From positions 4,529 through 68,528 of the forward strand of contig DCIX01000041.1 of NCBI GenBank assembly GCA_002317135.1: a stretch of DNA of 64,000 nucleotides, written 5' to 3'. The stretch is from Bacteroidales bacterium UBA1715 (GTDB taxonomy: Bacteria; Bacteroidota; Bacteroidia; Bacteroidales; UBA1715). Shown piece by piece: positions 1 through 64,000 of this stretch (positions are counted from its first letter, which is position 1; the number at the start of each line of letters is the position of its first letter). Made by a program: the position numbers and the translations under genes. The notes beneath the pieces are model-generated. The model saw only the letters and a list, made by a program, of their open reading frames with translations, made no database searches and was not told the DNA's origin.

Positions 1-272
1 TCATTATTCACTGTAGCAATACGAGCGTCGCATTGGGCACAATTTAAGCCACAGCAAGCTATCATCTGTAAACGTACAAATGAAACTGTTTGATTCTTGA
101 GAGAGATAGCATCTACTGTATAGCCATACTCTTTTAGTTCTTTCTTGTAACGTAAGAAAGAATGATCAATAGTAAAGCCACAAATGTCCTTTACCTCATC
201 AAAAGTAAGCGTACAAACATCTAACGCTTTGCCTTGGATTGCTTTCCATAATGGTTCATATTTACTACTCAT
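1..272 (-). CDS. hypothetical protein, N-terminal part only (gene runs off left edge); Cys-rich CCGLNCAQC segment
   Basis: Hand translation of the minus strand from ATG at 272-270 gives MSSKYEPLWKAIQGKALDVCTLTFDEVKDICGFTIDHSFLRYKKELKEYGYTVDAISLKNQTVSFVRLQMIACCGLNCAQCDARIATVNN with no stop before position 1. It is absent from the ORF track because it is edge-truncated. Confidence 0.45.
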   Translation of the reverse strand, partial: MSSKYEPLWKAIQGKALDVCTLTFDEVKDICGFTIDHSFLRYKKELKEYGYTVDAISLKNQTVSFVRLQMIACCGLNCAQCDARIATVNN

Positions 273-279
273 ATTCGAT

Positions 280-657
280 TTATATAGAAGGGATTTTTCG
301 CATAATTTCCTCAAATGCCCTCACCTGTTCACGAACTTCGTTTATACAAGGTCCCATTTCATTATCAAATGAAATAGATTGATCTAGCAAATACACGAAC
401 GCATTGTCATAGATTACAACATCTAATATATGTATGACTTCATAACAATTATCCGACGGTAATTCAAAAAAAATCTTCATTTGGTGTCCGTCGTCATAAT
501 TTATATTCCCTTGTAGATAATCGACGATAAAACTAATTCGCTCATAAATTTCCGAATGATTCAATTTTGGACAGGAAACGCGTGTCCAATCCTGCGTTGG
601 TTCAGAATACAACTGAACAGAAACCAACAAACAAATAATCGTCAAAAGTTTTTTCAT
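280..657 (-). CDS. small secreted hypothetical protein
   Basis: 125-aa ORF with an N-terminal signal-like segment MKKLLTIICLLVSVQLYS. No family recognised. Confidence 0.55.
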   Translation of the reverse strand: MKKLLTIICLLVSVQLYSEPTQDWTRVSCPKLNHSEIYERISFIVDYLQGNINYDDGHQMKIFFELPSDNCYEVIHILDVVIYDNAFVYLLDQSISFDNEMGPCINEVREQVRAFEEIMRKIPSI

Positions 658-771
658 TGCGACCCAAATTTTAGTTATGAAATTTCACAAATATAAGAAA
701 TGTTTTGAATCGGCAACAAACAAAAAAGGCCATCCCGAAGGACAGCCTTATACCTATTTAGTTGGTTGATA

Positions 772-1428
772 TTAGAATTTGTAAACGAAACCAACTCTAA
801 TGCTACCTAAAGTTGTAACATTGTTTGCGTTAGCTGACAAACCGATTCTGTTAGAAACGTTTTTGTTATCTTTTTCATCTGGGTCTTTAGTTATGCTTGT
901 AGAAGCACCTAAACTGCAGAAGTTCAAACCAGCTTCAAGTTCGAAGTGTTCGTTCAATTCATAAGTTACAAGAGGAGTTACATTCAAAGCGATTGTAGTT
1001 GTTCTCCAACCTTTTGTTTTTGTAGAAGATACATTTACAACAGGAGTTGATTGACCGAAAGAAGCAACAGCTTCAGCCTTCAATGCGAAATCACCGAAAG
1101 TTACGAATGTGTAACGAACAAATGGAGCGATAGACCAAGCATTTGTTTTTGTCCAAGTTTTTTTATCAACTTCTTTATCTGTAACTGATTTTGAAGTAGA
1201 AAGAGAAAGCATACCTCCAACAGCCAATTTATCAGATAATTCATAACCAACAACTGGAGAAAATGCCAATGTTGATGCAGCTGGTTTTGATTCAACAACT
1301 GTAGAACCTACAACCATACTTGAAGGAGTTGAAGAACCATTAGCAGAAAGACTTCCGCCAATGAACAATTGAGCGTTTGCTGATACTGCGAATGCGATAG
1401 CAGCCAATGAGATTAATACTTTTTTCAT
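772..1428 (-). CDS. outer-membrane beta-barrel (porin-family) protein
   Basis: Signal peptide MKKVLISLAAIAFAVSANAQ, alternating beta-strand-like pattern, and C-terminal GFVYKF ending in an aromatic residue, typical of OM barrels. Confidence 0.7.
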   Translation of the reverse strand: MKKVLISLAAIAFAVSANAQLFIGGSLSANGSSTPSSMVVGSTVVESKPAASTLAFSPVVGYELSDKLAVGGMLSLSTSKSVTDKEVDKKTWTKTNAWSIAPFVRYTFVTFGDFALKAEAVASFGQSTPVVNVSSTKTKGWRTTTIALNVTPLVTYELNEHFELEAGLNFCSLGASTSITKDPDEKDNKNVSNRIGLSANANNVTTLGSIRVGFVYKF

Positions 1429-1490
1429 ATCTATTAATTTTAAAGTTTAACGACGCAAAAATATACATCTTTGCATTCCGTTATTTATTG

Positions 1491-1688
1491 TTAATCTATA
1501 TCATTAAAGACTTTATCTATTTCTGACTCAATTCCATGAAGTTTTTGCTTGCATTTTGCAATAAGTTCCGCTGCTTTTTTGACTTCTGCAGTCAAATCAT
1601 CAAGTTTACATTCACCTGACTCAACTTTCGCCACAATACTTTCCAATTCCTCCATTGCTGCGTCATACGAAAATTCTTCTTGCTCCAT
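1491..1688 (-). CDS. xseB: exodeoxyribonuclease VII small subunit
   Basis: 65 aa. FSYDAAMEELESIVAKVESGECKLDDL matches the XseB N-terminal helix pattern (cf. E. coli [26 protein letters not shown]). Confidence 0.8.
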   Translation of the reverse strand: MEQEEFSYDAAMEELESIVAKVESGECKLDDLTAEVKKAAELIAKCKQKLHGIESEIDKVFNDID

Positions 1689-1835
1689 ATTGTATGTATT
1701 TTATACAAAGGTATGTTTTTTCATAGTATACACCAAATATTTCATTTATTGTGCGATAAAAGAATACGATCGTTTGAAACGATTTTCATTCCTATAAAAT
1801 ATACAAACAATCATCGTATTTTTTAGCACGTTATA

Positions 1836-1843
1836 TACCTTTG
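1836..1843 (+). promoter_or_regulatory. candidate Bacteroidota -7 promoter box TAccTTTG
   Basis: tacctttg matches TAnnTTTG and lies 47 nt upstream of the ATG at 1890. Confidence 0.4.
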
Positions 1844-1889
1844 CACTATCTTTATGTCATATTAGTAACTAATTCAATTTAAAATAAAT

Positions 1890-2510
1890 ATGAAAGTTCT
1901 TCTTATAAACGGAAGCCCTCGCAAAAATGGAAACACAAGTGTTGCTCTTAACGAGGCGGCTAAACAATTAATAAAAAACAACATAGAAGCTGAAGTATTA
2001 TGGATAGGAAACAAGCCTGTCCGTGGTTGCATAGCTTGTAATCAATGTAAAGCAAATGGCAACAATCAATGTGTATTCAACGACGACATAACAAACGAAG
2101 TAATCGCCAAAATGGCCGAATGCGATGCTATTATTATTGGCGCACCTGTTTATTGGGGCCAACCTGCCGCACAAGCGCAAGCATTACAACAAAGAATGTT
2201 ATACGCCGGCGGTAGCAACTTCAAAGGTAAACCTGCTGCGGCAGTATGTGTTTGCCGTAGAGGTGGCGCATCGGCAGCATTCCAAACACTACAGATGCCA
2301 TTCCAAATGTGTAACATGCCTATCGTTACATCGCAATATTGGAACATTGCCTACGGACGTGAAGAAGGACAAGCAGCATTCGATACCGAAGGCCTACAAA
2401 CTATGCGTACATTAGCCAATAACATGGCCGTGATGTTACAAATGTATGCTACCGGTACAGCTCAAAAGCCAGAAGCAGAAGCATGGCAACCTATGAATTT
2501 TATTAGATAG
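1890..2510 (+). CDS. flavodoxin-like fold NAD(P)H-dependent FMN reductase / iron-sulfur flavoprotein family
   Basis: MKVLLINGSPRKNGNTS N-terminus and AIIIGAPVYWG motif are typical of this family. Confidence 0.8.
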   Translation: MKVLLINGSPRKNGNTSVALNEAAKQLIKNNIEAEVLWIGNKPVRGCIACNQCKANGNNQCVFNDDITNEVIAKMAECDAIIIGAPVYWGQPAAQAQALQQRMLYAGGSNFKGKPAAAVCVCRRGGASAAFQTLQMPFQMCNMPIVTSQYWNIAYGREEGQAAFDTEGLQTMRTLANNMAVMLQMYATGTAQKPEAEAWQPMNFIR

Positions 2511-2518
2511 CAATTGCA

Positions 2519-3073
2519 ATGATTCTACGAATAAAAAATATGGTTTGCCCACGCTGTATTATGGTGGTACGTTCTATTTTCGACAAACTATCCATAAACA
2601 TCGTCCGCATATCGTTAGGAGAAGTAGAATTAGATCAAGTTCCAACTGCAGAACAAATGCAAGTAATTCAAGACCAACTTATAGAGGTTGGTTTTGAACT
2701 ACTTGAAGAACCTCGTAGTATCCTTATAGAACAAATACGCCTTGCTGTTATAGATTGGGCACGAATGGAAGGTGAACATCCACGACTTTCCGATTATCTG
2801 CAAGATAAGTTAGGATACGACTACAACACAATAAGCAAAACATTTAGCGAATCACAGAGTATTACAATTGAACGCTACGCAATACTGCAAAGAATAGAAT
2901 ATGCGAAAGAACTACTTTGCTATAGCCAAATGACTATGAGCGAAATAGCTTATCAGTTAGGATACAGTTCACCGGCACATCTTTCCGCACAATTTAAACA
3001 AGTGATAGGTATGTCACCGAAAGCTTTCAGGGAACAAAAAGTAAAAAAACGACAATTTCTGACCGAGATATAA
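2519..3073 (+). CDS. AraC-family transcriptional regulator with N-terminal HMA-like metal-binding domain
   Basis: N-terminal NMVCPRC (MxCxxC-like). C-terminal AraC HTH (MSEIAYQLGYSSPAHLSAQFKQVIGMSPKAFR). Confidence 0.8.
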   Translation: MILRIKNMVCPRCIMVVRSIFDKLSINIVRISLGEVELDQVPTAEQMQVIQDQLIEVGFELLEEPRSILIEQIRLAVIDWARMEGEHPRLSDYLQDKLGYDYNTISKTFSESQSITIERYAILQRIEYAKELLCYSQMTMSEIAYQLGYSSPAHLSAQFKQVIGMSPKAFREQKVKKRQFLTEI

Positions 3074-3140
3074 ACATTTAGCGGAATTTTATAAAAACAC
3101 TTATTTTTTTGTTCGTAGTATTGCTTTCAAAAAAAAGAAA

Positions 3141-4373
3141 ATGACAACATATTTAAACGCATTATGGCACATTACAAGCGAAATGGCGCCATATTTATTA
3201 CTTGGATTTCTTGTTGCTGGCGTACTTCATGTACTTGTACCACGCAATTTTTATTCTAAATATTTATCAAAAGATAATTTTGGTTCAGTTTTAACCGCCG
3301 CCCTACTTGGTATTCCCCTACCACTTTGTTCATGTGGGGTAATTCCAACCGCCATAGGTTTACGTAACGAAAAAGCTTCGAAAGGTGCCGTTGCTTCATT
3401 TCTGATTGCAACTCCACAAACAGGTATAGACTCAATTATTGCAACGTTCTCGCTTATGGGAATTGCATTTGCCGTTGTACGCCCTATTGCCGCTTTAGTA
3501 ACCGGTATCTGCGGAGGTATGCTCGTAACATGGCTTTGCGCAAAAGACAAATTTGATACAACAGAAGAAAATAACACTGCGACTCAAAAGAAACAAAAGA
3601 ATGCATTGTTAGCAATTCTACAATATTCTTTTGTGGATATGATACAAAGCATAGGCGGACGTTTGTTTTTAGGCTTATTATTGGCTGCACTAATACAAAT
3701 AGGTATTTCCGACGACTTCTTCCTAACCTACGGCAATGCTCCTCTTCTACAAATGCTTGTAATGTTGGTTATTGCCATTCCTATGTATATATGTTCAACC
3801 GGTAGTATTCCTATTGCTGCAGCATTGTTAGCCAAAGGATTAACACCTGGTGCCGCATTGGTTTTACTTATGGCTGGTCCTGCCGTAAACCTTGCTTCTA
3901 TTATGGTTGTGAAAAAAGCCATGGGTATGAAATTCACCTTGATTTACGTAGGTAGCGTTGTACTTGGAGCTATATTATTCGGTTTGACCTTAAATAACTT
4001 CAACGGTTTGCTATCGTTCACACAGACAACAGCAGAGCACTGTTGCGAGGTTCATGAAGAACAAACATCATGGTTTACAATTATTTGCACAATTTTTCTT
4101 TTATTACTAATATTAAACGTATTTATCATGGGTATTTTTAGTCGATTCAAAAAACAACAAGTTGAAGCTTCTGAAGTATTGTATTCAGTTGAAGGTATAG
4201 ATTGTAAACACTGTAAAGCCGCTGCCGAAGCCGCATTAGAAAAAGTTGCCGGCATAGAAGCAATAGAAATCAACCTTGAACAAAAAACTGTAAAAATAAA
4301 AGGAACAGCTTCTGAATCAGATATTTCTGCTGCTATCGAAAAGGCTGGATTTACATTTAAAGGTAAAAAATAA
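3141..4373 (+). CDS. multi-pass permease with C-terminal heavy-metal-associated domain (Cu/Zn efflux-type, DUF318/ArsP-like)
   Basis: Hydrophobic permease with PLCSCGVIP motif. C-terminal HMA domain YSVEGIDCKHCKAAAEAALEKVAGIEAIEINLEQKTVKIKG. Confidence 0.8.
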   Translation: MTTYLNALWHITSEMAPYLLLGFLVAGVLHVLVPRNFYSKYLSKDNFGSVLTAALLGIPLPLCSCGVIPTAIGLRNEKASKGAVASFLIATPQTGIDSIIATFSLMGIAFAVVRPIAALVTGICGGMLVTWLCAKDKFDTTEENNTATQKKQKNALLAILQYSFVDMIQSIGGRLFLGLLLAALIQIGISDDFFLTYGNAPLLQMLVMLVIAIPMYICSTGSIPIAAALLAKGLTPGAALVLLMAGPAVNLASIMVVKKAMGMKFTLIYVGSVVLGAILFGLTLNNFNGLLSFTQTTAEHCCEVHEEQTSWFTIICTIFLLLLILNVFIMGIFSRFKKQQVEASEVLYSVEGIDCKHCKAAAEAALEKVAGIEAIEINLEQKTVKIKGTASESDISAAIEKAGFTFKGKK

Positions 4374-4381
4374 TCAGCGTT

Positions 4382-5083
4382 ATGTTTACAATCCATGAAA
4401 CATGTACGCCGACAAAAGTCGACGAGAACAAGAAACTAAAACTATCCACCGCCATCAAAATGATGCACGACAGCGATGATTTATGGATAGATTCTGAGCC
4501 AGTTGCAAAGAATTGTTTTGAAACAGAACATCGCGCACAAGTTTTAGCCTATCGTCAGGTTGATATTATTCGTGTACCGGAACTGAGAGAGAAATTAACC
4601 ATATCTACAGCCATATACGAATGTAAGCCACTCTTCGGATTCAGAAACGACATAATACGTGACGAAGCCGGAAATCCCTGTTATGTAAGTTACGGAATGG
4701 GAGCATTTATCGACAAGGAAGCCGGTAAACTCAACCCTCTTCCACAGGCAATATTGGATTCGTTGACATACGATCCTAAATATGAGATGGAATATACTGA
4801 TCGTAAAATACGCTTGCCAAAAATTGCTCCGCAAGAATGCGCCAAAGTATTGGTAACCCGCGATGATATTGATTACAACCATCACATGAACAACAGCCAA
4901 TACATTCGTATAGCAATGGAACTACTCCCTGCCGATTTCACAGTAAAACGTATGCGCGTTGAGTACAAAATTGCGGCAAGACAAGGCGAAGAATTAACTC
5001 CATTCCTCTACATAGATAACAATGTTTACTATATAGAACTAAAATGCGAACGAGGTACATGTGCAATTATGTCATTTGAATAG
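4382..5083 (+). CDS. acyl-ACP thioesterase
   Basis: 233 aa with a double hot-dog pattern. DIDYNHHMNNSQYIRIAMELLP is characteristic of acyl-[ACP] thioesterases. Confidence 0.75.
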   Translation: MFTIHETCTPTKVDENKKLKLSTAIKMMHDSDDLWIDSEPVAKNCFETEHRAQVLAYRQVDIIRVPELREKLTISTAIYECKPLFGFRNDIIRDEAGNPCYVSYGMGAFIDKEAGKLNPLPQAILDSLTYDPKYEMEYTDRKIRLPKIAPQECAKVLVTRDDIDYNHHMNNSQYIRIAMELLPADFTVKRMRVEYKIAARQGEELTPFLYIDNNVYYIELKCERGTCAIMSFE

Positions 5084-5133
5084 TCTATTATTTCTAAAAG
5101 AAACTTTTATAGTCTTTTTTAGAAAAGAAATCT

Positions 5134-5141
5134 TACATTTG
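5134..5141 (+). promoter_or_regulatory. candidate -7 box TAcaTTTG for the tRNA gene
   Basis: tacatttg lies 12 nt upstream of the tRNA 5' end. Confidence 0.35.
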
Positions 5142-5152
5142 CACAGTATTAA

Positions 5153-5225
5153 GCGAGAGTAGCTCAGTTGGTAGAGCACAAGCTTCCCAAGCTTGGGGTC
5201 GCGGGTTCGAGCCCCGTTTCTCGCT
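5153..5225 (+). tRNA. tRNA-Gly (anticodon CCC)
   Basis: Hand-folded 73-nt cloverleaf. Acceptor gcgagag/ttctcgc, D arm gctc-agttggta-gagc, anticodon stem caagc/gcttg with loop ttCCCaa, T arm gcggg-ttcgagc-cccgt, discriminator U. Confidence 0.88.
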
Positions 5226-5259
5226 CTTATCCCCCAACACTTACAAAACCAAGAAACAA

Positions 5260-5418
5260 CTACGTCCTTATCGTGCGGCGATAGCTCAATGCATAACTTT
5301 TACACTGCGGACAAAACAGATAATTTTCGTTTAATCTACAAAAGTCCGTATCTTCTTTCTTTGCAAACAAGTTTCCACATTCCGGGCAGAAGACATCTTC
5401 TTTTCTTTCACCAAACAT
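5260..5418 (-). CDS. unannotated 52-aa zinc-ribbon ORF (CPxC...CPxC)
   Basis: Hand translation gives MFGERKEDVFCPECGNLFAKKEDTDFCRLNENYLFCPQCKSYALSYRRTIRT then TAG at 5262-5260. It falls below the 60-aa cutoff of the ORF track. Two CPxC knuckles lie 21 residues apart. Confidence 0.3.
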   Translation of the reverse strand: MFGERKEDVFCPECGNLFAKKEDTDFCRLNENYLFCPQCKSYALSYRRTIRT

Positions 5419-5430
5419 TGGTCACCACAT

Positions 5431-5458
5431 GTAGAGACGGTGTGCACACCGTCTCTAC
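5431..5458. repeat. REP copy 1: 28-bp perfect palindrome GTAGAGACGGTGTGCACACCGTCTCTAC
   Basis: Exact match, intergenic. Confidence 0.95.
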
Positions 5459-5545
5459 AAACAACGTTCACGTTCAATATACACTGCCATTATATTGACA
5501 ACACAGGGCATGTGACAATGACGCATGGGCGGAATTTTACCGCAT

Positions 5546-5573
5546 GTAGAGGCGGTGTGCACACCGTCTCTAC
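5546..5573. repeat. REP copy 2 (one arm mismatch: GTAGAGGCGG...)
   Basis: 27/28 match. The A-to-G change at position 7 gives a G:T pair in the hairpin. It lies 10 nt beyond the stop of the RAYT fragment. Confidence 0.9.
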
Positions 5574-5583
5574 CATTACGATG

Positions 5584-5871
5584 CTATTCAGTGTTTAATT
5601 CATCATTCTGCCAGGTTACAACATTTTTTTCAATATATTCCGATATGCGTTTGATTTCATCCTGATTGCGTATAATATGGTCGTGGAAACGGGTTTGCCA
5701 AACGAATGGAATGTTGTTTTGGTTGGCATAATTGGTAATGGCACGTTTCAGGCCACCTATAACAACAGATAAATGCCCCTTGTTTTTAGAAATAGTTTGC
5801 ATTTTATCATTCACCACATCCGATTTCCTACGTTCACCCGTAGAGACGGTGTGCACACCGTCTCTACTCAT
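5584..5871 (-). pseudogene. C-terminal half of a second, diverged RAYT (IS200/IS605-type Y1 transposase) gene, beginning exactly at a REP
   Basis: SRDGVHTVSTGERRKSDVVNDKMQTISKNKGHLSVVIGGLKRAITNYANQNNIPFVWQTRFHDHIIRNQDEIKRISEYIEKNV aligns with residues ~120-212 of the intact RAYT at 9173-9811. The N-terminal and HUH parts are missing. Confidence 0.75.
5840..5867. repeat. REP copy 3
   Basis: Exact 28-bp palindrome. It forms the 5' end of the RAYT fragment and lies 11 nt from the hsdR stop. Confidence 0.95.
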
Positions 5872-5878
5872 TTTTATT

Positions 5879-8800
5879 CTAACAATACCTCTTAAAATTC
5901 TCAGCCTGTTCTATCACTTTGTCATACACATCTTCAGGATGGTCCTCGGCTGGCGGATACTTATGTTTAGCCATAATCACGATTAAATCGAACTGCATTT
6001 CCGACATGATATCAGCACGCTTAAAGCAGTCGGTATAATGGGTTTTGTCGGCTATAATCGCTTTCATTTCCTTAGCAATCTCAATCATATTTTCATCTGG
6101 ATAATCAAAACCTCGTTCATCACGAACAGATTTTAGAATATCGAAAAATGCTTTTTCCTCATAATCTATACCAAGATCTTCATGAGACTTGCGTTCTTTG
6201 TCTAATTCCTCCATCATCTTCTTAATGTCGTCAACCACTTTTTTCATTACTTCAGTTACGTTGGCAACATCGTCGCTGCGGTCGTTATACGTGCGAATGA
6301 TTTCGTTTAAACGCTCGCCAAACACAATAGACTTGACTTTGTTCACTTTTCCGAATTCTGAAATCTGCTGTTTCACCAAGCGTTCCAACATGCGAAGTCT
6401 AATGTTTGGCAGATTTATCTTTTCTATACAATCGAGATGTTTCTTGTCGAAAATATCAAGGTCACCTTTTGTATCTTCCACTATCTTCACAACTTCTTCC
6501 ACACCGCTACTAACAAGAGCATCGGCTACTAATTTTCGAACACGTTCGTTCATCTCGGCTACATCGGGTGCATCGCCTTTGGTCATTTTGAATACAATGG
6601 AACGAACTGCGGTGAAGAACAACACTTTCTCTCTATGTATTTTATGCAAATTCTCGCTTGACGAACACATATTAAATGCCTGACGCATACGTTTCGCATG
6701 ACCCATAAACAAATTCTTACGTTCCTCTTCTTCCAATACAAAGTTTGCTCCTCCATTTAAGCATTGTAACTGTTTTAGAGCACTTTTTGCAAAGAAATCT
6801 TTATAATCGTACTTGTGCATAATGCCGTCGAGCACTTCGATTTCGTCTTTAACTATAGTAACAAGTTCGTCTATGCCTTCGGTTGGATCATCTCCACCAT
6901 CGCCTTTATCTGTACCATATTGTTTGAGGGCCTTGTTCATATTGCGTTTAATGCCGAGATAATCGACAACAAGACCTTTTTCTTTTCCCTCGCACACACG
7001 GTTTACACGACTGATGGTTTGAATAAGCGTATGTCGTTGCAATGGTTTGTCAACATACATAGTGTCGAGACTCGGAACATCGAAACCGGTGAGCCACATA
7101 TCAACAACTATCACTATTTTAAAGTTTGAATGTGGTTCTTTGAACTGACGTGCCCACTCTTGACGGTCGGCTTTATTGCCAAGCAATTTCGATAATTCCG
7201 GAACATCGTCTTTGTTGGTAGTCATCACCATTTTTACACGTTCCATTGGCAGAAGTTTGTCTTTTTCGTCTTCGGCAAGTTCAAACTCTGATGCACATGG
7301 TAGTTTCTTTGCCCATTCAGGACGAAGTGCTATGATATTTTTATATAAGTCGAAAGCTATTTCACGCGACGAACACACCACCATTGCTTTTCCGCACACG
7401 GTTGCTCCTTCGGCTATGCGTTGTTCGTAATGCGCAACAAGGTCTTCTGCAACTTTTTGCAAACGTTTTGGATCACCAATAATAGCATCCATCGTGGCAC
7501 TTTGCTGCTTGCTTTTGTTTATCTGTTCCTCGGTGCTTCCTGCATCCTCACATTCTTCATAATACTTGTCTATTGCTTCCAATTTTTCGTTGTCGGCAAA
7601 AACTTTGGCAGCACGACCTTCATAAACAATTCGCACAGTGATTCCATCGTTTACCGAATCGACCATAGTATATTTATCTACCACACCGCCAAACACGGCA
7701 ATGGTTTCGTCGATTGGTGTTCCTGTAAAACCGACATAGATTGCATTCGGCAACGAATTGTGCAGATATTGTGCAAAACCATACGTAGTTTTCATTGCGG
7801 TTGCCATACCATCTTTATCGAATGAAATCCGGGTTGATTCCTCCAAATTGGTTTGGGTACGATGTGCCTCGTCGCTTATGCAGATAATGTTTTTGCGATC
7901 GCTCAGCAGATTAATATCTTCCGAAAATTTCTGTATCGTGGTTAGAAACACGCCTCCACTTTTTCGACCGTTCAGTTTCTTGCGTAATTCTTCACGGCTG
8001 TCTATTTGTTCGATGGTTTCGTCGCCAATAAATTTTTTAGCACGGATAAACTGACTTGAAAGCTGGTCGTCGAGATCGGTTCTATCAGTTATAAGCAAAA
8101 TAGTCGGTGACTCCAGTTCGGTTGAACGCATCAACATTCTGCTCAAGAAAAGCATAGCCAAACTTTTACCACAACCTGTAGCGCCAAAATACGTTCCTCC
8201 TTTTCCATCGCCAATCTTATGATGTTCCAAAATGTTTTGGTACAACATAGTAGCAGCAAAATATTGCGGATAGCGGCATACTATCTTCTCTTCTTTGGTA
8301 CTTGAATCAGGGAAATAGATAAAGTTGCGCACAACTTCGAGCAAGCGTTCTTTGCGAAACAAACCGTGTACCATTGTAAAGAGGGAATCAAGTCCGTTAC
8401 TTGGCTTGTCCTCCGGTTCGATACGATTCCATGCATAGAAATATTCATATGGAGTAAACAACGAACCAAATTTATTTTGTGCTCCGTCGCTTATCACGAC
8501 AAATGCATTGTACCGGAACAAACTTGGAATATCTTTACGATACCGAACAGTGATTTGCGTAAAAGCATCTTTTATAGTACAATGTTCCTTTACAGCTGTT
8601 TTGAATTCCATCACCACCAACGGCAAACCGTTTACATACACAATAGCGTCAGGACGACGGTTACACACCTCAACAATCTCAACCTGATTCACAATTTTGA
8701 AATCGTTGTTTTGGGGATGGTCGAAATCTATCAATCGAATCCATAATGGTTCCTTCGTAGAGACGGTGTGCACACCGTCTCTACCATCATCCAAACCTGC

Positions 8801-9082
8801 GACCTCCCTACGCAACGGGAAACCCTCGACAATCATCTGCATTACACGGCGGTTTTCGTCGTATAGATTTTGCGACTGTTGTGCCTTGAGCATAAGGATT
8901 ACCTGCTGAATTTCTTCCTCGGTTATATCAGCATAGTGTGCACGCAAATAAGCCTCTATATCCTCAACAAGAAGAACCTCGGCCAAGTTTTTATGTAACT
9001 GTTCACCTAATTTATGTGTATAGTGCTCTTCGTCTCTGAAGAGCTCCATTATTGCATTTTCAAGTGTGGATTCGTTAAACAT
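5879..9082 (-). CDS. hsdR: type I restriction endonuclease subunit R (system 1)
   Basis: 1067 aa. N-terminal PD-(D/E)xK-like DAIVYVNGLPLVVMEFK, Walker A GATGCGKS, DEAH box ICISDEAHRTQ. Carries an in-frame REP-encoded RDGVHTVST at residues 101-109. Confidence 0.93.
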   Translation of the reverse strand: MFNESTLENAIMELFRDEEHYTHKLGEQLHKNLAEVLLVEDIEAYLRAHYADITEEEIQQVILMLKAQQSQNLYDENRRVMQMIVEGFPLRREVAGLDDGRDGVHTVSTKEPLWIRLIDFDHPQNNDFKIVNQVEIVEVCNRRPDAIVYVNGLPLVVMEFKTAVKEHCTIKDAFTQITVRYRKDIPSLFRYNAFVVISDGAQNKFGSLFTPYEYFYAWNRIEPEDKPSNGLDSLFTMVHGLFRKERLLEVVRNFIYFPDSSTKEEKIVCRYPQYFAATMLYQNILEHHKIGDGKGGTYFGATGCGKSLAMLFLSRMLMRSTELESPTILLITDRTDLDDQLSSQFIRAKKFIGDETIEQIDSREELRKKLNGRKSGGVFLTTIQKFSEDINLLSDRKNIICISDEAHRTQTNLEESTRISFDKDGMATAMKTTYGFAQYLHNSLPNAIYVGFTGTPIDETIAVFGGVVDKYTMVDSVNDGITVRIVYEGRAAKVFADNEKLEAIDKYYEECEDAGSTEEQINKSKQQSATMDAIIGDPKRLQKVAEDLVAHYEQRIAEGATVCGKAMVVCSSREIAFDLYKNIIALRPEWAKKLPCASEFELAEDEKDKLLPMERVKMVMTTNKDDVPELSKLLGNKADRQEWARQFKEPHSNFKIVIVVDMWLTGFDVPSLDTMYVDKPLQRHTLIQTISRVNRVCEGKEKGLVVDYLGIKRNMNKALKQYGTDKGDGGDDPTEGIDELVTIVKDEIEVLDGIMHKYDYKDFFAKSALKQLQCLNGGANFVLEEEERKNLFMGHAKRMRQAFNMCSSSENLHKIHREKVLFFTAVRSIVFKMTKGDAPDVAEMNERVRKLVADALVSSGVEEVVKIVEDTKGDLDIFDKKHLDCIEKINLPNIRLRMLERLVKQQISEFGKVNKVKSIVFGERLNEIIRTYNDRSDDVANVTEVMKKVVDDIKKMMEELDKERKSHEDLGIDYEEKAFFDILKSVRDERGFDYPDENMIEIAKEMKAIIADKTHYTDCFKRADIMSEMQFDLIVIMAKHKYPPAEDHPEDVYDKVIEQAENFKRYC
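8757..8784. repeat. REP copy 4, inside the hsdR coding sequence (in frame)
   Basis: Exact palindrome. The offset from the hsdR ATG is 298 nt, so it is read as G-RDGVHTVST. Confidence 0.95.
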
Positions 9083-9107
9083 TTACCTACATGTACATTT
9101 GATACAA

Positions 9108-9115
9108 CAAAGGTA
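9108..9115 (-). promoter_or_regulatory. candidate -7 box TAccTTTG for hsdR
   Basis: The minus strand reads tacctttg about 25 nt upstream of the hsdR ATG (9082), just downstream of REP copy 5. Confidence 0.35.
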
Positions 9116-9148
9116 AAAAAATAATTCAGATAATAGATTGCGTTAATC

Positions 9149-9176
9149 GTAGAGACGGTGTGCACACCGTCTCTAC
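9149..9176. repeat. REP copy 5, overlaps the RAYT stop codon
   Basis: Exact palindrome. The minus-strand GTAG supplies the TAG stop (9175-9173) of the RAYT ORF. Confidence 0.95.
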
Positions 9177-9811
9177 AGACGATATTCATCCAATTGCCAT
9201 TGTGCAACATTATTTTCGATATATGTGGCAATACGATTCAATTCATCCTGATTACGAACAATATGGTCGTGAAACCGTGGTTGCCAGGCGAATGGAATAT
9301 TGTTGGTATTGGCAAAATGGGTAATGGCACGTTTCAAACCACCGATAACAACAGACAATTGGCCCTTGTATTTAGAAATGTTTTGCATTTGTTCGTTCAC
9401 GACATCCGATTTCCATCGTTCATCCGTAGAGACGGTGTGCACACCGTCTCTACACGTACCGCCATCGTTTTCGTTTACCATATTGAATACCCCATCAATA
9501 ACAACAATTGCATGAATATGGTTGGGCATTACCACAAACAATGGTATTTCGGCGTACGGATAATGCGATTGTACGTTTACAAATTGTTTGTGGGCGTATT
9601 GACCAATTGGGGATAATTGCATCTGTGATTCAGGTATTACCATTCCCGTAGAGACGGTGTGCACACCGTCTCTACAATCGGTTGTTATTTCCCCGAAATA
9701 ATGTTCACGATTTTTGGTGCATATCGTTATAAAATATACGCCGCCGTTGTATCCGTGCCACGGCGCACGTGCCGATGATACACGGTATTTGTTTTGAAAT
9801 TTTTCTGCCAT
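9173..9811 (-). CDS. REP-associated tyrosine transposase (RAYT; IS200/IS605 Y1 HUH family)
   Basis: FQNKYRVSSARAPWHGYNGGVYFITICTKNREHYFGEI N-terminus, HUH motif MPNHIHAIVVI (H98/H100), C-terminal RFHDHIVRNQDELNRIATYIENN with candidate catalytic Tyr197. Two in-frame REP insertions encode CRDGVHTVST at residues 46-55 and 120-129. Confidence 0.85.
   Translation of the reverse strand: MAEKFQNKYRVSSARAPWHGYNGGVYFITICTKNREHYFGEITTDCRDGVHTVSTGMVIPESQMQLSPIGQYAHKQFVNVQSHYPYAEIPLFVVMPNHIHAIVVIDGVFNMVNENDGGTCRDGVHTVSTDERWKSDVVNEQMQNISKYKGQLSVVIGGLKRAITHFANTNNIPFAWQPRFHDHIVRNQDELNRIATYIENNVAQWQLDEYRL
9426..9453. repeat. REP copy 6, in frame inside RAYT
   Basis: Exact palindrome, read as C-RDGVHTVST (residues 120-129). 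Confidence 0.95.
9648..9675. repeat. REP copy 7, in frame inside RAYT
   Basis: Exact palindrome, read as C-RDGVHTVST (residues 46-55). Confidence 0.95.
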
Positions 9812-9951
9812 TGCGGTTGGCTGTTATTGGTTATAATTGAATATGTCATGCACATATAACGGATTTTTTGGATATTTATTTTCCAACGGCATTTTTTTGA
9901 CATGTAAAAACGCAGCGTACCATAGTTGGTTTCGTTCCTGTCATCGTTCCC

Positions 9952-9979
9952 GTAGAGACGGTGTGCACACCGTCTCTAC
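9952..9979. repeat. REP copy 8
   Basis: Exact palindrome, intergenic upstream of RAYT. Confidence 0.95.
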
Positions 9980-10145
9980 AATGCGGTGCAAATGGTTACG
10001 AAATATATTCCCCCATTATAATTATGCCAATTGGCACGGGCCGACGGTACGCGATATGTATTTTTGAATGTATCCATTGTTTCGTTTATTTTATTGTTAA
10101 CACATTGTGCGATTTGCCATGACCGTTATCGTTTTCCAGCCCCCC

Positions 10146-10173
10146 GTAGAGACGCGATTAATCGCGTCTCTAC
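10146..10173. repeat. REP variant with swapped palindromic core (GTAGAGACG-CGATTAATCG-CGTCTCTAC)
   Basis: The outer 9 bp of each arm are identical to the consensus. The central 10 bp GTGTGCACAC is replaced by CGATTAATCG, and the whole is still a perfect 28-bp palindrome. Confidence 0.9.
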
Positions 10174-10198
10174 AACATTTCCAATTTTTGTTCTGCAC

Positions 10199-10226
10199 GT
10201 AGAGACGGTGTGCACACCGTCTCTAC
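10199..10226. repeat. REP copy 10
   Basis: Exact palindrome, 25 bp from the variant copy. Confidence 0.95.
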
Positions 10227-10336
10227 AATGCGTCAAAACAATGCAACAACGCCACCGATTACACCAGCTACCAATCCAAATTTAATCCATTTTATTCACA
10301 CATTTTTGTTTCTGTATAAATTCGTTGAAAATAACA

Positions 10337-11848
10337 TTATATCTTTAGGTAATCCATAAATAAAGAATCTATACTCCATGAATCTGGGACCAATACTTTT
10401 TCATCTGGTTGAATTTGCATATTCTTACATATGGTTATATACTGCTTTGGTATATGAAACCATTGGTAAATTTTATTCTGTAGTTCTTTAAATGATATCC
10501 TTTCGCAATCATTATATGATGGTGTTACCTCCAATAATTTTTTACCTTCTTTCGATATACTACTCATTGCGATAATCTCTTCTTCTTCATTGAGCCAATT
10601 TTTAATTTTCGTTTTCTTAAAAACAAAATCCAGTGGTATAGCAACAGGATTAAACTTAGGTACAAAAAGTAAATAATTAGAAAACGGTTTCAAAACTTCA
10701 TTGATAAAGTCAAAAGACATTTTGTATTTTTCATTTTCAGACAAAGAGCATATTTGTTCTAAATAAAACGCCTTTAAACCCGACATTCCACGAAAAGTAG
10801 AATCATGATTAAAAAACATTTCAAACAAAATACCATTCAATAGATGATTTTCTTTATCAATTATCCAGTTATTCAAAAATCTCTCTAATTTACACTGTGA
10901 ATTGAATATTTCGCCAATCGTTCTTTCGCCTCCCACTGCCACTTGCAAAATGTTTCTTCCTAAAAGAAACTGTTCATTCCTATCTGGAAAATCTGTAGGT
11001 GTTTTATCAAGTATTACTTTGATAGCTGGTTCTTGAGTATACCAATTACAAGACTTCAAACTATATATGATTTCCGAGAAATCGCTCCCATTATTTGTAT
11101 ACAAAATGTCTTTGACAACATTCTCTTTATAAGGAATAGTTTTAGAAACATTTATATTACTACCATTATTAAAGCAATATTTTCCAATTAAAGATGTATG
11201 TTCCCATGACAGCTGTTTTTCATTAGTCAAACTATACACAGACTCTCTAACTCTTTTGAAACAATCTTCAATAGTGATATTCGGAACTCCAATATGCGTC
11301 AATAAAGCCTGTGTATATATACTATTTTCTCCAGGAATTCCATCCGTGGCAGTTTCTCCCGGAGATGTCGAAAAGGCAATTAAAGAACCTTTAGGAGCAT
11401 ATATTGGCGCCAATCCATTAGACACAACACTTCTATTACCTTTAAAAGGATTATCTCTACATGCATCTAGCACAAATATTTTTACCCTTACATTAACTTG
11501 ACAGATATCTTTTATTATTTCGTCAAATGATATAGCAGTGTATTTCGCAGAAGATTCATCTTCAACCGAAGCATCTATTGGCAATAAATAATTTTTACCA
11601 TCTACTTGTATTCCATGTCCAGAATAAAAGAATAAAGAAACAACATCTTCCTCTGTTGATGTAATTTTACTCTTATATTCAGATATTATCTTGCTGAATT
11701 CAGATTGCTTGAAATCTGTAGATAACAATACGTCAAATCCTAAATTCTCCAACTTTGATTTGATATCTTGCGCATCTTTAACCGCATTGTTAAGTTTTGT
11801 TGTACATTCATAATTGTTATTGCCAATAACAAGAGCATAAGACCTCAT
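10337..11848 (-). CDS. caspase-fold (peptidase C14) protease with uncharacterised ~270-aa C-terminal domain
   Basis: N-terminal ~230 aa start YALVIGNNNY and carry the catalytic His in FFYSGHGIQ (H78) and catalytic Cys in FVLDACRDNPF (C130). I recognise no motif in the C-terminal half. The gene starts 15 nt after the hsdS stop on the same strand and is markedly AT-rich. Confidence 0.85.
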   Translation of the reverse strand: MRSYALVIGNNNYECTTKLNNAVKDAQDIKSKLENLGFDVLLSTDFKQSEFSKIISEYKSKITSTEEDVVSLFFYSGHGIQVDGKNYLLPIDASVEDESSAKYTAISFDEIIKDICQVNVRVKIFVLDACRDNPFKGNRSVVSNGLAPIYAPKGSLIAFSTSPGETATDGIPGENSIYTQALLTHIGVPNITIEDCFKRVRESVYSLTNEKQLSWEHTSLIGKYCFNNGSNINVSKTIPYKENVVKDILYTNNGSDFSEIIYSLKSCNWYTQEPAIKVILDKTPTDFPDRNEQFLLGRNILQVAVGGERTIGEIFNSQCKLERFLNNWIIDKENHLLNGILFEMFFNHDSTFRGMSGLKAFYLEQICSLSENEKYKMSFDFINEVLKPFSNYLLFVPKFNPVAIPLDFVFKKTKIKNWLNEEEEIIAMSSISKEGKKLLEVTPSYNDCERISFKELQNKIYQWFHIPKQYITICKNMQIQPDEKVLVPDSWSIDSLFMDYLKI

Positions 11849-11863
11849 CTTTTCCTTTCTTTT

Positions 11864-13021
11864 TTACCCCGCCATCACCAACGATAGCAGTTCTGTTAAT
11901 TTATTAATTTCGTTATCTAATATTTTTATATCTTCATCGATGATTTTTGCTTTTGACTCAAAGTCAACGACTAATTTTTCATCTGGAATAACTACAGACA
12001 ATCCAAACAAATCATCTTTCGTTATGCTTCCAAAAACAGTTCCATCTTCATTTGAAACATTGAAATCGTGTTCTTTGGTTTGCAATAGATAATAAATGAA
12101 AGAGTTGCAACCGATTTTGCTACGCAATGCCGCTAAACCTCTACCAATGCAACAATCATGCGGTGCAATGTTCAAATCACCAACAGGAGCACGAACACTC
12201 AACAAGACATCTCCTAATTTAGCTATTCTTGTTGGTGCTGTTGTGTACATACGAATACTAGGGAATCTGTAACCATAATCAGTTCGCCCTTGATAGAAAA
12301 TCATTCCTTCGCTTTTTTCATTGTATGTTGAACCATCCGGAGATTGTCCCATCGTTATCTCTGCCACTTCTCCCAGTGTTCCCATTCTCCACCCTTCCGG
12401 CAGATTCTCCACATCCACATCATCCACAAACATTTTTCTATATAATGCTTGAGCGGCCTCTTCGAGTTTGGCTATGGTTTGTTTGTTGGTGGCAATGCGG
12501 TTTTGAATGGATTGGTAACGCAACACAATGCGGCGCTGTTCTTCGATGGAGGGAACGGGCAACTGTACATTACACATTTCTTCCCAATCAAAAACCTCAC
12601 GAGCACTGCCGTGCGAATGAAAACGTGCATAACGATCAAATTCTGCACGACGAAACCACATCATCAGATATTCTGGTAATAATTGTAGAGACGGTGTGCA
12701 CACCGTCTCTACGGAATCACACATATCTACAATTTCAAACACAACGTATGCCTGCGAAATAATGGCAGGTTCATCGCCTGTATATAATGCAACGGTTATC
12801 TTTTCACCATTACGTGATGTTACTGGTACATAAGCGAATTGGTTATGCTTTACAATCTTGTATGGGCGAAGATCTGTTCCAACCATATTGGCTATGGAAG
12901 GAATAAAAACTTTAGCATTGCTTAATCCCAAAAGATTGGTGCATCGCAAATCACTATTCCTCACGTCCACTTCACGGATATAATCCCCCAGACGTTTATA
13001 TGTAGAGTTGTTGTTTGTCAT
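11864..13021 (-). CDS. hsdS: type I R-M specificity subunit S, two TRDs (system 1)
   Basis: Two target-recognition halves separated by the conserved PSIEEQRRIVLRYQSIQNRIATNKQTIAKLEEAAQALYRKMF region. The preferred start MTNNNSTYKRLGDYI is at 13021; the alternative ORF-track start at 13057 overlaps hsdM. Contains the in-frame REP peptide VETVCTPSL. Confidence 0.88.
   Translation of the reverse strand: MTNNNSTYKRLGDYIREVDVRNSDLRCTNLLGLSNAKVFIPSIANMVGTDLRPYKIVKHNQFAYVPVTSRNGEKITVALYTGDEPAIISQAYVVFEIVDMCDSVETVCTPSLQLLPEYLMMWFRRAEFDRYARFHSHGSAREVFDWEEMCNVQLPVPSIEEQRRIVLRYQSIQNRIATNKQTIAKLEEAAQALYRKMFVDDVDVENLPEGWRMGTLGEVAEITMGQSPDGSTYNEKSEGMIFYQGRTDYGYRFPSIRMYTTAPTRIAKLGDVLLSVRAPVGDLNIAPHDCCIGRGLAALRSKIGCNSFIYYLLQTKEHDFNVSNEDGTVFGSITKDDLFGLSVVIPDEKLVVDFESKAKIIDEDIKILDNEINKLTELLSLVMAG
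12685..12712. repeat. REP copy 11, in frame inside hsdS (alternative reading frame)
   Basis: Exact palindrome. The offset of 345 nt from 13057 means it is read GTA GAG ACG..., giving VETVCTPSL. Confidence 0.95.
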
Positions 13022-13031
13022 CGCAAAGAAA

Positions 13032-14606
13032 TTACAATTTATACCCCAATTCCTCAAACACTTTCTTCACGGCCTTTTTGCTTTCTTCCTCTTGGGCAAA
13101 AAGTTCACGTAATTCTGTTTGAAGTCTGCTCATTGTTTCTTCGTAGCCGGCGTAATCGTCGCGGTTCACAAACTCAATGTATTTGCTTGGCACAAGCGAA
13201 CTATCTTTCAAATCGGTTGTCTTTACTGATTTGCAGAATTCTGGCACATCGGTGTATTCGCCCAAATCGGTGCGTTGCCATTGGTGGAACTTCTTGGCTG
13301 CGTTTGTAATATCGTCCGTGCTGAATGTGGTATATTTCTTTTCGAATGGTTCGCCCCATGTACGTAAATCCATAAACAGTATCTCGTTTGCACGCTCACG
13401 GTATTGGCGTTGCTCGCCGTTTACCGTTGTTGTACGGGCATGTTTGTTACGGTTTAGTATCCACAACGTTACCGAAATGTCGGTAGTATAGAACATATTT
13501 CGTGGAAGAATCACAATAGCCTCCACTGCATCGTGTTCTTCAATCAAAGCCTTACGAATTGCTTTTTCGTCACCATCGCCACTCAATGCGCCATTGGCAA
13601 GCAAAAAGCCGGCAATACCATCGGTAGAAAGCTTTGAGAAAATATTGAGTATCCACGCATAGTTGGCATTGCTTGTAGGTGGTACGGCAAAACCTTTCCA
13701 ACGAGGATCGTCGAGCAGTTCGCTTGATTCGCGCCAATCTTTTTGGTTAAAAGGAGGATTTGCCATAATGTAGTCGAACTTCTCTCCTTTATGCTGATCG
13801 TTTTGGAAAGTACTGGCAGCTTTTTCTCCCAAATTGGCCGAAATACCACGAATGGCAAGGTTCATCTTCGCCAGCTTATAGGTTGTGAGCGTGAACTCTT
13901 GTCCGTAAACCGAAATATCGCGTTTGTTTCCGTTGTGGTTTTCAATAAAACGGCTACTTTGCACAAACATACCACCAGAACCACAGGCAGGATCGTACAC
14001 TTTCCCTTTATACGGTTCTATCATTTCGGCAATGAGATTTACAATAGCCTTAGGCGTATAGTATTCTCCCTTACCCTTACCTTCCTGCAAAGCGAAGTTC
14101 GAAAGACAGTATTCATACACACGGCCAAAGAAATCATTATCTTCGTCCATGTGTTTTTCCATATCGTTCACTACATCGAGCAACGAGCCCAATTTAGCGG
14201 CATCTATACCCAGACTGCTATAATAGTTCGAAGGCAATGCGCCCGCAAGTTGTTTATTGTCTTTTTCTATATCGGCAAGCGCTTTGTCTATAATCTGCGC
14301 AATATTTGGCTGCTTAGCGTTTTGCATAATATAGTTCCAACGACAATGTTCCTGCAAATAGAATACATTATCCTTGCCGTAGGAAACAGGCATTTCGCAG
14401 AGCATATTGCCTCCACCAAATTGTTCTTCAAGTTTTTGGTATTGTTTTTCGAAACGAACACCTGCGTATTTCAAGAAAATCAAACTCAATACAACATGCT
14501 TGTATTCAGATGCTTCTATATTTCCACGTAGTTTATTAGCCGCATCCCATAGTTGTGCTTCAATGGATTTTTCAGTTTTTTTTGCTGTAGTGCTTTTTTT
14601 CGCCAT
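13032..14606 (-). CDS. hsdM: type I R-M DNA methyltransferase subunit M (system 1)
   Basis: N-terminal HsdM domain (LWDAANKLRGNIEASEYKHVVLSLIFLKY), SAM motif I DPACGSGGMF, catalytic motif IV ANPPFN. Confidence 0.95.
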   Translation of the reverse strand: MAKKSTTAKKTEKSIEAQLWDAANKLRGNIEASEYKHVVLSLIFLKYAGVRFEKQYQKLEEQFGGGNMLCEMPVSYGKDNVFYLQEHCRWNYIMQNAKQPNIAQIIDKALADIEKDNKQLAGALPSNYYSSLGIDAAKLGSLLDVVNDMEKHMDEDNDFFGRVYEYCLSNFALQEGKGKGEYYTPKAIVNLIAEMIEPYKGKVYDPACGSGGMFVQSSRFIENHNGNKRDISVYGQEFTLTTYKLAKMNLAIRGISANLGEKAASTFQNDQHKGEKFDYIMANPPFNQKDWRESSELLDDPRWKGFAVPPTSNANYAWILNIFSKLSTDGIAGFLLANGALSGDGDEKAIRKALIEEHDAVEAIVILPRNMFYTTDISVTLWILNRNKHARTTTVNGEQRQYRERANEILFMDLRTWGEPFEKKYTTFSTDDITNAAKKFHQWQRTDLGEYTDVPEFCKSVKTTDLKDSSLVPSKYIEFVNRDDYAGYEETMSRLQTELRELFAQEEESKKAVKKVFEELGYKL

Positions 14607-14734
14607 TTATATCAAATTTATAGTGGTTAAATATACGAAAGAAAACAACACCAAATGAGAAAAAACAGGGAACAGTTATTAACAAATAACAATAGTTATG
14701 ATATAACTACGAAACCATTTGCTTTGTTGTTAAG

Positions 14735-14777
14735 AAATAGATAATTCTTGCTAATTTTGCAATAATTAGCAAGAATT
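14735..14777. promoter_or_regulatory. 43-bp element, copy 1, with 14-bp-arm palindrome AATTCTTGCTAATT-N7-AATTAGCAAGAATT (between Fic and hsdM)
   Basis: aaatagataattcttgctaattttgcaataattagcaagaatt. Arms are at 14743-14756 and 14764-14777. It overlaps the Fic stop codon and lies ~130 bp upstream of the hsdM ATG. The near-identical copy is at 16103-16145. Confidence 0.6.
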
Positions 14778-16080
14778 ATTTTATTTTTATTTTATTTTCA
14801 AAATGTTCGCTTTTAAGGTATCCACGTTTTACCTTATTGATAGCCACCTCGTTAAGATATTTTTTCTCAACCAAATCCGTCAAATCTCTTCTTGCAGTCA
14901 TTTGTGTTATCATAAATCTGTCCATTACATCCTTAACGGTGATAACAGATTCAGGATTTTTTTGAAAATGATGAATAATCTGAGCCTGACGCTCGTTTAT
15001 ACCACCAATCATAATAAAGCTGTTTGCGGCCTCTTTTTCTTTTTGTTTCCTTTCAATATAGTTCTTGAGTTGCTCAAACGAGATTTTCAATGTTCTTAAG
15101 TTGTACGATACAAAATAGCTTACATCAAGTCCGTCGTTCTCAACATAGAGAAACGATTTTTCGTATGTTACTTTTGAACCAGAAATGATTCTGGAAATAG
15201 ACATATATTCCGTCAACCAATATTTCTCTTTAAGCATGTACCAATAAAACAAAGCCCTGGCAGTACGGCCGTTTCCGTCTATGAATGGGTGCATGTACGC
15301 TATCATAAAATGGACTATGATTCCACAAATGATAGGATGAATAAACACTTGCCCATTACCTTCGTTAAAAAACACACATAAATCATCCAAAAACTGTGGT
15401 AGTTCGCTGGCTGGAGGCGGCGTGTGAACCACTTCGTGGGTTATCTTGTTTTCTACAACCACGTCGTCATCTGCGGTTCTAAGTCTTCCTGCATCGTTGG
15501 CGTTCTCCAGCGTCTTTTCCGTCATTAGCCGATGAATGTAAAGAAGATTCTCTTTTGTGAGAGGTTCGTCTTTATGCTCCGTAATATATTGAATCGTCCG
15601 ATAGTTGTTCACTATCATTTGCTGTGATTTATCCTTTGGAGCAATGTTCTTTCTTAGCATTTCTTTTGCAACCATGCGTGTGGTTGAAGCACCTTCCATT
15701 TTGCTGGAATAGATAGCTTCCTCCATGAGCGAACTTGCCAGATAATGCATTTTCTCTTTCCCAGATTCTTCGTTTGATTCCCAAAAAGAACCGAACATCA
15801 TGTCGAACTCGTGACACAACTTCTGCATTTGGTTTGTTACGCACAGTGTCATGCCATATCTCTTCCACGCAGGTATGGCGTTTTTCATACGGTTTATTTT
15901 AACGTATGTCCACAAGTCCTCTGCCGAAACACCAGGCACTTGACCAGCCTTGTACTTTACCTTGTCCCAATAATCGTACGTTTCGTTTATCTTGTTTACA
16001 AGTGCATCAATGTTGACATCTGTTTTTTCAAACAGCGCCTTCCGCATTATTTTGTCGTTAAGTTTTGGAGCGTTTTCCAT
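14776..16080 (-). CDS. Fic-family protein (AMPylase-type) with C-terminal winged-helix domain
   Basis: Canonical Fic motif HPFIDGNGRTARAL. Upstream inhibitory-helix-like motif SSKMEG matches (S/T)xxxE(G/N). C-terminal wHTH-like segment ITVKDVMDRFMITQMTARRDLTDLVEKKYL. Confidence 0.9.
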   Translation of the reverse strand: MENAPKLNDKIMRKALFEKTDVNIDALVNKINETYDYWDKVKYKAGQVPGVSAEDLWTYVKINRMKNAIPAWKRYGMTLCVTNQMQKLCHEFDMMFGSFWESNEESGKEKMHYLASSLMEEAIYSSKMEGASTTRMVAKEMLRKNIAPKDKSQQMIVNNYRTIQYITEHKDEPLTKENLLYIHRLMTEKTLENANDAGRLRTADDDVVVENKITHEVVHTPPPASELPQFLDDLCVFFNEGNGQVFIHPIICGIIVHFMIAYMHPFIDGNGRTARALFYWYMLKEKYWLTEYMSISRIISGSKVTYEKSFLYVENDGLDVSYFVSYNLRTLKISFEQLKNYIERKQKEKEAANSFIMIGGINERQAQIIHHFQKNPESVITVKDVMDRFMITQMTARRDLTDLVEKKYLNEVAINKVKRGYLKSEHFENKIKIK

Positions 16081-16102
16081 AGCCGATTCTTTTCAATCGT
16101 AA

Positions 16103-16145
16103 AAATAGATAATTCTTGCTAATTTAGCAACAATTAGCAAGAATT
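16103..16145. promoter_or_regulatory. 43-bp element, copy 2, with the same 14-bp-arm palindrome, upstream of Fic
   Basis: aaatagataattcttgctaatttagcaacaattagcaagaatt. It differs from copy 1 at 2 positions, both in the 7-bp spacer. It lies 23-65 bp upstream of the Fic ATG. Confidence 0.6.
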
Positions 16146-16217
16146 TTACAGTTTATACAACAACGCCTTACAATGTCAAAAAACTGACATTTTCCCAAAA
16201 GTTAATCGAATACAGGT

Positions 16218-16667
16218 TTATATCTTCCCGTCCTCTTTCAGCATATCGTACAATTTGCCGGCTGTTTCGGCCAAAACCTTGGTGCAAATCATTTGATGAT
16301 GTTGGCGTTTTTCTACCGCCTCGCGTGTGGCAAATTTCTGTAGTAATTCTCCACAAGATGTTGTTCCATACACTTCTATAAGTGATTTATTGAGTTCGCG
16401 AACTTTTCGGTAGGCAAGCAATTTATTGTCCATATCTTTGGGATCGATTGGAGAATATGCCAAACCCATAACCATAAAACTACCTGTTACTGCCCCACAT
16501 TTTTCACGCAAGCGTCCCATTCCGCCACCGAATGTAGCCGACAACAAACTTGCACTTCGTTCATCTACTTGAAACGCTGGTCCAAATGCCAATAAAATTG
16601 ATTGAGAACAAGCGTAACCTTCCGAAAATAAAGACAAAACTTTATCTATTGCTTCCTGACGAGTCAT
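16218..16667 (-). CDS. C_GCAxxG_C_C family protein
   Basis: GYACSQSILLAF, FGGGMG...KCGAVTG and TTSCGELL cysteine pattern typical of the family. Confidence 0.75.
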   Translation of the reverse strand: MTRQEAIDKVLSLFSEGYACSQSILLAFGPAFQVDERSASLLSATFGGGMGRLREKCGAVTGSFMVMGLAYSPIDPKDMDNKLLAYRKVRELNKSLIEVYGTTSCGELLQKFATREAVEKRQHHQMICTKVLAETAGKLYDMLKEDGKI

Positions 16668-16677
16668 AATTCACTGT

Positions 16678-19158
16678 TTATTTAAGAACAACTATCTGTT
16701 GCGAGAAAATTCCCGTATCTGTTTTTACAACAACAATGTAGGTTCCGTTTTCCAAATGAGAAACGGATATATTTGTTTGATTTGTTTGCTCTACAATTGT
16801 GCCTTGCATTGTAACAATAGAAACAGATTCTATTTGTGCATCTGATTGAATTTCAATATTGCTCGTAGCAACTGTCGGTACAACCTTTACCGAAGTTGCA
16901 CCTGTTTCTTCTATGCTTGTTTGTGATTCATAATTGCCAACAATAGGTCGCATCAACAAAGCACCGTTTTGCACCGAACTCTCCCATTCAAATCCTAAAT
17001 TATAATATAAACGGCGAGTTACGCTGGTATTCAAATCGATTCCTATATTCAACAAAACATCGTTTGGCTGTTCCCAACCAATAAAATACGATTTCGGCAA
17101 AACCAATTCATCAGCGCCGGAAACGACACAAGATGGTTTTATCTCATAATCAACAAATTGGAACATGCCATCGGCGTATGCAACCTTTTCACTTGGCGAA
17201 TAATACAACAACTCACCAGGTTTACCACTTTCGTTTTCCCATATACATAAATTAAAAGTGGTTGCGGTAGACAATTTCGTAGGATTGAAATACATGGAAA
17301 CGGCCTTGATTGTATCTGGCTGCAACATATCGAATCTATAGGCAACCCTACCCATTGGCGCCTCGCGAAGTCCATATCCAGCCTCTGGCGTGCCGTCGTC
17401 GTACGCATAATAATTCGACAATGTCAACGAAACACGACAGGTGTCGTTCCATCTATATTGTGAATTCAAAGAATTATTGATGTCGGTAAAATAATACGTA
17501 AAATCATATACTCCAGCATCATATACTGCCACATCTTCTGCAAGAAAATCATAAAATTCAATATCAAAATCCGTCAATATATCTCGCTCTGTTACAGTCG
17601 TTTGCGGAGGCATATCGGTTTCGTATGTATCAAATGCCATCACATCGCCAGTATGTTGTTTCTGAATAGAAAAATGAAATTTTAACTTGCGATATTCCGA
17701 GTCAAAATTGGTAAACGTAGCAGGAATAACCATACGAAAATCCGAGTTTGTAACACTGGCAAAATGCTTCATTGGCAATGCTTTATAACGCGAATACAAT
17801 GGTGTAAATTCAGTTGCAAAAGCAACATCGGGAACAGTATTTTGTTGTATGGTGCGATTTGCGTCAAGCCAAATCATATCCAAATGCCAAAAATCCTCGT
17901 TACGAGCATGACTTTCGTCATTGCTAAGACTTGCGTAATTTTTAAATCGGAAACGAACACCTTGAACCAAAAACTTATTGTCGTTCAACGGAATATACAC
18001 CGATTCAAAGTTTTCGCCCGTCTTCTTGCTTGTTGACCAAGCCCACTGCCACGATGGATTACACTCACCCAATGTTGGCGATGCAGTAAAAGACCATTGT
18101 GGATTACCGTCAGGAAGGCGTGCATACGAAATATCTTCCGACAATGATTGATTCAAATCTATACTATCGACCAAAACTTGTTCTGGCGAATACAAATATG
18201 CGTATGCTTTATTGAAAGACTTACGTCCAAATAAATTAGGTTCAATTACAATATGACCAAATGCAGGAACAAGTAGTTCCGGCAATGTAAAATATGCTAC
18301 GGAATCAACAGAAATAACCGTTTCCAAAGCATCAAACACAAGAATATAGCCTTCCAATGAAATTGGTTTCACTGTCGCATTATACACTTCCACTCCAGTT
18401 GACGCAATTTCGTTTAAAAAGATACCAGTAGTATCGTACGGAATATACCATTCCAACACCAAACTATCGTTTGCTTCCGGAACATCCACAACACCACCTG
18501 CCTGATAATAAAAACTTAACGCAAGCGAGTCTTGTACCGTATATGCACTCAATTGATGTTCATACGAATACGAGCCAACAATATATTTTTTTGATTCGTT
18601 GTACAAAGAATCCATAACTGGTACATACGACTCCGACGATTTCTTATAAATCGTATCGCCAGCAACATACGCAACTCGTTGTTTTACAGAAACATAATTA
18701 TTTTGTTCTGCATCAAACAAATAATACGAGTCGTCAAGCAAATTGAACGACTTTCCTTGTTTTACATACAATTTATCGCTGAAATACACTTTCTCATAAT
18801 ACTTCAAATTCAACGGAAGTGATGTCAAATAATCTGCAACAGAAGCCGTTGTACCAACAGATTCATACAATTTGCCATCTGAATCCATTGCATCAAGCGT
18901 TACGACACCAATTGTCGGCATATTTTTAGCAAAAGCCGTATTTACAAAAGCATGATTATCTGCCCATAACGATGGCAATGGTTGAGAATACGGATATGCG
19001 AAATCATCAAAAAACGGAAGACCCTTTAAAGAAGCAGGAACAGCATCAGACTTCAAAGTGTTTTTACTACACAAAGGTAATACATTCAAGACCTCCGATT
19101 GTGCATACAAGGCAATTTGTGAACAAATACAGCAAACAGCAAGGAGAAGTCTTTTCAT
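16678..19158 (-). CDS. large secreted protein with T9SS type A C-terminal sorting domain
   Basis: Signal peptide MKRLLLAVCCICSQIALYAQ. C-terminal ~80 aa end NGTYIVVVKTDTGIFSQQIVVLK, typical of T9SS CTDs. Confidence 0.75.
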   Translation of the reverse strand: MKRLLLAVCCICSQIALYAQSEVLNVLPLCSKNTLKSDAVPASLKGLPFFDDFAYPYSQPLPSLWADNHAFVNTAFAKNMPTIGVVTLDAMDSDGKLYESVGTTASVADYLTSLPLNLKYYEKVYFSDKLYVKQGKSFNLLDDSYYLFDAEQNNYVSVKQRVAYVAGDTIYKKSSESYVPVMDSLYNESKKYIVGSYSYEHQLSAYTVQDSLALSFYYQAGGVVDVPEANDSLVLEWYIPYDTTGIFLNEIASTGVEVYNATVKPISLEGYILVFDALETVISVDSVAYFTLPELLVPAFGHIVIEPNLFGRKSFNKAYAYLYSPEQVLVDSIDLNQSLSEDISYARLPDGNPQWSFTASPTLGECNPSWQWAWSTSKKTGENFESVYIPLNDNKFLVQGVRFRFKNYASLSNDESHARNEDFWHLDMIWLDANRTIQQNTVPDVAFATEFTPLYSRYKALPMKHFASVTNSDFRMVIPATFTNFDSEYRKLKFHFSIQKQHTGDVMAFDTYETDMPPQTTVTERDILTDFDIEFYDFLAEDVAVYDAGVYDFTYYFTDINNSLNSQYRWNDTCRVSLTLSNYYAYDDGTPEAGYGLREAPMGRVAYRFDMLQPDTIKAVSMYFNPTKLSTATTFNLCIWENESGKPGELLYYSPSEKVAYADGMFQFVDYEIKPSCVVSGADELVLPKSYFIGWEQPNDVLLNIGIDLNTSVTRRLYYNLGFEWESSVQNGALLMRPIVGNYESQTSIEETGATSVKVVPTVATSNIEIQSDAQIESVSIVTMQGTIVEQTNQTNISVSHLENGTYIVVVKTDTGIFSQQIVVLK

Positions 19159-19162
19159 ATTT

Positions 19163-19954
19163 TTAATTCAAATCTGTTGAAATAGCATCATAAATAGGAT
19201 CTGTGCCAAGCCAAACATCTATAGTTTGGCTTGCCTGCATAGTCTGTCCTTCGGAATAAATAGGACTTTGTCGTTGAACACGAGCTCGTAAAGAATCGGA
19301 CAAAGTCTTAACATTTTCCGAGAAAATTGCATTTACACTTAGTCCTCTCGATACCAATGAATCGGTAATAGCTGTCCATGAAAGACCAATCAAAGAAGGA
19401 ACAGGTATTTGCACATCGTTTCCACCCTTTCCTACCAATAAATCAATTGCAGAACCTTTCGAAATCTTCGTTCCTGGTTCTATAATCTTAGATTGATATC
19501 GCTGTTCAAACACATAATTATCGGCAAAATCTGGTTTATATTCAATATTTCCGACACGAAGTCCACGGTTTTCCAACATTTGAATAGCCTGACGCAAAGA
19601 ACCTTCAGTAACTTTAGGCATTTTCACCAAAATCGGTGTCATAGAATTTACCGAAAGATAAATCGTGCGACCTTTTTTTACTTTTGAACCAGCCGATGGG
19701 AAATAATCAACAATCGCACCTGGAGCAATTTTTTCAGAAATCAATGTATCGCTCACTTTTAAAACAAGATCGTTTTTAGCTGCGATAATTTCTGCAGCCT
19801 CAACATCAAGGTTTACAAAATCAGGAACTATAACATCCTCACCATGAGAAGTATACGATTCCAACCAATATACAAAGCAAACAAAAACAGCAATTACAAC
19901 TGCTACAATACAACCAAGGTTGATAAAAAGAACGGTATGTTTTTTTAAGTCCAT
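19163..19954 (-). CDS. membrane-anchored PASTA-domain protein
   Basis: N-terminal TM helix followed by three PASTA-like repeats (VPDFVNLDVEAAE..., MPKVTEGSLRQAIQMLEN..., VPSLIGLSWTAITDSL...). Confidence 0.75.
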   Translation of the reverse strand: MDLKKHTVLFINLGCIVAVVIAVFVCFVYWLESYTSHGEDVIVPDFVNLDVEAAEIIAAKNDLVLKVSDTLISEKIAPGAIVDYFPSAGSKVKKGRTIYLSVNSMTPILVKMPKVTEGSLRQAIQMLENRGLRVGNIEYKPDFADNYVFEQRYQSKIIEPGTKISKGSAIDLLVGKGGNDVQIPVPSLIGLSWTAITDSLVSRGLSVNAIFSENVKTLSDSLRARVQRQSPIYSEGQTMQASQTIDVWLGTDPIYDAISTDLN

Positions 19955-20016
19955 AACATTATAATAAACGCATGAACAAAATTAAAATTATAAATGAAAG
20001 TAAAAAATAAAATGAG

Positions 20017-20146
20017 AAGAAAAAAACGGGTAACCTGAGAAGAAGAAATTAACTAAAAACTACCTTACATTAACCTCAAACACCACATAACCAATCATGA
20101 AAAAGCCGCAACACCATGAAAAAAAGAGAAGACCAGGCTACCCGTT
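20017..20146 (-). ncRNA. candidate structured small RNA or long terminator-like hairpin
   Basis: A 13-bp closing stem (20134-20146 with 20025-20037) encloses ~96 nt. The single non-Watson-Crick position is A-C on the plus strand but G-U on the minus strand. The minus strand continues with a U-run (20024-20020). No family recognised. Confidence 0.2.
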
Positions 20147-20369
20147 ATAGTGATTATGTTTATCTCAATGAACAATGTTAACCATTTATTTGTGATTGAT
20201 TAACAAGGCAAAAATAATCTTTTTTTTTCTCATTACAAGTTTTTCTTCAAAAAAAAGTGTAAAATCTACAATTTATTTACAAAAGACTTTTTAACTCACC
20301 TAAAAAAAAGAATAAAACACGGATTAAAACCTAATAAACAGATATAAAGCAAAGCATAACAAGAGTTCC

Positions 20370-21206
20370 TTACATGTACTGATTTTCAAGTTTTTCGAGT
20401 GGTCTTGCCACTATTTCCCCGACAGTGCACCCTACTTCTTGTAAATTTAACACTATCAAATCTTTATATGCAGATGCTAAAGAACCAACAAATGACAGTT
20501 TTTTCGTATTAAATTGATTCATTAATGGTACAACATACACATTACAAAAGTCAGAAAACGTAGAATTTACTATAGAACGAACCGTTTCGTCATCTAAATG
20601 GTGCGATAAAAATGGTGCAAAACTTGCCAAATATGCATTTGCACGAGGTTGTTTATACACGCGATCCAACACTTCACCTATAGTAATCGGATACTGTTCA
20701 AAAAATGCTTGTTCAACTTGCTTCGACAGTTGCTTCTTAAACAAAGCCGAAAGTAATCGTTTTCCTAAATCGGCTCCACTGCCCTCATCTCCTAAAATAT
20801 AACCAAGAGATGGCATTGGTGTTTCTACCGTCTTACCATTCCAAAAACCGATATTCATTCCTGTGCCTAAAATAGCAACCAATCCCGACTGCGTTCCATA
20901 ACACGCTTTAGCAGCTCCAACCAAATCGCTATCAACAATAATTGTTGCATTACCAAACAAATCGTGCAACGCATTTTCTACGAGCATCCTTGACTCTAGC
21001 CTACCACAACCGGTACCATAAAAATATACAGATTGAACCGATTCAGAATCGACTGCAGTTGGCAAATGAGCAGACACTTCTTTTATTATTACCTCTTGTG
21101 TAACAAAATATGGACTCAATCCAATAGTCTGGAAATGATAGACATTCGTACCATCAATACACGCCCAATCGGTTTTAGTAGAACCACTATCTGCTATAAG
21201 TATCAT
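20370..21206 (-). CDS. BadF/BadG/BcrA/BcrD-type ATPase (N-acetylglucosamine kinase-like)
   Basis: MILIADSGSTKTDWA N-terminal phosphate-1 motif and AILGTGMN motif. Confidence 0.8.
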   Translation of the reverse strand: MILIADSGSTKTDWACIDGTNVYHFQTIGLSPYFVTQEVIIKEVSAHLPTAVDSESVQSVYFYGTGCGRLESRMLVENALHDLFGNATIIVDSDLVGAAKACYGTQSGLVAILGTGMNIGFWNGKTVETPMPSLGYILGDEGSGADLGKRLLSALFKKQLSKQVEQAFFEQYPITIGEVLDRVYKQPRANAYLASFAPFLSHHLDDETVRSIVNSTFSDFCNVYVVPLMNQFNTKKLSFVGSLASAYKDLIVLNLQEVGCTVGEIVARPLEKLENQYM

Positions 21207-21502
21207 AACGATGTCAAGACAGTCTTAAACATTCCAAACTGATTTGTAAACTTTGCAAATAACGCAGCTTCAAAATCATATTCATATTTTTCTTTATATA
21301 TTCCGTATTGTTTTGAATCTACAAATTGTATTTGCAATGCAAAACAATCGTCCGCACCTTGTTGTGCTTCAACCGAAAACAAAGCCGTATCCTTTACCGA
21401 AGGACAACTTTTCAATAACGGCATATATTCTTTCTGCAACCATTCGATAGCCGATTTCTGAATCTGATCGGCAAACGACAATGTAATATTTACGATTATC
21501 AT
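21203..21502 (-). CDS. small conserved hypothetical protein (DUF4286-like)
   Basis: 99 aa with 4-nt overlaps to both neighbours. The family call is from memory of the pattern only. Confidence 0.5.
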   Translation of the reverse strand: MIIVNITLSFADQIQKSAIEWLQKEYMPLLKSCPSVKDTALFSVEAQQGADDCFALQIQFVDSKQYGIYKEKYEYDFEAALFAKFTNQFGMFKTVLTSL

Positions 21503-22218
21503 GATTGTAAATTTTGATTTGCTAAACTATAATATAAAAACACAAATGGAATCATTGTTGTTTCTGACAGAACACTCACAACCGACGCTTGAACAATATC
21601 AAACACGGTATTTGGAATTGGAATCATTGAAAACAACGACGACAACACCAATACACCAACACAACAAATCAATGCAACACCATAACTTTGAAGCGGATTC
21701 GTTCGTGTTAAATTAAAACAACGCGAGAAACTTGCCATAATTGGCTGATGAGCAAAAAGCACATCGTATGTAAGCATAGTAAGAGCAGGATACATAATAA
21801 TTGCAGGAATAATAAACAAAAACATCCCCAATGCTTCCATACCTATATAAAATAAGACAGACAATAAAGCAACAACCAACACATCTGCTATATAATTTTT
21901 TACAGTTTCAATCGTTGGTTTTACATTTTGAAGATAAAAATGTATGTAAGCACAAGAAACCGTTATTGCTAAAAACTTAGCTATAAAAGAAAGTCCCAAA
22001 GCAAGAAAAAAATTTCGAAATGAAACTTCCCCCACTGCTCCTACCAAAAGAATTTCATACCCACTTTGCAAAAGAAAATAAGAGCCGCACAAAGAAAACG
22101 GCAAAGTAAAAACAGCTAACAATAAACAATACTGCTTCCACTCACTCTTCATAAAATCAATATAATCGACAAAGATTTCTTTAGTGGAACGAATTTTATT
22201 GAATTCTATCATAAGCAA
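21499..22218 (-). CDS. multi-pass membrane protein, unknown function
   Basis: 239 aa with at least 5 hydrophobic helices. Confidence 0.55.
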   Translation of the reverse strand: MLMIEFNKIRSTKEIFVDYIDFMKSEWKQYCLLLAVFTLPFSLCGSYFLLQSGYEILLVGAVGEVSFRNFFLALGLSFIAKFLAITVSCAYIHFYLQNVKPTIETVKNYIADVLVVALLSVLFYIGMEALGMFLFIIPAIIMYPALTMLTYDVLFAHQPIMASFSRCFNLTRTNPLQSYGVALICCVGVLVLSSLFSMIPIPNTVFDIVQASVVSVLSETTMIPFVFLYYSLANQNLQS

Positions 22219-22397
22219 TTACGTTTTTCGTTAGGCAAAAATACTCTTTTTATTTATAAATATTAATATCCAAACAGATATGATACCAACAACAGCACCA
22301 ATCACAAACCATTAATCATTAATCTTCTCCATTTCGTCTATTTTTACAATACAGAACAAACCAAACATCTACATTTGGCAACAAAAAAAGAAAGAAA

Positions 22398-22823
22398 ATG
22401 AAAAAACTACTTACAATTTGTATTGCCTTTTTCGCAAGCATTACGCTATTTGCACAAACAGAAGAAGGCATTTGGGAAACACACGACAGCAAAACAAACA
22501 AAGCAATGAGTTATGTACAAGTTTACAAGAAAGACGGTAAATTGTACGGTAAAGTCATCAAAAACCTTGACGGCAAAGAAACAACTTGTTCAAAATGCTC
22601 TGGTGCAGACAAAAACAAGCCAATTATCGGCCTTATGGTGATTCGTGGCTTAGAGAAAAAAGGTTCAAAATGGGTAAAAGACGATGGTATTCTTGACCCA
22701 GTAACAGGTTTTGTTTGTGATGGAGAAGTTTGGCAAGAAAGCGCCGATGTTCTTATGGTAAAAGGTTCTGTCCTATTTTTTAAGGAAACACAAAAATGGA
22801 CACGAGTAAAACAAAACAAATAA
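22398..22823 (+). CDS. DUF2147 domain-containing secreted protein
   Basis: Signal peptide followed by EGIWETHDSKTNKAMSYVQVYKKDGKLYGKVIK, typical of DUF2147. Confidence 0.7.
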   Translation: MKKLLTICIAFFASITLFAQTEEGIWETHDSKTNKAMSYVQVYKKDGKLYGKVIKNLDGKETTCSKCSGADKNKPIIGLMVIRGLEKKGSKWVKDDGILDPVTGFVCDGEVWQESADVLMVKGSVLFFKETQKWTRVKQNK

Positions 22824-22845
22824 ATCCCCCAAATTTATAGTAAAA

Positions 22846-22872
22846 AGACGATGCACGCATCGTCTCTTTTTA
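22846..22872. terminator. bidirectional intrinsic terminator between convergent genes
   Basis: Stem gacgatg / catcgtc with loop cacg, flanked by an A-run upstream and a T-run downstream. Confidence 0.6.
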
Positions 22873-22874
22873 TT

Positions 22875-23486
22875 TTATAACAATGTTATTGGTACCCGTG
22901 TTTCTTCTATAACTCCCGACGCAAGACAATCCGAAGCCTGCATAAGCGAACACAATGGAGTCATTTCTTTTGCAGTTGAATAATTTGATTTAGATTCTGG
23001 ACTTTGCATAGCCAAATCCCAAGCCGACATGTGCCAACGGATAGCCAAAATCTCATCTGTAGATAAATCCAAACCTAAACGAAGAAGCATAATCACAGAT
23101 TTTTCGCCGTGACCAACAGGAAATTTTGAATAATCAACAGTATAACCTCTGTATTTTTCCCACAGGCCCTTATCATTTTTTCTATTTTTTATCTCCTCTT
23201 TATAAATATTTGCCTTACAAATATCATGAAGCAAGGTTACAACAATAATGCTTTCTTCTGGCAACTTATCCGCTAGTTCTGGTTTTTGTGCAATTAAAAC
23301 TTCACGCAATTGCAGCCCCAACTTACAGCAGTTTAAGGAGTGCTCCAACAAACCTCCTACATAATTTCCGTGAAAATTCGTTGATGCTGGTGCAACAAAG
23401 AAATCCGATTTTTCGAGATACTCAATCACGTTGTCCATACCTCTGCGGTTTACGGAACGCAAATATGTCAATACTGTATTTTTCAT
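22875..23486 (-). CDS. HD-domain phosphohydrolase
   Basis: HGNYVGGLLEHSL and TLLHDICK provide the H...HD signature. Confidence 0.75.
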   Translation of the reverse strand: MKNTVLTYLRSVNRRGMDNVIEYLEKSDFFVAPASTNFHGNYVGGLLEHSLNCCKLGLQLREVLIAQKPELADKLPEESIIVVTLLHDICKANIYKEEIKNRKNDKGLWEKYRGYTVDYSKFPVGHGEKSVIMLLRLGLDLSTDEILAIRWHMSAWDLAMQSPESKSNYSTAKEMTPLCSLMQASDCLASGVIEETRVPITLL

Positions 23487-23603
23487 AGTTAAATATTTTC
23501 TACAAAAATAACATAAATTTACTCATACATAATAGTATACAGTAACTTTCACTTTTGTCAACTATTTTTTTGCAATTCATATTATGCAACACGAGAATAA
23601 TCG

Positions 23604-23611
23604 TATTTTTG
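23604..23611 (+). promoter_or_regulatory. candidate -7 box TAttTTTG for nadC
   Basis: tatttttg lies 20 nt upstream of the ATG at 23631. Confidence 0.35.
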
Positions 23612-23630
23612 TAAAAAAAATTTACGAAAA

Positions 23631-24476
23631 ATGATAGAAAGTCCACTTATTGATGCTACAATAGACATCGCTTTTAAAGAAGATATTGGTGACGGCGACC
23701 ATACAACATTATCTTGTATACCTCACGATTTAGAAGGCCGTGCTCGTTTGTTGGTAAAACAAGACGGTATTTTGTGCGGTGTAGAACTTGCAAAAAAAAT
23801 CTTTGCAAAATTCGACCCAACACTAAAGGTAACTCAATACCTTCACGATGGTGATGTAATTAAAAAAGGTGACATTGCTTTTGTTGTTGAAGGAAAAACA
23901 ATCTCTATCCTACAGACAGAGCGTCTTGTGCTTAACTTTATGCAACGTTTAAGTGGAATTGCCACACAAACAAACGAATATGTACAACTACTAGAAGGCA
24001 CAAACACCAAAATCCTTGATACTCGTAAAACAACTCCAGGATTACGTTTATTGGAAAAATATGCCGTAAATGTTGGTGGTGGCGAAAATCATCGTATTGG
24101 TTTGTACGATATGATTCTTATAAAAGATAACCATATTGACTATGCTGGTGGCGTAACTGCAGCTATCACAAAAACGAAAGAATATCTAAAAGCAAAAGGG
24201 AAAAACCTTAAAATTGAAGTTGAAGCACGTACGCTTGACGAAATTCGCGAAATTCTCCAATTTGATGATATTGAAAGAATTTTGATAGACAATTTCACTC
24301 CAGAAGAAACAAAAGTTGCCGTTGCACTTATCAATGGTAAATGTAAGACTGAATCTTCTGGTGGTATCACAAAAGAATCTATCAAAGCATACGCTCAAGC
24401 TGGTGTAGACTACATTTCTGTTGGTGCATTAACTCACCATATCAGCAGCCTTGACTTAAGTCTTAAAGCATTCTAA
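23631..24476 (+). CDS. nadC: nicotinate-nucleotide diphosphorylase (carboxylating) / quinolinate phosphoribosyltransferase
   Basis: 281 aa. LQTERLVLNFMQRLSGIAT, TRKTTPGLRLLEKYAV and MILIKDNHI motifs. Confidence 0.9.
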   Translation: MIESPLIDATIDIAFKEDIGDGDHTTLSCIPHDLEGRARLLVKQDGILCGVELAKKIFAKFDPTLKVTQYLHDGDVIKKGDIAFVVEGKTISILQTERLVLNFMQRLSGIATQTNEYVQLLEGTNTKILDTRKTTPGLRLLEKYAVNVGGGENHRIGLYDMILIKDNHIDYAGGVTAAITKTKEYLKAKGKNLKIEVEARTLDEIREILQFDDIERILIDNFTPEETKVAVALINGKCKTESSGGITKESIKAYAQAGVDYISVGALTHHISSLDLSLKAF

Positions 24477-26125
24477 TGTTCAGAACAACACTGAACAAAT
24501 GTATTGCTTACCTTGTTTGTACTTGTAGTTTTCTGCAAGTATTTGCTCAAACTACACCTCCATCAAAACCCAAATTGGTTGTGATGGTCGTAGTTGAACA
24601 AATGCGTTACGAATATTTAGAACGATTCAGTGCACATTTTTCTAGTGGCGGTTTCAAAAAACTCATGTCACAAGGAACGCAATGTGCAAATGCAAATGTT
24701 GATTTTTCATACGGACAAAGTGCGAACACTTTTGCCTCATTATCGACTGGCGCACATCCGGCACAACATGGAATCGTAGGAAATTATTGGTACAACAGGC
24801 TTACGAAAAGCAAAGAAAACTGCGTCATAAGCGATAAATATATGTGCGTAGGTGGCGACGACCACGACGAATATATTGTATCGGCAGACAAACTCATCGC
24901 TTCCACCTATGGTGACGAACTAATTGCACAATCGTTGGGGCAATCACGCTCATTCACAATTAGTTTAGACCAACAAGCGGCTGTTTTGTGCTCTGGACAT
25001 ACGTCAAATGGAACCTATTGGTTAGATGAATACACCGGGAATTGGATTAGTAACTCATACTATACCAAAGTATTACCCTCGTGGATACATACATTCAACA
25101 ATAAAAATCTTGCTGATTTATACATAAATAGAACTTGGAATACGTTCCTCCCTATTGATAAATATAAAGAATCAACCAAGGACGATGCCAAATACGAAAT
25201 CGGCATACGAAACCAACACACATTCCCATACTTTTTGGCAAAACTAAAAGATAATTTTAAGCCATATAAGATTCTAAAACAAACTCCGTTTGGGAATACA
25301 TACACCAAAGATTTCGCAATAGATTTAATTGAAAATGAGCATCTTGGTAAAGGAGATGGTATAGATTTTTTGACAATTGCCTACACCGCTACCGAAGAAA
25401 TCGGAAACCGATTCGGATGCCTTTCGAAAGAAGTTGAAGACACCTACATTCGCCTTGATTTCGAGTTAATGTTTCTATTAAACTATTTGGAAACACGTAT
25501 TGGCAAAGAAAATTTCCTTTTAGTTTTTACATCAAATCACGGCATTTCAATTTCACCAAAATGCGATAGCCAAAAGTCAATGAAATTAGGTACATTCAAA
25601 CCGAACGAAACAATGTATCTACTTGACAAACATTTAGATGTAACATTTGGCGAAGCTGATTGGATAGAATATTACCAAGATTTACAAATTTATCTCTCTT
25701 TGCCAGCATTGAAAAAACACAACGTAACTTTGGCTGAAGTCGAAGACGATTGTAGCGAATTTCTTTCACAACTAAGTGGAATACAGTCTGCTGTTGGTTC
25801 TACTTGGCTCGAAAACCATGACTTTTGTTCCAACGAAATTTTCAAAATGGTAGATCATTCATACAACAAACAACGTTCTGGTAATCTGTTTCTTACACTC
25901 AAACCTGGTTGGGGAGAACAAACAGTAGAATCTGTAGGTGCACATCTATCGCCATACAACTACGACACCCATATACCACTTATTTGGTATGGCTGGAAAA
26001 TGGAAGCAAAAACACTACCACGACGAGTTACAATGAGCGATATAATCGTAAGTTTATGCGAAATCACCAAGACACAAAAGCCGAATATGGCAACAGGATC
26101 AATAATAGAAAACCTTGTTCAATGA
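24476..26125 (+). CDS. alkaline phosphatase-superfamily protein (type I phosphodiesterase/nucleotide pyrophosphatase-like)
   Basis: Signal peptide, then the metal-site region LVVMVVVEQMRYEY and a later SNHG motif. Confidence 0.75.
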   Translation: MFRTTLNKCIAYLVCTCSFLQVFAQTTPPSKPKLVVMVVVEQMRYEYLERFSAHFSSGGFKKLMSQGTQCANANVDFSYGQSANTFASLSTGAHPAQHGIVGNYWYNRLTKSKENCVISDKYMCVGGDDHDEYIVSADKLIASTYGDELIAQSLGQSRSFTISLDQQAAVLCSGHTSNGTYWLDEYTGNWISNSYYTKVLPSWIHTFNNKNLADLYINRTWNTFLPIDKYKESTKDDAKYEIGIRNQHTFPYFLAKLKDNFKPYKILKQTPFGNTYTKDFAIDLIENEHLGKGDGIDFLTIAYTATEEIGNRFGCLSKEVEDTYIRLDFELMFLLNYLETRIGKENFLLVFTSNHGISISPKCDSQKSMKLGTFKPNETMYLLDKHLDVTFGEADWIEYYQDLQIYLSLPALKKHNVTLAEVEDDCSEFLSQLSGIQSAVGSTWLENHDFCSNEIFKMVDHSYNKQRSGNLFLTLKPGWGEQTVESVGAHLSPYNYDTHIPLIWYGWKMEAKTLPRRVTMSDIIVSLCEITKTQKPNMATGSIIENLVQ

Positions 26126-26832
26126 AAAAAAATTTACTAACCATACTATTTATTTGTTGTTCAATATTCTCCATTGGTCAAAACGACAAAAAAATCTATT
26201 TTACCAATGCACCAGAATTAACATTTCAAATTCCTGAAATGACTATTATAAACAATAGCGCAGACAAAGGCATACGAACAACATATCTACTCAATATTCC
26301 ATACACAATACACATTAATTGTGGGAAATATTTTGGTTTCATGCCAAGTTTGAACATAAAAAATATAGGTTTCAAGACAAAAAATGAACAAATAGACTCC
26401 ATAGAATATGCAAAAGTTAAACGAAGTTTAATTACAGCGGGAGCATCATTAGCCATTAAATTCGGATTACTTCAAAAAGGACTTTGGGGATACATAGGAG
26501 GAGGAATTGACCTTTCGTTATTGTATCGTCAAAAAAAGTATGAGCCTTCAAAAAACAACAAAGTGATAAAAGAAAGTGCTTGGCTCAGCGATGCAACAGA
26601 AACCTGGATACCATCATTGTATGTCGGAATCCAATTACCCGAAGGTTTGAACATTAAATTTGCCTATTACTACCAAGATTTATTAAACAAGCAGTATAAT
26701 GGAAGTTTAGGAGATTTCACCAACATTACCAAGTCACAATTATTCACAATTTCCGCCTCTATTGTCATACCAGATTTCAAACTATCCGACATAGAACGAA
26801 ACCACAATCACACACAAACAACCGAGTTATAA
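26122..26832 (+). CDS. hypothetical outer-membrane/secreted protein
   Basis: The start is re-set to ATG at 26122 (MKKNLLTILFICCSIFSIGQ signal peptide; ATGA overlap with the upstream stop). The longer ORF-track start at 25909 overlaps the previous gene. Confidence 0.55.
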   Translation: MKKNLLTILFICCSIFSIGQNDKKIYFTNAPELTFQIPEMTIINNSADKGIRTTYLLNIPYTIHINCGKYFGFMPSLNIKNIGFKTKNEQIDSIEYAKVKRSLITAGASLAIKFGLLQKGLWGYIGGGIDLSLLYRQKKYEPSKNNKVIKESAWLSDATETWIPSLYVGIQLPEGLNIKFAYYYQDLLNKQYNGSLGDFTNITKSQLFTISASIVIPDFKLSDIERNHNHTQTTEL

Positions 26833-26896
26833 AATTTTATACAAAATTCTATCTCTTGGTCAATTATTTTACTACCTTCGGTGAAATTTTTGACCT

Positions 26897-29017
26897 ATGA
26901 ATTTCAAGAAAATAATACCTTTTGCTATACTCGGCTTATCGGGACTTTTTTTAGGAGCCTGTCTTGTTCACGAACACAATGAGCCAAAAGAAAAATTGAT
27001 TGTTCGTTCTACATACGAATTGCTTCAATCGTTCCATTATAGCCCACAAGCGTTGGATGACAACTACTCTCAACGCATATTTGATTTATATATTAAGTCA
27101 TTGGATTACAATAAAATGTATTTCACAAAAGACCAAATCGATATGCTTTCGAGCTATAAGACAAAGATTGACGACGAGATTCGAGCCTCTTCGTTGGACT
27201 TTTTCAATTTATCGATAGAATTAATCGAAAAACAACTCCAACGAATTCAACAATTATATCCTGTTTTTCTTGAAAAACCATTTGACTACACGCAATCAGA
27301 AACAATAAATCTTAACAGCGAGAAAAAAGATTATTGCAAAAATCAAGAAGAATTAGAAGATTATTGGCGTAGATATATAAAATATCAAGTGCTTTCTGAA
27401 ATAATTGACATAGAAAACGAGCAAAAGAAAAAAGCTGAAAAATCTGATACTGTTACAATTAAAACAGCAGAAGAAATCGAGAAAATTGCTCGAGAAAACA
27501 TCTTAAAACGCTACGATACTCGTTTTAAACGCATCAACAAAATTTCGAGAAACGACAGATTTTCTTCGTTTGTAAATGCTGCAGCTGGAGCATTCGATCC
27601 ACACACAAACTACTTCCCTCCTACAGAAAAAGAAGATTTCGACATTTCTATGTCTGGTAAATTGGAAGGTATTGGTGCAACTCTTTCAGAGAAAGATGGT
27701 TACATAAAAGTCGTTGAAATTATGCCTGGTAGCCCTTCTTGGAAACAAGGCGAACTAAAAGCCGAAGACATCATCTTAAAAGTTGCCCAAGGAGACAAAG
27801 AACCTGTAGAAATCATAGATATGCGATTAGACGAGGCCGTTCGTCTTATCCGTGGTCCGAAAGGAACAAAAGTCGTTCTTACTGTTAAGAAAATTGATGG
27901 TTCCATTGTCACAATCCCTATCATTCGCGATGTAATCGTATTGGAAGAAAAATATGCTAAGTCAACCGTTATTACAACAAAAGATAAAAAAGCATACAAA
28001 ATCGGCTACATCTATCTACCTCAATTCTATACTGATATGAACGATAGCCGTGGAAGACGTTGTTCAAAAGATATTGCCAACGAAGTAACAAAACTAAAAG
28101 AAGCCAATGTTGACGGTATCATTATTGACCTTAGAAATAATGGTGGTGGCTCCCTTAACGATGTAGTAGAAATTGGCGGTCTTTTTATAGACAAAGGTCC
28201 TATCGTCCAAGTAAAATCTATGAGAGAACCTGCACGTGCCTATAACGACACAGACGGCAAAACTTTGTACGACGGTCCTTTAGCTATTATGGTAAACACA
28301 TTTAGTGCTTCTGCATCGGAAATTCTTGCCGCAGCAATGCAAGACTACAAGCGTGCTATTATTATCGGTACTGAATCTACATACGGAAAAGGAACCGTAC
28401 AACGCATTGTGGACATTGATAGAATGGTTTCTAACGAATATCGTTCACAAATGCCATTAGGAGCAGTTAAAATCACCATCCAAAAATTCTATAGAATCAA
28501 TGGTGGCACAACCCAATTCCAAGGTGTAAAACCAGACATTATTTTGCCTGACCTATACGATAAACTTGACATTGGAGAGAAAGAGCTTGACTACCCTCTT
28601 CCTTGGTCAGAAATAAAAGCTGCTCCATATCAAACTTGGAACGCACAACCAAACTACAAAGAATTAGCGAAGATGAGTGCTGCCCGCACAAAAAAAGACT
28701 CTTCGTTCATTTTAATAAAAGAAGCTGCACAATGGTTGTACGACACGAAAAACGAGACATCTGTTTCTTTGGAAATCAATCAATTTAGAAAGAAAGACGA
28801 AACAGACCAACAATTATCAAAGAAGTACAAAAATGCAGGAACGAAAGATGTTCCATTCGAGATTGTAGGTCTACAAACTACAAGCAAGGAAAATGCGACA
28901 CTTGATTCGGTAGCAAACAAACGAGCCGAAGACTGGTATAAAACAATCAAGCAAGATGTTACGCTTTACGAATCGTATCAAATCCTTTCCGACTACATTC
29001 GAATGCAAAAAAAATAG
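26897..29017 (+). CDS. carboxy-terminal processing (tail-specific) protease, peptidase S41
   Basis: PDZ-like region, then DLRNNGGGSL and FSASASEILAAAMQDY S41 motifs. Confidence 0.9.
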   Translation: MNFKKIIPFAILGLSGLFLGACLVHEHNEPKEKLIVRSTYELLQSFHYSPQALDDNYSQRIFDLYIKSLDYNKMYFTKDQIDMLSSYKTKIDDEIRASSLDFFNLSIELIEKQLQRIQQLYPVFLEKPFDYTQSETINLNSEKKDYCKNQEELEDYWRRYIKYQVLSEIIDIENEQKKKAEKSDTVTIKTAEEIEKIARENILKRYDTRFKRINKISRNDRFSSFVNAAAGAFDPHTNYFPPTEKEDFDISMSGKLEGIGATLSEKDGYIKVVEIMPGSPSWKQGELKAEDIILKVAQGDKEPVEIIDMRLDEAVRLIRGPKGTKVVLTVKKIDGSIVTIPIIRDVIVLEEKYAKSTVITTKDKKAYKIGYIYLPQFYTDMNDSRGRRCSKDIANEVTKLKEANVDGIIIDLRNNGGGSLNDVVEIGGLFIDKGPIVQVKSMREPARAYNDTDGKTLYDGPLAIMVNTFSASASEILAAAMQDYKRAIIIGTESTYGKGTVQRIVDIDRMVSNEYRSQMPLGAVKITIQKFYRINGGTTQFQGVKPDIILPDLYDKLDIGEKELDYPLPWSEIKAAPYQTWNAQPNYKELAKMSAARTKKDSSFILIKEAAQWLYDTKNETSVSLEINQFRKKDETDQQLSKKYKNAGTKDVPFEIVGLQTTSKENATLDSVANKRAEDWYKTIKQDVTLYESYQILSDYIRMQKK

Positions 29018-29020
29018 ATT

Positions 29021-29404
29021 ATGAAAAACATTATTGCAATAATAGCATGTTTAGTAGGTTTTATTGGTTGTAATGCCCAAACAAAATTCCAAAGCATGAA
29101 CACAGACGAATTCGAAAAAATCATTACCAAGGCTAATGTGATTTGCTTGGATGTACGTACAAAGCCCGAATATGAAGAAGGTCATATTGCAAACAGTACA
29201 CTAATCGACATTAGAAATCCTGAATTTGAACAATTAGCCTTACAAACATTACCGAAAGATAAAACTATAGCCGTTTATTGTAGAAGTGGCAAGCGTAGCA
29301 AAGTTGCCGCAGATATACTTTCAAAAAACGGCTATACAGTTGTTGAACTAAACACGGGAATTATAGGTTGGACGCAATCAGGGAAGCCTCTTACCAAAGA
29401 ATAA
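29021..29404 (+). CDS. rhodanese-like sulfurtransferase domain protein
   Basis: Signal peptide. Active-site loop YCRSGKRS. Confidence 0.85.
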   Translation: MKNIIAIIACLVGFIGCNAQTKFQSMNTDEFEKIITKANVICLDVRTKPEYEEGHIANSTLIDIRNPEFEQLALQTLPKDKTIAVYCRSGKRSKVAADILSKNGYTVVELNTGIIGWTQSGKPLTKE

Positions 29405-29529
29405 CACATAGATTTTTCCCTGCCATTTTAGGACAAAAAAGTACGATTACAAGGAAAACGCCATAATTTTTCTTGCAAACATTATATTATTACAAAAATT
29501 TTATCATTTTTGCCCTAAATACAAATACA

Positions 29530-30915
29530 ATGAGTCTTATTAAATCTATTTCTGGTATACGAGGAACTATTGGTGGTACACCAAATGACAACCTCACTCC
29601 TGTCGACATAGTTGCGTTTGCATCGGCATACGGAACTTGGGTTAAAGAAAACATTTCTTCTAAAAATGGTTCAAACAAGATTGTTGTCGGTCGCGATGCA
29701 CGACTTTCGGGAGATATGGTAAGCAGTTTAGTAATGCAAACATTGGTAGCATTAGGATTCAAGGTTGTAAACATTGGCCTTGCCACTACTCCAACTACAG
29801 AAATAGCTGTAACAGAAGAGCACGCTGATGGTGGCGTAATCATTACCGCAAGTCATAATCCAAAACAATGGAACGCTCTCAAACTATTGAATAACCAAGG
29901 CGAATTTCTAAATGATGCACAAGGAAAAGAAATCTTAGCACTTGCTGCAAAAAACGAATTCACCTATTCCGACATTGACTCAATTGGTTCAATTGAAACA
30001 ACTGACAAATACAATACTGTACATATAAATAAAGTGCTTGCCCTACCACTTGTAGATGTAGAAGCAATCAAAAAAGCAAATTTCACTATTGCTGTTGATT
30101 GCGTAAACTCTGTTGGTGGTGTAATTCTTCCTGATTTACTACAAGCATTAGGCGTAAAAAATAGCATTATATTGAATGGTGAACCAACAGGTAAGTTTGC
30201 CCATACGCCAGAACCAATTCCAGAAAATTTGGTAGAAACAGCTGCTGCAGTACAACAAAACAAAGCTGATGTTTGTTTCGTTGTTGATCCAGATGTTGAC
30301 CGTTTAGCAATCATTAATGAAGACGGAACAATGTTTGGCGAAGAATATACATTGGTGTCGGTTGCCGACTATGTTCTTCAACATACACCAGGAAATACTG
30401 TAAGCAACCTATCTTCTACGCGTGCACTTGCCGATGTTACCGCAAAATACGGTAAAACATATAATGCGGCAGCTGTTGGTGAAGTGAATGTTGTAACGAA
30501 AATGAAAGACACCAATGCTGTAATTGGCGGTGAAGGGAACGGTGGTGTAATATATCCAGAAATCCACTACGGCCGTGACGCACTTGTTGGTATAGCATTG
30601 TTTTTGAGTTTATTGGCAAAATCAGGAAAGAAATGTAGCGAACTACGCAAGACATTCCCTGAATATGTTATTTCAAAAAACAAAGTACAACTTACTCCAG
30701 AAACAGATGTAGATGCAATTCTAAAAAAAGTTGCTGAAACATATAAAAATGAGAAAGTTAACACAATCGATGGCGTTAAGATAGATTTTGCAGAAGGTTG
30801 GGTACATTTACGCAAGTCAAATACAGAACCTATCATCCGTATTTATGCAGAAAGTTCCACTTTGGAAAAGGCAAATGAGTTTGCAAAACAAATAATGGAG
30901 CAAATTACAAGATAA
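29530..30915 (+). CDS. glmM: phosphoglucosamine mutase
   Basis: The start is re-set to MSLIKSISGIRGTIGG. Active-site TASHNPKQWNA and Mg loop FVVDPDVDRL. Confidence 0.88.
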   Translation: MSLIKSISGIRGTIGGTPNDNLTPVDIVAFASAYGTWVKENISSKNGSNKIVVGRDARLSGDMVSSLVMQTLVALGFKVVNIGLATTPTTEIAVTEEHADGGVIITASHNPKQWNALKLLNNQGEFLNDAQGKEILALAAKNEFTYSDIDSIGSIETTDKYNTVHINKVLALPLVDVEAIKKANFTIAVDCVNSVGGVILPDLLQALGVKNSIILNGEPTGKFAHTPEPIPENLVETAAAVQQNKADVCFVVDPDVDRLAIINEDGTMFGEEYTLVSVADYVLQHTPGNTVSNLSSTRALADVTAKYGKTYNAAAVGEVNVVTKMKDTNAVIGGEGNGGVIYPEIHYGRDALVGIALFLSLLAKSGKKCSELRKTFPEYVISKNKVQLTPETDVDAILKKVAETYKNEKVNTIDGVKIDFAEGWVHLRKSNTEPIIRIYAESSTLEKANEFAKQIMEQITR

Positions 30916-30984
30916 AATTGCATCAAACATTTGTTTTTTAAGACTATTTTATATTTTTGAGCACAATTTGAAATATATACTATT

Positions 30985-31464
30985 ATGCAATCGAAACCTT
31001 CTAAATCTAAACCTCGCGTTATAAAGGATTTCTTAAAATTAGATGAAGAACTTCAGTTACAAGTTTTGGCATTCTATAATCTTGCCGATGTAGAAGAACT
31101 TGCTAAAAAACTACAATCGTACACCGAAGAAGCCGAAGAACTTCAAAAGAAAGTGCAATCATATACAGACCCAAAGACTGGTCAAGAACGATTCGCATTG
31201 CCTTACGAAACCGAAGACAGATTCTATATGGTACGCGTTGATGACTTTATCAACACCCAAGTTGACGGAGGTTCAGAAAACGATGACGATGACGATTTGT
31301 TAAAGAACATCGAAGAAGTAAAAGTTGAAAAAGAAGACCAAGATTCATCTGACGACGAAGACGAAGAAAAATACGATAGACCTGAAGATATTCTTGATGA
31401 AGACGACGAGGAAGATGATGATGTAGCTTCTGACGACGAAGAAGATGATGATGATAACGAATAA
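30985..31464 (+). CDS. acidic hypothetical protein with poly-D/E tail
   Basis: 159-aa ORF. The C-terminal third is almost entirely Asp/Glu. Confidence 0.5.
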   Translation: MQSKPSKSKPRVIKDFLKLDEELQLQVLAFYNLADVEELAKKLQSYTEEAEELQKKVQSYTDPKTGQERFALPYETEDRFYMVRVDDFINTQVDGGSENDDDDDLLKNIEEVKVEKEDQDSSDDEDEEKYDRPEDILDEDDEEDDDVASDDEEDDDDNE

Positions 31465-31483
31465 TTAATTAGATAAATTTACT

Positions 31484-32194
31484 ATGGGAAGAGCTTTTGA
31501 ATACAGACGAGCAGCTAAAGAAAAAAGATGGGGAACAATGTCGCGTGTATTTCCACGTTTGGCAAAGAGTATTACTATTGCAGCAAAAGAAGGTGGTGCA
31601 GACCCTGCAATGAACCCTAAACTTCGTACAGCAATTATGTCTGCCAAGGCTCAAAATATGCCAAAAGCAAACATTGATGCAGCTATCAAGCGTGCAACGA
31701 GCAAAGATGTTGAAAATTTCGCAGAAATCGTATACGAAGGTAAAGGTCCTCACGGTGTACTTGTAGTGGTTGAATGTGCAACAGATAACAACACAAGAAC
31801 TGTTGCCAACGTAAAATCATACTTCAACAAAGCTGGTGGTTCTCTTGCTCCTTCAGGATCTTTTGAATATATGTTTTCTCGTAAAGCAGTATTCCAAATC
31901 AAAAAGACAGAAAACATCAACATCGAAGAATTGGAATTCAACCTAATTGATGCAGGTTTGGAATCAATCGAAACAGAAGAAGATATGTACGTAATCTACG
32001 CTGATTTCAAAGATTTCGGTAATCTTGCCAAAGCTTTGGAAGATAGTGGCGTAGAATTGCTAAAAGCAGAATTGCAACGCATTCCTAACGATGTACAAGA
32101 ATTCACAGAAGAACAACTTGCCGACATCGACAAACTTATCGACAAATTGGAAGAAGACGACGATGTTCAAGCAGTTTTCACTAATATTGCCTAA
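31484..32194 (+). CDS. YebC/PmpR-family DNA-binding transcriptional regulator
   Basis: [48 protein letters not shown] is the family-typical N-terminus. Confidence 0.92.
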
Positions 32195-32216
32195 GCAATT
32201 AAAAACATATAGCTAT

Positions 32217-32252
32217 AAAAAATCCCGATGAGAATCTCATCGGGATTTTTTG
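32217..32252 (+). terminator. intrinsic terminator after the YebC-family gene
   Basis: 11-bp stem atcccgatgag / ctcatcgggat followed by a T-run; an A-run lies upstream. Confidence 0.7.
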
Positions 32253-32291
32253 TTTTGTTACATTCATATTGATATGTAATAAATCATTGTT

Positions 32292-33476
32292 TTACCATGC
32301 CATTGCAAGTAACCACAATGGAATAATTTTATCCGATCCAAAATCAATAGTATCACGGATTACATAATCAGCATGTTTCATCTTCTTTTCCGCCCCCCCA
32401 ACCTCTATTGTAATATTCTTCGAACTAAAACGCCGTGAGGCAACAAAATCGGCATCTCTTTCATTTCTTGAAGCACAGACATCATATCCCATTTCCAACA
32501 AACATCTGGATACAAAAGCCTCTCGTTTGGTTCCTACTAAGCCTCTCAAAACCGAATACAAACAAGCATCCGCAAAGAATATTTTCGCTCCAGCAGACTT
32601 TGCTTTCGTATCTTTTTCATAGCGAACAATTTGTATTACTCCCAATGCTTCCATTACCTCAAGCAATTGATATAATTTATCAGCACCAATAGCCCAATCC
32701 GCACACAAAGATCGCACTTGTATTCTTGGTATTGCAGACTGGGCAAGAGTACCAACTACTGCATTCATCACACGTAAATTATCATCTGTAATATGAGGTA
32801 CAAAGTAAGTAACATCGGTATTCATTGTTTTTTCCAATATGGCAAGCGAACGTTCCTCGTAATTCCCTTCTACATAAAATGGTCGCGTTCCATATTCTTT
32901 ATACCTTTCAAATAAAGATAACACCTCACCGGTAGGCTGAACAGGCAAAAAAGTTGGATTCTCAAAAGGTTGCGATATTGAATATTTTTCTCCTGTCTCT
33001 AAATACAAGAATTCTCTAAAAGACATCTGAGGCATTTTAATAAAGACATATCTTCTTGACAAATCAGCAACGCCATTACGTAGGATTAAAGAAGAAGAAT
33101 CACTTACCCAAATCGTTTTATCTGGAAAATCATCATACAAGGCTTTTAAACAATTACTCCAATTGCGAGCATAATGAACTTCATCAACCACAATTCCATC
33201 ATACCCAAGAAAGAAGACATATTTTCCTAATTCATACAGATTTTCGGTAAACAGTAATGGATTATCAACAGAAAAATAGAGCATACGCTTTCCTGACTTT
33301 TGAGCATGATATAATAGAAAAGTAGATTTCCCAACTCCACGCAAACCAGTTAAAACCAAATTTTTCGGCAATACATGTTTCTCAGTATATTCCAAAGTAA
33401 ACAAACGAACCCGTTTAGAAATAGCTTGTAGCTTTCTATCCATTGTTGCCTGTAAATCTCTTATTTTTGTTTCCAC
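32292..33476 (-). CDS. AAA-type ATPase (COG1373-like, AAA_14/DUF4143 architecture)
   Basis: Walker A LTGLRGVGKSTFL and Walker B GIVVDEVHY. Confidence 0.75.
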   Translation of the reverse strand: METKIRDLQATMDRKLQAISKRVRLFTLEYTEKHVLPKNLVLTGLRGVGKSTFLLYHAQKSGKRMLYFSVDNPLLFTENLYELGKYVFFLGYDGIVVDEVHYARNWSNCLKALYDDFPDKTIWVSDSSSLILRNGVADLSRRYVFIKMPQMSFREFLYLETGEKYSISQPFENPTFLPVQPTGEVLSLFERYKEYGTRPFYVEGNYEERSLAILEKTMNTDVTYFVPHITDDNLRVMNAVVGTLAQSAIPRIQVRSLCADWAIGADKLYQLLEVMEALGVIQIVRYEKDTKAKSAGAKIFFADACLYSVLRGLVGTKREAFVSRCLLEMGYDVCASRNERDADFVASRRFSSKNITIEVGGAEKKMKHADYVIRDTIDFGSDKIIPLWLLAMAW

Positions 33477-33482
33477 AGTATA

Positions 33483-33594
33483 TTATTCCTACAACAAGAA
33501 CAAAAATATAAAAATATTCCTATTAAATAAACATTATTCTATATTTTATTCCTACAACAGGAATAAAATATGAAAAATTTTCCTACGGTAGGAA
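33483..33594. promoter_or_regulatory. duplicated ~41-bp segment carrying TTCCTAC / GTAGGAA-type half-sites upstream of the ATPase gene
   Basis: Copy A at 33483-33523 and copy B at 33546-33586 are ~85% identical. Inverted repeats attcctacaacaggaat (33548-33564) and ttcctacggtaggaa (33580-33594). Confidence 0.35.
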
Positions 33595-33979
33595 TATTTG
33601 CAAGATAAAAAAAAGAAAAAAATAATACTCCCATTTTTTCGACTACTGTTGATACTAATAAATATATAATACTACCAATTTTTACTTTGTTTTACACAAG
33701 ATATCGTTTATGCACCTTTATTGTTGTTCAAAAATTAGAGAGTATTATAATTCGAACTTACGAACAAATTCAAAATTATAAGTTTTTCAATAAAAACGGA
33801 AGCAAATAAAATGGCTTATTTTGTAACATGCCTTCATTCATGACATCTTTTTGAGAAATCAAAAACTGTTCCCCTACAATCTGCGAATATTTTATGGCAA
33901 ATTGCGTAATTGAATCAGTGTTTTATAAATAATTCATACTGCAAATATATAAAAGTACCGATATTTCAAGTAACAGTAT

Positions 33980-36900
33980 CTACTTCACCTCACACTCTCC
34001 ACTAACTGTGCAGCCAAATAGTGTGTTATCGTACATACATTCTGCGGTAACTGCTGGCATATAATATATACCTGCGTATGTTGCAGAAAGGCTTGCACGA
34101 ATTGTTACTTGCTCATTTCTTCCTAATGTGTTTATATACAATAGTATTCTATCGTCACGAATATCTTTGTAATCGACGGCACTATTGTCCTGAACAGCCA
34201 ATGTTTCAAAGCCTGCAGGCAAAATGCTTGTAACGGCTATGTTTTTCAATTGGCTTCCTGATGTATTCGTAATCGTGTACACAACGCAACAAGTTTCTCC
34301 TTGGGCTATAGATGTAACATCTTTATCATATGAAACAGTAACCGAAAGCCCATTTGAAACGGCTGTAACTGGTTCCTGTACTGCTGTTCCTTCCGAAATT
34401 GTCGTTACATACAATGTACCTTTTCCTTTGTTGTTTACAGACAAATCTACCGAAGGTTTTCCGTTAACCAAAACATTGCTCCACGACATCATATTCGTAG
34501 AAACGTTCGCAAACTCTTTATTGTTCGTATTCACAACAAAATTCATATCGCTTGTGGTACCATTTTTCTGGTAATACATATTCATTGCATACAATGACAA
34601 CGCTATTTCACTTGTCGAAAGCCATTTATTCGAGGCTAATCTATTACGAACGGTTGTGGCTGTTTTTCCAGCATTCGCATCGTCTAACAAAGACTGAACT
34701 AACAAATCCGTTACGGAATTGTCGCACCACTGCCAAGCGAGTCCTTTTTGTTGACTACGTAATTCGTTCGCCACCTTTTTCTGACCAATCATCGCATACG
34801 CTGCGGCTAAATAACCTAAAGTTGTCGAAGACAATGATTTTGCAGACTCTTTCATTCTGTTCATTGTACTTTTTTCTGGGGAACCGTACGCTGCCAACAC
34901 ATACAACGAGTATGCAACAGTCTGACATTCATATTCGTATCCGCTTGATTTCCAATTACGAACTTGTAAACTTACATATCTCTTTAAGTCGGATTTCATA
35001 GCATTATTCACGAAATATCCTTTCTTCGATGCTCTATCCAAAAACATTAGAACATAAGCAGAAACCCATTGATCCGCGAAAGCACTTCCTGGCCAATATG
35101 CCATCCCGCCATCGTGCGTCTGATATTTTGACAATTTCTGAAGAACATCGTTCACATTCTTATGTATCTCGTTTTTCTGGCTCAAAGTAACTTCGGTAAA
35201 ATCCTTTAAATACATTTGTGCCATAGCCTTCGATGTAATTTGTTCTGCACAGCCGTGTGGATATTGAATCAACTGCGAAGTACGTCCAGCAAGATTCATA
35301 GATGGAACATTCGACACTTCCATACGAATTTGTTGATTGCTACTGCCTGGTGCAATTACTTTTGCGGAATAATTAGATCCTGCCTTCACGACTTGCTGGT
35401 CAATTTTTGTAATATTCTGACTAACAGCACGAATCGTAATATCTGTTGAATAGACAGATTTCTCAGAAGCCGATGTGCTTGTTATTGTAATATTGCCAAC
35501 ACCTGCTTTTGATCCTGCCTTAATTCTAAATTGCACTGTCTTGTCACCCATACCATTAAAGTTAGTTGTAACGGTATTTGAACCAACGACTTGCAATCCT
35601 CCCGAGCAAGATATTGTTGTTTGCACATCTTTTATGTTTTTATCTGTCACAAAAACTGTTGCCGATACCGTCATTTCGTCGTTTACACCTATTTGTCGTG
35701 GCATTGTTCCCGCAACCATCAAGGATTTTCGTACAAATACAGACTTTTCCGAAGAACCGTATGCCGCTCCATCCGAAGCAACAACCATTACACGAACACG
35801 ACCATTATAGTTTGGAACATCTATATTATGTGTATTCTTCTTTCCTTTTTCCAAATAATATGGTCCGCTAAAATAAACCATTGGTTTAAAACGATTTACT
35901 ACAGCTTTTGGACCATCATACAAACTTTCATCACCACCGATGCTGAACAATTGATCAATTGTTCCACCATAAGCACCACAAATCAATCCATACAAATCCC
36001 ACATACGCAACCCCAACGATTCTTTTGCATTGAATACCGACCACGCATCAGGAGTTTTGAAACGAGTTAAATCCAACAAACCTTCATCTACTATTGCCAA
36101 GGTGTAAGCCATTGGTTTTCCGTCTTTTTCGCTTACCGTTACCGTAAACGGCGCCATTGGTTTAACCTCATCTTGTGATTGAATTTGTGGAGTTAAATGA
36201 CTTGCAGCAGAGTTTACATTGATAGATTTCACACCATACAAACGAATAGGAACATCATTGTCCATCGTATGATTATATGGTTGAATTACCGTTACCGCAA
36301 CATACGCGTTCGGCATCATTTCCTCTGTTGCCTTACAACTCACCGTTGTCTGTGCATCATGACATTCCACAAATTTCATATCGAGTATTTTTGCACTATT
36401 GCATACGCTTACTATCGCACGGCTACCTTTTGTCGACGGAAATGTTACATTCACTGTTTCTCCCGGTTTATATTCGTCTTTATCAATTTGCAAAGACAAT
36501 GTCACCGAAGTTTCGCCGCCTTCAACAGAACGAGATTCCGAACCATCATAGTCAAAATAAGCCAACACACTTGTAGAATGTTTATATACAGGATCGACAA
36601 CACGAATCAAGTATGTTCCCCACTCTTCATTTTTCATATTCAAATCAAACGAAGTCTTTCCCGATGCATTTGTTGTTACATTAAGCGTTTTAAATGGTTT
36701 ATTATAACTTGAATTAGTGTAATTTGCCAACTCGTCGGCTGAGCAATTCCACCACCAATACCATTGAACCTTATACACCTCAATTTGAATAGGCACAGAA
36801 CTTATACCCGAACCAGACGCATCAACAACAGCTACGTCGAATTTTTGGGTAGTATTCGTCAACAAATAATCTTGTTTTGAATTTGGAGCTTTTATACCGA

Positions 36901-39415
36901 CATAGCGCACATACGGCGAATATTCAACAAGTTGCACATCAGTACTAAATTCGCCACTTGATTCGTACACTCGTGTTGTCACATTACAAGAAAGTTTTCC
37001 TGGAGCTTCTGAATACTTCGGCATATCAAAAACTACAGTTGCTTTACCTTCTGTATTGGTAACACCATGAGCAACTTCCTCTTCTCGTGGATCAAACGAC
37101 TTCGATTTGTCCTCAAAAGTATAACCATCCCAAGATTTGAACGAGGTCTTGCCATTCACAAATTTCGCCGAAACATCATATTTCAAATCATGCGTTTTTC
37201 CACCAGTCAACCATTCGCTACTTAATGATACAGTTTGAGTGCCCGCTACCAATTGTTTCGGTAACTCAAGGTTTATTTTTAAGCGATTTGGCTTGATTGT
37301 TTCCACACGAAGTCGTTTGCTAAAAGTTGAACCACCCACTTGTATTGTCGCCAACCAACTTCCTGTCTGAGCACTTTCGTCCGTAGGGATTTCAAATGTG
37401 TATAATCCACAAATGCCTTTGGTTTTAGTTTGCTTCATACATTTTTGTCCGAGTGGATTGCTCACTTCCAAAACAACAGGGTGATTTTCCGGCAATGTTT
37501 TTTCTCTATCATTCAACATAAACGATAGGTAAATCGTATCGCCCGGACGCCAAACGCCACGCTCACCATAAATATATCCTTTCAATCCATTTTGCACCTC
37601 ACTACCCGACACGTCAAATGTACTGGTTGAAAGTTCCTCGCCCCTACGAACTTTTACCGTAGAAATATCCGTTCCTTTCTTGGCAATCACAAAATATGGA
37701 GCACCTTGATTCTCCTTAATAGCAACATCTACACGACCTTCTTTGTCTGTTTTGCCTTCGGCAATCACTTGCGACTGTTTATTGTATACCGAAACCTCAA
37801 CATCCGACATTGGCTTCGCATCAAGTATGTTTGTTGTAACTATCGTCATTTTATTTGCAGAAGGTGCAAGAGCAAGCAATCCTATATTTGTTGACAACAC
37901 ATTCTTACCAACATTTTTATAGCAATAGTATGCTTTCTTTTCAGGATTTCGTTCGTCTTCCCAACTGTAATAATAATCGTCACCATCGCTATAACTGCAA
38001 CTACTTGACATATAATACCAATTATAATCGCCATCAAATTCGTTGCTTAGGTTCGCCATTTCAACCTTATCTTCTTTTTCTATATCTTCCTTGTTGAACG
38101 AAGCGTCCACTCCCGGCCAAGCTGAAAGTCTATAATCCATATATAATTCTACACGATATACGCAACCTGGATCAACTTTAACCAAATCAGACAAATCAAT
38201 CGCACACGTCTGCCATTTGGTAAAATCAGAAGTTTCATCCAAGAAGAAAGTTTTTACCGCAACTGGTCGTCCTAACAGTTTTAAATTATCATAATCAGCA
38301 AGAGAACCTTGTTGCATTAGCAATGGTATATTGTTCTTATAAATTTTGAACACTTTCGCCTTCACGCCACGCATATAAATAGACCTGAACGGAATCACAA
38401 ATGTGTTGGTTTGCGGTATAATGTTGCCGTTGTCCAAGAACACGATTTCGGGAAGAACTTGCTTTAATTCAATTTTACGAGTCACATCGGTATTCAACAA
38501 CAACCCAGACTTACTACGGATATTCTTAGAAAGGAACAATGTAACTTCTTCGTTTGCACGACTTTCAGGATACAATTTCAGTGTATTACCCGATGCTTCA
38601 ACAGCAACTGATTCATTATTTATAAGATATGCCAATCCTTTTTTACTTTGCTTTGGATCCAAATTTTTATTGAATGTCACCAATATATATTTCGTATTTT
38701 CCGAAACATAGCGAACATCAAACACACTCAAAGTTTTTGGATCAGGAACAGCAACACGAACTAAATCTTTTGCATCCAACTGATAGTCTTTATGTGCCTT
38801 AGTAGAAAGCGAAATTGTCTGTTCCTTTGTCGGTGTGAACGATACTTTCACCGAATACAATTGTGGTGATTGCGAAGTCCAATCGGCTTTTACATTCTGT
38901 AGACCATCTGTTATAGAAACAACCGACTTCACAACATCGAGCGTCTCAACATCCAATGAACGAACAGTAAATTCATATACATAGTCGCCATTTTCCGCCT
39001 CGGTAAATGTCTCAAAATTAGCAGTTAAACGGAACGGCAATGTTTGAAACGTGAATGTAAATTTCTTAGAATCATCATCGAACAATTCATCTAAATCCGC
39101 CGTAATCGTATAAGTTGTATTATAAGCCATATCCTCCCCTGGCGTAAATACAATTGTATGCGAATCGAAATACGAAAATTCACCTTTTACCGCAGGAGAA
39201 ATCGACATAAATTTATTCGGTTTACGCTTTTCTATAATCGAAGAATCCAAATCTTCCGATAAAATCAAAAACACAGACGCTTTTCGCGATATGTTTCCCG
39301 AAGTAAAACCAACAACATGTTCATTAAATGCAATTTCTGCTTCATCTTTTGATGAACACTGGCAGAAAAACAACGCCATACAGGCAATCCACAACAACAA
39401 TAAGAACTTTTTCAT
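33980..39415 (-). CDS. bacterial alpha-2-macroglobulin family lipoprotein (MG domains, thioester region)
   Basis: 1811 aa. Signal/lipobox-like MKKFLLLLWIACMALFFCQCSS. Thioester-type motif YPHGCAEQ (CxEQ). Confidence 0.9.
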   Translation of the reverse strand: MKKFLLLLWIACMALFFCQCSSKDEAEIAFNEHVVGFTSGNISRKASVFLILSEDLDSSIIEKRKPNKFMSISPAVKGEFSYFDSHTIVFTPGEDMAYNTTYTITADLDELFDDDSKKFTFTFQTLPFRLTANFETFTEAENGDYVYEFTVRSLDVETLDVVKSVVSITDGLQNVKADWTSQSPQLYSVKVSFTPTKEQTISLSTKAHKDYQLDAKDLVRVAVPDPKTLSVFDVRYVSENTKYILVTFNKNLDPKQSKKGLAYLINNESVAVEASGNTLKLYPESRANEEVTLFLSKNIRSKSGLLLNTDVTRKIELKQVLPEIVFLDNGNIIPQTNTFVIPFRSIYMRGVKAKVFKIYKNNIPLLMQQGSLADYDNLKLLGRPVAVKTFFLDETSDFTKWQTCAIDLSDLVKVDPGCVYRVELYMDYRLSAWPGVDASFNKEDIEKEDKVEMANLSNEFDGDYNWYYMSSSCSYSDGDDYYYSWEDERNPEKKAYYCYKNVGKNVLSTNIGLLALAPSANKMTIVTTNILDAKPMSDVEVSVYNKQSQVIAEGKTDKEGRVDVAIKENQGAPYFVIAKKGTDISTVKVRRGEELSTSTFDVSGSEVQNGLKGYIYGERGVWRPGDTIYLSFMLNDREKTLPENHPVVLEVSNPLGQKCMKQTKTKGICGLYTFEIPTDESAQTGSWLATIQVGGSTFSKRLRVETIKPNRLKINLELPKQLVAGTQTVSLSSEWLTGGKTHDLKYDVSAKFVNGKTSFKSWDGYTFEDKSKSFDPREEEVAHGVTNTEGKATVVFDMPKYSEAPGKLSCNVTTRVYESSGEFSTDVQLVEYSPYVRYVGIKAPNSKQDYLLTNTTQKFDVAVVDASGSGISSVPIQIEVYKVQWYWWWNCSADELANYTNSSYNKPFKTLNVTTNASGKTSFDLNMKNEEWGTYLIRVVDPVYKHSTSVLAYFDYDGSESRSVEGGETSVTLSLQIDKDEYKPGETVNVTFPSTKGSRAIVSVCNSAKILDMKFVECHDAQTTVSCKATEEMMPNAYVAVTVIQPYNHTMDNDVPIRLYGVKSINVNSAASHLTPQIQSQDEVKPMAPFTVTVSEKDGKPMAYTLAIVDEGLLDLTRFKTPDAWSVFNAKESLGLRMWDLYGLICGAYGGTIDQLFSIGGDESLYDGPKAVVNRFKPMVYFSGPYYLEKGKKNTHNIDVPNYNGRVRVMVVASDGAAYGSSEKSVFVRKSLMVAGTMPRQIGVNDEMTVSATVFVTDKNIKDVQTTISCSGGLQVVGSNTVTTNFNGMGDKTVQFRIKAGSKAGVGNITITSTSASEKSVYSTDITIRAVSQNITKIDQQVVKAGSNYSAKVIAPGSSNQQIRMEVSNVPSMNLAGRTSQLIQYPHGCAEQITSKAMAQMYLKDFTEVTLSQKNEIHKNVNDVLQKLSKYQTHDGGMAYWPGSAFADQWVSAYVLMFLDRASKKGYFVNNAMKSDLKRYVSLQVRNWKSSGYEYECQTVAYSLYVLAAYGSPEKSTMNRMKESAKSLSSTTLGYLAAAYAMIGQKKVANELRSQQKGLAWQWCDNSVTDLLVQSLLDDANAGKTATTVRNRLASNKWLSTSEIALSLYAMNMYYQKNGTTSDMNFVVNTNNKEFANVSTNMMSWSNVLVNGKPSVDLSVNNKGKGTLYVTTISEGTAVQEPVTAVSNGLSVTVSYDKDVTSIAQGETCCVVYTITNTSGSQLKNIAVTSILPAGFETLAVQDNSAVDYKDIRDDRILLYINTLGRNEQVTIRASLSATYAGIYYMPAVTAECMYDNTLFGCTVSGECEVK

Positions 39416-39539
39416 AGATATATTTTTATTGATTGAATTTTACAAATAAACGAATTTTTGTCAAGATAAAGTTATTCATTTTTATAGAGTTATCAACATT
39501 TTCATACTTGTACAACACTCTATAACGCTAGAAGAAATA

Positions 39540-39960
39540 ATATTCTGTTACTTTTCTTCCAATAGCGGAAGAAAAGTAACCAAAAGAACGCCATCGACGC
39601 CACGACTTCGCTAAAAAATGACTGCATTCCGCTAAAAATCTTGGGATTTGCCCCTACGCACAAGGCCGCGCCGCAAAAGCAATCTTTTTGGACGCTTCAT
39701 TCCGTCATTTTTCTTAACGCTCATTCGTGAAGTCGATTTGTTTTTTGCCTTGAAATCGCAACTAACTCTGGAAGCAGATTTTTCCCGATTCAGCTGCGCG
39801 CGTTAAGCATTTTTGCGAAGTGAAGCGTTAAAAATGATTTGCTGCCTCCGGCAATGCCATATACGAATCTAACCACGCGACATTCAAATCATTTAGCGGA
39901 ACGAAGCAAAAATGTAGCGAAGCAGGTGATCGGCGGGGTTCTTTGGTTCTTTCTTGACCT
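39540..39960. repeat. GC-enriched structured non-coding element in the pbpC-A2M gap
   Basis: A perfect 14-bp-stem hairpin gttacttttcttcc-aatagc-ggaagaaaagtaac (39547-39580). At least five degenerate copies, in both orientations, of a TCATTTTTAGCGGAA-like motif. No credible ORF. A hand count gives 29/60 G+C at 39661-39720 against 10/60 at 39421-39480. Confidence 0.5.
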
Positions 39961-39967
39961 GATGCAA

Positions 39968-39995
39968 GTAGAGACGGTGTGCACACCGTCTCTAC
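39968..39995. repeat. REP copy 12 (the only copy outside the 5-13 kb block)
   Basis: Exact 28-bp palindrome, 2 nt after the pbpC stop codon. Confidence 0.95.
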
Positions 39996-39997
39996 AA

Positions 39998-42304
39998 CTA
40001 AATCACATGTATCAAAATCGCTCTTCTATTTCCTTTTTCATCTACAATAGACAACACATGGTCTCCTTTGGGAGGAATGATTCCCAACTTATGAGAACCT
40101 TCTGTCTTACCAATATATTCAGTATCTAAATGCCAAAATAACACAGTATTTGGTTTGCGATTAACCGCTTCAAACACAACATGTTCCAACGAACCATCAA
40201 ATCCTCGTGGAACGAATATCGTTGCATTATGTTCCGGATAAATAAAATCTATTTGATCGGCATTTCCATAGTCACAATCCTCACGGAATGGCGGCAACAC
40301 ATGATAATCGGCATGTTTGGTTTTATAATAATACTCCTGTGCCGCAGGAAGAACAAACCATTGCTTTGTTTGAAATTCGTCGACAGTGACACATTGGGAA
40401 TTTACTTGCCACAAACCATCTGTACTTATATGAACTATACGACAATACGGACACTGTGTTGTTTGTGCAGATACAGAAGGTAAAAAAACAGTATCCGTAA
40501 AAGCACAATTTTCTGTTGCTAAACAGCCACTTTGACGACATACGACCATTGTTTCCATATCGGTTGTCGGTTTAACAAACCATTCCGAGTTTTCCAATAA
40601 GGCAAATACATCAAACATAACTGGTGACGCATAGCCAACGCCTGTCATTCCGGCACGACCCTCGCCTGTTGCATTTCCCGTCCATACCCCAACAACATAT
40701 TTCGGCGTTACGCCAACCGACCACGCATCACGACTACCCCAACTCGTTCCCGTTTTCCATGCTATATTTTTCATAGAACGAAATTGCGACCATTCAGCTT
40801 CTTCCTCTGGCCTATTTAATTTCGACATAGCATCAATTGCATACCAAATTGCCGGCTTTGTTAAACGACACTCTTCTGTATCTTTTTCTTTTGACTGTAG
40901 CTGAACCGACAATTTACGATACATCTGGCATAAATCCCACAGTTTTACTTCCACACCACCCAAAATCAACGAAGCACCATAATGGTCTTCATTATAATGC
41001 AATGTGTTCATTCCCAACCACTTTAAATCCTCCATAAACCGTCCGGGACCATGCTGCATAAGCATACGAACCAAAGGTACATTCAATGATTGCACAATAG
41101 CATCGTCGGCGTGTACTGCACCACTAAATGTATGGCTGAAGTTCGACGGCGTAAAACCATTGATAGACAACGGCGTATCGGAAATCAACTGACGTGGAGT
41201 AATCTCGCCACTACTTATCATTGCGGCGTACAAAAACGGTTTGAGCGTACTTCCAGGACTACGTTCACTTTGCACAATATCGACTTGCCAAGCTTCAACG
41301 GACATATCGGTTGTATTACCGACATAGGCAATTGGATTTCCCGTTTCTACATCAAGAACAAGAATGGCAATATTATCTATATGGTTTGAATTATGATACG
41401 AGCGAGCATAGTCGTTCGCCAACCGTTGTACCATAGTTTGCAAGCGAGAATCTATATCGGTTTTTATCTGTTTACCATTATTCTTCTTAGACAAAAAATC
41501 TAAATAATGCATTGCATTATTCGGTATGGCATACGGTTTATCGGGAAGCGGTTCCTCTAAAGCCAAAGTGAGTTCTTCTTCGGTAATAAATCCATTCTCG
41601 TGCAAAGTACGCAACAATCCATCGCGTTTCTTTTGTAATTCCGAACGATTTCGAGATAGATGTATCAATGATGGCGAATTTGGCAAAACCGCAAGGCAAC
41701 ACATTTCCGCCCACGAAAGACGTGAAATCTCACGATTACAATAACGCCATGTGGCAGCATCGAGCCCGACAATATTGCCACCAAACGGAGCATGCGATAA
41801 ATATAAACGAAGAATTTCCTCCTTGGAATGCGTCAATTCTATATCTATTGCCCAGAAAATTTCTACAATCTTATTCCAAACTGTTCGTGGTTGATTTCCT
41901 CTAGCCATACGAGCCACTTGCATAGTCAGCGTACTGCCACCCTCACGACGACCATTTCCGCTCATATTATGCTTACAAGCACGCAGAATAGCAATTGGAT
42001 CTACACCCAAATGTCTATAAAAACGTTTGTCTTCATACTGAATAAGACAAGTTATAAACTTTTCGTTCAAAGAATCTGTTTCCGGAAAACGCCACTGTCC
42101 GTCAGCCGCAATGCGTGCACCAAGCAGTGCACCATTTTTATCCAACAACACCGTCGAGGTTGAATCGCGGAACAATTGCCGTGGCATTACAAGCCAATGA
42201 AACAAGGTAAAAAACAATATGCAACCACATATCAGGATAAGAAAAAAGGACATTAGCGCATGTCCTTTCATTTTTACAAATATCTGATTAGCAAACTGTT
42301 TCAT
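39998..42304 (-). CDS. pbpC: penicillin-binding protein 1C (glycosyltransferase + transpeptidase)
   Basis: GT51 motifs (EDKRFYRHLGVDP, GGSTLTMQ), transpeptidase region SPGSTLKP, and a C-terminal PbpC-type domain. Confidence 0.9.
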   Translation of the reverse strand: MKQFANQIFVKMKGHALMSFFLILICGCILFFTLFHWLVMPRQLFRDSTSTVLLDKNGALLGARIAADGQWRFPETDSLNEKFITCLIQYEDKRFYRHLGVDPIAILRACKHNMSGNGRREGGSTLTMQVARMARGNQPRTVWNKIVEIFWAIDIELTHSKEEILRLYLSHAPFGGNIVGLDAATWRYCNREISRLSWAEMCCLAVLPNSPSLIHLSRNRSELQKKRDGLLRTLHENGFITEEELTLALEEPLPDKPYAIPNNAMHYLDFLSKKNNGKQIKTDIDSRLQTMVQRLANDYARSYHNSNHIDNIAILVLDVETGNPIAYVGNTTDMSVEAWQVDIVQSERSPGSTLKPFLYAAMISSGEITPRQLISDTPLSINGFTPSNFSHTFSGAVHADDAIVQSLNVPLVRMLMQHGPGRFMEDLKWLGMNTLHYNEDHYGASLILGGVEVKLWDLCQMYRKLSVQLQSKEKDTEECRLTKPAIWYAIDAMSKLNRPEEEAEWSQFRSMKNIAWKTGTSWGSRDAWSVGVTPKYVVGVWTGNATGEGRAGMTGVGYASPVMFDVFALLENSEWFVKPTTDMETMVVCRQSGCLATENCAFTDTVFLPSVSAQTTQCPYCRIVHISTDGLWQVNSQCVTVDEFQTKQWFVLPAAQEYYYKTKHADYHVLPPFREDCDYGNADQIDFIYPEHNATIFVPRGFDGSLEHVVFEAVNRKPNTVLFWHLDTEYIGKTEGSHKLGIIPPKGDHVLSIVDEKGNRRAILIHVI

Positions 42305-42310
42305 TATAAA

Positions 42311-42448
42311 TTACATTTTCAAAGCCAAGGGCACAAGTTTATCATAATTATAATTTGCCCAAATATTCAAGAAACGCTGATCAATGTCATTTAAGTACCC
42401 ATAACTCTTACGCAATTCCTTTTGAAATAATTTGATATCAAAACTCAT
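42311..42448 (-). CDS. possible 45-aa small ORF
   Basis: MSFDIKLFQKELRKSYGYLNDIDQRFLNIWANYNYDKLVPLALKM, hand-translated. It lies between purT and pbpC on the same strand. There is no supporting homology. Confidence 0.2.
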   Translation of the reverse strand: MSFDIKLFQKELRKSYGYLNDIDQRFLNIWANYNYDKLVPLALKM

Positions 42449-42572
42449 TGCTCTCAAAATTTTCTTACAGTATTCCAACATAGCAGTTCGTTTTAAAATT
42501 ATATTAGTAGAACTGCAATGCTATCTAAATTATTGTAAGAAGATAGACGAACTATTGAAAATCTGATACGAA

Positions 42573-43775
42573 TTATTTTTCAATCACCAAAGCTTCATAC
42601 ATTTGGCGAACTTTTTCCTTAGCCTCTTCTACCGATTCACCACGAGCAAGAAGAACCGCCATACGTCTATGTCCGTGTACTTCTGGTTTACCGAAAATAC
42701 GCATTTGTGTATCTGGTATTGCAAGCACTGTATCCAAATTGCTAAACGACACATTCGAACTATCACCAGAAACCACAACAGCCTTCGAAGCCGATGGACC
42801 ATGGAATGCAATATTAGGAATTGGAAGACCAAGAATTGCGCGAACGTGAAGGGCAAATTCCGACAAATCTTGCGAAATCATTGTTACCATACCTGTATCG
42901 TGTGGACGAGGAGACACTTCGCTAAAGATTACATTATCACCTTTAATGAACATTTCCACACCAAAAATTCCCCAACCCCCAAGTGCGTCAGTGATTTTCT
43001 TTGCAATTTCCTGTGCTTTTTCCAAAGCAACAGAAGACATTGGTTGTGGTTGCCAAGATTCTTGATAATCACCATCTTTTTGCCAATGACCAACCGGAGC
43101 CAAGAAACTAGTACCATTTTTATGACGAACAGTCAACAACGTAATTTCATAGTCAAAATCAACAAAACCTTCAACTATAACTTTGCCAGCTCCAGCTCTA
43201 CCACCTTCCTGAGAAATGTTCCATGAATTATCTATATCTGCTTCGGTTTTCACCACACTTTGACCGTGACCAGAAGAACTCATAATCGGCTTTACAACAC
43301 AAGGAATACCAACCTCACGAACAGCAGCAACATACTCTTCGTAATTTGCAGCAAAACGATATTTTGACGTAGGCAAACCTAATTCTTCGGCAGCCAAACG
43401 ACGAATACCTTCACGGTTCATTGTCAAGAATGTTGCATTGGCAGTAGGAATTACATTAAACCCTTCTTTTTCCAATTCAACCAATGTACTTGTTGCAATC
43501 GCTTCTACTTCAGGAATGATGTAATCTGGTTTTTCTGCATAGATAATTTCACGCAACTTTTCGCTATCCAACATTGAAAGCACATACGATTTATGTGCAA
43601 CCTGCATAGCTGGTGCATTTTCATACTTATCAACTGCAATTACCTGAATTCCATATCGTTGCAATTCAATCGCAACCTCTTTTCCTAACTCTCCGGAACC
43701 ACAAATCAATGCTTTTTTTCCGCCTTCTGTAAATACAGTACCAAATTTTGTCATACTCCTTGTATTTTTTTTCAA
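42573..43775 (-). CDS. purT: formate-dependent phosphoribosylglycinamide formyltransferase
   Basis: [40 protein letters not shown] closely parallels E. coli PurT. An alternative start M8 is at 43754. Confidence 0.92.
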
Positions 43776-43914
43776 AAGTAGAAATTCATTTTACTTTCGC
43801 GACCATCAAACAGAATAAGATATTGACAAAGCAAAAAAATATTGTGAATAACTTTATGTGCAGCATCAATATGAAAAATCACATAATAGTCTCTCAAAAT
43901 CCTCGTTTTTTTCA

Positions 43915-43922
43915 TACCTTTG
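43915..43922 (+). promoter_or_regulatory. candidate -7 box TAccTTTG for secA
   Basis: tacctttg lies 37 nt upstream of the ATG at 43959. Confidence 0.4.
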
Positions 43923-43958
43923 CAAACATTTAAGACAAAACGTACATAAAAAATATAT

Positions 43959-46900
43959 ATGAGTCTAATAAACAACATTTTACGCAAAATATTCGGTGGA
44001 ACACAATCCGAAAAAAATATACGCGAAATTCTTCCATTGGTTACAAAAATCAATGAATTCGAAGAAAAATTGAACAATGGCACTGCCGATGAACTTCGTG
44101 CTGCAACAAAAGACTTGCAAAATCGTATAGCAACTGCCATTAAACCTCAAGAAGATAAAATCGCTGAACTACAAGCAAAACTCGAAGACGAAGACATCAC
44201 TTCTGTAGAGGAACGTGAGGCTATGTACGACACTATCGATGATTTGAAAAAGGAAATTGATGATGTTATCGCACAAAAACTTGACGAAATTCTTCCTGAA
44301 GCATTCGCTATCGTAAAAAATACAGCTCGTCGTTTCGCAAACAATTCAACTATTGCAGTTACTGCTTCGGAATACGATAGAGATTTGGCAGCAATCTACC
44401 CACACATCACAATCGAAGGCGATAAAGCCATTTGGAGCAACACTTGGATTGCCGGTGGAAACCCTATTACATGGGATATGATTCACTACGATGTACAGTT
44501 GATTGGTGGTACTATTCTTCACCAAGGTAAGATTGCAGAAATGGCTACTGGTGAAGGTAAAACACTTGTGGCTACTCTACCAGTGTTCTTAAACGCACTT
44601 CCTTGCCGTGGCGTACATGTTGTTACTGTGAACGACTACTTGGCAAAACGTGATGCTGAATGGATGGGGCCTATCTTCCAATTCCACGGATTGAAAGTTG
44701 ACTGCATTGACAAGCACCAACCAAACTCAGAATCTCGCCGTCAGGCATACGCTGCCGATATTACATACGGTACAAACAATGAATTCGGTTTCGACTACTT
44801 GCGCGACAATATGGCAATTCGTCCAGATGAATTAGTACAACGACCTCACAACTATGCAATTGTCGACGAGGTTGACTCGGTTCTTATCGACGACGCGAGA
44901 ACTCCGTTAATTATTTCTGGTCCTGTTTCGAAAAAAACTAACGGCGACGAACTATTCGTAGAATACCGTCCTGCAGTTGAGCGATTGTATAATGCACAAA
45001 AAGCTTTGTTTACAAAGACTTTCGCCGAAGCAAAAACGTTGATTAATTCTCCAAAGAAAGAAGAAGCCGAAGAAGGTGCTAAATTGTTACTTCGTGCTTA
45101 CAAGGCATTGCCAAAGACAAATTCACTTATCAAATTCTTGAGCGAACAAGGTATGAAAACTCTGTTGACTAAAACAGAGAATGTCTATATGGCTGAAAAT
45201 AACAAATATATGCACATCATTACAGATGACTTATTCTTTGTTATTGATGAAAAGAACAACATTATTGAATTAACCGAAAAAGGTATTGACTTCCTTTCTT
45301 CTGACCGTGAAGACAAGAACTTCTTCGTACTTCCTGACATTGGAGACAAGATTGCTGAAATTGAAAAATCAGCAAAAACTGCCGAAGAAAAACTAGAAGA
45401 AAAAGAACAGTTGATTCAAGACTACGCAATCAAATCGGAACGCGTACACACTATCAACCAATTATTAAAAGCATACGCCCTATTCACTATCGACCAAGAA
45501 TATGTTGTAATCGACAATCAAGTTAAGATTGTTGACGAACAAACAGGTCGTATTATGGAAGGTCGCCGTTATTCCGACGGTCTTCACCAAGCAATCGAAG
45601 CAAAAGAGCGCGTAAAAGTTGAAGCTGCTACACAAACGCACGCAACTATTACTTTGCAGAACTACTTCCGTATGTATAAAAAGCTTGCCGGTATGACCGG
45701 TACAGCCGAAACAGAAGCGAAAGAGTTTTGGGACATTTACAAAATGGAAGTTGTTGCCGCTCCTACAAATAAACCTGTTGCTCGTCTTGACCATGACGAT
45801 TTAATCTACAAAACTCGTCGTGAGAAATTCAATGCGGTTATCGACCATGTGGAAGAATTGATAAAAGAAGGTCGTCCTGTATTGGTTGGTACGACTTCCG
45901 TTGAAATTTCGGAATTGCTTTCTCGTATGTTGAAAATCAGAAAGTTACCACATACTGTATTGAATGCGAAGTTGCACCAAAAAGAAGCGGAAATCGTTGC
46001 TCTTGCTGGTCAACCTGGACATATTACTATTGCAACAAATATGGCTGGTCGTGGTACCGATATCAAACTTTCGGAAGATGTAAAAGCTGCTGGTGGTCTT
46101 GCAATTATTGGTACAGAACGTCACGATTCTCGTCGTGTTGACCGTCAGTTGCGTGGTCGTGCCGGTCGTCAAGGAGACCCTGGAAGTTCACAATTCTTCG
46201 TATCGTTGGAAGACGACTTGATGCGTAAGTTCGGCTCCGAAAGAATTGCCCGCATTATGGACAAGATGGGATTGGAAGAAGGCGAAGTAATACAACATTC
46301 AATGATTTCGAAATCAATAGAACGTGCGCAACAAAAAGTTGAAGAGAACTTCTTCGGTATTCGTAAACGTTTGTTGGAATACGATGATGTAATGAACTCA
46401 CAACGCGAAGTTATCTACACCAAACGTCGTCATGCCCTATTCGGCGACCGTATCGGTATAGACTTTGCGAATATGATGTACGACACTTGCGTAAGTCTTG
46501 TTTCGTCTTCGCAAGGAGCAATAGAATTTGAAGAATTCAAGTTTGAATTGCTTCGTATTTTGTCATTGGAATGTCCAGTAAGTGAACAAGAATATCTTAA
46601 ATTAAGTCAAGAAGAACTTACAGAACGAATTTATCAGGCTGTGCTTGAAATCTACAACAACAGAGTTCAAACTATCGCAAAACAAGCAAATCCTGTTATT
46701 CAACAAGTATTTACTACACAAAGTGCGACATACAAGAACATAGTTGTTCCTATTTCAGAAGGCAGACGCATTTTCCAAGTTGTTACTAACCTTGAAAAAG
46801 CAGCCAAAACAGAAGGCCGCGAACTTGTTCGTTCATTCTTGAAGACAATCATTCTTGTAAGCATTGACGAAGCATGGAAAGAACACCTTCGTGAACTTGA

Positions 46901-47282
46901 CGAGTTGAAACAATCGGTACAAAACGCTTCTTACGAGCACAAAGATCCATTGTTGATTTACAAGTTCGAATCTTTCGACTTATTCCAAGCTATGCTAGAA
47001 AAAGTAAACAAAGAAGTTGTTTCGAGTGTATTGAAAGCACATATTCCACTACAAGCAAAAGCTGAGGAAGCACAAGAACGCCGTAATTCTTCTATGAACA
47101 ATATGCAAACGAAGAAAGAAGACACTACTCCATCGAATGCTCCACAAGACACAAGACAACAACAAAAAACTATGCCAGTTCACAATGAATTGAAAATAGG
47201 AAGAAACGATCCTTGTCCATGCGGTAGCGGTAAGAAATACAAGAACTGCCACGGACGCAGCGGTGCAGATTCGTTAGAATAG
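43959..47282 (+). CDS. secA: preprotein translocase ATPase SecA
   Basis: 1107 aa. [14 protein letters not shown] Walker [20 protein letters not shown], and C-terminal zinc motif [14 protein letters not shown]. Confidence 0.97.
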
Positions 47283-47304
47283 AATTTGATACTTTATCTA
47301 TACC

Positions 47305-47335
47305 AAAAAAGCCGTTCAAATGAACGGCTTTTTTG
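47305..47335 (+). terminator. intrinsic terminator after secA
   Basis: Stem gccgttc / gaacggc with loop aaat, followed by TTTTTT; an A-run lies upstream. Confidence 0.75.
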
Positions 47336-47478
47336 GTTACTATGCCACAATATTATCTAAACGAAAGGCTATCGTAGTGAGTACAATATGAAACAAAGTG
47401 ACAATAACAACCATATTCGCCACCTTTTTTTAACACTTCACTTAACTGAACTCTTAACACACTAAACTTGTAAGACTA

Positions 47479-48828
47479 TTATGCTATCGTGCTATCAATG
47501 ATGTAATTATTATGTATATTACGTATGGTTCTTTGAAATGTTTGCCATACATGGAAAATATCATACTCCTTTTTATTACAGCCCGCAGTAAAAATAACGT
47601 TTTCCGTATAGCAATCTACAATTACATTTCCTTCCTTTGTGAAATTTGCTACCAATGATGGTTGACCAGGTTTTCTTATTGCAATATCAGTACGACATGA
47701 ATCAACAACACAAAGTGGCAATAACAAATTTACAGCCTCATATTCATTAGACTTAAACAAATCCATTATTATTCTATAAAATTCATCTGCACTACATCCG
47801 ATTTTATGAAAATACACGTATAATTTGAATATTGGAAGACTCATTGATAATTCTACATTTATACGAGGGACTTGAATAGTTTTAACTTTAAACTCCGACA
47901 TAACATCCATTTCGTAAATACGCTTTACATCTCGAATAGATAGCATTGAAAATTTATCTGCTAACATTTTATTTTCAATTACAACCGCAGATACGCAATT
48001 ATATAGCAACAATGTGTTTCTTATTTCTGAATACAATTGAAATTGTGCTCTTTCTGCTATTGAAAATTCAAATGGCAAGTCGGTATGGAACTTTCGCATA
48101 TATCCTTCGAAATTTGCTTTTTCACCATAAAAATGATGAAAGATATGTTCCGTTGCAGTATAATCCATAACTGAAATTATATGCGAAAAACCGAATTTGT
48201 TTGTAGATTTTTCTTGTGGTTGGTCTATATGAGCACCTAAAACATTGAGTATGCGAAATAAATGTGCAGGGTCTAGTCTATCCAAATCTTCTATTATCAG
48301 AACAGACTTTTCCTTTACATAGCCTAAAATTTTTTGTATAGTTTGGGTATAAACATCATTTTCATAAATACTACCTTTTGTATTCTTGAATGAGGCAAGA
48401 TATTTATCTACTGTTTGGGATTTTTCGGCATATTTTTTTGCAGACTTTAGAATATGTTTTGCTATAGGTAAAACAGAACAAGTCCCAGCCAATAAGTATA
48501 GTACATCAAATGCGTTTTCTAGTGTTATAATAGATTCACAAAAGGCTTTCCAATCTGCTTTATCAAAAGTATATTTTTTTTGTGATAACTGAACGAGAAT
48601 ATCACGTTTTATGTATTCAAATATATCCTCATTGGTTGCTACAGAATAATTTACTGGATATATAGTTAGGAAGAACAAATCATCCTTGTGCTTTTCCTTA
48701 AATTGTTTTAGGAAAAACGTTTTACCATCACCAAAACGTGCAGACAAAATCACACGTGGATTTTGAGAAAGATGTTTTTCAAACTTCTCAAGTTCTGAAC
48801 CTATAGATATTTCTAGTTCTTTTGACAT
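47479..48828 (-). CDS. KAP-family-like P-loop NTPase, last gene of type I R-M operon 2
   Basis: Walker A ARFGDGKT and Walker B-type VLIIEDLDRLDP (the KAP-typical DDLDR pattern). The start lies 1 nt after the hsdS stop. AT-rich: hand count 16/60 G+C at 47761-47820. Confidence 0.75.
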   Translation of the reverse strand: MSKELEISIGSELEKFEKHLSQNPRVILSARFGDGKTFFLKQFKEKHKDDLFFLTIYPVNYSVATNEDIFEYIKRDILVQLSQKKYTFDKADWKAFCESIITLENAFDVLYLLAGTCSVLPIAKHILKSAKKYAEKSQTVDKYLASFKNTKGSIYENDVYTQTIQKILGYVKEKSVLIIEDLDRLDPAHLFRILNVLGAHIDQPQEKSTNKFGFSHIISVMDYTATEHIFHHFYGEKANFEGYMRKFHTDLPFEFSIAERAQFQLYSEIRNTLLLYNCVSAVVIENKMLADKFSMLSIRDVKRIYEMDVMSEFKVKTIQVPRINVELSMSLPIFKLYVYFHKIGCSADEFYRIIMDLFKSNEYEAVNLLLPLCVVDSCRTDIAIRKPGQPSLVANFTKEGNVIVDCYTENVIFTAGCNKKEYDIFHVWQTFQRTIRNIHNNYIIDSTIA

Positions 48829-48829
48829 T

Positions 48830-49564
48830 CTATCTCAAATTATCTATTTTTTCAAATATTTCTTCTATATTTCTCACTATCTCTTTTTGCTCTGCTAGTG
48901 GCGGAAGAGGAACTAGAAAGTCACTGATTACTCCCAAACTGATATTTGCCCTTGCTGTATCTACTGTTCCTTTTGTCATTTGCTCAAAAGCAAATGGAGT
49001 ATTAAGCATTTTTACTATAAATTGCCCCATCTGAAGATGCGAGAGTCGAATTATAGCGACTGCTTGATTTGTGTTTGCATCATTTATTTCAAGGTTAAAA
49101 AGTGCTGTTCTACCTATTGAACCACCGACAATGTTTGTCAATACATCTCCTTGTTTTAAGATTGAACGAGGTTGTATTTCATTGAATTTTCGTTCTACAA
49201 ATTTCTTATTTTCCCAAAGCAATTTTTCTTTTCCTACATTTTCGCTTGTAACAAATAAAATACCTTTGTTTTCATCAACATAGTTAACACCTTGCCATTT
49301 AGGAGATGCTCCTTTGGTTATACTATCACTTATTTCCCCCAACCTACACCAACACCACGATTCTGGAATATCAAACGGAATCTCGTCGTCGGTAATTGGT
49401 TCAAAGGTTTGTTTTTTGCCTTTGGTTGCAGGTCGGTGCTTTTGTATTTCGGCAAGCAGTTGCGCACCTGATTGAGTTGGTTTATTTTTCTTTCGCCATT
49501 CGGCAGTAAGATTACCACAAATGGCTTCTTGGAGTATGCTGTTGCGTAGTTGTTGTGCGTTCAT
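48830..49564 (-). CDS. hsdS: half-size type I R-M specificity subunit (single TRD)
   Basis: 244 aa. It begins in a conserved helical segment (LRNSILQEAICGNL), has one TRD, and ends with the conserved PLPPLAEQKEIVRNIEEIFEKID. Confidence 0.85.
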   Translation of the reverse strand: MNAQQLRNSILQEAICGNLTAEWRKKNKPTQSGAQLLAEIQKHRPATKGKKQTFEPITDDEIPFDIPESWCWCRLGEISDSITKGASPKWQGVNYVDENKGILFVTSENVGKEKLLWENKKFVERKFNEIQPRSILKQGDVLTNIVGGSIGRTALFNLEINDANTNQAVAIIRLSHLQMGQFIVKMLNTPFAFEQMTKGTVDTARANISLGVISDFLVPLPPLAEQKEIVRNIEEIFEKIDNLR

Positions 49565-49570
49565 CTGTGG

Positions 49571-50611
49571 CTATTTAGTTATTTGATTTTGTTTTGCAAT
49601 AGCAATTGCACGTTGCAAACGTTGTGCAAGTACTTGCTTGTCGGGTAATTGTGTATAATACTGAGCCACTTTTACTGGCGATGTCTCGTCAAGCATCAAA
49701 TATTCAATATGTTCGGTATTTCCTTCGGAGCAAAGTATTAAGCCTATTGGGCTTTCTTCTCCTTCTTTGCGTTCGTGTTTGTCCAGGTACCGTAAATAGA
49801 GTCGCATTTGTCCTTCGTGTTCGGGCTTGAATTTGCCAATTTTTAGATCAATAGCAATCATTCTGCGTAATGATCTATGTAAGAAAAGCAAGTCTAAATG
49901 GTAGTCAACACCATCAACAGGAATACGTTTTTGGCGAGCCAGAAATGCGAAATCAGTCCCTAATTCTTGTAAAAAGGTCTCCATTTGTGTCACTATGGAT
50001 TTCTCTAAATCTGATTCAGAGAAAACGTCTGGTAAGCCAAGCATATCAAGAAAGTAAGAACTCTTAAACACCATATCGGGAACTATCTGATTGGTTTGTT
50101 CAACCTTTTCTAGTTCTTGTTTTATAAGTTCGTCGGGCCTACGACTCAATGCTGTACGTTCGTATAGCTGGCTGTCAATTTTCTGATCAAGTGTGCGAGT
50201 ATTCCAATGTTCAAGCGCACACATTTCCATATAAAATTTACGAGCAAGTTCATTCTCAATATACATAAACGAACGTATGTGCGTCCAACTGAATTGTCTA
50301 CGCACCGCGTAGGCAATTTGCTCTTCCGAAAAAGTCTCCGCACTGCGTAGACAATGAAGCAACTGCTTATCGCTCCAACCTTTTCCATATTTTTCGGTAA
50401 GTTTTACCGAAAGATTTTTTATAACTTGCTTACCATAGTCAGCTCGTTTGTTTTGCAACACATCTTCTTTTATGCGTTTGCCCACATACCAATAAGTCAT
50501 TACCACTTGCGTGTTGGCATATAAAGCAATATTGGTTCGTGCATTATTTATTATTGTACAAACATCGCTTAAAAGTTTTTGATCGTTATGTTGTATATTC
50601 AATTCATCCAT
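49571..50611 (-). CDS. DUF1016 / YhcG-type PD-(D/E)xK nuclease-family protein
   Basis: TYWYVGKRIKEDVLQNKRADYGKQVIKNLSVKLTEKYGKGWSDKQLLHCLR matches the DUF1016 N-terminal pattern. The C-terminal region DLLFLHRSLRRMIAIDLKIGK is nuclease-like. Confidence 0.82.
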   Translation of the reverse strand: MDELNIQHNDQKLLSDVCTIINNARTNIALYANTQVVMTYWYVGKRIKEDVLQNKRADYGKQVIKNLSVKLTEKYGKGWSDKQLLHCLRSAETFSEEQIAYAVRRQFSWTHIRSFMYIENELARKFYMEMCALEHWNTRTLDQKIDSQLYERTALSRRPDELIKQELEKVEQTNQIVPDMVFKSSYFLDMLGLPDVFSESDLEKSIVTQMETFLQELGTDFAFLARQKRIPVDGVDYHLDLLFLHRSLRRMIAIDLKIGKFKPEHEGQMRLYLRYLDKHERKEGEESPIGLILCSEGNTEHIEYLMLDETSPVKVAQYYTQLPDKQVLAQRLQRAIAIAKQNQITK

Positions 50612-50625
50612 AAATAATGTGCGAT

Positions 50626-52143
50626 TTATTCTATTGTTATACCCAACAGCTCTTGTATTTTATTGAGTGTGCTATCTATTTTAGCATCAAGTGCTGCACG
50701 TTGTTCGTGATATTCTGCTAGCAATTCCTTAGGTTCAAGTATTATTTCTTCTTCTTTTGGATATTTGCAAAGATCAAAGTTGTAGCCTAGTTCAGCAAGT
50801 TCTTGTGCAGTGTAGCACTTTGATTTATAACCAACAACCTCGCCGTCTTCGTTGCATTCAGGCATTTCAACACGATTTTCCCACCAATCTTTCACCACTT
50901 GCATATGCTCGTCTTTTATTGGCTTTGTCTTGCTAAAATGCTTCTGGTTTGCTGGCATATCCATACGATAAAACCACACATCTTTTGTATTGTAACTATT
51001 AGGAGCACCTTCTGCTTTTTTATTATCAAAGAAAAGGACATTGGTTGTAATACTTGTATATGGAGCAAAAACCGATTGTGGCAAACGAATAATTGTGTGC
51101 AAATTGAATTGAGAGAGCAGAATCTTTTTCACTTCAATAGAAGCATTGTCGGTGCCAAACAGAAATCCGTCGGGAATAATAACCCCAGCTCTACCATTTG
51201 CTTTCAATCGTTTTGTTATATACGCAAGGAATAAAACTGCCGTTTCCGAAGTTCGTACACTCTCAGGAAAGTTTGTCAATTCTCCAGCCGTTGTCATACC
51301 GCCGTATGGAGGGTTCATACCGATTACATCTACTTTTTCTTTTTCCTCGTAATCGTTTATATTTTTGACAAATGCTGTCCCGCTCGTTAAGTCAGGATTA
51401 TCAATACCGTGAACCAACATATTTGTGGCACAAAGCAAATAAGGAATTGCCTTTAATTCACAACCAACAACAGCATTTTGGAATTGAGCTACCTGTTTTT
51501 CGGTTTTTACACCTTGTTTATTCAAATGATCTATAGCGGCAGTAAGAAAACCACCTGTACCACACGCAAAGTCACCAAACTTTTCACCAAGTACAGGATT
51601 GAGTTGTTCAACTATAAAATTGGTAACTGCACGAGGAGTGTAGTATTCTCCTGTTTCCTTGCTACTTTGCATTATGCGAAGCATTTCTTCATACATCTGC
51701 CCAAATAAATGGCGTTGTTTTGCATCGTGGTAGTTTAGTTCGTTAACTAAATTTACCAATTCACGCAACTGATAGCCATTACGCATATGTTGCGTAAGCC
51801 CACTAAACACCTTACGAACAATTCTTTGGCGTGGTTCCAACCCCGAAACATCCATTGTCGCACAATGTTGGTAAATTTCGTTCAATCGTTGTACCAAAGC
51901 ATCACCAGTCATAGATTTTCCATCAGAACCAGGCATAGCCCACGCATTCCATTGGTATTCTTGCTTTAACGCAGAATGAAAGTCTTTGCCTTCGCTATCG
52001 GCCTCGTCCGCCCATTCTTCTTCAAGAGCATTGTATATGCGTAAAAACACTAATGAAACAAATTGTTCCAATCGTTGGTACTCTGTGCTTACGCTAGTAT
52101 CTGGGCGCATAATGTCACGTGCGCTTTTCCAAGTAAATGCCAT
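50626..52143 (-). CDS. hsdM: type I R-M DNA methyltransferase subunit M (system 2)
   Basis: Motif I GDFACGTGGFL and motif IV GMNPPYGG. Confidence 0.93.
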   Translation of the reverse strand: MAFTWKSARDIMRPDTSVSTEYQRLEQFVSLVFLRIYNALEEEWADEADSEGKDFHSALKQEYQWNAWAMPGSDGKSMTGDALVQRLNEIYQHCATMDVSGLEPRQRIVRKVFSGLTQHMRNGYQLRELVNLVNELNYHDAKQRHLFGQMYEEMLRIMQSSKETGEYYTPRAVTNFIVEQLNPVLGEKFGDFACGTGGFLTAAIDHLNKQGVKTEKQVAQFQNAVVGCELKAIPYLLCATNMLVHGIDNPDLTSGTAFVKNINDYEEKEKVDVIGMNPPYGGMTTAGELTNFPESVRTSETAVLFLAYITKRLKANGRAGVIIPDGFLFGTDNASIEVKKILLSQFNLHTIIRLPQSVFAPYTSITTNVLFFDNKKAEGAPNSYNTKDVWFYRMDMPANQKHFSKTKPIKDEHMQVVKDWWENRVEMPECNEDGEVVGYKSKCYTAQELAELGYNFDLCKYPKEEEIILEPKELLAEYHEQRAALDAKIDSTLNKIQELLGITIE

Positions 52144-52155
52144 AGTTTAATTGTA

Positions 52156-54471
52156 TTATGCGATTTGGTAAAATGTATCTTCTATTTCTTTAATTGCTTG
52201 TTTGTATTTATCTATACCACCAAACACAGTATTTTTTATGTAAACAGGCGAACCTATTGCTGCAATTTCATCAACCTTTAGCGCATCTTGTTTTTCAAAT
52301 GCAAGAATGCCAAATTGAGCATACGTATCAACAAGTATTTCTAAAACTCTACGAGCATCCTCATTGTATTTGTCAAGTAGCTTGCGTTCTTTCACTCTTC
52401 GTGCACGTTCCGCACGAAATAACATAGGTTGTTTGAAAGCAATATTACAAATAATGTCAAAAATATCCCGACCATTATAATTTTCTGGATATAGTTTACG
52501 TAATTCGGCAAAATTTATACCCTCGTTTTCTATAATGTCAACAATCTTCTGCTTACGTTCTTCCGCGTTCCATTTTTGTAGAAAATCGTCAAGAGACGAG
52601 AATATATTGGCAAAACGTTGATGGGTATAATCGCTATATTCAGTCGCAATAGGTTTACCATCTTTGCCAAGTACCATTCTTGTTTCACTATCAATTTTAA
52701 TTTCTTGACCATTCCCATCAATTATAGGCTTTAATACAGGAGTGCCACTTGTCTTCTTCTTTTTCTTGCTACCACTCCCTTTTCTTGTTGGAGGCTCTGG
52801 TTCACCATCAAAATCTTTTTCAAAAAATAGATTTGTAGCACCACGGAAATCAAGAATATCAAAATAGTACTTATGGTCTTCCACAATTCGTGTACCTCTA
52901 CCGATTATTTGTTTGAATTCCGTCATACTTGTAATCTGACGATACAACACAATCAAGCCAACAGTTTTCGTGTCAACCCCAGTAGAAAGTAATTGCGATG
53001 TAGTAACCACTGTAGGAACAGGGACAAGTTTAGAAATAAAGTTGGTTATTTCCTTTTTCCCTTCAGCATCACTTGCTGTAATACGCATAATATACTTATT
53101 CTGATTTTCAACCTGACGTTGTTCGTTAAAATGAATAAGAGCCTTGCGCATTTCAAACGCATCGATTTCTTCGTCACAAAAGACAATAGTTTTTGTCATA
53201 GGACCAATATCTTCCAAAAAATCAGTAATACGTTTTGCTGCAACTAAATAATGTTGCTTAATACCAAGTTTTCGAGGTAAATCGCTTTGATAAACAAAAT
53301 CACCTTCTATCTTTTCTTCAACACAAGAGGCTTCAACCTTATTTAATTTGTAGCCCTGTGAATCAATATTTATATTTACTTTGGTAACTCTATAAGGAGC
53401 AAGAAAACCATCATCAATACCTTGTTTTAAAGAATATGTATAAAGAGCTTTTCCAAAATATTCAATATTACTATTATTAGCATCTTTATCATCCCTTGGC
53501 GTTGCCGTCATACCAATGTGTGTTGCAGAGCTAAAATAGTCAAGGATTTTTCTCCATTCCGAATTCGCCTTTGCCGAACCTCTATGACACTCATCTATCA
53601 TTATTATATCAAAGAAGTCTCTATTGAATTGTTCATAAGGTTGTGGAGCTCCTTCTGGCAAATTATATTGCACCAATTGATGGTACAAACTCATAAAAAT
53701 CTCGTGACTTTGTGAGGCTGTACGTTGTTCAATCTTAACCATTTTTTTACCAAACGGCTTAAAATCTTGTGCCATTGTTTGGTCAATCAAGATATTTCTG
53801 TCGGCAAGATAAAGGATACGCAAATTTCCATTACTTGATTGCAACAAACGATATAATATTTGAAAGGCAGTGTATGTTTTTCCTGTTCCTGTCGCCATTA
53901 CAAACATCATTCGCTTTTGCCCTTGTGCAATAGCCTCTATAACTTTATCTATAACAATACGTTGATAATAGCGAGGTTCTTTTTTACCTTCAATATCGTA
54001 GTAATACTCTTTATTGATAATTTCAAGTTGTTGCGGAGTATAACTTTTGTTAAGACAGAATCTTTCCCATAATTCTTTTTGCGTAGGGAAAGCATCCATT
54101 CCAATAGTTTTTTCTCCCGCATTGGACATATCATAAAACTCGAAATTCTTTCCATTTGAGCTAAATGCAAAAGGAACATTTAACAAGTTAGCATAGTTTA
54201 TGGCTTGTTGAATACCTGTTCCATCGCTAGCACTATTACGCTTGGCTTCTACAACAGCCAACGGAGAGCCATTAGGAGCAAACAACAAATAGTCCGCAAA
54301 TAATGCCTTATCACGGTAATGTTCATCATCTTCATCAATATGAACACGTCCATCAGTAATTTTATATTCAAGTCGCATATTCTTAGGAAATTCCCAACCA
54401 GCCTTTGACAAAGCCTGATTTATGAACATACGAGTTTCCGTTTCGTTGTAATCAGCGATTTTTATATCCAC
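52156..54471 (-). CDS. hsdR: type I restriction endonuclease subunit R (system 2, short form)
   Basis: N-terminal nuclease motif ADYLLF...LAVVEAKR, Walker A MATGTGKTYTAF, and DEAH-like MIDECHRGSA. Confidence 0.92.
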   Translation of the reverse strand: MDIKIADYNETETRMFINQALSKAGWEFPKNMRLEYKITDGRVHIDEDDEHYRDKALFADYLLFAPNGSPLAVVEAKRNSASDGTGIQQAINYANLLNVPFAFSSNGKNFEFYDMSNAGEKTIGMDAFPTQKELWERFCLNKSYTPQQLEIINKEYYYDIEGKKEPRYYQRIVIDKVIEAIAQGQKRMMFVMATGTGKTYTAFQILYRLLQSSNGNLRILYLADRNILIDQTMAQDFKPFGKKMVKIEQRTASQSHEIFMSLYHQLVQYNLPEGAPQPYEQFNRDFFDIIMIDECHRGSAKANSEWRKILDYFSSATHIGMTATPRDDKDANNSNIEYFGKALYTYSLKQGIDDGFLAPYRVTKVNINIDSQGYKLNKVEASCVEEKIEGDFVYQSDLPRKLGIKQHYLVAAKRITDFLEDIGPMTKTIVFCDEEIDAFEMRKALIHFNEQRQVENQNKYIMRITASDAEGKKEITNFISKLVPVPTVVTTSQLLSTGVDTKTVGLIVLYRQITSMTEFKQIIGRGTRIVEDHKYYFDILDFRGATNLFFEKDFDGEPEPPTRKGSGSKKKKKTSGTPVLKPIIDGNGQEIKIDSETRMVLGKDGKPIATEYSDYTHQRFANIFSSLDDFLQKWNAEERKQKIVDIIENEGINFAELRKLYPENYNGRDIFDIICNIAFKQPMLFRAERARRVKERKLLDKYNEDARRVLEILVDTYAQFGILAFEKQDALKVDEIAAIGSPVYIKNTVFGGIDKYKQAIKEIEDTFYQIA

Positions 54472-54656
54472 GACTAAGATAGTTTGAATTACAACAAAGA
54501 TAATAAATTTTCTAATGAAAGACCATTAGGTTAACTGTAGATAAATCAAAAATTTATGAGGTTAGTCTTTACTTTTTAGTATGGAGATTGTTCGCTGCGT
54601 CCACAGTACCGAACCGTCGTATCCCCTTTTGTCTTTCGCCTTTAGCCTTTTGCCCT

Positions 54657-55484
54657 TCAACTTTCAATCACAACTCTACCAGCAACTACCGATACCATCT
54701 TATCTTTTTGCAACGCATCAATAAGTTCTTGTACAAGGCTCAAATCGTAGCCTATAAACTCTGATATTTCAGAAACGTCCAATGGACCTTTTTGTAACAA
54801 ACAACGCAATACAGCGGCTCTTTTTTGTCTAAACGAGCCTTCAAACTTCGATTGTGTAGTATGCTTTTTCGACATTTTATTGAAATTGCCTTCAGTCTTC
54901 TTCAAATAAGTGCCATAATCCATCAACGCCCAATACCATTGGCGTGGATTTTCGGCATACAATGTCTGTTTGGCTAAATCGTGTAACACCGATTCATCAA
55001 TTTTTTCGGTTTGGTTATGCAAGAAAGTGTAGATAAGAACCGTGCGCACATTTGTTTCCAAAAAGATCAACGGCTGATTAAATGCATATACCAAGATTGA
55101 AGCTGCGGTATTTTCTCCTATTCCCGGGCAAGAGCGAAGAAAGGCTTCGTCGGTTGGAAAACTGCCATTCTCAACTATTTTTTGTGCCGTCTGGTGCAAA
55201 AAACGGGCTCTTCGGTTGTAACCCAATCCCGACCAATGTGCTAAAACTTCCTGGAAATCAGCGTGAGCTAAGTCTTCCAAAATCGGAAACGCTTCGATAA
55301 ATTCAGCAAACTTCTGCATTACGCGTGGCACCTGCGTTTGTTGCAGCATAATTTCCGAAAGTAAAATAAAATAAGGAGTTGTATCGGAACGCCAAGGCAT
55401 TTCACGATACAACTCCTTTCCTTTTGCTAAAACAGTTTGCTGAAATTCAGCTATTTGTTCAGCCGACAACTGAATGTTATTCAT
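54657..55484 (-). CDS. divergent HhH-GPD DNA glycosylase (MutY/Nth-like) with C-terminal winged-helix-like tail
   Basis: LLSEIMLQQTQV and GLGYNRRARFLH, HhH CPGIGENTAASILVYAF. Only two Cys residues, so no 4-Cys Fe-S loop. The position of the usual catalytic Asp reads LETNVRTVL. Confidence 0.7.
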   Translation of the reverse strand: MNNIQLSAEQIAEFQQTVLAKGKELYREMPWRSDTTPYFILLSEIMLQQTQVPRVMQKFAEFIEAFPILEDLAHADFQEVLAHWSGLGYNRRARFLHQTAQKIVENGSFPTDEAFLRSCPGIGENTAASILVYAFNQPLIFLETNVRTVLIYTFLHNQTEKIDESVLHDLAKQTLYAENPRQWYWALMDYGTYLKKTEGNFNKMSKKHTTQSKFEGSFRQKRAAVLRCLLQKGPLDVSEISEFIGYDLSLVQELIDALQKDKMVSVVAGRVVIES

Positions 55485-56460
55485 TATTGCCGGATTGTTT
55501 CTTCTTGCTAATTATAATAGATGCAATAATGCCAACAGTAAGAATTACTGCTATTACAAGCAAAGATATTCCGATTGGAATGTGTACAACTTCCATCAAC
55601 AACATCTTTACAGCAATGAAAAGTAATAACACTACCAAACTATATTTAATGTACTCAAATTTCGACATTGCCGAAGCAAGAACAAAATACAACGAGCGTA
55701 ATCCTAATATTGCACAAATATTCGATGTAAAGACAATAAAAGGATCCGTTGTGATTGAAAATATTGCAGGAATAGAATCAACGGCAAACAAAACATCGGT
55801 AGTTTCAATTACAACCAAAACGACAAGCAAAGGCGTTACCGCCTTTACGCCGTTTGGTAATTTTGTAAAGAAATTTCCTCCATCAAGTTCAGAACTTACT
55901 GGATAGAATTTACGTATCATTCGAATAAAAAAGTTCTTGTCCGCATCGAATTCGTCGTCTTTTCCAAACAACATTTTTAACGCAGAAACAAGCAACAATG
56001 CACCGAACACATACATAATCCAAGAGAAACGGTTTACCAAAGCTGCTCCTAACACTATCATAATGCCACGGAAAACCAAGGCTCCAAGTATTCCCCAGAA
56101 CAACACTTCGTGTTGATATTTTGCTGGAATCTTGAAATAGGCAAACAACATAGCCATAACAAATATATTGTCGAGACTAAGCGCTTTCTCAATCAAATAA
56201 CCAGTAAGGAATTTTAATCCTGCATCAGCACCATCTTTAATAGCTGCATCCGGACTTTCTGACAACAAGTTACAGAAATCAGCATCGTAGGCAAAATAAA
56301 GAACTACATTGAACGCCAACGAGCATCCAATCCATAAACAAGTCATTTTTAATGCTTCCGACATAGAGATTTCGTGTTTTTCCCTATTAAAAACACCTAA
56401 ATCTAGTGCCAAAAGCACAAAAACAAAAATCAAAAACAGTATCCAGACTAGATAGTGCAT
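55477..56460 (-). CDS. TerC/Alx-family integral membrane protein
   Basis: 327 aa, multi-pass. YLIEKALSLDNIFVMAMLF and DSIPAIFSITTDPFIVFTSN are TerC signatures. Confidence 0.85.
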   Translation of the reverse strand: MHYLVWILFLIFVFVLLALDLGVFNREKHEISMSEALKMTCLWIGCSLAFNVVLYFAYDADFCNLLSESPDAAIKDGADAGLKFLTGYLIEKALSLDNIFVMAMLFAYFKIPAKYQHEVLFWGILGALVFRGIMIVLGAALVNRFSWIMYVFGALLLVSALKMLFGKDDEFDADKNFFIRMIRKFYPVSSELDGGNFFTKLPNGVKAVTPLLVVLVVIETTDVLFAVDSIPAIFSITTDPFIVFTSNICAILGLRSLYFVLASAMSKFEYIKYSLVVLLLFIAVKMLLMEVVHIPIGISLLVIAVILTVGIIASIIISKKKQSGNNE

Positions 56461-56470
56461 ATAGTATTAA

Positions 56471-56968
56471 TTAAAATTTGTAACGAGCTGATAATGTTGG
56501 CCACAAAGCGTGCAAAAGAACATCACCGTTCAAAGAAACGCCATCACCAAAATAAGGACCTACAACTGGACGGAAGTCAGCAGAAAGTTGTAGTGGGAAC
56601 CAGAATGTATATTCCAAACCTACCATACCTGCAACACCTACAAATACGCCAAGTTCATCTCTATCTTTTTCAACATTGTAACGATTCCAATCAATACCAG
56701 CAGCACCACCAACACCAAGGTACCAGTTCCATTCACCTTTTGGAGACCAATCTGGAGAAGCGATAATCCAGTTATAAACAGCAGAAACTTGAGTTCCTTT
56801 TAAGTTATTCCATACACCAGCATCAAATTCCCAGAAGTTAGAAGAACCAGCTTCACGTTGGTAAGAAACTTCTAAAATGTTTGAAAGACGAGCACCAATA
56901 GCTCTGTGTTGTGCCATAGCACCCATTGTAAACATGCTTAATAATGCAACTACTAATAATTTTTTCAT
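56471..56968 (-). CDS. small outer-membrane beta-barrel protein
   Basis: The start is re-set to MKKLLVVALLSMFTMGAMAQ (ATG at 56968). C-terminal SARYKF. Confidence 0.6.
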   Translation of the reverse strand: MKKLLVVALLSMFTMGAMAQHRAIGARLSNILEVSYQREAGSSNFWEFDAGVWNNLKGTQVSAVYNWIIASPDWSPKGEWNWYLGVGGAAGIDWNRYNVEKDRDELGVFVGVAGMVGLEYTFWFPLQLSADFRPVVGPYFGDGVSLNGDVLLHALWPTLSARYKF

Positions 56969-56999
56969 TTTTTTATAAAATTTAATAATTAATGATTTA

Positions 57000-58517
57000 C
57001 TATTTCGAATAAGGAACAACCCCTTTGTTCTTGTTTTTCTTATCGTCTAACAATGAAGCACCACGATTACTCTTATCGTCACGGCTTCCGTTCTTTTGAA
57101 CGCATCCTAATACAATATTGCATCCCATACGCATACTTACCGAACGAGCACCGGCAGGGAACAACAACGCACCAATCAAGTTATCGGAAACAAAATACCA
57201 TTGGAATGGTCCAGGATGTACGGTAAATCCAACACCAATGTTATTGTAGTTTCCATTTATGAATGAATAACTCAATGTCGCCGCAGTAAATTTGAACGGT
57301 TTAAAGTTCGCAGTAACCGTAGCAGACGAGCGTACTTTATTAGGCAAAATCTCGAACTTACCCAACAAACCTAACGACAAGCGTTTTGTTGCTCTATAAC
57401 GAACTCCGGCATATATTTTCGTTGGCAGTTTTGTTGTGTATGCACCTTCTTTATAATTGATTTCCTTAAAATTAGCCACAATTGAATCTAAATCAATTGT
57501 TTCGGCAAAATCATTGAACTGCAAATTATAAATGTTCACACCTTCAAAGCGCATAGAATCTTCGTCGTACAAGGCAAATTGACTTGCATTTGTTTTCCAA
57601 CGAATCATACCCAAATCTTCAACACTTGCAAAAGCTGCCAAAGAACTTGTAATATCTTTTGTAAAACCGAAATCAAATGCAGCACCATAATTACCTGTCA
57701 TCAAGGCATAATCTTTCACAATTGTACCAACCGATTCTTCACTAAAATCAGTGAAATTCATTTCATCTACATAGCCATCATCATTAAGCGTAACTTCCAA
57801 AGGAAGGTTTGTATTTATGGTATATTCAGACTTTATATTAATGTAGTTTGTCCGTTCTTGCGTATTTAACTCTATCTTCGACGAAGTTGTTGCCAAGTTA
57901 GCCACACCAACAAGCAATTTCGCACGGAAACCAGCAGCGAATGTCTTTGTAACTTGACTCGCAAATCCTAACGACAATTGATGGAAATACGTTACATTCA
58001 CGCCAAGTCCTGTAAAATCAGCATTACGAACTGCATCGTTACCTTTAGCCGCAAATTCAAACAACGACTTAGGCATACCAACATCGGAAATCATTCGTTC
58101 CGACAAGTCAAAAGATAAGAAAGACTTCTTCCCTAGTTTGAAACCGAAGTTCAACAAATCCATCTGTAAATCAAGCGATGTATAGTTGACCTTACGCAAT
58201 TTTTTTAAGAAATCGTCGATGTTTGCCGTTGGATGCAATGGCGTAATCAAAGAATCCTTGTACGCACCTTCACCATGGAAAATAACATCGCTATAATCAA
58301 CAGGAAGATTTACGGCAACCGTCATAGATGGTGGCAATTGACCAAACAAAGGAATAATAAGACCTCCAATGTAGAACTTGCAGTTTGGAAATTGCGATGG
58401 ATTTATGAAAGATGATTGAGGAACACGTTCCATCAAATACATCGTATTGTCGATTTGGGCAAATGTTGCGTCAAACAACAACAAAGAAAGCAATATGGTA
58501 AGTAATTTTTTCTTCAT
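57000..58517 (-). CDS. outer-membrane protein of unknown function (PorP/SprF- or DUF5723-like N-terminus)
   Basis: Signal peptide MKKKLLTILLSLLLFDATFAQ, then MYLMERVPQSSFINPS, reminiscent of PorP/SprF N-termini. Beta-rich. Confidence 0.55.
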   Translation of the reverse strand: MKKKLLTILLSLLLFDATFAQIDNTMYLMERVPQSSFINPSQFPNCKFYIGGLIIPLFGQLPPSMTVAVNLPVDYSDVIFHGEGAYKDSLITPLHPTANIDDFLKKLRKVNYTSLDLQMDLLNFGFKLGKKSFLSFDLSERMISDVGMPKSLFEFAAKGNDAVRNADFTGLGVNVTYFHQLSLGFASQVTKTFAAGFRAKLLVGVANLATTSSKIELNTQERTNYINIKSEYTINTNLPLEVTLNDDGYVDEMNFTDFSEESVGTIVKDYALMTGNYGAAFDFGFTKDITSSLAAFASVEDLGMIRWKTNASQFALYDEDSMRFEGVNIYNLQFNDFAETIDLDSIVANFKEINYKEGAYTTKLPTKIYAGVRYRATKRLSLGLLGKFEILPNKVRSSATVTANFKPFKFTAATLSYSFINGNYNNIGVGFTVHPGPFQWYFVSDNLIGALLFPAGARSVSMRMGCNIVLGCVQKNGSRDDKSNRGASLLDDKKNKNKGVVPYSK

Positions 58518-58519
58518 AG

Positions 58520-60769
58520 TTATTTGCTAGTATAAATAAATTTACAATCAGCCGCCAAATTTAATTTGAGGCCATAATATGAATAGAAAATAACTGGCAC
58601 ATCGCCATTCTTATCTGTTTCCAATAGAATTTCTACTAGTAATTTATTGGCTTGCTTAAAGTTATCCAACATAGGATTACCTTTTTCCAATGTTATTTCT
58701 TCTTCAGATGTTCTCTTTGCATCGCGAGCGACTTTACCATTTGTTGTTGGAGCAGATTCCAATACTACCATATCGAGCGTTCCCAAATATTGTTTATCTG
58801 CCGCCAATGTCGTATCCATCAACGAAAGTTTCATTGTGGCACTAACCGGAAGTTGATGTTCCGTATTGATATACAAACGAACTCGCTCAATAGCCGACAA
58901 ATCACCTAAATCAGACATATCCAACGGAACTTCTTGTTGAATAACAAGATTCTTGGCAGACATATTTAATGGCAACTCAATTTCTACACCCAAGCGAGCA
59001 CTACCTTTATTGGAGATGCAGTTAAAAATTGGTTCGCCATAAGGAATATCGGCATTCACATGGAATGTTCCCGCATAATTAATCTTGCTTGGCAACATAT
59101 TGATAAAATCAACAATGTTCGAAGTGTTTTTGTTTATATTATATTGATTCTTACGAGCATATCCGTTAGAAACCGAGTCGCAAGTTGGACGATGAACTGT
59201 CCATAAATTCGCATAACCAGCAAAAGCATCTATCGCATTACCTTTATCGTCCTTACCAACGATATTTAATTCCAAATTTCCACCAATTCCCACCGGATTT
59301 TCGAAATTGATACGGATTTTAGGATCATAAAATTTCAAATCGCCAGTAACATAGTCAGACACAAATTCTTTTAAGTCAAAATCCAACTCTTCGTTGAATA
59401 AATCTTGGTCGAATCGTGCCAAATCACCTTCGGCGTATGCAAACACAATGCTATCAGGGTTAGTAATTTCCACCTTTATATATTGTTCTGGACCGAAATA
59501 CAACATTCCACCAGTAGTATTTACCTTATATCCTACCTTAATAGGAATTGAATTATATGCTTGATTAGGATTTTGTGTCAAATCAATATTGTTGTTATCC
59601 AAATACCAATCATCGGAATATGTTGGATGTTCGTTTGTCATTTTTGCATGTTTACGAATAGGAGTTTTTCCTAGTGAATCAACCGAAGGAAATTCTACGA
59701 TAAATTCAGTAGCCAAACCAATTGTAGAAGTTATATCGTAATGGAAACGGCCTTTTTCAACCAATACACGATATAATTTTCGGTCTAAGTCCTCGTCACG
59801 CATTGTCATGTATGTAATAGTATCCATACTTAACTCTTGCACTGGCACATAAGCTTTACCAGCGTATGCAACCAAATTCTTCATATCAATATTCAAAAGA
59901 ATACCCATATTATCAAAATCTGTCACTACACTCGAAGCTTGAGCAATGCGAAGATTTTTGAAACTAAAATAGAATTCGCTATTTAAATATGAGGAATCAA
60001 TGTCGTTATAGATTCGTTTTTGTGGTCCACCTTGCGAAATCCAGCTTGGGTAGTTCGAGTAATCGAAAGTGGCAAATTCCACATATTCACCTTTGTCATT
60101 GTAAGAACCAATCACAACATCGCAATAGAAATTGAAACCACAGGAATTCGTACAAGACAATGTTATGGAACCTGATTTAAGCACGATGAACTCAAACACA
60201 TCCTTTACATTTATTTCCTTGCCAAAGTTTGCAATAATATAATCTTTTACTGCATCAGGAATCATACCGCCAACAGGATATCTATGTTCTGTTGTTGCTG
60301 AATGTTCAGCCATAGTTACAAGCGGACCTGCAGCAATATATTCATCGTACACACTGCTACTAAAATTATCCTTAATCAAATCATTTATAGACACATAGCC
60401 AATTGGGAACGACACATCCGAAATTTCTACAGGATCAAGTGTCAAAGTTGTATCGTATGGTTCTACCAAAGGCAAATGCATAACATCAATTAAGCGAGCA
60501 GTATCCATAATGTAATTAAATTGGATAACCTTATCATCGCTATTTGAGCCATATCCCAAAGTCGATTCGCTCACATGCTCAAGCGTATCCTTGCGTTCTT
60601 TAGCTATATTTACCAAAGTTAAATCAGCCTTTGCAATAGGCAAAGCAAGCGAAGGATTCCATTCGATTTCGTCAGAGAATTTCTCTTTCAAATCAAAATT
60701 ATCCTTAACACACGATGACAACGCAACGCCAATTATAGCCACAAAAAGTACTTGTATATATCTCTTCAT
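58520..60769 (-). CDS. large lipoprotein, unknown function
   Basis: Lipobox-like MKRYIQVLFVAIIGVALSSC. 749 aa. Confidence 0.55.
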   Translation of the reverse strand: MKRYIQVLFVAIIGVALSSCVKDNFDLKEKFSDEIEWNPSLALPIAKADLTLVNIAKERKDTLEHVSESTLGYGSNSDDKVIQFNYIMDTARLIDVMHLPLVEPYDTTLTLDPVEISDVSFPIGYVSINDLIKDNFSSSVYDEYIAAGPLVTMAEHSATTEHRYPVGGMIPDAVKDYIIANFGKEINVKDVFEFIVLKSGSITLSCTNSCGFNFYCDVVIGSYNDKGEYVEFATFDYSNYPSWISQGGPQKRIYNDIDSSYLNSEFYFSFKNLRIAQASSVVTDFDNMGILLNIDMKNLVAYAGKAYVPVQELSMDTITYMTMRDEDLDRKLYRVLVEKGRFHYDITSTIGLATEFIVEFPSVDSLGKTPIRKHAKMTNEHPTYSDDWYLDNNNIDLTQNPNQAYNSIPIKVGYKVNTTGGMLYFGPEQYIKVEITNPDSIVFAYAEGDLARFDQDLFNEELDFDLKEFVSDYVTGDLKFYDPKIRINFENPVGIGGNLELNIVGKDDKGNAIDAFAGYANLWTVHRPTCDSVSNGYARKNQYNINKNTSNIVDFINMLPSKINYAGTFHVNADIPYGEPIFNCISNKGSARLGVEIELPLNMSAKNLVIQQEVPLDMSDLGDLSAIERVRLYINTEHQLPVSATMKLSLMDTTLAADKQYLGTLDMVVLESAPTTNGKVARDAKRTSEEEITLEKGNPMLDNFKQANKLLVEILLETDKNGDVPVIFYSYYGLKLNLAADCKFIYTSK

Positions 60770-60778
60770 GTTCTATTT

Positions 60779-63514
60779 TTATTTTACGGTGTAATAATAC
60801 AACATTTTTTGTTCCCCACCAACCACAACATCAAAACTGTTAGTTGAACCATCTCCTACTCCTATGTCAAAATTCGACTGTCCCTCCATTGGGAAGCCTT
60901 TTTCCATAGAACCATTTGATTTGAGAACATACATTTTATTTTTTTCATCCAACAAGCAGATGTATTTTTTCTCACCAACAGTCTTCACACGCAACGATGT
61001 AATGATATTTGAAGCGGAATACGAGAACATTTTCTTACCAGATTGCTGATATACAACCAATTTACTTTCGTCTGCGAACAAGTAATCAAGATTACCATCG
61101 TCGTCTATATCTTCTGCTATAAAGATATGATGTTCAGATCGTTTGCCAAATTCATCAATAGATTTCACTGTCCCATCAAGATAGATTTCCTTTACAATTC
61201 CGTCAACATCTGTCGTCACAAATCTCGACAAAGTTGCATCGGCACCTTGGTCAAACACCATTGCAGAATGGTGACCGCGCTCAATAATTTCGGATACAGA
61301 AACACGCTCCTCACCTTTTCTGTTTACTATATATATATGGTATCTATCACTATAAACTATATAATCCATTCCTTCGGAAGCTGCATGAACCAATTCATTA
61401 CGAACAACGCCTTCGGCCTTTGCATTCCATTGCAAAGAACTACACAAACCATTTTCAAGCGAATACAAGCGTATAGTAGAATCAGCACAAGGAACAGCAA
61501 TTCTATACTTTTTATTCTTATCGTAATCAAACACAGCAATATCTGCCGTAGCCGGAGCATCCAAAGTAATCGGGAAATTTAAAGGTTTCTCACCGTTTAC
61601 ATAATATAAATAGATACTTTTCGCCGTATTAAACAAATACTGTTGTTTATGATTCTTCATAATATCAACCGGATGAATATCGCCAATTATTGGACCATCC
61701 AATTGTGCAGACCAAAGTACACGATTTTCTTTCTTATTGTTTTGAATCATATAGATACGATACGATTCATCCTGAACAAGCGTCACAAATTCACTTCGAT
61801 GAGTAACAAACATAGATGGTTTTCCAATTACCAAAGAATCTAACGGAAAGCACCACGAGAATGTTGGTTTATTGCTTTTTGTTTTTTCAAACGAACATAA
61901 GAAATCTGAATAATATTGACTATCGGAATCAGCAATCAATTGGAATGACACTGAATTCATTGCCTGCAAAGTATCTGAGCAAGCATCTATCACAGAATTC
62001 ACAGCCGAACCAAAGAAATCTTTAACAACATCGATAGCCTGAGGCATATATATATATGCATACAACGAATAACTTGATTTCACCTTATCGTTGAAATCCC
62101 TGAAATTATCGTTCTTAGTCAACACTTGATCTTTGTCCTTATCGATAATGAATGTAGTCAAAGCCATTTCCGAGTTTGCAAAAACAATATAGGAATCTAC
62201 CACAGCAGCATAGGTTCCAGAAACACGATAGAACAAGTTTCCGAATAACTTTTGAGGAATATTCGACAATGTATCTACCAAAGTAAAGATGCGATACTCA
62301 TTACCCATTGTCGATTGAAATGCGGAACTAGTCCCTACTCTTTCCTGCAACAAAGCTTCGGCATCGCTTGCAGAAGAAACCTTACAAATAGCATAGGCAT
62401 TTTCATACTTATTGCTGCCAACATAGGCAGGCGTCATCGCAAATGCTAACTCACTATCTATCAATTTATAAAACGATTTCACGAACGACTCATTCAAATC
62501 GCGAATAGTATTTTCGTAGTTTTTATAGTAGTTATTCTTCTGTAGATACAATTTATAATTATCAAGAAAAAGTTCCTTGTTGCTTATGTGAACCGAAACA
62601 AAATACGACGTCGTGTACGGCAACACTGACAAAATTTCCCCCTTTTTTGCAGATTGTCCAGAAAATAAATGCAAGTAATCTTTTTCTGTTTCAAGACTAT
62701 CAAGTGTTATAAGCCCATTTGCACGTATATTTTTTTCGGATGTAGCAATATCAAGAACAGACCAATTGGCAATTTGTGGAAATTTCGAAATCCTAGCCTT
62801 AAAGTCATTCGATGCATACAATTGAAATACTTCCGCCAATTTATTGTAATTCATAAATATACGAGCAGAAATACGAGATTGATTTGGTTTAATTTTCTCA
62901 AAATTATGATCGTTTTTCAAACTATTACCGTCCTTGTAACAACGAATAGAAGCCTCAACCGAAACCTTTGATTCGCCTAAAATCAACAAACCATCGCATA
63001 CGGCAAATGCCAAACTTCTTCTTACTGTAGATGAATCGTCATACACATAGACCGTTTCTTCCTTATATTCATATTCCGAAGCATTAGAAATATGGAAAGC
63101 CTTCTCAACAACACCTTTCACTAAATTCGCTTTCAAATGTTCTTTAGAAGAAAGAATAAAGACAAAATCTAATTTATTAATTCCCAGCTTATTAACAACA
63201 AAGAACAACTCATTTTTACGAAATTCAACAAAGCGTTCGTCATTTCGCAATACAGAATCAATATTGTAAATAAAGTGACGGCATTGCTCAATCATTTCTA
63301 GCTTGGAAAATCTGTCCCAAAAATCTATATCAGACCCCAAAACATCGGCAGCATTGCCAATATTTTTTATCTGAACAACCAAGGCAACATCAGAAGGAAT
63401 AGCACCAACGGCATCAATTTCCTCCTTGGGACCACTTTTAACGAAAATTACAGTTAGTATAGAAATGCCTAACAGACAAGCAATTACTATAGACCAAATC
63501 AATTTCCGTTGCAT
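60779..63514 (-). CDS. large N-terminally anchored protein with repeat/propeller-like C-terminal half, unknown function
   Basis: The start is re-set to MQRKLIWSIVIACLLGISILTVIFV (ATG at 63514). The ORF-track start at 63643 adds 43 residues of non-signal sequence. The C-terminal part carries DDDGNLDY-type FG-GAP-like motifs. Confidence 0.55.
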   Translation of the reverse strand: MQRKLIWSIVIACLLGISILTVIFVKSGPKEEIDAVGAIPSDVALVVQIKNIGNAADVLGSDIDFWDRFSKLEMIEQCRHFIYNIDSVLRNDERFVEFRKNELFFVVNKLGINKLDFVFILSSKEHLKANLVKGVVEKAFHISNASEYEYKEETVYVYDDSSTVRRSLAFAVCDGLLILGESKVSVEASIRCYKDGNSLKNDHNFEKIKPNQSRISARIFMNYNKLAEVFQLYASNDFKARISKFPQIANWSVLDIATSEKNIRANGLITLDSLETEKDYLHLFSGQSAKKGEILSVLPYTTSYFVSVHISNKELFLDNYKLYLQKNNYYKNYENTIRDLNESFVKSFYKLIDSELAFAMTPAYVGSNKYENAYAICKVSSASDAEALLQERVGTSSAFQSTMGNEYRIFTLVDTLSNIPQKLFGNLFYRVSGTYAAVVDSYIVFANSEMALTTFIIDKDKDQVLTKNDNFRDFNDKVKSSYSLYAYIYMPQAIDVVKDFFGSAVNSVIDACSDTLQAMNSVSFQLIADSDSQYYSDFLCSFEKTKSNKPTFSWCFPLDSLVIGKPSMFVTHRSEFVTLVQDESYRIYMIQNNKKENRVLWSAQLDGPIIGDIHPVDIMKNHKQQYLFNTAKSIYLYYVNGEKPLNFPITLDAPATADIAVFDYDKNKKYRIAVPCADSTIRLYSLENGLCSSLQWNAKAEGVVRNELVHAASEGMDYIVYSDRYHIYIVNRKGEERVSVSEIIERGHHSAMVFDQGADATLSRFVTTDVDGIVKEIYLDGTVKSIDEFGKRSEHHIFIAEDIDDDGNLDYLFADESKLVVYQQSGKKMFSYSASNIITSLRVKTVGEKKYICLLDEKNKMYVLKSNGSMEKGFPMEGQSNFDIGVGDGSTNSFDVVVGGEQKMLYYYTVK

Positions 63515-63703
63515 ACATTCAAATTTTGCCAAAGATAACAAATCATTATTATTAAGAAAAGATATTCTAGAAAATTCGAAATTTCTTAACAGGTATGTTA
63601 CTTTTCTGTATAAAATTTGACTATTTACGAAATGGAAGTACATAATCTCGAAGTTTTTTCAAAGAAAACCACCACAACCTTTTGTAAATAGAGAAATTAG
63701 AAT

Positions 63704-63711
63704 ATCTTTGC
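63704..63711 (+). promoter_or_regulatory. candidate -7 box TAtcTTTG for rpsP
   Basis: tatctttg lies 34 nt upstream of the ATG at 63745. Confidence 0.4.
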
Positions 63712-63744
63712 AGCGAATTATTAACAATTTTAAAAACAAATACA

Positions 63745-64000
63745 ATGGCTGTAAAGATTAGATTATCAAGACACGGTCGAAAGGCGAGTCCTTTCTATCA
63801 CATTGTAGCTGCTGATAGCAGACGCTCACGTGATGGCAAATTTATCGAGAAAATCGGTACGTACAATCCAACTACAAATCCTGCAACTGTAGAATTGAAA
63901 TTCGACAGAGCATTATATTGGTTGGAAGTTGGTGCAGAAACTACTGATACTGCACGTTCAATCTTGCAAAAAGAAGGTGTTCTTTACATGAAACACTTAA
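63745..64000 (+). CDS. rpsP: 30S ribosomal protein S16 (3' end beyond window)
   Basis: Hand translation gives [85 protein letters not shown]. Confidence 0.93.

What the first reader, a model, noticed from the sequence alone, without database searches (positions are those of the whole stretch)
14735..16145. Fic gene bracketed by two copies of a 43-bp element with a perfect 14-bp-arm palindrome: shared operator for Fic and hsdM, or an excisable cassette
Seen in sequence: aaatagataattcttgctaattNNgcaaNaattagcaagaatt occurs at 14735-14777 and again at 16103-16145. The first copy overlaps the Fic stop and lies ~130 bp upstream of the hsdM ATG. The second lies 23-65 bp upstream of the Fic ATG. The two copies differ at only 2 positions, both in the 7-bp spacer. 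The arms AATTCTTGCTAATT / AATTAGCAAGAATT are perfect in both copies. The Fic protein has the canonical HPFIDGNGRTARAL active site, an SSKMEG inhibitory-helix motif, and a C-terminal winged-helix-like domain. Inference (a): the palindrome is an operator, possibly bound by the Fic wHTH domain itself. That would place Fic and the methylase/specificity genes under one regulator, analogous to C-proteins of type II R-M systems. Inference (b): the 1.37-kb Fic segment is bounded by direct repeats, so homologous recombination could delete it precisely and leave one copy in front of hsdM.
Basis: partly seen in the sequence, partly recalled or inferred. Interest (0 to 1): 0.6.

Follow-up and report, generated by a model that had tools for sequence, protein, structure and literature searches.

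The report
Repeated operator-like palindrome bracketing a Fic defence gene
A toxin-type (SoFic-like) anti-phage gene next to a type I restriction system is flanked by two copies of a conserved palindrome that is most likely the binding site through which the protein represses itself. A related genome has lost exactly the segment between the two copies.

Summary
A 43-bp repeat lies at 14735-14777 and 16103-16145, with perfect 14-bp arms and two differences in the 7-bp spacer. There are no other copies in 64 kb.

It is not a genome-wide repeat. In 185,579 species genomes the core occurs 9 times, and 7 of these are at Bacteroidales Fic/type I R-M loci. The same palindrome precedes Fic homologues of 61-100% identity, and its core precedes one of 37%. 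Synonymous sites are saturated, yet the arms stay 23-28/28 identical. It sits directly upstream of a Bacteroidetes -7 box, and its central TTG is placed as the -33 element.

The protein is a SoFic-type class II Fic with a C-terminal winged helix. CccR and SoFic are reported to bind their own promoters. A sister Fic clade has a different recognition helix (TAK instead of TAR) and a palindrome with two compensated arm changes.

A 3' copy brackets Fic in several lineages, including non-R-M contexts, so it is not an hsdM operator. hsdM has its own -7 box 14 nt before its ATG. One relative (hsdM 99% identical) lacks exactly the 1368-bp unit and keeps one copy.

Best reading: an autoregulatory operator, duplicated at the 3' end, making Fic precisely deletable. 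Binding is inferred, not shown.

The parts
16103..16145 (-). 5' copy of the 43-bp repeat. The 35-bp palindrome proper is 16111-16145 (14-7-14), and it is the proposed Fic operator overlapping the Fic promoter. The spacer reads GTTGCTA on the coding strand, and its GTTG (16131-16128) is the candidate -33 element.
   Evidence: Conserved upstream of Fic homologues. Promoter geometry.
16100..16107 (-). Predicted Bacteroidetes-type -7 box of Fic, TATTTTTA (7/8 of TAnnTTTG). It lies 3 nt after the palindrome, 27 nt before the ATG and 20 nt after the central TTG.
   Evidence: Homologues have a perfect box (TATCTTTG, or TACTTTTG in L009) at the equivalent place, 23-35 nt before the ATG.
14776..16080 (-). 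Fic gene, 434 aa. A SoFic-type class II Fic with the SSKMEG inhibitory motif, the HPFIDGNGRTAR active site and a C-terminal DeoR-type winged helix whose recognition helix is MTARRDL (residues 394-400).
14735..14777 (-). 3' copy of the 43-bp repeat (palindrome 14743-14777). It overlaps the Fic stop codon and is in direct orientation with the 5' copy. Proposed as a second operator and/or hairpin. It is one partner in the precise deletion seen in L013/L041.
   Evidence: Deletion variant.
14613..14620 (-). Predicted own -7 box of hsdM, TAAATTTG (perfect TAnnTTTG), 14 nt before the hsdM ATG and about 115 nt downstream of the 3' palindrome.
   Evidence: The same sequence is present in the Fic1a-less relative L013.
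13032..14606 (-). hsdM (type I R-M methylase), the gene downstream of the Fic unit. Context only, not shown to be regulated by the palindrome.

Best explanation
The palindrome is the cognate operator of the Fic protein's own C-terminal winged-helix domain. The gene encodes a SoFic-type, class II Fic (AMPylating toxin / abortive-infection protein). Its 5' palindrome covers the -33 region and promoter spacer of the Fic promoter, so a Fic dimer bound there would repress its own transcription, as shown experimentally for CccR. A second copy in direct orientation sits at the stop codon. This bracket recurs in several Fic lineages and contexts, so it belongs to the Fic unit and not to hsdM. It may act as an auxiliary operator (loop or roadblock) or as a 3' hairpin. 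A side effect is that the two 43-bp direct repeats allow precise loss of the 1368-bp unit, leaving one orphan copy in front of hsdM. Shown here: the sequence, its conservation, its position relative to the predicted promoter, its restriction to Fic/R-M loci, and the natural deletion variant. Inferred: protein binding, repression, and the role of the 3' copy.
For: (1) Specificity of location. The core occurs in only 9 stretches of 185,579 species genomes, 7 of them at Bacteroidales Fic/type I R-M loci. A strict scan of IMG/VR gave 0 hits and a looser one gave 1. The window has 2 copies against 0 expected. (2) Purifying selection on the sequence. In Fic homologues of 62-78% identity, four-fold-like sites are 27-39% identical (saturated), while the arms are 23-28/28 identical. 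The core also lies upstream of a Fic of 37% identity in a non-R-M context (L032). (3) Promoter overlap. In homologues a perfect TAnnTTTG box follows the palindrome, 23-35 nt before the ATG. In the window clade the central TTG is 20 nt upstream of the box, which matches Bacteroidetes -33/-7 geometry. L047 has a perfect TTTG-20 nt-TATATTTG with the right arm as the promoter spacer. (4) Some 5' sites keep TTGC/half-site arrays while breaking the hairpin (L008, L039; 10-12 of 14 pairs). Uncompensated single-arm changes outnumber compensated ones within the type. This fits half-site recognition on duplex DNA better than a required hairpin. (5) Co-variation. The Fic1a clade and L032 have recognition helix TAR(R/K/T)DL and arms ..CTTGCTAATT. 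The Fic1b clade (L041, L042, L044-49, L047) has TAK(T/N/S)DI and arms ..CTTTCCAATT. The two palindrome types differ by two compensated pairs: position 8 G:C to T:A, and position 10 T:A to C:G. (6) Family membership and precedent. PADLOC SoFic E=2.9e-43. The model matches SoFic, Coxiella Fic2 and 7xux. CccR is a Fic+HTH dimer that represses its own promoter through an inverted repeat at -35/-10 (PMC9755527). SoFic dimers bind the 100 bp upstream of their own gene (bioRxiv 10.64898/2026.07.09.737422). (7) Deletion. L013/L041 (hsdM 99% identical) has GCAxxG-palindrome-hsdM and lacks exactly one repeat unit. Its left flank and spacer match copy 2, and its right flank matches copy 1.
Against: No binding or expression data exist for this protein. 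The TAR/TAK co-variation amounts to one evolutionary switch, and TARRDL-like strings are partly a DeoR-fold signature. The pal2-type palindrome is abundant in viral contigs (at least 120 stretches, 4 of them next to Fic) with no Fic winged-helix homologue nearby, so that palindrome type is recognised or used by something other than Fic. Two solo pal sites lie away from any Fic or hsdM (L024, L025). The window's own -7 box is imperfect (TATTTTTA). In some clades the palindrome lies 14-30 nt further from the -7 box. The role of the 3' copy is unexplained by simple autorepression. The two copies within one locus share idiosyncrasies (L034 50/50, L016 38/38), which points to duplication or gene conversion rather than independent selection. 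The deletion variant rests on one MAG contig.
Confidence: 0.6

Rival explanations
1. Shared regulator. Fic bound at the 3' copy controls hsdM/hsdS, so that Fic and the methylase form one regulon, analogous to C-proteins of type II R-M systems.
For: The 3' copy lies between Fic and hsdM. In some relatives palindromes sit in hsdM-Fic or Fic-hsdS intergenic regions. A solo copy persists upstream of hsdM in L013/L041.
Against: hsdM has a perfect -7 box 14 nt before its ATG, about 115 nt downstream of the palindrome, and this box is conserved in the Fic1a-less relative. The -7-equivalent of the 3' copy is poor (TATTTCTT). 3' copies occur where no R-M gene follows: L034 is between an Rv0495c-like gene and an ABC transporter gene, L003-8 are before a Y1 transposase, and L044-49 are viral contigs. 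Many Fic-in-operon loci have no 3' copy at all (L010, L023, L039, L040).
Confidence: 0.1
2. Recombination site. The 14-7-14 palindrome is a lox/attC-like core site, and pal-Fic-pal is a cassette inserted and excised by a site-specific recombinase.
For: The architecture resembles tyrosine-recombinase core sites. The copies are in direct orientation. A precise presence/absence variant exists. The Fic unit occurs in at least 6 different contexts, and homology between L015 and L016 starts at the palindrome's left edge. Orphan palindromes lie in R-M operons (L014, L027). pal2-like sites are single-copy in many viral contigs, next to an excisionase-type HTH_17 gene.
Against: No recombinase gene is inside the unit or among the nine called ORFs scanned between 5.9 and 20 kb; the short ORFs between 19.9 and 20 kb and the unhit ORF 9173-9811 were not resolved, and the rest of the window was not annotated. 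The only protein encoded within the bracket is Fic, yet the palindrome type follows the Fic clade. No pal-X-pal with other cargo was found in any scan. The window's two spacers differ at 2 of 7 positions, which would hinder strand exchange. The other 'empty' sites are not clean site-by-site products. 43-bp repeats suffice for RecA-dependent or slippage deletion.
Confidence: 0.12
3. Structural hairpin. The copies act as RNA (or DNA) stem-loops, as intrinsic terminators or insulators after the GCAxxG gene and after Fic. They would be sequence-identical only because of duplication.
For: Both copies score as terminator-like on the coding strand, with tails ATCTATTTTT and ATCTATTTCTT. The stems fold at about -19 kcal/mol, z = -3.7 to -5.9. 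Each copy lies just after an upstream stop codon. The pal to pal2 change preserves pairing.
Against: The T-tract is not conserved at homologous 3' copies (L016, L015, L008, L034). The primary sequence of the arms is conserved far beyond what a stem requires. Some promoter-proximal copies break the stem. In L027 the palindrome sits inside an hsdM-hsdS operon junction, where termination would silence hsdS. No Rfam family matches. Viral pal2 copies lack T-tails (11 of 192 tails).
Confidence: 0.15

Closest known systems
CccR of Yersinia pseudotuberculosis (Fic + C-terminal HTH toxin/transcription factor; PMC9755527)
   Same: A class II Fic with an N-terminal SxxxEG inhibitory motif and a C-terminal HTH. 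It is a dimer. It represses its own gene by binding an inverted repeat that overlaps the -35/-10 region. The model here matches the 7xux and 8cil-type folds.
   Different: The CccR operator is AGATAATCAT-N26-ATGATAATCT and is present once. Here the site is 14-7-14 (core centres about 20 bp apart) and is repeated at the 3' end of the gene. CccR is a T6SS-linked effector, whereas this gene sits in a type I R-M island. Binding is shown for CccR and only inferred here.
SoFic (SO_4266) and the SoFic single-gene anti-phage defence system
   Same: The PADLOC SoFic profile is matched at E=2.9e-43 over residues 83-423, and SoFic is the best structural match. SoFic dimers bind the 100 bp upstream of their own start codon. 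That fragment contains repeated ATGTCGAT half-sites in direct and inverted orientation (my reading of the paper's Table S2), comparable to the TTGC half-site arrays here.
   Different: About 19% identity. There is an extra N-terminal region of about 70 aa. The operator sequence is different. No flanking direct repeat has been reported for SoFic. The small downstream antitoxin AS1 reported for an E. coli Sofic (PMC12249575) has no counterpart in the 129-nt Fic-hsdM spacer (my reading: the only ATG there is followed by a stop after two codons).
C-protein control of type II R-M systems
   Same: A DNA-binding protein with a palindromic site, encoded next to R-M genes.
   Different: C-boxes sit at the promoter of the C/R operon and time restriction. 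Here the second site is not at the hsdM promoter, the bracket also occurs without R-M genes, and the protein is a toxin-type Fic rather than a dedicated small regulator.
Accessory abortive-infection genes embedded in type I R-M operons (e.g. the prrC anticodon nuclease in the EcoprrI locus; from general knowledge)
   Same: A toxic second-line defence gene housed in an hsd locus. Relatives carry Fic, RhuM, YhcG/DUF1016, caspase-like, reverse transcriptase or NACHT genes in the same slots.
   Different: No evidence here for protein-level masking by the R-M complex. The Fic unit has its own promoter and operator and is bracketed by repeats.

Membership tests
SoFic-type class II Fic protein | Fic active-site motif HxFx(D/E)GNGRxxR | tested here: met
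   HPFIDGNGRTAR in the translation. Pfam Fic E=8.9e-16.
SoFic-type class II Fic protein | Intramolecular inhibitory helix (S/T)xxxE(G/N) N-terminal to the Fic core | tested here: met
   SSKMEG at residues 125-130. S125, S126, E129 and G130 are invariant in 31 homologues.
SoFic-type class II Fic protein | [quoted passage not shown] | tested here: met
   HTH_DeoR E=9.5e-7. The model has H363-374, H382-389, H393-405 and two strands. Foldseek top hits are SoFic 3zcn/3eqx, 4rgl, 8cil and 7xux, at E 6.1e-11 to 4.2e-9. PADLOC SoFic E=2.9e-43.
SoFic-type class II Fic protein | Anti-phage (abortive infection) activity, AMPylation, dimerisation | not testable with these tools
   Requires experiments.
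CccR/SoFic-type autoregulation | Inverted repeat within its own promoter, overlapping the core promoter elements | tested here: met
   The palindrome ends 3 nt before the predicted -7 box, and its central TTG is at -33 spacing. The promoter is predicted, not mapped.
CccR/SoFic-type autoregulation | The wHTH domain binds the repeat and represses transcription | not testable with these tools
   Indirect support only: conservation and co-variation of helix and site.
C-protein-like control of R-M genes | Operator located at the promoter of the regulated R-M gene(s) | tested here: not met
   The best hsdM -7 box is at 14613-14620, about 115 nt downstream of the 3' copy. 3' copies also occur in non-R-M contexts.
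Site-specific recombination cassette (lox / attC / dif-module type) | A cognate recombinase encoded in or next to the unit | tested here: not met
   Pfam scan of nine called ORFs between 5.9 and 20 kb found none; the short ORFs between 19.9 and 20 kb were not scanned, ORF 9173-9811 had no hit, and the rest of the window was not annotated. Fic is the only ORF inside the bracket. Y1 (RAYT) genes nearby go with a different, GTAG-headed repeat.
Site-specific recombination cassette (lox / attC / dif-module type) | The same sites flank different cargo genes | tested here: not met
   All two-copy loci found carry Fic1a between the copies.
Site-specific recombination cassette (lox / attC / dif-module type) | Identical crossover spacer in both partner sites | tested here: inconclusive
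   The window spacers differ at 2 of 7 positions. L011 and L016 have identical spacers.
Intrinsic terminator | Stable stem-loop followed by a conserved U-tract at the 3' end of a transcription unit | tested here: inconclusive
   The window copies pass the simple scan and fold well. The T-tract is absent at homologous copies.
REP / RAYT repeat | Many dispersed copies per genome, GTAG head | tested here: not met
   There are two copies in 64 kb and 1-2 per matched genome stretch. A genuine GTAG-headed REP family with 13 copies is present in the same window for comparison.

The most novel reading that the evidence does not exclude
The Fic winged helix recognises a palindrome that is also conserved in Bacteroidales phage genomes. 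pal2-type sites occur once each in at least 120 viral contigs, and a pal site lies in a phage-like lysis module (L025). Incoming phage DNA would then titrate the Fic repressor off its own operator, or otherwise engage the wHTH, and so switch on the abortive-infection toxin. On this reading the flanking operator copies form a decoy-sensing circuit rather than plain autoregulation.
Probability: 0.05. Interest if true: 0.8.

Novelty: new variant of a known kind. Interest (0 to 1): 0.4.

Why it matters
SoFic-type Fic proteins are a recently recognised single-gene anti-phage defence. How their toxicity is kept silent is only beginning to be studied; autorepression is shown for CccR, and promoter binding for SoFic. 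This locus and its relatives give three things. First, a sharply defined candidate operator (14-7-14, core CTTGCTAATT). Second, a natural specificity pair (TAR/TTGCT versus TAK/TTTCC) that can be tested directly by swapping one residue and two base pairs. Third, an architecture not reported in the three papers consulted here (PMC9755527, PMC12249575, bioRxiv 10.64898/2026.07.09.737422), with the operator repeated at the 3' end, which makes a toxic defence gene precisely deletable. It also documents rapid turnover of accessory defence genes in the slots of Bacteroidales type I R-M operons. If binding is not confirmed, what remains is an ordinary duplicated intergenic palindrome with one documented deletion.

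Tried and rejected
There are 2 copies in the window, 9 stretches in 185,579 species genomes and 0-1 in IMG/VR. (2) Known RNA family: no match better than E = 0.26 in Rfam. (3) REP/RAYT element: rejected. The window's true REP family is a different, GTAG-headed palindrome. (4) IS200/IS605-type peel-and-paste mobilisation: considered because Y1 transposase genes lie near some Fic loci. It would remove both hairpins, whereas the empty site keeps one. (5) A second clean presence/absence pair: L014 vs L017+L012 and L027 vs L023 do differ by the presence of Fic1a. Their junctions are not simple palindrome-by-palindrome products. L014 keeps the palindrome plus the Fic -7 box, and L027 has the palindrome, 25 nt, then hsdS. 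(6) 'L013 is Fic-less': corrected. The longer fetch (L041) shows a different Fic (53% identity) between hsdM and hsdS, bracketed by pal2. (7) pal2 as a Fic1b-specific site: not exclusive, since it is abundant in viral contigs without Fic. (8) A stand-alone homologue of the Fic wHTH next to viral or solo palindromes: none found. (9) Other half-site clusters in the window that would suggest a regulon: none. (10) Assembly collapse as the origin of L013: cannot be excluded without reads. It is unlikely, because identity does not jump sharply at the repeat (0.87-0.97 to its left, 0.97-1.0 to its right).
Full report
OBSERVATION. The region was read directly. The 43-bp sequence AAATAGATAATTCTTGCTAATT-N7-AATTAGCAAGAATT occurs at 14735-14777 and at 16103-16145. 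Both copies have perfect 14-bp arms and differ only at two spacer positions. A search allowing three mismatches finds just these two sites in 64 kb, against zero in shuffled controls. The repeat finder lists them as a two-copy direct repeat spaced 1368 bp apart. All genes here are on the minus strand. In order they are: a GCAxxG-family gene (16218-16667), Fic (14776-16080), hsdM (13032-14606), hsdS (11864-13057), a caspase-like gene (10337-11848), a repeat-rich stretch, and hsdR (5879-9082). The Fic stop codon overlaps the downstream copy, which ends 129 nt before the hsdM ATG. The upstream copy lies 23-65 nt before the Fic ATG. The protein has the HPFIDGNGRTAR motif, the SSKMEG inhibitory motif and a DeoR-type HTH.

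WHAT THE PROTEIN IS. The Fic protein matches the PADLOC SoFic profile (E=2.9e-43, residues 83-423). An AlphaFold model built on 31 homologues (pLDDT 81) ends in a three-helix, two-strand winged helix, and the third helix is MTARRDL. Foldseek against the PDB returns SoFic (3zcn, 3eqx), Dde_2494, Coxiella Fic2 (8cil) and 7xux as best hits over about 350-375 columns. The literature gives direct precedent. CccR is a class II Fic with a C-terminal HTH. It dimerises and represses its own promoter by binding an inverted repeat at the -35/-10 boxes (PMC9755527). SoFic dimers bind specifically to the 100 bp upstream of their own gene (bioRxiv 10.64898/2026.07.09.737422). That fragment carries several ATGTCGAT half-sites, by my reading of the paper's Table S2.

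DISTRIBUTION OF THE PALINDROME. A scan of one genome per species (185,579 species) for TCTTGCTAAT-N9-ATTAGCAAGA found nine stretches. Seven are in Bacteroidales MAGs, and all seven lie at Fic and/or type I R-M loci. The same pattern is absent from IMG/VR, and a looser one has a single hit there. A metagenome scan with a 21-base core found 13 stretches. Contigs fetched through Fic homologues of 71-78% identity carry the same palindrome. It is therefore not a genome-wide repeat. It travels with this Fic family.

POSITION AND SELECTION. I lined up the upstream regions of 16 Fic loci, 11 of which are scored. The palindrome, or an array of its TTGC half-sites at about 10-bp phasing, is followed by a perfect Bacteroidetes -7 box: TAnnTTTG, usually TATCTTTG, 23-35 nt before the ATG. 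In the window the box at the equivalent place is TATTTTTA (16107-16100), 3 nt after the palindrome, and the central GTTG lies 20 nt upstream, the spacing expected of a -33 element. In L047 the geometry is textbook: TTTG, 20 nt, TATATTTG, with the right arm forming the promoter spacer. Between the window and homologues of 62-78% identity, four-fold-like codon positions are only 27-39% identical, whereas the arms are 23-28/28 identical. The core TTGCTAATT-N7-AATTAGCAA also precedes a Fic of 37% identity in a non-R-M neighbourhood (L032). In some promoter-proximal sites the stem is broken while the half-sites persist (L008, L039). Within the type, uncompensated single-arm changes outnumber compensated ones. 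This pattern fits recognition of duplex half-sites better than a required hairpin.

CO-VARIATION WITH THE RECOGNITION HELIX. Members of the hsdM 90% cluster led to loci with a sister Fic clade, Fic1b, which is about 53-58% identical to the window protein. These are L041 and L042 and, from IMG/VR, L044-L049. These genes are preceded, and often followed, by a related palindrome, pal2, with arms AATTCTTTCCAATT / AATTGGAAAGAATT. pal2 differs from pal by two compensated pairs: position 8 G:C to T:A, and position 10 T:A to C:G. Their recognition helix reads TTAK(T/N/S)DI. All pal-associated proteins, including the 37% relative, read TAR(R/K/T)DL. The loss of a guanine in the half-site together with Arg-to-Lys in the helix is what a specificity switch would look like. 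It amounts to one evolutionary event, so the evidence is suggestive rather than statistical. The spacer keeps a TTGCAA-like centre in both types, which fits a promoter (-33) role independent of the arms.

THE SECOND COPY. Direct repeats that bracket Fic are not peculiar to the window. They occur in L011 (43 nt, 42 identical), L016 (38/38), L015, L017+L012, L008 (42 nt, 35 identical) and L034 (50/50, between unrelated housekeeping-type genes). With pal2 they occur in L041 and in the viral-contig group L044-49. Other loci have no 3' copy, and there Fic abuts the next gene of the operon (L010, L023, L039, L040). The 3' copy therefore belongs to the Fic unit and not to whatever lies downstream. 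hsdM has its own perfect -7 box (TAAATTTG, 14620-14613) 14 nt before its ATG, and this box is retained in the relative that lacks Fic1a. The -7-equivalent after the 3' copy is poor. I conclude that the C-protein-like reading is not supported. The function of the 3' copy is open: it could be an auxiliary operator for looping or roadblock, a hairpin at the transcript end, or no function at all. The two copies within a locus share idiosyncratic details, which indicates duplication or gene conversion.

PRECISE LOSS. L013 is a horse-faeces MAG contig. Its hsdM is 99% identical to the window's, while its chromosomal left flank is only about 77% identical. It has one palindrome between the GCAxxG gene and hsdM. 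Its left flank and spacer (GTTGCTA) are those of the window's upstream copy, and its right flank is that of the downstream copy. A three-way alignment with L011 (Fic present) shows a gap of exactly one repeat unit. The longer fetch of the same contig (L041) shows that this genome is not Fic-free. A Fic1b gene, bracketed by pal2, lies between hsdM and hsdS, where the window has only 10 nt. Other orphan palindromes exist but are not clean repeat-by-repeat products: L014 has hsdM-pal-Fic2, L027/L029 have hsdM-pal-hsdS, and pal2 lies before hsdS or Fic2 in L009, L012 and L016. The picture is one of frequent gain and loss of Fic units in the slots of these R-M operons. Relatives carry RhuM, YhcG, reverse transcriptase, NACHT or caspase-like genes in those slots. 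Since an operator has no reason to pre-exist without its gene, deletion of Fic1a is the more parsimonious direction. The mechanism (RecA, slippage or a recombinase) cannot be told from sequence.

RIVALS. A site-specific recombination site is suggested by the lox-like 14-7-14 layout, the direct orientation, the precise variant and the many contexts. Several observations count against it. No recombinase is found in or beside the unit. No other cargo is ever found between two copies. The palindrome type follows the Fic clade, although Fic is the only encoded protein. The window's spacers differ at two positions. A terminator or insulator hairpin is suggested by the simple scan and by folding. The T-tract is not conserved, however, the arm sequence is conserved far beyond what pairing requires, and in L027 a terminator would cut an operon. 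These functions are not mutually exclusive with an operator.

CAVEAT. The pal2 core (TTCTTTCCA-N13-TGGAAAGAA) is abundant in IMG/VR. The arms are conserved and the spacers are highly variable. There is no adjacent -7 box or T-tail. The commonest neighbour is an excisionase-type HTH_17 gene that ends 26 nt upstream (40 loci). No homologue of the Fic winged helix is nearby. A pal site also occurs in a phage-like lysis module (L025). Something other than Fic therefore uses this palindrome family in phages. This weakens the exclusivity of the pal2-Fic1b link. It leaves two possibilities open: that Fic units derive from phages, or, more speculatively, that the Fic winged helix senses a phage-conserved site.

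VERDICT. The best-supported explanation (confidence about 0.6) is a CccR/SoFic-type autoregulatory operator overlapping the Fic promoter. It is duplicated at the 3' end of the gene, and this has allowed a precise natural deletion. The shared Fic/hsdM operator idea is not supported. Relative to what is known this is a new variant of a known kind. The value lies in a defined motif, a testable specificity pair and the bracket architecture. Interest is moderate (0.4).

Noticed in passing
window 5430, 5546, 5840, 8755, 9149, 9426, 9648, 9952, 10146, 10199, 12685, 39968 (28-bp cores); a thirteenth copy is listed; also L012, L015, L016, L017: A GTAG-headed perfect palindrome, GTAGAGACGGTGTGCACACCGTCTCTAC, forms a REP-type family of 13 copies in the window. 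One variant has compensated inner-stem changes (GTAGAGACGCGATTAATCGCGTCTCTAC). The family is shared with related MAGs.
   Followed up: partly
window 12685-12712 (hsdS), 8755-8786 (hsdR), 9426-9453 and 9648-9675 (ORF 9173-9811): Four REP copies lie in frame inside protein-coding ORFs. In hsdS the copy adds about 11 aa (..DSVETVCTPSLQ..) that are absent from a 48%-identical homologue. In hsdR and in ORF 9173-9811 the copies encode ..RDGVHTVST... This recalls the Rickettsia palindromic elements that insert into genes.
   Followed up: partly
window 9173-9811 (-) and ~9985-10076 (-): The 212-aa ORF has no Pfam hit. It reads like a RAYT / IS200-type Y1 (HUH) transposase (..YFITICT....PNHIHAIVV..), interrupted by two in-frame REPs. 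A truncated second N-terminus lies just upstream. It is the likely partner of the REP family. The identification is my own reading and has not been confirmed.
   Followed up: partly
window 10337-11848 (-): A caspase-like (Peptidase_C14, E=1.7e-38) 503-aa gene sits between hsdS and hsdR, with a weak PADLOC 'caspase' hit. It looks like another accessory defence-type gene embedded in the type I R-M island.
   Followed up: no
L041 4600-4640 and 5945-5985; L042 1185-1225; L009 1597-1631; L012 147; L016 2863; L044-L049: A second palindrome type, pal2 (AATTCTTTCCAATT-N7-AATTGGAAAGAATT), brackets a sister Fic clade (Fic1b, recognition helix TTAKxDI). It also occurs as orphan copies before hsdS or Fic2 in other R-M operons.
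   Followed up: yes
L052-L171 (IMG/VR viral contigs): pal2-like palindromes are present once each in at least 120 viral contigs, with conserved arms and very variable spacers. They are usually 26 nt after an excisionase-type HTH_17 gene and near lysis-type genes, and only 4 are next to Fic. What binds them or what they do is unknown.
   Followed up: partly
L025 2700-2760; L024 1410-1450: Solo copies of the window-type palindrome occur away from any Fic or hsdM. One lies in a phage-like lysis module (amidase, spanin-like protein, then the palindrome with extra TTGC half-sites, then a DUF1064 gene). The other lies in an unrelated intergenic region.
   Followed up: partly
window ~16200-16670 vs L011, L013: Identity between the three related genomes is mosaic across the GCAxxG gene (0.73-1.0 in 60-nt windows). 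It is about 77-86% in the chromosomal flank but 97-100% in Fic/hsdM. This suggests recent horizontal exchange or recombination of the hsd island between species.
   Followed up: partly
L041, L042, L043 vs window 13021-13034: hsdM genes of one 90% cluster occur in four different operon layouts: Fic1a upstream; Fic1b between hsdM and hsdS; Fic1b upstream with YhcG downstream; and YhcG only. The window has only 10 nt between hsdM and hsdS, with no palindrome scar.
   Followed up: yes
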